NCBI GenBank assembly: GCA_049964835.1
Contig: JBMFWW010000013.1
Coordinates: 1 to 19,189, forward strand
Origin: Candidatus Micrarchaeia archaeon
Lineage (GTDB): Archaea > Micrarchaeota > Micrarchaeia > Micrarchaeales > CABMGC01
Direction: 5' to 3'
DNA: 19,189 nucleotides
The notes beneath the pieces were generated by a model. That model was not told the origin of the DNA. It searched no databases and saw only the letters and a list, made by a program, of their open reading frames with translations. Each line of letters starts with the position of its first letter. The stretch's first letter is position 1. The translations under genes and the position numbers were made by a program. Below are positions 1-19,189 of the stretch, piece by piece.

Positions 1-49
1 TTTTTTGAATTGGGTTATATTTAAACCTTTTGCTTAATTTATAACAAAG

Positions 50-57
50 TTTATATA
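50..57 (+). promoter_or_regulatory. Putative archaeal TATA box for the 88..480 gene
   Basis: TTTATATA preceded by purine-rich AACAAAG (BRE-like), 30 nt upstream of ATG 88. The same octamer lies upstream of the ORFs starting at 3354 (+), 10380 (-) and 15857 (+). Confidence 0.5.
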
Positions 58-87
58 TTAGAAATAGTAAACACTATAACTGATTTT

Positions 88-480
88 ATGGAAAAGATCA
101 TACCCCCTAATGGAAATAATAAAGAAATAAATATAAAACATCAACCAGATATAAATCATCTTAAATCGATGAAGAGTATTAGAGAAGAGATGCAGAGGAG
201 AAATAAAACAGAAAAGCACCTTATAAAAAAAGCAAGTAATACAAGAGACCAAAAACTTCTTAAAGAATTATTGAAACATGAAAGTCCTAAGGTTAGAAAA
301 AAGGCAGCTTCAAATCCTGAGATAAGCTTGGATACGCTATGTGAATTTTTAATTAATGGATCTGAGAAGAATATAGAAGTAAAAAGAGCAGCAGAAGAAA
401 ATTATAAAACCAAGGAGTTCATAATAGATGAAATTCAGATTGCGATTCTGAAAAGAGACTTAGAAGAAGAAAACTTCTAA
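88..480 (+). CDS. Hypothetical protein with one or two HEAT/leucine-rich-variant-like helical repeats
   Basis: 130-aa ORF. The segment LLKELLKHESPKVRKKAASNPEIS matches the L..L..D....VR..AA.NP pattern of LRV/HEAT-like repeats. Confidence 0.6.
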   Translation: MEKIIPPNGNNKEINIKHQPDINHLKSMKSIREEMQRRNKTEKHLIKKASNTRDQKLLKELLKHESPKVRKKAASNPEISLDTLCEFLINGSEKNIEVKRAAEENYKTKEFIIDEIQIAILKRDLEEENF

Positions 481-483
481 GAA

Positions 484-1722
484 CTATTTTTTATTTTTAT
501 TAATTTTTCTATTATTTTTTATAAAAATAGGATATAGAATACCTGCAGATATCTGAAGTGCTCCACCAATTAACATAGGCAATGGAAATAAGTAATCGGC
601 TAGATAGCCACTTATTCCGCTACTTGATTGAGATAAACTACTAGCAAGTCCTTGTATACTTGTCGCAGTGCCATAATCCTCTTTGTTTAAACCACTCATA
701 CTTATAGTACTTATAGATGCTGAACCAAATCCTGCAACTAAGGATCTTGCCGAGTATAATGCAGCAGCAAAAAGTAGCAATGGCAAGAATACCAGTATAG
801 AATAATATTGCATTGTAAAGATTATACCCATTAGCAAAAATAGTACACCGTTAAGAACACGTGTTGCCTTTGCAGTATTTATTATATTTATTCTATCAGA
901 ATATTTTTTAGATAGACTAGAACCGAGTATTGTCATCAAATATGAAGGAAGATAAATTATGCCAATATAAAAAGCTGTTGATGTTGATTGGAATTTGAAT
1001 GCGATAGCAAAAAATAAAGGAAGTAATGGCAAAGATAGACCTAAGGCAGAACCATTTAATATGTTTAATATTGAAATTTTTATTGTATAATTTATACTTT
1101 CTTTCTTCATTATTTTTGTTGATTTCTTAGTTATATTTACTTCTTCTAAGAAAAATAGGCTAACTAAGGATAATGTTGTTAGTACTGCTGAAAGACCGAA
1201 AAGAACTCTGAAGGATAGGATTGTTCCGGTGTATGTAGAGATATAAAACTGGGATACTAGTAGCAGAGCACCAACAATGCTAGCTGCAGAAGCAGATTGA
1301 ACTAATATACTGAACTTTTTGACTCTTACTTTATTGTCAGGATAGTTTCTTGCCGTAAATGCAATCATTCCTGGTGAAAATGCGCCTCTCATTCCTCCGG
1401 CTACACCACTTAAGCCGGCTATTATTACTCCTATTATTATTAGTACGGTATTTCCAGTTAATGATAGAAGAAGTGCACCTAATATTGGAGGTATGTCTCC
1501 TAGTATTAATGCTTTTTTAAAGCCCTTTCTGTCGCCAAGTGCACCGAGTGATATAGATAAAAATGCCGTAAATAACATTACACCTACGTAAATTATACCT
1601 ATTTGAACTAAGGTTAAATTAATATCATTTAAATAAATAGGTGAAGCGAGAGTCATAAAAATTAGAGCCATGCTTCTAAAAATCCTTGACATTAGAAGAA
1701 ATTTAAAACCATGGTCTTTCAT
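484..1722 (-). CDS. Major facilitator superfamily transporter
   Basis: 412 aa, about 12 hydrophobic segments, MFS motif A-like GALGDRKGFKK after TM2. Confidence 0.9.
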   Translation of the reverse strand: MKDHGFKFLLMSRIFRSMALIFMTLASPIYLNDINLTLVQIGIIYVGVMLFTAFLSISLGALGDRKGFKKALILGDIPPILGALLLSLTGNTVLIIIGVIIAGLSGVAGGMRGAFSPGMIAFTARNYPDNKVRVKKFSILVQSASAASIVGALLLVSQFYISTYTGTILSFRVLFGLSAVLTTLSLVSLFFLEEVNITKKSTKIMKKESINYTIKISILNILNGSALGLSLPLLPLFFAIAFKFQSTSTAFYIGIIYLPSYLMTILGSSLSKKYSDRINIINTAKATRVLNGVLFLLMGIIFTMQYYSILVFLPLLLFAAALYSARSLVAGFGSASISTISMSGLNKEDYGTATSIQGLASSLSQSSSGISGYLADYLFPLPMLIGGALQISAGILYPIFIKNNRKINKNKK

Positions 1723-1738
1723 AAAATCAATAAATATA

Positions 1739-1813
1739 CGGGCCCGGTGGGATTTGAACCCACGACTTAAAGGTTAAAAGCCTTCCACTCTGGCCAAGCT
1801 GAGTTACGGACCC
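1739..1813 (-). tRNA. tRNA-Lys (TTT)
   Basis: Reverse strand folds as a cloverleaf: acceptor GGGTCCG/CGGGCCC, anticodon arm GAAGG-CTTTTAA-CCTTT (anticodon at 1776-1778), T-loop TTCAAAT. CCA is not encoded. Confidence 0.95.
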
Positions 1814-1885
1814 TTGTACCTAATATATGTTTAATAAGAAATAAAAATGCATAGCATTATTAGCAATCAAATAAGTTCAATTATT

Positions 1886-2893
1886 TTAATTATTACATTT
1901 TGAAAATGTCTCTGAAACGTTTGTTATTAACTCGTTAAATGCAATTTTTATTGCTGCTTTTTTAGAGCCATATGCACCAGCCGCACAAGGATGGCCACCA
2001 CCTGTACCCCCAAGAACTTTTCCTAATGGCTGCATAAGTTTCCCAAGATGTAACTTTAACTCTTTATCTAAAGGTGATTTTAATCTTGCTGAGATTGAAG
2101 CCTCTTTTTCATGAATTGAATAAAAAGCTGCAAAATCTGCACCAGCATTAAGTGCTGCTTCCGCCGCAAGATTCGCATGATTAATAGCCATGCCTGAAAC
2201 AATCAAATACTTTCCAGATTGAGTTATTTTTGCTTTTAAAAGATCTTCAAGAACACCTTTTCTTGTAATATAGTTCATGTTCTTTCTAGTATCTATTACT
2301 TCTTGATATGTCTGTCCAAGATTACTTAAAATTTCATATACTTGAAAAAAGGTCAATTTATCTGCATTTTGGAAGTTTGCACTATCAGCCACAATGCCAT
2401 TTAATAATAACATTTGATCTTCTTTACTTAGAGGTATTTTTAATTTTTTTATTATTTCATATATTATGCTAGAAGTAGAGTTATATCTCTCATCATTAAA
2501 TATATACTCGTGTCCTTTACTATAATATAATTTATCCTCAGGAGTATCATGGTGATCTATAAAAAGCATATCGCAATTTTCTTTTAATAGATTTTCTTTA
2601 AATCTACCAAGAAGCTCGTACCTATTTGAGTCTAGTATTATTATAAATTCTGAATTTTTAGGATAAGAACTAGTTATTGTGCTATTTATTTTCAATCTCT
2701 CTAAAAGTTTTGAGGAATTTCTTGTTATAAAATCGGGGGTGCTTATTTTACAATTAGAAAAAGCTTTACTCAAAGGCAGTGCAGAACCGATACAATCTCT
2801 ATCTCCAATGCTATGAAATGTTATTAAAGTTTTTTTATTTTGTCTTGTCCTTATAAAATCTGCAAGTTCTTCGACACTTTTAATTAATTTCAC
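1886..2893 (-). CDS. DHH/DHHA1 family phosphoesterase (NrnA-like)
   Basis: Motifs H..GDRD (DxD), ILD, IDHH and C-terminal GGGHPCAAG. The GTG start overlaps the pfdB stop (TAGTG). Confidence 0.9.
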   Translation of the reverse strand: MKLIKSVEELADFIRTRQNKKTLITFHSIGDRDCIGSALPLSKAFSNCKISTPDFITRNSSKLLERLKINSTITSSYPKNSEFIIILDSNRYELLGRFKENLLKENCDMLFIDHHDTPEDKLYYSKGHEYIFNDERYNSTSSIIYEIIKKLKIPLSKEDQMLLLNGIVADSANFQNADKLTFFQVYEILSNLGQTYQEVIDTRKNMNYITRKGVLEDLLKAKITQSGKYLIVSGMAINHANLAAEAALNAGADFAAFYSIHEKEASISARLKSPLDKELKLHLGKLMQPLGKVLGGTGGGHPCAAGAYGSKKAAIKIAFNELITNVSETFSKCNN

Positions 2894-3252
2894 TATTGTC
2901 CCTGACCACTTTTGTATATTTCAGTGAGTTTTTCATTTAGTTGTTTATCCTTAGCCTTCATGTCTGTATATTGTTTATTTAATGATTGAAGTCTTATTGA
3001 AAGCAATGACTGCCTATCTGCTATTTCAACAGAAGCTTTTTCTTTGGAACTTTCAACTATAACATTGCCTACAGTTAAAAATATCTTCCCAGAAGACTTA
3101 TCTACCTCCTCTTTTGCACGTTCAAGCTCAATTTTTTGGGACTGCATCTGTTCTAATTGTATAGCTACGTTTCTCATCTGTTCTTGAAGAAGTTGGTACT
3201 CTTTTAATAACTTCTCTATGTTCTCCGTTCCTGACTCGTTTTGTGTTGCCAT
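2893..3252 (-). CDS. pfdB: Prefoldin beta subunit
   Basis: 119 aa; two coiled coils flank the beta-hairpin KIFLTVGNVIVE. Confidence 0.88.
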   Translation of the reverse strand: MATQNESGTENIEKLLKEYQLLQEQMRNVAIQLEQMQSQKIELERAKEEVDKSSGKIFLTVGNVIVESSKEKASVEIADRQSLLSIRLQSLNKQYTDMKAKDKQLNEKLTEIYKSGQGQ

Positions 3253-3353
3253 TTAATAACCATTGATATGTATTTAATTAATATTGTTTATAATACTATT
3301 TATTAATTATGGAAAAAGAATATTATTTATATAGCACCATTTAATAATATAAT

Positions 3354-4068
3354 ATGGAAATGAGAATTTCAGGAAAGGTGTTAGGTTCTGTTTCTAATAA
3401 AGAATTCTGTGAAAGATGCTTTTGGATAATGATGCATTATAAATTACCATACCAAATCTTTCCAGGTATCTTTTCCTCAATAGACAACTACACCAAAAAA
3501 TTAATTGAAGAATATTTTTATAAGAATAAAAAACTTCCAGGATGGTTAGAAAAAGTCGGAACTGTTAAAAGAGTATATAAGAATACTTCAGAATTGATTG
3601 ATAATAAATTAGATGAAAAGATAAAGTTCAGTATAAAGTATAAAAATGTATTATTGAAAGGAATACCTAATGCAATTTTTGAGGAAAAAGATAACAGGAT
3701 AATTATTTTTAATTATAAAACTGCTAGATATACTGAAGGCCAGGATAAGCTATTAAGTATTTATAAAGTACAGCTAAATGCCTATGCGTATATAATAGAA
3801 AAATTGGAATTAGGAACAGTGAGTTCTTTATATCTTGTTTATTTTGAACCGCCTGAAAAATCAGATTTCCAAAAATTATCTGAAAAATATACTACAAATG
3901 AAGGTTTGAAATGTCATTTAAATCAAATATACATAAAATAAATAAAGATCTTGGAAATATAGAAAAGTTAATAGATTATGCATACAATATTTTTCTATGA
4001 AGGAACCTCCAAGATCAAGTAAAAACTGTAAAAATTACCTCTATTTAAGTGATTTATACAGAGTATAG
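3354..4068 (+). pseudogene. Degraded PD-(D/E)XK (RecB/Cas4-like) nuclease
   Basis: N-terminal FCERCFW. Nuclease motifs read GIPNAIF and IFNYKT (Asn in place of both catalytic Asp), followed by QLNAYA. Adding one T in each of two T-runs (3905-3907, 3990-3994) extends the frame as GFEMSFKSNIHK...IFSMKEPPRSSKNCKNY...RV to TAG at 4066-4068. Confidence 0.7.
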
Positions 4069-4076
4069 GTTTTAAT

Positions 4077-4475
4077 ATGAATGAAGATAAAAATAATGAA
4101 AATAATAAAAATAAATGGAACAAGTTAACGGCTGAGGAGGAGTATGTTATAGTAAAAAAAGGTACAGAGATGCCATTTACTGGAGAATATGAAAATGAAA
4201 AAAGAAAGGGTATTTACATATGCAGAAGGTGTAATGCACCATTATATAAGTCAGATGATAAATTTGATTCTAATTGTGGATGGCCAAGTTTCGATCAGGA
4301 GATAAAAGGTGCTGTAAAAAGGTTGCCCGATCCGGATGGAGAGCGAATTGAAATACAATGTGCAAATTGTGGTGCACATTTAGGCCATGTATTTGAAGGA
4401 GAAGGATTTACTAAGAGGAATATTAGACACTGTGTTAACTCAATATCAATGAAGTTCATACCAGATAAAAAATAG
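4077..4475 (+). CDS. msrB: Peptide methionine (R)-sulfoxide reductase
   Basis: GTE.PFTG, CRRC, CGWPSF, CANCGAHLGHVF and RHCVNS motifs (zinc-binding type). Confidence 0.97.
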   Translation: MNEDKNNENNKNKWNKLTAEEEYVIVKKGTEMPFTGEYENEKRKGIYICRRCNAPLYKSDDKFDSNCGWPSFDQEIKGAVKRLPDPDGERIEIQCANCGAHLGHVFEGEGFTKRNIRHCVNSISMKFIPDKK

Positions 4476-4514
4476 TTATATGAAATTTAATTTAAATATT
4501 GAAGATTTATAAAT

Positions 4515-5054
4515 GTGAAATCTATGGGTAAAATTAATTCTATAGTTCTTGGAGGAGGTTGTTTCTGGTGCACAGAAGCTGTATTTAATATGTTAAAGGG
4601 CATAAAGATTACGATACCCGGATATGCAGGGGGAAGTAAACCAAACCCTACTTATGAAGAGGTATGTTCTGAAACTACTGGTCATGCAGAGGTATTATAC
4701 TTAGAATATGAAGAAGAAATTATAGATTTGAAAACTATTTTAGATGTTTTCTTTGAAATGCATGATCCCACATCTGTAAATAAACAGGGAGCGGATGAAG
4801 GTGAACAGTACAGATCAGCTATTTTTTATACTGACGAATCTCAAAAAAATATTATCCAAATGAAGATAAAAGAAAAGGAGAAAGAGTTAAGAAAGAAGAT
4901 AGTCACACAAGTAGAAAAACTTGACGAGTTTTATCCTGCAGAGGATTATCATAGAAATTATTACACTAGAAATAAAAATCAGCCTTATTGCAATGTGGTT
5001 ATAAGTCCAAAACTTGAGAAAATTAAAAAAGAGTTCAAAAAAATAACAAAATAA
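4515..5054 (+). CDS. msrA: Peptide methionine (S)-sulfoxide reductase (true start may be ATG 4524)
   Basis: GGCFWC active site, plus GYAGG, TGHAE, HDPT, QYRSAIF and FYPAEDYH motifs. Confidence 0.97.
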   Translation: MKSMGKINSIVLGGGCFWCTEAVFNMLKGIKITIPGYAGGSKPNPTYEEVCSETTGHAEVLYLEYEEEIIDLKTILDVFFEMHDPTSVNKQGADEGEQYRSAIFYTDESQKNIIQMKIKEKEKELRKKIVTQVEKLDEFYPAEDYHRNYYTRNKNQPYCNVVISPKLEKIKKEFKKITK

Positions 5055-5462
5055 TTATGCCAACTTTGATGTACAGAAAGGACATCTTTTTGCGTTTATT
5101 GGTATTGTTGAAACACATTCTGGACATGTTTTTGTATTAGGAGCGGGTGCTGCTTTATTCTTAGATTTGAGTTCTTGATACTTTGATGCGGGCTTTACTA
5201 TAAATAAAAATATTACGAGAGCTATTGTTATAAAACTTATAAATGCATTTAGAAATGTTCCTAGAAGAAATGTACTTCCATTTATTGTATAAGCAATACT
5301 TGAAAAATCTACATGGCCTGCGACCCCTATTAATGGAGTTATTATATCATTAACAAAAGAGGTTATAAGTGTATTAAAGGCTTCGCCTATAACTACTGCA
5401 ACTGCAAGATCCATAACATTGCCTTTTGTTATGAATGTTTTAAACTCATCTAGAATAGACAT
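5055..5462 (-). CDS. mscL: Large-conductance mechanosensitive channel with C-terminal zinc ribbon
   Basis: EFKTFITKGNVMDLAVAVVIG signature, two TM helices, C-terminal CPEC-x10-CPFC. Confidence 0.93.
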   Translation of the reverse strand: MSILDEFKTFITKGNVMDLAVAVVIGEAFNTLITSFVNDIITPLIGVAGHVDFSSIAYTINGSTFLLGTFLNAFISFITIALVIFLFIVKPASKYQELKSKNKAAPAPNTKTCPECVSTIPINAKRCPFCTSKLA

Positions 5463-5466
5463 TTTA

Positions 5467-6069
5467 TCAATACTTTCTAGCTTTTATTGCATTTGATTTT
5501 TGGTTCTTAGTTAATGTTATCTGGTAGTATAAATCTCTTAGATAAACAAAAAGCAATGCTATTGTGCCAAGTATCCAAAAGATTATTATTACAGATATTG
5601 ATGGTGGAAAGTAGTAATTTACAGTTCCTTCATATATATCAAAGATTGTTATTAACATCATTGCGCCTATAGACGTTCCCACTCCTAATACAACCTCGAA
5701 ATATTTGTTAACCCATATACTTTTCTTATCTCTTTTAAACCTAGTTATTTCAGAATAGTAAAATGCTGGCATGTTAATAAAGTAAGGATATTTGTTTAGC
5801 AATGTATATCTATATCTTGATATTAAGAAAACTATTAATGGAGGTATACTCAAAATAAGCGCAGTTAGAGGAAAGAAGATGCTTTGACCATAAGCATTTG
5901 GAATTCCATTAAAGTAGTGTACCGGGATATAAATTGGAAAACGATAATAGCCAATTATTCCTACAACTAATATTATTAAGATTTCAGTAAGAAGAAATGA
6001 TTCTAATGCTTTACCCTTTTGCCCGAAAGGTAATTTTTTAAATAAATTTTTTTTCCTTTTAACTACCAT
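5467..6069 (-). CDS. DUF1648-like membrane protein
   Basis: About four TM segments; IPVHYFNGIPNAYG resembles the DUF1648 IP.H....G.P..YG motif. Confidence 0.65.
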   Translation of the reverse strand: MVVKRKKNLFKKLPFGQKGKALESFLLTEILIILVVGIIGYYRFPIYIPVHYFNGIPNAYGQSIFFPLTALILSIPPLIVFLISRYRYTLLNKYPYFINMPAFYYSEITRFKRDKKSIWVNKYFEVVLGVGTSIGAMMLITIFDIYEGTVNYYFPPSISVIIIFWILGTIALLFVYLRDLYYQITLTKNQKSNAIKARKY

Positions 6070-6116
6070 AATTACCAGTATTACAATAGATGTAAAGATT
6101 TAAAAAGCTTATAGTA

Positions 6117-6479
6117 TTACCAAAGATTCTTCTTTTCATTTTCTTTTATCCACTTAGTTACTTCATTGAAAAAAGGTATTTGAGCGTAGTTAACAACTCG
6201 TGCTTTAACTGACTTAAAGTAAGGATCCTCAAACTCAAGTATTTCCTTGTAATTTTCTAAATAAGAATAATCAAAATCAGCATTCATAATTCCTTCAAGA
6301 ACCTTTTCTTTTGCAAGATCAGAACTATTTTGATACATTGCAAAGATAATTCCATTTGCCCAAAGAAGAGGCTTAACTCCCTCTGGACCGAGCCTTGTTT
6401 TTATAAGATCTTCGACAGAATTAAACTTGTAAATTGCCATTAAATTTAATTTCTTTATAGGATTATAATTTATTTCCAT
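6117..6479 (-). CDS. Hypothetical protein
   Basis: 120-aa ORF with GGTG RBS upstream, co-oriented within a run of minus-strand genes. Confidence 0.75.
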   Translation of the reverse strand: MEINYNPIKKLNLMAIYKFNSVEDLIKTRLGPEGVKPLLWANGIIFAMYQNSSDLAKEKVLEGIMNADFDYSYLENYKEILEFEDPYFKSVKARVVNYAQIPFFNEVTKWIKENEKKNLW

Positions 6480-6492
6480 AAAAACACCATAA

Positions 6493-6894
6493 TTAGAATA
6501 TTATTTTGTCACCTATATTTATACCTTCTTTTTTTATATAACCAGAATTAAGTTCCAAAACATATTTTGAAGATTCCTTAGGATACATTGTTTTACAGGA
6601 AAACAGTGAGTTGCAAGGTTTTGCATCCTCTTTAAAATCGATTATTAATTTTTTTGAGTTTATCCATAATATATCTATATTGAACTTCATATTTAACATC
6701 CATATCCCCATTTTTGTTTCCCTATTAAAAATAAATAACATGCCCTCATTTTCTTTTAGTGAAGACCTGTGCATAAGACCAAGCATCTGTTTAAAAAAAG
6801 AGTCTGCAACCATAACATTTAATGACTTTTTACCTATTTTTAAAGTTGTTTTTTTGAATTTTATTACTTTGTAAAGAAGTTTTGTAAAACACAT
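6493..6894 (-). CDS. DUF192 family protein
   Basis: VADSF...LGLM.R..L...EGMLFIF, WMLNMKFNIDI and YVLEL..G motifs. Confidence 0.9.
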   Translation of the reverse strand: MCFTKLLYKVIKFKKTTLKIGKKSLNVMVADSFFKQMLGLMHRSSLKENEGMLFIFNRETKMGIWMLNMKFNIDILWINSKKLIIDFKEDAKPCNSLFSCKTMYPKESSKYVLELNSGYIKKEGINIGDKIIF

Positions 6895-6916
6895 TTAATC
6901 GATTCATTATTTTTAA

Positions 6917-8536
6917 TTATTCTACAACCGATTGACTTTGCTCACGCATGAATTGCTCTAAGTAATATTTACTGCCGGTACCTTTTCCAGTTAATCCGCT
7001 TCCTTTCCAACCTACAAAGGTGTGCAAACCAACTATTGCACCAGTAGTTGCACTTACATCTCTATTAACATATACAACACCGGCTTGAATTTTTCTTAGG
7101 AAGTATTTTACTTCTGAAGACCTTTCACTGTAGAAGCCTGCGGTCAAACCGTATGGAGTATCATTTGCTTTTTTTAATGCGTCCTCTAAATCAACATATG
7201 ATGTAACTAAAAGAAATGGTAAAAATAATTCTTTTTGGTAAAGTTCAAATTCATGAGGTAGTTCAACAATTACAGGTTCAACATAAATTCCTGACATTCC
7301 AAAATCAAGTACATTTCCACCATAATGTAATTTACCTGATTTTTTTGCCAAATCTACAGACTCTTTGTATCTTATTAATGATGAATTACTTATTAAAGGT
7401 CCGATAAAATTACCCTTTTGTATTGGATCTCCAACTTTAAGTACTGATACCTTTTCAATTAGAGCTTTTATAAATTCACCTTTTACATCTTGATGGACAT
7501 ATACTCTAGAACATGCACTGCATTTTTGCCCAGAATAACCAAATGCAGCGCTTGCTATTCCTGAAACTGCCTTTTGTATGTTTGCGTATTGTGAAACTAT
7601 CACAGGATTTTTGCCGCCCATTTCTACTATAAATACAGTTTGTTTTCCAGTAGAATAACTATTTGTAATCATAGACATACCAACTGATCTTGAACCGGTA
7701 AATGCTATTCCCCTTACTAACTTATTTGTTGAAAGTTCAGAACCTACTTCACTTCCAGGTCCGGTTATATAATTAAATACGCCAGGAGGTATACCACTAT
7801 CTGAAAATATTTTATAAATAAAATAACCAGTAAGCATGGTCATATTGTCAGTAGATGAAGGTTTGAAAACTATAGTATTACCAGTTATCATTGCTCCTGT
7901 ACTCATACCTGTAGATATAGATACTGGAAAATTGAATGGAGCGATTATTCCAAAAACTCCATATGGTTTCATGAGCACTTTTACTTTCTCTTCGCTTCCT
8001 GGAGCTCCTTGAAAACCTGACTGCACCTTTGAGTTTGTTCCCAAGAGTGTACTTTTTCTTATAAAACCTTTATTTCGCTCAAGTTCATTAGAGTAATAAT
8101 TAATAAAATCTATAGCTTCATCAACTTCACCCATAGATTCGTATCTAGTTTTACCATTTTCAAAGCTTAATATTGCAGCTATATCAAACTTTTTTTCAGA
8201 GAACTTTTTTGCTGCTCTTCTGAATATAGATGCTCTTTTTTTATAATCAAGATTGCCCCATTCCTCGAATGCCATGTTTGCAGACTCTATTGCAGCCACA
8301 GCCTCACTTTTAGAACCTCTTTGAAATACTCCTAATACTATTCCATTTATAGGAGATTTTTCTACTATCTCATTTTGTAAGTATAACTCTTCACCATTTA
8401 TTATTATAGGATATTTTTTACCAAAGACATCTGATTTGACCTTTTCTACAGATCTATCAAATAGAGAATCGAACTCTAATTCTTTGCCTGACTCTAAAAA
8501 ATTTCTGTATGTGAACTCATTTTTGAAGCCTTCCAT
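6917..8536 (-). CDS. Aldehyde dehydrogenase family protein, likely 1-pyrroline-5-carboxylate dehydrogenase (RocA/PruA type)
   Basis: APFNFP, FTGS, EMGGKN, AFGYSGQKCSACSR (catalytic Cys), EAIDF..YY and YGLTAG motifs. The GQKCSACSR and EAIDF motifs are typical of P5CDH. Confidence 0.85.
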   Translation of the reverse strand: MEGFKNEFTYRNFLESGKELEFDSLFDRSVEKVKSDVFGKKYPIIINGEELYLQNEIVEKSPINGIVLGVFQRGSKSEAVAAIESANMAFEEWGNLDYKKRASIFRRAAKKFSEKKFDIAAILSFENGKTRYESMGEVDEAIDFINYYSNELERNKGFIRKSTLLGTNSKVQSGFQGAPGSEEKVKVLMKPYGVFGIIAPFNFPVSISTGMSTGAMITGNTIVFKPSSTDNMTMLTGYFIYKIFSDSGIPPGVFNYITGPGSEVGSELSTNKLVRGIAFTGSRSVGMSMITNSYSTGKQTVFIVEMGGKNPVIVSQYANIQKAVSGIASAAFGYSGQKCSACSRVYVHQDVKGEFIKALIEKVSVLKVGDPIQKGNFIGPLISNSSLIRYKESVDLAKKSGKLHYGGNVLDFGMSGIYVEPVIVELPHEFELYQKELFLPFLLVTSYVDLEDALKKANDTPYGLTAGFYSERSSEVKYFLRKIQAGVVYVNRDVSATTGAIVGLHTFVGWKGSGLTGKGTGSKYYLEQFMREQSQSVVE

Positions 8537-8642
8537 TAGTACACCAATAGTAATATAAATTAAAAGTATTAAAAACTGAGTTAACTTTTTATTTATCAGA
8601 AAACTTGAAAAGATATTTATTTATGATTGAATAAGTATAATT

Positions 8643-9359
8643 ATGGCGACAGAGCAACTTCAAGCATTAGGCATAGAAAATGAGAAGAAAATGGACTTGT
8701 CTTTGCTTGTAAATGATGCAACTTGGAAGGATATATTGATAGAATTAGTTAGGACTAACAAACTAGACCCGTGGAATATAGATATAGTCGACATTGTTGA
8801 CAAATATATTAGCGCAATAAAAGCGCTAAAGGTCATGGATTTAAGAGTTCCTGCAAATATCATCCTGGCTGCTGCATTACTGCTAAGACTTAAAAGCGAG
8901 ATGTTAAGCTTATTTGAAAGAAATGATGAAATAATTGAGGATGGAGAAGAACAGGACTTTGTTAGACCAAATATTACAGTAGATGAATTGTCTTTAAGAT
9001 TAAGACCTCCAATAAAAAGAAAGATAGCGTTAATTGAACTTATACACGCACTTGACGAGGCTATGAAAATAAAAGATAGAAAAGGCGCACAGAAGATTAT
9101 AAATGGAGTTCAGTTCAACATTAAATTCGATGACGTAGATATGGAAAAAGAAACAGAAAGATTATATGATGAAATTAAAAAAAGAGTAGACAAGAAGAAT
9201 ATGACGACCTTTTCTTATCTTTCTAAAGATATCTCTATAGTCAATAATGATTTAGTCATAGGACTTTTTATACCATTATTGTTTCTAACGCATAAGGAAA
9301 GAATATTTCTGCTTCAAGAAGAATTTTTTGGAGAGATAATAATACAGTTAGCTGGTTGA
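8643..9359 (+). CDS. scpA: Segregation and condensation protein A (kleisin)
   Basis: LDPWNIDI...DKY, ILAAALLLRLKS and C-terminal FIPLLFL.....I.L.QEEFFGEI motifs. Confidence 0.9.
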   Translation: MATEQLQALGIENEKKMDLSLLVNDATWKDILIELVRTNKLDPWNIDIVDIVDKYISAIKALKVMDLRVPANIILAAALLLRLKSEMLSLFERNDEIIEDGEEQDFVRPNITVDELSLRLRPPIKRKIALIELIHALDEAMKIKDRKGAQKIINGVQFNIKFDDVDMEKETERLYDEIKKRVDKKNMTTFSYLSKDISIVNNDLVIGLFIPLLFLTHKERIFLLQEEFFGEIIIQLAG

Positions 9360-9363
9360 GTAC

Positions 9364-9825
9364 ATGTTAGATAATATAGATTATAGTAAACTTGTTGAAG
9401 CTGCTTTATTTATGTCTTCTAAAGCAGTAAGTATGGAGGATCTTTCAAAGCAAATAGGCATTGGTTCTAAAACAACGCTTGAAAATATAATAAACAAATT
9501 AATTGAAAAGTATAAGAATGAGGATACGTCGCTTGAAATAATAAAAATAGGCGACAAATATATGTTTAGCCTTAAAGAACCATACGCATCTAAAGTAAGC
9601 AAACTTGCAGGGGGGCCAGAAATAAGCAAAGGAGCGCTTAGAATATTGGCTTATGTAAATAAAAATGAGGGAATTTTGCAGAGCGCTTTGGTTAAGATTT
9701 TCGGCGGTTCAACTTATGATCACATAAAAGAGTTAACTGAAAATGATTTTATAACTGCTAAAAAATTTAAAACGAGCAAAAAAATAACAACAACTGAAAA
9801 GTTTAAAGAGTACTTTAATGTTTAA
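9364..9825 (+). CDS. scpB: Segregation and condensation protein B
   Basis: VEAALF, SKGALRILAY, YDHIKEL and TTEKFKEYF motifs; directly follows scpA. Confidence 0.92.
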   Translation: MLDNIDYSKLVEAALFMSSKAVSMEDLSKQIGIGSKTTLENIINKLIEKYKNEDTSLEIIKIGDKYMFSLKEPYASKVSKLAGGPEISKGALRILAYVNKNEGILQSALVKIFGGSTYDHIKELTENDFITAKKFKTSKKITTTEKFKEYFNV

Positions 9826-9882
9826 CTTGTGAATTGTATTCTTTATTTTAATTTGTAATTATTAAATAAAAAATAAATATAA

Positions 9883-10380
9883 TTAGTATATTTTTCCTTG
9901 TAAGGTAAGTTTTTGTTTTATTCTCTTTGGCTCATATGCATTGCCTAACTGATCAGTCATTGATGAAATTGAAACGTTTATAAGTTTTAAATTACCCATA
10001 ACCACAGTTCCTGGCTTTGCACTAAAATCTCCAATTATTTCGACAGAGTCTTGAATCCATACCCCTTCAACATTTTTGAAGTTGAAGCCATATTTTGAGT
10101 ATGTTTCACTGTTTGAAGATCTCATCTCATTAATTGCTGAGTCAAGAAGTGCATTTTCTTCTTTTGTATTTAGTCTTCTACCCTCTTTAAATGCTCTTTT
10201 CTCTTCGTTTGTAAATGGAACTTCTGGAACTTCTGGTGATTCTTTTCTTATTAGACCGTTTTTAATTAGACGAATAGTTAGCTCATTGCCGTTTCTAAAC
10301 ACTGATTTTAATAATTCGGTTACTTCAGTAGTTATTGACTTTTGCTTTCCTTTGTATTCTTCAATCTTTGGACTGACCAT
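9883..10380 (-). CDS. Hypothetical protein (start more likely ATG 10380 than GTG 10389)
   Basis: GTGATAAAAATG start context and TTTATATA at 10412-10419 on the minus strand. No family recognised. Confidence 0.65.
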   Translation of the reverse strand: MVSPKIEEYKGKQKSITTEVTELLKSVFRNGNELTIRLIKNGLIRKESPEVPEVPFTNEEKRAFKEGRRLNTKEENALLDSAINEMRSSNSETYSKYGFNFKNVEGVWIQDSVEIIGDFSAKPGTVVMGNLKLINVSISSMTDQLGNAYEPKRIKQKLTLQGKIY

Positions 10381-10539
10381 TTTTATCACAATAGATATTT
10401 GTTTTTTATCATATATAAAGCTTCTGGATTAAAATTATATAGAATAAATAGATGCAAGAAAATATATTAATTAGGTAAAACCAAAAGCAAAAAAAGGAAC
10501 AAAATTAAAATACAAAGTATAAATGTATAAGTAAATTAT

Positions 10540-10610
10540 GGGCCCGTAGTCCAGTGGTAAGACACTACCTTCACACGGTAGAGACTGGAGTTCGATTCTC
10601 CGCGGGCCCA
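10540..10610 (+). tRNA. tRNA-Val (CAC)
   Basis: Acceptor GGGCCCG/CGGGCCC plus A, anticodon arm CTACC-TTCACAC-GGTAG (anticodon 10572-10574), T arm TGGAG-TTCGATT-CTCCG. Confidence 0.95.
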
Positions 10611-10754
10611 TTTTAAAAAATAATTTCTTATTGTTTTAAAATCGCTAATACCTATCCAGATTAATATATCTTTCGTAAATATTTACATTTTTGTTTTTTA
10701 TATAAATATTTAAATAGTTTTATACAGAAAGGTTATTGAAAAATAGTTGATTAA

Positions 10755-11411
10755 ATGGTGGAGATGGATTTTGTAAGATGGTTGGGTCACGCGAGTTTCC
10801 TTTTTGATTATGAAGGTAAAAATATTTATGTTGATCCCTATAAATTAAAAAGGCCTGTAAAAAAAGCAGATTTAATATTTATAACGCATCCTCATTTTGA
10901 CCATTTAAGCCCAGAAGATATAAAAATGATATCAAAACCTACTACAAAAATCTTTGTGCCAAAGGATAGCGCTTCTAAAGTACCGCACAAAAATGTAAAT
11001 GTAGTTGAACCGAATAATGAGTATGAAGAATCAGGAGTAAAAATAAGCACACTGCCCGCATATAATGTGGTTAAAGAAAGGATTTCGATGCATCCAAAAG
11101 AAAATAAATGGGTAGGTTATGTTATAGATATGGGTGGAAAACGCATTTACCATGCCGGAGACACAGATGAAATTCCTGAAATGAATAATCTTAGGGTTGA
11201 TTTAGCTCTTTTGCCAATGGGTGGCACATATACAATGTCTGCAGACGAAATGATACATGCAGCAAAGAAAATGAAGGCAAAAAATGTAGCACCAATACAT
11301 TATAAAATGCTTTTAGGAAAAGATGGTTCTAAAGAAGCAGAAGAAAAGTTCTTAAAAGAAGTAAAAAATGGAGTTATAATAAATGAAGAAAATCCTGAGT
11401 TTCATTTCTGA
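10755..11411 (+). CDS. Metallo-beta-lactamase fold hydrolase
   Basis: WLGHASF, YVDPY, ITHPHFDH, YHAGDT, DLALLPMGG.YTM and PIHY motifs. Confidence 0.92.
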   Translation: MVEMDFVRWLGHASFLFDYEGKNIYVDPYKLKRPVKKADLIFITHPHFDHLSPEDIKMISKPTTKIFVPKDSASKVPHKNVNVVEPNNEYEESGVKISTLPAYNVVKERISMHPKENKWVGYVIDMGGKRIYHAGDTDEIPEMNNLRVDLALLPMGGTYTMSADEMIHAAKKMKAKNVAPIHYKMLLGKDGSKEAEEKFLKEVKNGVIINEENPEFHF

Positions 11412-12175
11412 AGCTCAATAAGAGTTTTTGATATTTTTAATATTGATTCTGGTTCGATCTTAAATACACGCTCTTCGAATATTGAATCGTTTAAAAATAA
11501 GTGTTCTAGTTTTGATTTTTCTATATTGAGTTTTGATATAGAGTTTATAATTGCATTTTTAAGTCTTTTTTTCTTATGCTGCATTATTAATGTGATTATC
11601 TCTTCCTCTTCATTGTTTGGCTTATTACTATTTGGTTTTATGTATATTATCTGTGAGTCTACCTTTGGTTTAGGGAAAAAACTTTTCCTTGAAACCTTCA
11701 TCATTGGTACTATCTTAAATGAAAGATGACACATTACACTAAGTTTTGAATATGATGGACTATTAGGGACAGCAAGCATATGGTCAACAAACTCTTTTTG
11801 TAAACATAGTATCGCCTCGATTTTATTTTTATACAACCAAGAAATAACCTTACTTGAAAGATTATAGGGTATATTTGATATTAGTATTTCTATATTTGAA
11901 AGATTTATTTCAGAATCTGTGCAATCAAAAAAATCCTTATTTATGAGTTTTAAGTTAGGATAAGTAAGTTTAGAAGATAAATAATTAAAAAGACGTTCAT
12001 CTTTTTCTACAGCTATGACCTCTTTTGAAACTTTGCATAACTCTTCGGTTAAAATGCCGCGCCCAGGACCTATTTCAAGAACTACTTTATCTTCTCCGTG
12101 AGCAGCCTCTGCAAATGCAACATTTTTATTTATTAAAAAATTTTGGCCTAATTTTTTATTGGGTTTTATAATCAT
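11402..12175 (-). CDS. rsmA: 16S rRNA m6,2A dimethyltransferase (KsgA/RsmA/Dim1)
   Basis: KKLGQNFL, VLEIGPGRGILT, AVEKD, SNIPY, LQKEF and FFPKPKVDS motifs. Confidence 0.96.
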   Translation of the reverse strand: MIIKPNKKLGQNFLINKNVAFAEAAHGEDKVVLEIGPGRGILTEELCKVSKEVIAVEKDERLFNYLSSKLTYPNLKLINKDFFDCTDSEINLSNIEILISNIPYNLSSKVISWLYKNKIEAILCLQKEFVDHMLAVPNSPSYSKLSVMCHLSFKIVPMMKVSRKSFFPKPKVDSQIIYIKPNSNKPNNEEEEIITLIMQHKKKRLKNAIINSISKLNIEKSKLEHLFLNDSIFEERVFKIEPESILKISKTLIELQK

Positions 12176-12230
12176 AAAATCAAGCAGTATATTTATATTA
12201 TAACAAGTATAAAAAGTAATTTGATTTTAA

Positions 12231-12830
12231 ATGACAAATATAGGTGCAATATTTAGCGGAACTGCTTCGGTAGCGATACTAAACAAGTATGGATATCTAG
12301 CTATATTTATACTAATGATTCTAGAATCAGCATCATTGCCAATACCCAGCGAGGTGATACTTCCAATAGCAGGAGTCATTGCTTTCCAAGGTGTATTGAA
12401 CTTTTATCTTATTTTAGTTGTAGCAACATTAGCTGGCATAATTGGTATTACTATAGATTATTACATAGCGTATCTGTTAAGCAAAGATTTGTTTTATAAG
12501 CACCTAAAATTTTTTAGGGTTAAGAAAGAAACATTAGATAACTTCGATGCTTGGTTTAATAGAAATGGGGTGGCAGCTGTCTTTTTCATGCGTATGGTTC
12601 CAGTCTTAAGGGGATTAATAAGCTTCCCTGCTGGTTTTTCAGGAATGAATAAAAAGAAGTTTTATTTATACTCAATACTCGGCTCGCTAGTTTGGGATGT
12701 ACTACTTTTGTCATTCGGATTTTATGCGTTAGGCACAAGTAATGTAGCAACAGCTATCATACTTATGTCAATCTTAGCAGTAGGATTATATCTCATTTAT
12801 ACAATAGTAAATAAAAAACTTAAAAAATAA
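12231..12830 (+). CDS. dedA: DedA family membrane protein
   Basis: LESASLPIPSEVILP.AG and F.RMVPVLRGLISFPAG motifs. Confidence 0.93.
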   Translation: MTNIGAIFSGTASVAILNKYGYLAIFILMILESASLPIPSEVILPIAGVIAFQGVLNFYLILVVATLAGIIGITIDYYIAYLLSKDLFYKHLKFFRVKKETLDNFDAWFNRNGVAAVFFMRMVPVLRGLISFPAGFSGMNKKKFYLYSILGSLVWDVLLLSFGFYALGTSNVATAIILMSILAVGLYLIYTIVNKKLKK

Positions 12831-12837
12831 AAATAAA

Positions 12838-13161
12838 TTACTCCTTCTTCTCTAAAATGTGGGTTTCTACTATCTTTATTACTTGATCTATTGATTTCTT
12901 TATGTCTGCTTCTGTTTTAGATCCTGTACAAATTATCTTTCCATTCTTAAATAAAAGAAGTGCAGTTTTTGGAGAGTGTATTTTGCATATTGCACCAGGA
13001 AACTGCTCTGGCTCATAATCTACATCAGGAGACGATTTTGCTATAGCGTATAAATCTAACTCTACTCCTAAATCTGCACTTGCAACTATATTTTCTATCT
13101 TGAAATCAGGATGAAGTATTGACTTCTTACTAGTTTTTTCTGTTTTTGGTTTTTTTGACAT
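12838..13161 (-). CDS. Single-repeat TATA-box-binding protein homolog (107 aa)
   Basis: One TBP repeat: KIENIVAS, LDL..IA, YEPEQFPG, PK..LLLFKNGKIICTG.K. ATG at 13161 has a GGTG RBS. The 13218 start in the ORF track runs through the promoter region. Confidence 0.88.
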   Translation of the reverse strand: MSKKPKTEKTSKKSILHPDFKIENIVASADLGVELDLYAIAKSSPDVDYEPEQFPGAICKIHSPKTALLLFKNGKIICTGSKTEADIKKSIDQVIKIVETHILEKKE

Positions 13162-13246
13162 TGCACCACGCTTTATAAATGGATATGAAAGGTATTTATA
13201 TGTTTTTCTATAAAACAATATTTGATATTATAAAGTAGTTGATACT
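13162..13246. promoter_or_regulatory. Divergent promoter region between the half-TBP gene and rpl21e
   Basis: 85-bp AT-rich spacer with TATA-like elements (palindromic TTTATAAA at 13172-13179; GAAAAACATATAAATA on the minus strand near 13193-13208) and RBS-like motifs for both genes. Confidence 0.5.
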
Positions 13247-13537
13247 ATGTCACAAAGATCTCACGGATTATTTATAGGTAGAACAAGAAATCTTGCAAGG
13301 CACAATAAACCTTCCACGTTAGGTATAACTAAATTAATAAAAAATTTAGAAATAGGAAGTAAGGTAGTTATATCACAAAAAAGTAACTTTAGAAACATAC
13401 CACACCCTAGATACAAAGGCAGAATTGGAACGGTTATAGAAAGGCGTGGAGACTCTTATGTTGTAGAGTTTCCAGTATCTAAATCTATTAAAAGAAAACT
13501 TGTAGTGCCGCAAATGCATCTAGAAAAATTTGAATAA
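13247..13537 (+). CDS. rpl21e: 50S ribosomal protein L21e
   Basis: RSHG....TR..L, G.KV.I, PHPRYKGRIGTVI..RG..Y.V and K.L.V...HL motifs. Confidence 0.95.
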   Translation: MSQRSHGLFIGRTRNLARHNKPSTLGITKLIKNLEIGSKVVISQKSNFRNIPHPRYKGRIGTVIERRGDSYVVEFPVSKSIKRKLVVPQMHLEKFE

Positions 13538-13543
13538 ACTTTT

Positions 13544-14125
13544 TTATTGTTTAAATTTTTGTGCTGGAGGCCTAGTAAGTATATAAAACCTAGTTTCTCC
13601 TTTTAATTCTATTAGTATTCTTTCTGTAAGTAATTTTATAGGATCTTGCAAAAGTTGCACTCTGTTTATCATATCATCAAAACTTTCGAATGGCTTTTCA
13701 TCTCTTGCTTCAAGTAGAGATATAAGATGTTTCTTGCCTATTCCTGGCAAAAGCTCCAAAGAATGCATACGTATATTTATAGGAGAGGCTGCATTAAAAA
13801 AGTTTACAAACTTTTTCTCATTGCTTTTTATTATATTAGTAATTGCTATTGGTAGCTCATTCTTTGCAACTTCAGTAAGATTTTGGTATGTTAACCTTGC
13901 TTTTATTAAGGATATTTTATCCCTATCTCCCTTCCCTATATATAATCGTTCTTGTATCTTGATGTTTTGGTCCTTAGGAACAGCTTCTAATAGTGTAAAT
14001 CTTAACTCGCCAATTATTTGAACAATGGGCTCTGATCGTACAGAAAAAGACCTTCCAGTAGATAGATAATCGAGTACAATACCATACTCTTCCAAATCCT
14101 CTCTTCTCTGTTCAAAGTCTTGCAT
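13544..14125 (-). CDS. DUF655 family putative RNA-binding protein
   Basis: VLDYL..G, Q.IGE..FTLLE, YIGKG.RDKI, F.NFFN.A.PI..RMHSLELLPGIGKK and PFESF.D motifs. Confidence 0.93.
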   Translation of the reverse strand: MQDFEQRREDLEEYGIVLDYLSTGRSFSVRSEPIVQIIGELRFTLLEAVPKDQNIKIQERLYIGKGDRDKISLIKARLTYQNLTEVAKNELPIAITNIIKSNEKKFVNFFNAASPINIRMHSLELLPGIGKKHLISLLEARDEKPFESFDDMINRVQLLQDPIKLLTERILIELKGETRFYILTRPPAQKFKQ

Positions 14126-14144
14126 GTTGTTACGCCTTTTTTCA

Positions 14145-14483
14145 TTAAGATTTACCCTTGTTATCTTCTATTAATGCCATTATTTTTTTAATTGACTCTT
14201 CATCTGGCATATCCTTTTCATTAGTAAGTATCTGTTTTAATTGTGATTCATCAACCGGCATTACATCTACTATCTGTATTGCTGATTTCTTGCTTATTCC
14301 CATGCTTTCCAACTGTTTGAATAGCTTTTCAGCCTTTGATATATCTATACTTAAAAACTTCTTAATGTGATCATATGAAACTTGCTGTTCGTAACCCATG
14401 TCTCCCTCCTTCATTCTTTTTTCTAGTATTTCTAAAGCCTCAGCAGTTGTTATTGGCTCACTTCCAGTATTCTTATTAACCAT
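14145..14483 (-). CDS. rpoF: RNA polymerase subunit F (Rpo4)
   Basis: 112 aa; EA.EIL..R, YEQQ..YDH.KKF and AIQIVDVMP....L..I motifs; adjacent to DUF655. Confidence 0.9.
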   Translation of the reverse strand: MVNKNTGSEPITTAEALEILEKRMKEGDMGYEQQVSYDHIKKFLSIDISKAEKLFKQLESMGISKKSAIQIVDVMPVDESQLKQILTNEKDMPDEESIKKIMALIEDNKGKS

Positions 14484-14723
14484 GCTCTACACCTTCAGTT
14501 ACGAATAGATATTTGAATATTATATATTATAAACCTTTTGTTTTGAAAGTAATGATAGATTAATATAACTAATATAATAGGTGTAAAAGACCAATTAGCT
14601 TATGAATAGTATCGGTATTTTCGCTCACATTGTTAAATTTACATTGAATGGAGTTAAAGGTATGGAAAGTAGACAATACTATATATTATTATTTTTTGAA
14701 GTTTTAGTACATTTGGTGTATTA

Positions 14724-15632
14724 TTGGAACCGGAATTAGTGTATAAAGAGTTAATCGATGAAATGCATAAACACATAGCTGGAAAGATAGAAACAATTGA
14801 ACTTATGATAATAGCTATTGTTGCAGATGGACATGCTCTTCTTGAAGGAGTTCCAGGAGTCGCAAAAACAACTATGACAAAGGCATTAGCAGATACGATA
14901 CAAGCTGATTTTAAAAGAATCCAGGGAACCCCAGACATAATACCAAAAGATATCATAGGTTATGTTTATGAAGATGAAAAAACAAAAGAAATAAGTTTTT
15001 ACAAAGGTCCAGTTTTTACTAATATACTGCTTATAGACGAACTTAACAGAATGCAGCCAAGAACCATGAGTGCTTTACTTGAAACTTTAGAAGAAAAACA
15101 GGTCAGTACAGGAGGCGATGATTTGAAGTTGCCTAAGCCATTTATTGCATTTGCAACGCAAAACCCTCTTAAAATAGAGGGTACCGAGCCTTTGCCAAAA
15201 GTTCTTGCGGATAGATTTATGATGAAGATAGATGTTGATTATCCGAGTATGGAGGAAGAACAGAACATGTTAAGAATAAAGGAGCGCGAAGAGAAGACCG
15301 TTGTAAAGAAGATAATAAACACCGAGGACATGCTAGTTTTGCAGGAGATGGCCAAAAAAATAAGCATCTCTGATGCTGTTGTAGAGTACATATCTAAAAT
15401 TGTTAATGCTACAAGAACCGATATGCATGTAGTGATGGGAGCAAGCCCTAGAGCAGATATTGCATTTATGAGAACTGCAAAGGCAAGAGCACTTTTGCAG
15501 GGTAGAAAGGAAGCAACTATAGATGATATAAAATTTCTTGCAAGACCAGTATTAAGCCATAGAATAACTGTAAGATCTACAGGAGGTATTGGAGTACATG
15601 GAATTATAGACGGTATATTAGCATCAAATTAA
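14724..15632 (+). CDS. MoxR family AAA+ ATPase
   Basis: GHALLEGVPGVAKT (Walker A), RIQGTPD, LLIDELNR (Walker B), ATQNP..EGT.PLP, DRF, GASPRA and VLSHRI motifs. TTG start with GGTG RBS. Confidence 0.95.
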   Translation: MEPELVYKELIDEMHKHIAGKIETIELMIIAIVADGHALLEGVPGVAKTTMTKALADTIQADFKRIQGTPDIIPKDIIGYVYEDEKTKEISFYKGPVFTNILLIDELNRMQPRTMSALLETLEEKQVSTGGDDLKLPKPFIAFATQNPLKIEGTEPLPKVLADRFMMKIDVDYPSMEEEQNMLRIKEREEKTVVKKIINTEDMLVLQEMAKKISISDAVVEYISKIVNATRTDMHVVMGASPRADIAFMRTAKARALLQGRKEATIDDIKFLARPVLSHRITVRSTGGIGVHGIIDGILASN

Positions 15633-15654
15633 AAAAATAAAATGTCTTATCCCC

Positions 15655-15796
15655 AAATAAGGTCCTCACGACAAAGGAATATGATTATGTAAAAAGTATA
15701 CAAATCATGAAGAAGTTGACAGATAGAGGAATGAGATGAACCATAAGACAAACAAGGAAAGGAGAACAGGACATTAAATCGGGATACTACAATTAA
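15655..15796 (+). mobile_element. Possible highly decayed DDE transposase fragment
   Basis: GTC CTC ac GAC AAA GGA a TAT GAT reads VL-x-DKG-YD with small indels, followed by ...TRKGEQDIKSGYY. This resembles the second-Asp region of IS5/IS4-type transposases. Internal stop present. Confidence 0.3.
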
Positions 15797-15856
15797 AAAA
15801 TAAAACAAAATGTTTATATAGCTAATTACTCAAAAATAAATATAACATATGATTGT

Positions 15857-16033
15857 ATGTGCAACTATGGTGCGGTTGGGCAAATAGAAAAAGCAAGAAT
15901 AAATTTAAGAGCTGCAATTGAAGAGTTTTCAAGGTATGAGTTAGAAAACGGAGATTTGAAAAAGCTTCGTAGACAGATTGAAAGATTAGATAAAGGTCTT
16001 TTAAAAGCGCAACAAATTATTAGAAAAAATTAA
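15857..16033 (+). CDS. Small (58-aa) hypothetical helical protein not in the ORF track
   Basis: MCNYGAVGQIEKARINLRAAIEEFSRYELENGDLKKLRRQIERLDKGLLKAQQIIRKN; amphipathic pattern; TTTATATA at 15813-15820. Confidence 0.6.
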   Translation: MCNYGAVGQIEKARINLRAAIEEFSRYELENGDLKKLRRQIERLDKGLLKAQQIIRKN

Positions 16034-16094
16034 TTGTTTATACTAATTTTTACAAATAAAACAGAAAGTTAAGCATAAATATCTAAAAAATGAT

Positions 16095-17009
16095 ATGTTT
16101 TTGAACAAAATGAATCAGAATAAGATATTTCATAGGAATGAAGAGCTTAGAATCGCACTAAGTAAAATAAAACGAAATGTAGATATAATAATACACCCTT
16201 CAAAATTGCCTAGTTCTTTAGAATATACATACAATTTCACAAACGGACTTATTCTAAATGCGGCTGCCGTAGAGAATGATATCCAGAGTACATTGACAAC
16301 ACCAGCAGTAACTAGACTAGAATATATCGATACATTTAATTATTGGAATAACTCTAAAAGCATAAAAGATTTTGAACGGGTTTTTAGCAAAAAGCGTTTC
16401 CAAGAATTTTTTATTAGGAGTAGTTCAAATAATACAAAAGATTACTTAAAACTAGAAATGTTAACCATAGATGAACTTAAACAATTAGCAGAGCTAGGCA
16501 GACAGGAGGTACTAAGTTTTCCAGAGTATCTCGAGCTGTATAAAAAAATACGTTTATTCAATCCAGATGCACCAAAACTCGCAATTGATATACACAAACC
16601 TTATTTATCAGAAAGTGTTTTCAAAGAATTAGAATCTGAAGGATTATCTGATAGAATTTATATTATTATGGAAAGAAATTTAGAATCCTTATCTTCAATA
16701 AATAAATTTTTAAGCAAAAAAGGTAAAAATACAAATATTGGATTTGTTCCTGAAAGCAACATACTTGAATATGAAGGAGTAGATGCTTTCAAGAACTGCA
16801 TTAGAAGCGCGGTAGTTAATTATGAAATAAAAACATTTAGTATAAAACTGTCAGAACTTGATAATGTAGTAGATGAATTAAAAAAAACCAGATTAAAAAG
16901 TTACTCGCTAATAGTATATGTTCCTAGAACAGAAAATGATATTAATTTTCTTATTTCTAAAATACATTCGAATAATAACATAAAGGCGTATCAGGTAGAT
17001 TCTAAATAA
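16095..17009 (+). CDS. Divergent glycerophosphodiester phosphodiesterase (GDPD/PLC-like TIM-barrel) family protein
   Basis: Colinear GDPD-like motifs: IFHR, AAAVENDIQST, MLTIDELKQL, VLSFPEYL, LAIDIH, GLSDRIYI, IVYVPRTEND and AYQVD. Confidence 0.6.
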   Translation: MFLNKMNQNKIFHRNEELRIALSKIKRNVDIIIHPSKLPSSLEYTYNFTNGLILNAAAVENDIQSTLTTPAVTRLEYIDTFNYWNNSKSIKDFERVFSKKRFQEFFIRSSSNNTKDYLKLEMLTIDELKQLAELGRQEVLSFPEYLELYKKIRLFNPDAPKLAIDIHKPYLSESVFKELESEGLSDRIYIIMERNLESLSSINKFLSKKGKNTNIGFVPESNILEYEGVDAFKNCIRSAVVNYEIKTFSIKLSELDNVVDELKKTRLKSYSLIVYVPRTENDINFLISKIHSNNNIKAYQVDSK

Positions 17010-17063
17010 CCAAAGAAAAAATTAAAAATAATTTTAGGCGTATCCACAAATTAAGTAATGAAT

Positions 17064-17084
17064 AGTAAAATTGCAAATTTTACT
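17064..17084. terminator. Inverted repeat between the convergent GDPD-like gene and tRNA-Met
   Basis: AGTAAAATT-GCA-AATTTTACT is a perfect 9-bp stem. A terminator role is inferred from position only. Confidence 0.3.
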
Positions 17085-17105
17085 TATGAAAAAATAGATA
17101 GGTCT

Positions 17106-17225
17106 TGGCGGGGGCGGGATTTGAACCCGCGATCTCTAGATTTCTCGTCATCGCAAATAAATGCTCATCACTCATAGTGCTATGCATATGAGTCTAGCGC
17201 TCTAACCGGGCTGAGCTACCCCGCC
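17106..17225 (-). tRNA. tRNA-Met (CAT), elongator type, with 45-nt intron at position 37/38 (17142..17186)
   Basis: Exon 1 GGCGGGGTAGCTCAGCCCGGTTAGAGCGCTAGACTCATA; exon 2 ATCTAGAGATCGCGGGTTCAAATCCCGCCCCCGCCA. G1-C72 and the lack of three G-C anticodon-stem pairs argue against initiator. Confidence 0.92.
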
Positions 17226-17275
17226 TTAAACGCTTTAGAGTTAAATCATATTCTTACTGTTAAAGTTATTTATAA

Positions 17276-18007
17276 TTAATGCCTAAGAAGTGCAAATCTG
17301 CGCATGTACGCTTCAGCTTGGAATATTACGAAATAAGGCAGAACAAATAGTGATACGATTATTAGAGTTAAATACATTGAAAGATAATTTCCAGATATAA
17401 GTATCATTATGAAATCAACAACAGTTATTATTACTGATATTAAAACAAACCACAATACAAAATAGTTTAATTTGCCTATTACTAATTTTATACTATCTTT
17501 AACTGCCCTTATTATGCCTTTATTATCAACCACTATTGCGCTTGGAGCATAAAATATAGGTATAAAACCAAAGAATCCGAATATTGTGGTTAACAATGCA
17601 GTATAACCTATATCATAACCAATTATTCCCAATGCGATAAGTATGAAAGTATATATCAACAATATAATGAATACCTTTCCTATATAACGTTCGATATCTT
17701 GAAGTACCCTCTTAGAAATCTTTGATCTTGTTTTTTTAGCCTTAACTATCATGCTTATTAGAACAAATGCAAAACTAATAAAGAGTAATGAGAAAAGTAT
17801 TGCTATTAGTATTATTACTAAGTTAATCGCATTGAGATTTGTGAAGATGCTTGATATTCTTAAAAAAATGCCTCCGCTACTTATGTATGTAGGAAGAGGA
17901 GCAAATAATGGAATAAGAAATGCGATTACAAATGGTATTGAAAAAAATATTACAAACTTAAGGTTATCCAAATATGTATTGTAAACTTCAGAAAGTATGT
18001 TTGCCAT
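17276..18007 (-). CDS. Multi-pass membrane protein (DUF975/GDPD-membrane-domain-like)
   Basis: About six TM segments with the FYAP.AIVVDNKG...AVKDS.KLV.GK motif typical of this superfamily. Confidence 0.65.
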   Translation of the reverse strand: MANILSEVYNTYLDNLKFVIFFSIPFVIAFLIPLFAPLPTYISSGGIFLRISSIFTNLNAINLVIILIAILFSLLFISFAFVLISMIVKAKKTRSKISKRVLQDIERYIGKVFIILLIYTFILIALGIIGYDIGYTALLTTIFGFFGFIPIFYAPSAIVVDNKGIIRAVKDSIKLVIGKLNYFVLWFVLISVIITVVDFIMILISGNYLSMYLTLIIVSLFVLPYFVIFQAEAYMRRFALLRH

Positions 18008-18080
18008 AAAATCAAATTCAAATTTTAATTAAATGAAATAAATAAAAGAAAAGAAAAATTTAAGAGTGTTTATTTAGGTT

Positions 18081-18551
18081 TCAGGTTGTTATCTGAGCTG
18101 CCGAACCTCCTGGATATGTGCCACCGGTATTTGTATTTGTGCATACCTGACCAGTTAAACTTGGCTGACCAAGGTATCCACTTGTTCCGCTAGGATTTAT
18201 TGACACTACGGTTGATATTATGAAAGGTGCTAAGATGTATAGTATAAGAGATATTATTCCTCCCATAAGCATACCCATTCCCCAACCTTGCATGTTTCCT
18301 CTAAATGATCCTGTTGCTGGTAGGAAGTGTGCAAATGCGTAAAGTGTTCCACCCAAAATAAACAACATCAATGCAAGTATAGTTAAAACGAATGAAACTG
18401 TACTGATTACACTACATAAAGCAGTTACTGCGTTTTGCTGTGGATTCGACTGTGCATTTGCAAAAGGAAGTAGTGCACTACCTAAGATGCCTATTAAAAA
18501 TGATATATACAAAACTATCTTTGTTTTTCCTGACCATATGTTTTTATCCAT
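18081..18551 (-). CDS. VirB2/TrbC-like pilin-type membrane protein
   Basis: Signal peptide ending ANA, an amphipathic helix, then two Gly-rich hydrophobic helices separated by a short Arg-containing loop (..ILGGTLYA..FRGNMQGW..GGII..LAPFII), and a Gly/Thr/Ser-rich tail. Confidence 0.6.
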   Translation of the reverse strand: MDKNIWSGKTKIVLYISFLIGILGSALLPFANAQSNPQQNAVTALCSVISTVSFVLTILALMLFILGGTLYAFAHFLPATGSFRGNMQGWGMGMLMGGIISLILYILAPFIISTVVSINPSGTSGYLGQPSLTGQVCTNTNTGGTYPGGSAAQITT

Positions 18552-18619
18552 TTTATACGCCTATGTTAAATAATATGTAGATATCAAGATTTAAATACTT
18601 TTGTTTTAATTGGTTGTTA

Positions 18620-19189
18620 GGAACTTGACATTTACATTCATTCAACTCGTCAATTTCAAAAAGTACCCTCAATAACTAACAAGATATTCTGATTCGAATC
18701 CAAACGTGAACCGCTGTTTTGCATGCATAAAAAGATATCTAAAAAATTTTGAGTCATGATGATTGACTTTTCCACTATTATACTTATCGGAAGTTCAGAT
18801 TTGATTTCAACTATCGTATGTATTTTATAACCATAGAAGAATTCAGTTTTTTCTTTGTTTTGATACTGTCGTTTTTTCGGTATGGTTCTAACACCTACTC
18901 TTGCATCTTTATCATTATTTGAGTATGCAGGAATATCGGTGCTATCTTGTGCAACAAGACAAATTTGTTTCCCTTTGAATCTATCTTCAACGATCCAATT
19001 TATCAAATCTTGAAACATCATCGGATCTGACCTTTCTCTAACCTTCGAAAAGGTTGATTCATGCAAAGTTTTCTTATAGCCAAGAATTCTTCCAATCTTA
19101 TCATTCATAAGAAAATTAACAAGTTTAACGTCGTTGAAGTTCTCTATTTGTCTTATTGCAAGAGCAACAAGATGTTTTGCAAACTTACG
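18620..19189 (-). mobile_element. Inactivated DDE transposase (IS5/IS4-like); 5' part runs beyond the window
   Basis: Frame is open to the window edge (RKFAKHLVALAIRQ...). Motifs ESTFSKVRER, VAQDSTDI (first Asp), DKDARVG, YGYKIH. A frameshift near 18763 restores SNHHDSKFF...EYL, then TGA at 18669-18671. Candidate terminus GGAACTTGACATTTA at 18620. Confidence 0.85.

Follow-up and report, generated by a model that had tools for sequence, protein, structure and literature searches.

A single-repeat TATA-binding protein gene at the tbp locus of a micrarchaeal order, and its unlinked paralogue

Introduction

Throughout archaea and eukaryotes, TATA-binding protein (TBP) counts as a pseudo-symmetric protein of two repeats, and textbooks trace its origin to a homodimer of a single domain, by way of duplication and fusion. 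We know of no natural example so far in which such a single domain serves as the main TBP of a cell.

Stand-alone single TBP domains have been described beside the complete protein. In the excerpts used here of the 2013 survey of TBP-domain proteins (Brindefalk et al. 2013, PMC3597702), single-domain proteins are found only beside full-length TBPs; of these proteins, halobacterial TbpA is reported not to be essential, and the monopartite group of the Thermococcales to be distantly related to the TBPs of its own genomes. Our literature search, which extended to sources outside subscription journals and supplements, found no paper in which Micrarchaeota or DPANN archaea have a single-repeat protein for their only TBP.

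Here we describe a gene, called A below, that encodes one TBP repeat and lies in a window of 19,189 nucleotides, which is the whole stretch of DNA analysed (contig JBMFWW010000013.1 of a Candidatus Micrarchaeia archaeon, assembly GCA_049964835.1). The window's own genome, G000, contains 805,809 b in 46 contigs and is 94.4% complete. In an entire lineage, transcription initiation seems to depend on TBP lobes that are separate proteins.

Results

Gene A and the tbp locus

The features of the window that bear on gene A are collected in Table 1. The frame is free of stops, and its product of 107 residues, shorter than 150, consists of one TBP domain and contains no other. From stop to stop, the frame measures 126–129 residues, with an in-frame TTG upstream at position 13218, while in the alignment the homologues of A start at the methionine of position 13161. 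The Pfam TBP profile (PF00352) has a single match, at residues 19–99, with an E-value of 4.9e-29 and a score of 100.4 bits (curated cut-off 22.9). The ten NCBIfam full-length TBP models (PRK00394) all miss the protein, with scores of 67–91 bits under cut-offs of 181–347, as is expected for half a protein. Gene A departs from the canonical two-repeat architecture, a chain of about 180 residues: there is one profile-matching stretch, and when all six frames of the assembly were searched with PF00352 at E ≤ 10, no second repeat was detected on the contig of the window. This agrees with an earlier note, made from the letters of the DNA, which had described an apparently intact frame of 107 residues with exactly one TBP repeat and no room for a second, the spacers of 7 and 85 bp being free of any remnant. 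The motifs it had listed, NIVAS, YEPEQFPG, the phenylalanine pair (in QFPG and LLLF) and GKIICTG, are all present in the translation, as are the six lysines among the first 14 residues. Basic tails are likewise seen in the alignment on B, the second single-repeat TBP of G000, and on other single-repeat proteins (half-TBPs).

Table 1. Positions, in the window, of gene A, its parts and its neighbours.
Feature	Positions	Strand	Remarks
KsgA/RsmA rRNA adenine dimethylase	11402..12175	-	PF00398, E 4e-45; context
DedA/VTT-domain gene, convergent	12231..12830	+	PF09335, E 1.4e-18; ends 7 bp from the stop of A
Single-repeat TBP gene A	12838..13161	-	107 aa; stop codon 12838-12840; one PF00352 stretch
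TBP repeat proper	12865..13107	-	PF00352 profile positions 1-83 of 85; 100.4 bits in the six-frame genome search
Lys-rich N-terminal tail of A	13120..13161	-	6 K within residues 1-14; pLDDT 56-70 at residues 1-20
GGTG, possible Shine-Dalgarno core	13164..13167	-	2 nt ahead of the ATG of A
Divergent spacer, common to A and rpl21e	13162..13246	.	85 bp; TATA-like strings TTTATAAA and ATATAAAT on the minus strand
rpl21e, divergent neighbour marking the tbp locus	13247..13537	+	PF01157, E 1.1e-11; 85 bp from the ATG of A
DUF655 gene	13544..14125	-	PF04919, E 7.5e-60; part of the conserved tbp neighbourhood
Rpo4/RpoF gene	14145..14483	-	PF03874, E 6.3e-07; part of the conserved tbp neighbourhood

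The neighbours named in the earlier note (DedA, rpl21e, KsgA and RpoF) are as it described them, judging by the profile matches, and so are the distances of DedA and rpl21e. The DedA/VTT gene adjoins A in most loci of family f1, and of the 34 loci with an A-type gene, 32 have L21e next to it. The L21e/RpoF/DUF655 neighbourhood also flanks 9 of 13 single-repeat genes from other families, and all two-repeat TBPs of the class (9/9). Because gene A is located in the same rpl21e-DUF655-rpoF neighbourhood as the TBPs of its class relatives, two-repeat ones included, it is the positional orthologue of tbp. Two-repeat TBPs occupy this locus only in other families of the class. Within the order the same half-gene is found there; the two-repeat TBP at this place in close relatives, which the note would have taken as a refuting sign of recent truncation or misassembly, was not encountered.

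To judge from its sequence, the divergent spacer would contain the promoter of A. On the minus strand, the TATA-like string TTTATAAA is located at 13179-13172 and the string ATATAAAT at 13201-13194; the former was judged too near the ATG of A to serve that start. The TATA-like element of the note is thus present, but such strings are common in G000, which has a G+C content of 32%. The GGTG that it took for a ribosome-binding site exists as well, although the 2 nt between GGTG and ATG are unusually short compared to the genome-wide enrichment of G before starts, which in G000 peaks at about -8 to -6. In G000, 411 regions upstream of genes showed no sharp peak of TATA by position, and 6-mer counts were similar on both strands (for instance, TTTATA 89 versus TATAAA 75). 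At 32% G+C these counts are uninformative about promoter symmetry, and that test was dropped.

Fold and conserved residues

The AF2 monomer model of A has a mean pLDDT of 86.8. When used as a query in Foldseek, it gave 44 matches at E ≤ 0.001, every one of them a TBP chain, and for most of these it can be superposed onto one lobe with an r.m.s.d. of 1.0–1.9 Å over 77–88 columns. The TM-score is about 0.45 when normalised by target length and 0.68–0.76 by query length. Superposition onto one lobe of solved archaeal TBPs gives an r.m.s.d. of 1.1–2.5 Å. RNase HIII appears in the fold search at rank 49, with an E-value of 0.31.

Phmmer comparison of A with solved archaeal TBP chains yielded E-values from 1e-41 to 2e-37. 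Against the Pyrococcus woesei TBP (PDB entry 1PCZ), A scores 68 bits with the N repeat and 75 bits with the C repeat; against that of Methanocaldococcus jannaschii (PDB entry 2Z8U), it scores 72 bits with either. Phe54 and Phe71 align with phenylalanines of both repeats in these two structures, at positions that we take to be those of the DNA-inserting residues. The YEPEQFPG motif has the same spelling as the stirrup region in the C-terminal repeat of P. woesei TBP, which is presumably the place where TFB binds, and we assume the stirrup motif of A to have the corresponding role.

Over 76 half-TBPs, 23 positions are invariant, including Tyr49, Glu50, Pro51, Gln53, Phe54, Pro55, Gly56, Phe71, Gly74 and Lys75. 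Within the genus, the dN/dS ratio of A has a median of 0.06 (18 of 55 pairs, those with 0.05 < dS < 2). Gene A is under strong purifying selection; the ratio is not near 1, the value that the note had set against its own reading. A looks like a housekeeping gene, as the note had suggested. Many of 754 public protein matches are 95–130 residues long, amounting to hundreds of proteins in this range, and several public half-TBPs are titled 'hypothetical protein' by NCBI.

Distribution of one-repeat and two-repeat TBPs

The profile search of the genome that the note had proposed (six-frame PF00352, E ≤ 10) yielded nothing but two single repeats, unlinked to each other; a two-repeat TBP was not detected in G000. 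The genome has one TFB gene, on contig C23. In all 41 genomes of the order (28 genera), TBP repeats are present in separate single-repeat frames only, two such frames in 33 genomes and one in eight; the 41 include the single-contig genomes G032 and G039, which have no two-repeat TBP either. Within the genus, 9 of 11 genomes contain both A and B, while completeness is 65% and 85% in the two genomes that gave a single match, a pattern that fits an obligate pair and an accessory B alike.

Since G000 is incomplete (94%, 46 contigs), the argument from absence rests on closed relatives. With B as the query at E ≤ 10, a single one-repeat gene was found, and no two-repeat TBP, in each of five closed or near-closed genomes (G117 and G129, both of one contig, and G013, G045 and G064). 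By hand count, exactly one repeat is present in 63 of the 151 class genomes that are at least 85% complete. In some class genomes the number of PF00352 matches ranges from two to four, G063 and G069 containing three single-repeat genes each, and in three (G056, G082 and G148, 91–94% complete) there is no TBP match of any kind. G094 was considered as a close relative with a two-repeat TBP and was rejected: the gene in question is of canonical type, lies outside the tbp locus on a contig of 3.7 kb and is probably a binning contaminant, and G094's own A gene lies in the normal tbp neighbourhood. Genomes of Woesearchaeota, labelled as DPANN, have ordinary N/C TBPs. When the one-repeat and two-repeat forms are mapped on a tree of DUF655, the gene next to A, from 34 loci, their distribution needs one change, with a weak support of 77. 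Repeated independent re-duplications are not required, as this one change, in either direction, suffices on that tree.

A second half-gene and the affinity of the lobes

The earlier note had treated A as the sole TBP-like gene, which does not hold for G000. Gene B, on contig C12 and unlinked to A, also encodes a single-repeat TBP, of 107–110 residues. It adjoins a GT4 glycosyltransferase gene in 13 of 14 B loci (families f1 and f3), and its core identity within the group averages 75%; B is also maintained. In the repeat trees, the B sequences form a clade with a support of 98–100, on a stem with a length of 0.94 in the repeat tree. The core of B is 53% identical to that of A and 34–35% identical to canonical N or C repeats.

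The trees, which are quick IQ-TREE reconstructions from 79–85 columns with SH-aLRT support only, place the repeats of Micrarchaeota in one clade, and a branch with a support of 99 separates this clade from the canonical N and C repeats, 48 in number; the root is unplaced. Inside the clade of all class repeats, A and B are joined with a support of 96–100, apart from the canonical N and C repeats. Constraining B to group with the canonical C repeats makes the tree 25 log-likelihood units worse; the AU test does not reject this grouping (p 0.357 and p 0.068).

Profile comparisons of the two lobe types gave results that depend on the outgroup. In a first test with N and C HMMs, the outgroup consisted of 41 two-repeat proteins from the best matches to A, and every class repeat came out as N-like, B (14/14) included. 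In a second test, the profiles came from named TBPs of other phyla, 41 two-repeat proteins in all, and held-out repeats were assigned correctly in 41 of 41 cases for N and 41 of 41 for C, at about ±25 bits. Here, 33 and 31 of the 34 A sequences came out as N-like in the two splits, by +6 to +10 bits, while all 14 B sequences came out as C-like each time, by -3 to -5 bits. As the assignment of B reversed between outgroups, its C-lean is small and outgroup-dependent. A firm claim that all class repeats derive from the N repeat was dropped, the second, better-separating test having reversed B. At 21 columns that discriminate N from C repeats, A leans towards N at 12 and towards C at four, whereas B leans towards C at nine and towards N at seven. 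Residue 23 is Glu in A and Gln in B, and residues 66–68 are Thr-Ala-Leu in A and Ala-Val-Ile in B; at these places A matches the canonical N states and B the canonical C states. Half-TBPs other than A also lean towards N-repeat states. In the two-repeat TBPs of the class, there is no clear N/C differentiation at residues 66–68, and the repeats of one protein are 51–70% identical to each other (nine proteins), compared to 30–51%, with a median of 39%, in 41 others.

Discussion

The explanation that we consider probable is that A is the general TATA-binding protein of this archaeon in the form of a single lobe, two lobes forming the saddle non-covalently. We infer that A dimerises and that it binds TATA DNA and TFB. 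Two separate lobes would associate into the DNA-binding saddle that elsewhere is made from one two-repeat chain. A may work with itself (A·A), an arrangement that appears workable because closed-genome relatives have nothing besides one A-type gene. With the unlinked paralogue B present in G000 and in most of the order, the working factor of G000 would probably be a mixture of A·A and A·B, perhaps also with B·B. The symmetric homodimer proposed in the earlier note thus stays among the candidates, but with B in the genome it is not the sole option, and A·B is at least as likely here. Each lobe keeps its phenylalanine pair and its YEPEQFPG stirrup; the dimer would offer two stirrups to a single TFB, and promoter direction would have to come from TFB and the BRE, by which it is already set in archaea. 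Among the three roles that the note had considered, the main TBP is the best, and the TFB-titrating regulator, with no two-repeat TBP in G000, the weakest.

It is also possible, if doubtful, that G000 has an obligate split TBP, in which A serves as N-lobe and B as C-lobe, and no combination but the heterodimer A·B works; B would then be either a C repeat left after gene fission or a single-lobe duplicate with re-evolved C features. The HMMs from the 41 named TBPs, the discriminating columns and residues 23 and 66–68 all point A to N and B to C, both genes are retained in 33 of the 41 genomes of the order, and the AU test leaves B with the canonical C repeats standing. However, some members of the family, among them G117 and G129 with their closed genomes, have no TBP gene other than A, and A works without B there. 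The clustering of A with B apart from canonical repeats, the higher identity of B to A, the N-like result for B with the other outgroup and the cost of the constrained tree likewise weigh against the split. This reading is a narrower version of the general TBP of two separate lobes and does not contradict it.

As to how this state arose, we tentatively consider that the order lost the covalent two-lobe form and then re-evolved an N/C-like asymmetry in trans, B being a fast-evolving duplicate that converged on C-lobe residues.

That a single lobe acts as a monomer or with a partner other than TBP, for example as a half-site binder or bridging factor that forms no saddle, seems unlikely. According to the survey excerpts (PMC3597702), single TBP-like domains have functions as parts of other proteins, such as RNase HIII and DNA glycosylases. 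Against this, the half-TBPs show no variation in any of the DNA-contact and stirrup motifs that mark a bona fide TBP repeat, and in class relatives two such repeats, with a mutual identity of 51–70%, make up a normal two-repeat TBP at the same locus, which implies that repeats of this kind pack against each other.

We regard it as very unlikely that the single lobe is, instead of a secondary reduction, a retained pre-duplication form, a living example of the homodimeric ancestor that gave rise to the two-repeat TBP of the remaining archaea and of eukaryotes. With one clade of Micrarchaeota repeats and the root unplaced, the trees are compatible with this reading, but the N-lean of A and of other half-TBPs and the ordinary N/C TBPs of Woesearchaeota count against it.

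We give hardly any credence to A being an accessory protein with one TBP-like domain, in the manner of halobacterial TbpA or the monopartite proteins of the Thermococcales, whether as regulator, TFB titrator or alternative factor, the real TBP lying in an unassembled part of the genome. G000 is indeed incomplete, and the survey, as far as excerpted, places the monopartite TBP-domain proteins of Halobacteria and Thermococcales always beside full-length TBPs (PMC3597702). However, 41 of 41 genomes of the order, the single-contig ones among them, are without a two-repeat TBP, the closed genomes G117 and G129 have one single repeat only, and A occupies the tbp locus. Moreover, A scores 100 bits with PF00352, whereas the Thermococcales proteins are, in the same excerpts, distant from the TBPs of their own genomes (PMC3597702).

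That the gene is misassembled, decaying or recently truncated from a two-repeat tbp, for which the unusual length of A speaks and nothing more, is already contradicted by the recurrence of architecture and synteny in dozens of independent assemblies, the dN/dS ratio of about 0.06, the two spacers without remnant and the hundreds of public proteins of 95–130 residues.

The class offers a natural series: genomes with one lobe type, which implies a symmetric dimer; genomes with A and B; and sister families in which the lobe is joined into a two-repeat chain at the same locus. With this series it can be tested whether a symmetric TBP is sufficient, how direction is obtained with alike stirrups and which residues make an N- or a C-lobe. 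There are also consequences for annotation, as full-length TBP models miss half-TBPs, and several half-TBPs carry the title 'hypothetical protein'.

Comparison with known systems

Canonical archaeal TBPs (P. woesei, PDB entries 1PCZ, 1AIS and 1D3U; M. jannaschii, 2Z8U; Sulfolobus acidocaldarius, 1MP9) share with A the family, the lobe fold and the phenylalanine pair, and the YEPEQFPG spelling is that of the P. woesei C repeat. They have two PF00352 repeats per chain of about 180 residues, whereas A is one repeat, its lobes would be unlinked and, in A·A, identical, and it has a basic N-terminal tail, which canonical archaeal TBPs do not have. In other families of Micrarchaeota, at loci L063-L071, the two-repeat TBPs are located in the same L21e/RpoF/DUF655 neighbourhood, have a core identity to A of 56–57% and belong to the same repeat clade; unlike A, they contain both repeats in one chain. 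Haloarchaea carry multiple TBP and TFB paralogues, and in both groups several TBP-type genes might give alternative initiation factors. Unlike in haloarchaea, the paralogues here are half-proteins, so that variety would come from combinations of lobes, and there is one TFB in G000.

Halobacterial TbpA and the Thermococcales proteins of 91–97 residues are, like A, stand-alone single TBP domains of about 100 residues (survey excerpts, PMC3597702). There they co-exist with full-length TBP, whereas none was found beside A in G000, in the order or in the closed relatives. Gene A also differs from these monopartite proteins in lying at the tbp locus and in encoding a high-scoring, bona fide TBP repeat. 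The TBP-like domains of RNase HIII and DNA glycosylases have, as described in the same excerpts (PMC3597702), a single helix-grip TBP fold like that of A, but they are divergent and form part of multidomain enzymes.

Sequence, predicted fold and surroundings of the single-repeat protein

A TATA-binding protein (TBP) of one lobe is conserved and under selection at the tbp locus of this lineage, from which the two-lobe TBP is absent. The gene in the window, here called A, translates as an open frame of 107 codons. The Pfam profile of one TBP repeat (PF00352) matches it exactly once, residues 19–99 aligning with profile positions 1–83 of 85 (E 4.9e-29, 100.4 bits). All ten full-length TBP models of NCBIfam score the protein at only 67–91 bits, below their cut-offs of 181–347, because half of the protein is absent. 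The intact single-repeat frame described in the earlier note is thus borne out, and every motif it listed is present in the translation: NIVAS, YEPEQFPG, GKIICTG, both phenylalanine positions (in QFPG and LLLF) and a lysine-rich amino-terminus with six lysines in the first 14 residues. The protein was modelled as a monomer with AF2 (mean pLDDT 86.8), and the model fits onto a single lobe of TBPs of known structure. A fold search with this model returned 44 matches at E <= 0.001, all of them TBP chains, most with an r.m.s.d. of 1.0–1.9 Å over 77–88 columns; relative to two-lobed targets, the TM-score is about 0.45.

Annotation of ORFs and Pfam families recovers the neighbouring genes and both spacers that had been described around A (see the table). 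The proposed ribosome-binding site and TATA-like element are both present as strings. The GGTG lies 2 nt before the ATG, nearer than the peak of G at −8 to −6 seen across the genome, and the TATA-like strings in the spacer between A and rpl21e carry little weight in a genome of 32% G+C. Three ORFs of the window are without a Pfam family at E <= 0.001; the 100-aa one, which overlaps a MoxR-type AAA gene on the opposite strand, may not be a real gene.

Coordinates of gene A, gene B and other features discussed in the text
Feature	Location	Strand	Remark
Gene A	window 12838-13161	−	single-repeat TBP
DedA/VTT gene	end 7 bp from A stop codon		convergent to A
rpl21e	start 85 bp upstream of A	opposite to A	
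KsgA, DUF655, Rpo4/RpoF	close to A		
ORF	window 9883-10389	−	168 aa
ORF	window 14654-14956	−	100 aa
MoxR-type AAA gene	window 14724-15632	+	
ORF	window 16095-17009	+	304 aa
410-aa protein	L002:149-1381	+	upstream of B
Gene B	L002:1438-1770	+	contig C12 of G000, outside window; single-repeat TBP
GT4 glycosyltransferase	L002:1751-2905	−	adjoins B
Single-repeat TBP gene	G069:C62:704-943		
Single-repeat TBP gene	G069:C62:1973-2215		

A second single-repeat gene in the same genome

The genome holding the window (G000; 805,809 bases in 46 contigs, 94.4% complete) was searched in six frames with PF00352 at E <= 10. It contains two matching places only, A and a single repeat in a 121-aa frame on another contig (92 bits), here called B. 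The genome-wide search that had been suggested therefore reveals no two-repeat TBP, and A is not the sole half-gene. The B protein has 110 residues from the first ATG, or 107 from the methionine used by relatives, with one PF00352 stretch (E 2.2e-26). Between A and B of this genome, identity is 43% across the whole length and 51% in a core of 79 residues. A GT4-type glycosyltransferase lies beside B in 13 of the 14 B loci, which belong to families f1 and f3. The 410-aa protein encoded upstream of B in G000 contains repeated APAYV(S/T)PYNGYN-like segments and a hydrophobic carboxy-terminal stretch, has no Pfam match and is only partially conserved in relatives; judged by the repeated segments and the hydrophobic stretch, it may be a surface protein.

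Distribution in the order, the class and public sequences

PF00352 matches are present in all 41 genomes of the order (three families and 28 genera, G000 counted; 40 of 40 without G038, which is marked unpublished). All are separate single repeats, in frames of 100–185 aa with one exception of 274 aa. Eight genomes have a single match and 33 have two that are unlinked; among the latter, G032 and G039, on a single contig each, carry theirs far apart. With B as the query at E <= 10, nothing beyond one single-repeat gene was found in G117 and G129 (one contig each), G013, G045 and G064. In a sample of 151 genomes of the class with at least 85% completeness, 148 have a match and 63 have exactly one repeat (hand count). 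Two-repeat TBPs, recognised as adjacent matches in one frame of 188–223 aa, occur in families f5, f10, f13, f14, f16 and f19, among the 150 of 238 matches listed. G056, G082 and G148 (91–94% complete) gave no genome-wide match at E <= 0.001; gaps in the assembly, or a TBP that has diverged further, could explain this.

Some genomes contain three single-repeat TBP genes (G063, at loci L059–L061, and G069 of family f8), which points to a recurrent expansion of half-TBP paralogues; in G069, two such genes share a contig at a distance of about 1 kb. A 3.7-kb contig (C77) of G094, family f1, encodes a two-repeat TBP of canonical type (L074; 47 and 55 bits to A). It lies away from the tbp locus, the genome's own A gene being on C34 in the normal neighbourhood, and is probably a binning contaminant.

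The closest public loci are labelled Candidatus Micrarchaeota, Micrarchaeia or Micrarchaeaceae, and two Marsarchaeota. Of 80 named public loci, 20 have a frame with one repeat that is not at a contig edge: 13 Micrarchaeota, two Marsarchaeota, two archaea without a group label, and one each of Iainarchaeum, Nanobdellati and Methanothrix; in the last, a weak N (first-lobe) repeat is probably present. The Candidatus Iainarchaeum frame (L095) has 100 residues and that of the Nanobdellati archaeon (L103) 167 residues with one repeat; these may be a matter of labelling, or the trait may extend more widely in DPANN. All 41 loci of Thermoplasmata, Bathyarchaeia, Nitrosopumilus, Methanomassiliicoccales, Woesearchaeota, Thorarchaeota and others have two repeats. 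Public protein sets contain hundreds of single-repeat TBP proteins of 95–130 aa, several titled 'hypothetical protein'.

Locus and selection

Synteny and dN/dS, which the earlier note had named as checks, both speak for A. Of 34 A loci, 32 have L21e next to A; the other two are L008, where a contig end cuts the locus, and L027. The L21e/RpoF/DUF655 neighbourhood also flanks nine of 13 single-repeat genes of other families and all nine two-repeat TBPs of the class; A therefore occupies the normal tbp position of its relatives and is the tbp orthologue. Within the genus, the median dN/dS of A is 0.06 (from the 18 of 55 pairs with usable dS, 0.05–2). For B, synonymous sites are mostly saturated and the median of 0.15 comes from two usable pairs of 28; its dN to the nearest relative is 0.09. 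An alignment of 76 half-TBPs has 23 positions without variation, the stirrup and both phenylalanine positions among them. Both A and B are under selection.

Descent of the repeats

In three quick trees of 79–85 columns, a branch separates every repeat of the class, whether A, B, another half or either repeat of a two-repeat TBP, from the canonical N and C (second-lobe) repeats, with support of 97 (unnamed outgroup) and 99 (25 named TBPs). A and B form a clade (support 99, 96 and 100), inside which B is a clade of its own (98, 100 and 100) on a long stem of 0.63–0.94. The mean core identity of B is 53% to A, 46–49% to other repeats of the class and 34–35% to canonical N and C repeats. In nine two-repeat TBPs of the class (L063–L071), the N and C repeats are 51–70% identical, compared with 30–51% (median 39%) in 41 other TBPs. 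Some of the nine have long identical blocks common to both repeats, and this likeness suggests that the repeat was duplicated internally not long ago or that gene conversion has acted. Taken together, the trees, the core identities and the identities between N and C repeats indicate that the class at one time had repeats of a single kind, either in a single-lobe gene or homogenised, and that B then came from a duplication of this lobe before f1 and f3 separated, several f1 genera having since lost it. In the tree of the neighbouring DUF655 gene (34 loci), the one- and two-repeat states are separated by one change (support 77), the direction of which is unreadable as the tree is unrooted. Both repeats of a two-repeat TBP labelled Methanobacteriota archaeon SZUA-1452 (L100) fall inside the Micrarchaeota repeat clade; the record may be mislabelled or misbinned.

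HMMs of the N and C repeats, made from 41 named TBPs, assigned every held-out repeat correctly, at about ±25 bits. By these models, A is N-like in 33 and 31 of 34 cases (two splits; +6 to +10 bits), as are 13 and 11 of the 13 other halves; the N and C repeats of two-repeat TBPs of the class score near zero. B is C-like in 14 of 14 cases in both splits (−3 to −5 bits), a lean that is small and outgroup-dependent, because an earlier test with an outgroup of two-repeat proteins from the best matches to A gave B as N-like. At the 21 most discriminating columns, A has the N state at 12 and the C state at four, and B the C state at nine and the N state at seven. Among the sharpest, residue 23 is E in N repeats and A, and Q in C repeats and B; residues 66–68, before the second phenylalanine, are T-A-L in A and N repeats, and A-V-I in B and C repeats. 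The likeliest reading of B is a duplicate that evolved fast and acquired C-lobe states, so that an A·B pair would be an asymmetric N/C saddle re-created in trans. True descent of B from a C repeat is less likely. AU tests of trees forcing B with canonical C repeats did not reject them (p 0.357, and 0.068 in a second test, with a log-likelihood loss of 25).

Proposed assembly and comparison with known TBPs

Two TBP lobes would pair non-covalently into a saddle. A·A would have to suffice in genomes with A alone, and in G000 A·A, A·B and perhaps B·B would all be possible. Such a dimer would offer two YEPEQFPG stirrups to a single TFB, for which G000 has one gene. Bell and co-workers reportedly found in 1999 that TFB, by reading the BRE, determines which way the archaeal pre-initiation complex faces; a symmetric TBP would therefore be tolerable. 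The earlier interpretation is thus supported in part: A is probably the main TBP, in line with its place at the tbp locus and the lack of a two-lobe TBP, but the idea of a lone half-gene gives way to the pair of A and B.

The half-TBP bears on archaeal transcription and on protein evolution. A literature search found no paper on such a single-repeat TBP, and a DPANN comparative paper, in its available text, merely lists TBP as conserved. As far as the accessible part of a 2013 survey goes (PMC3597702), stand-alone single TBP domains are listed only in Halobacteria (TbpA) and some Euryarchaea, for example Thermococcales. Both accompany full-length TBPs, TbpA is reported to be non-essential, and the Thermococcales set is described there as only distantly akin to the TBPs of their own genomes; A differs from these proteins on each of the counts given there. 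Compared with canonical TBP, A belongs to the TBP repeat family but lacks the two-repeat architecture that defines TBP proper.
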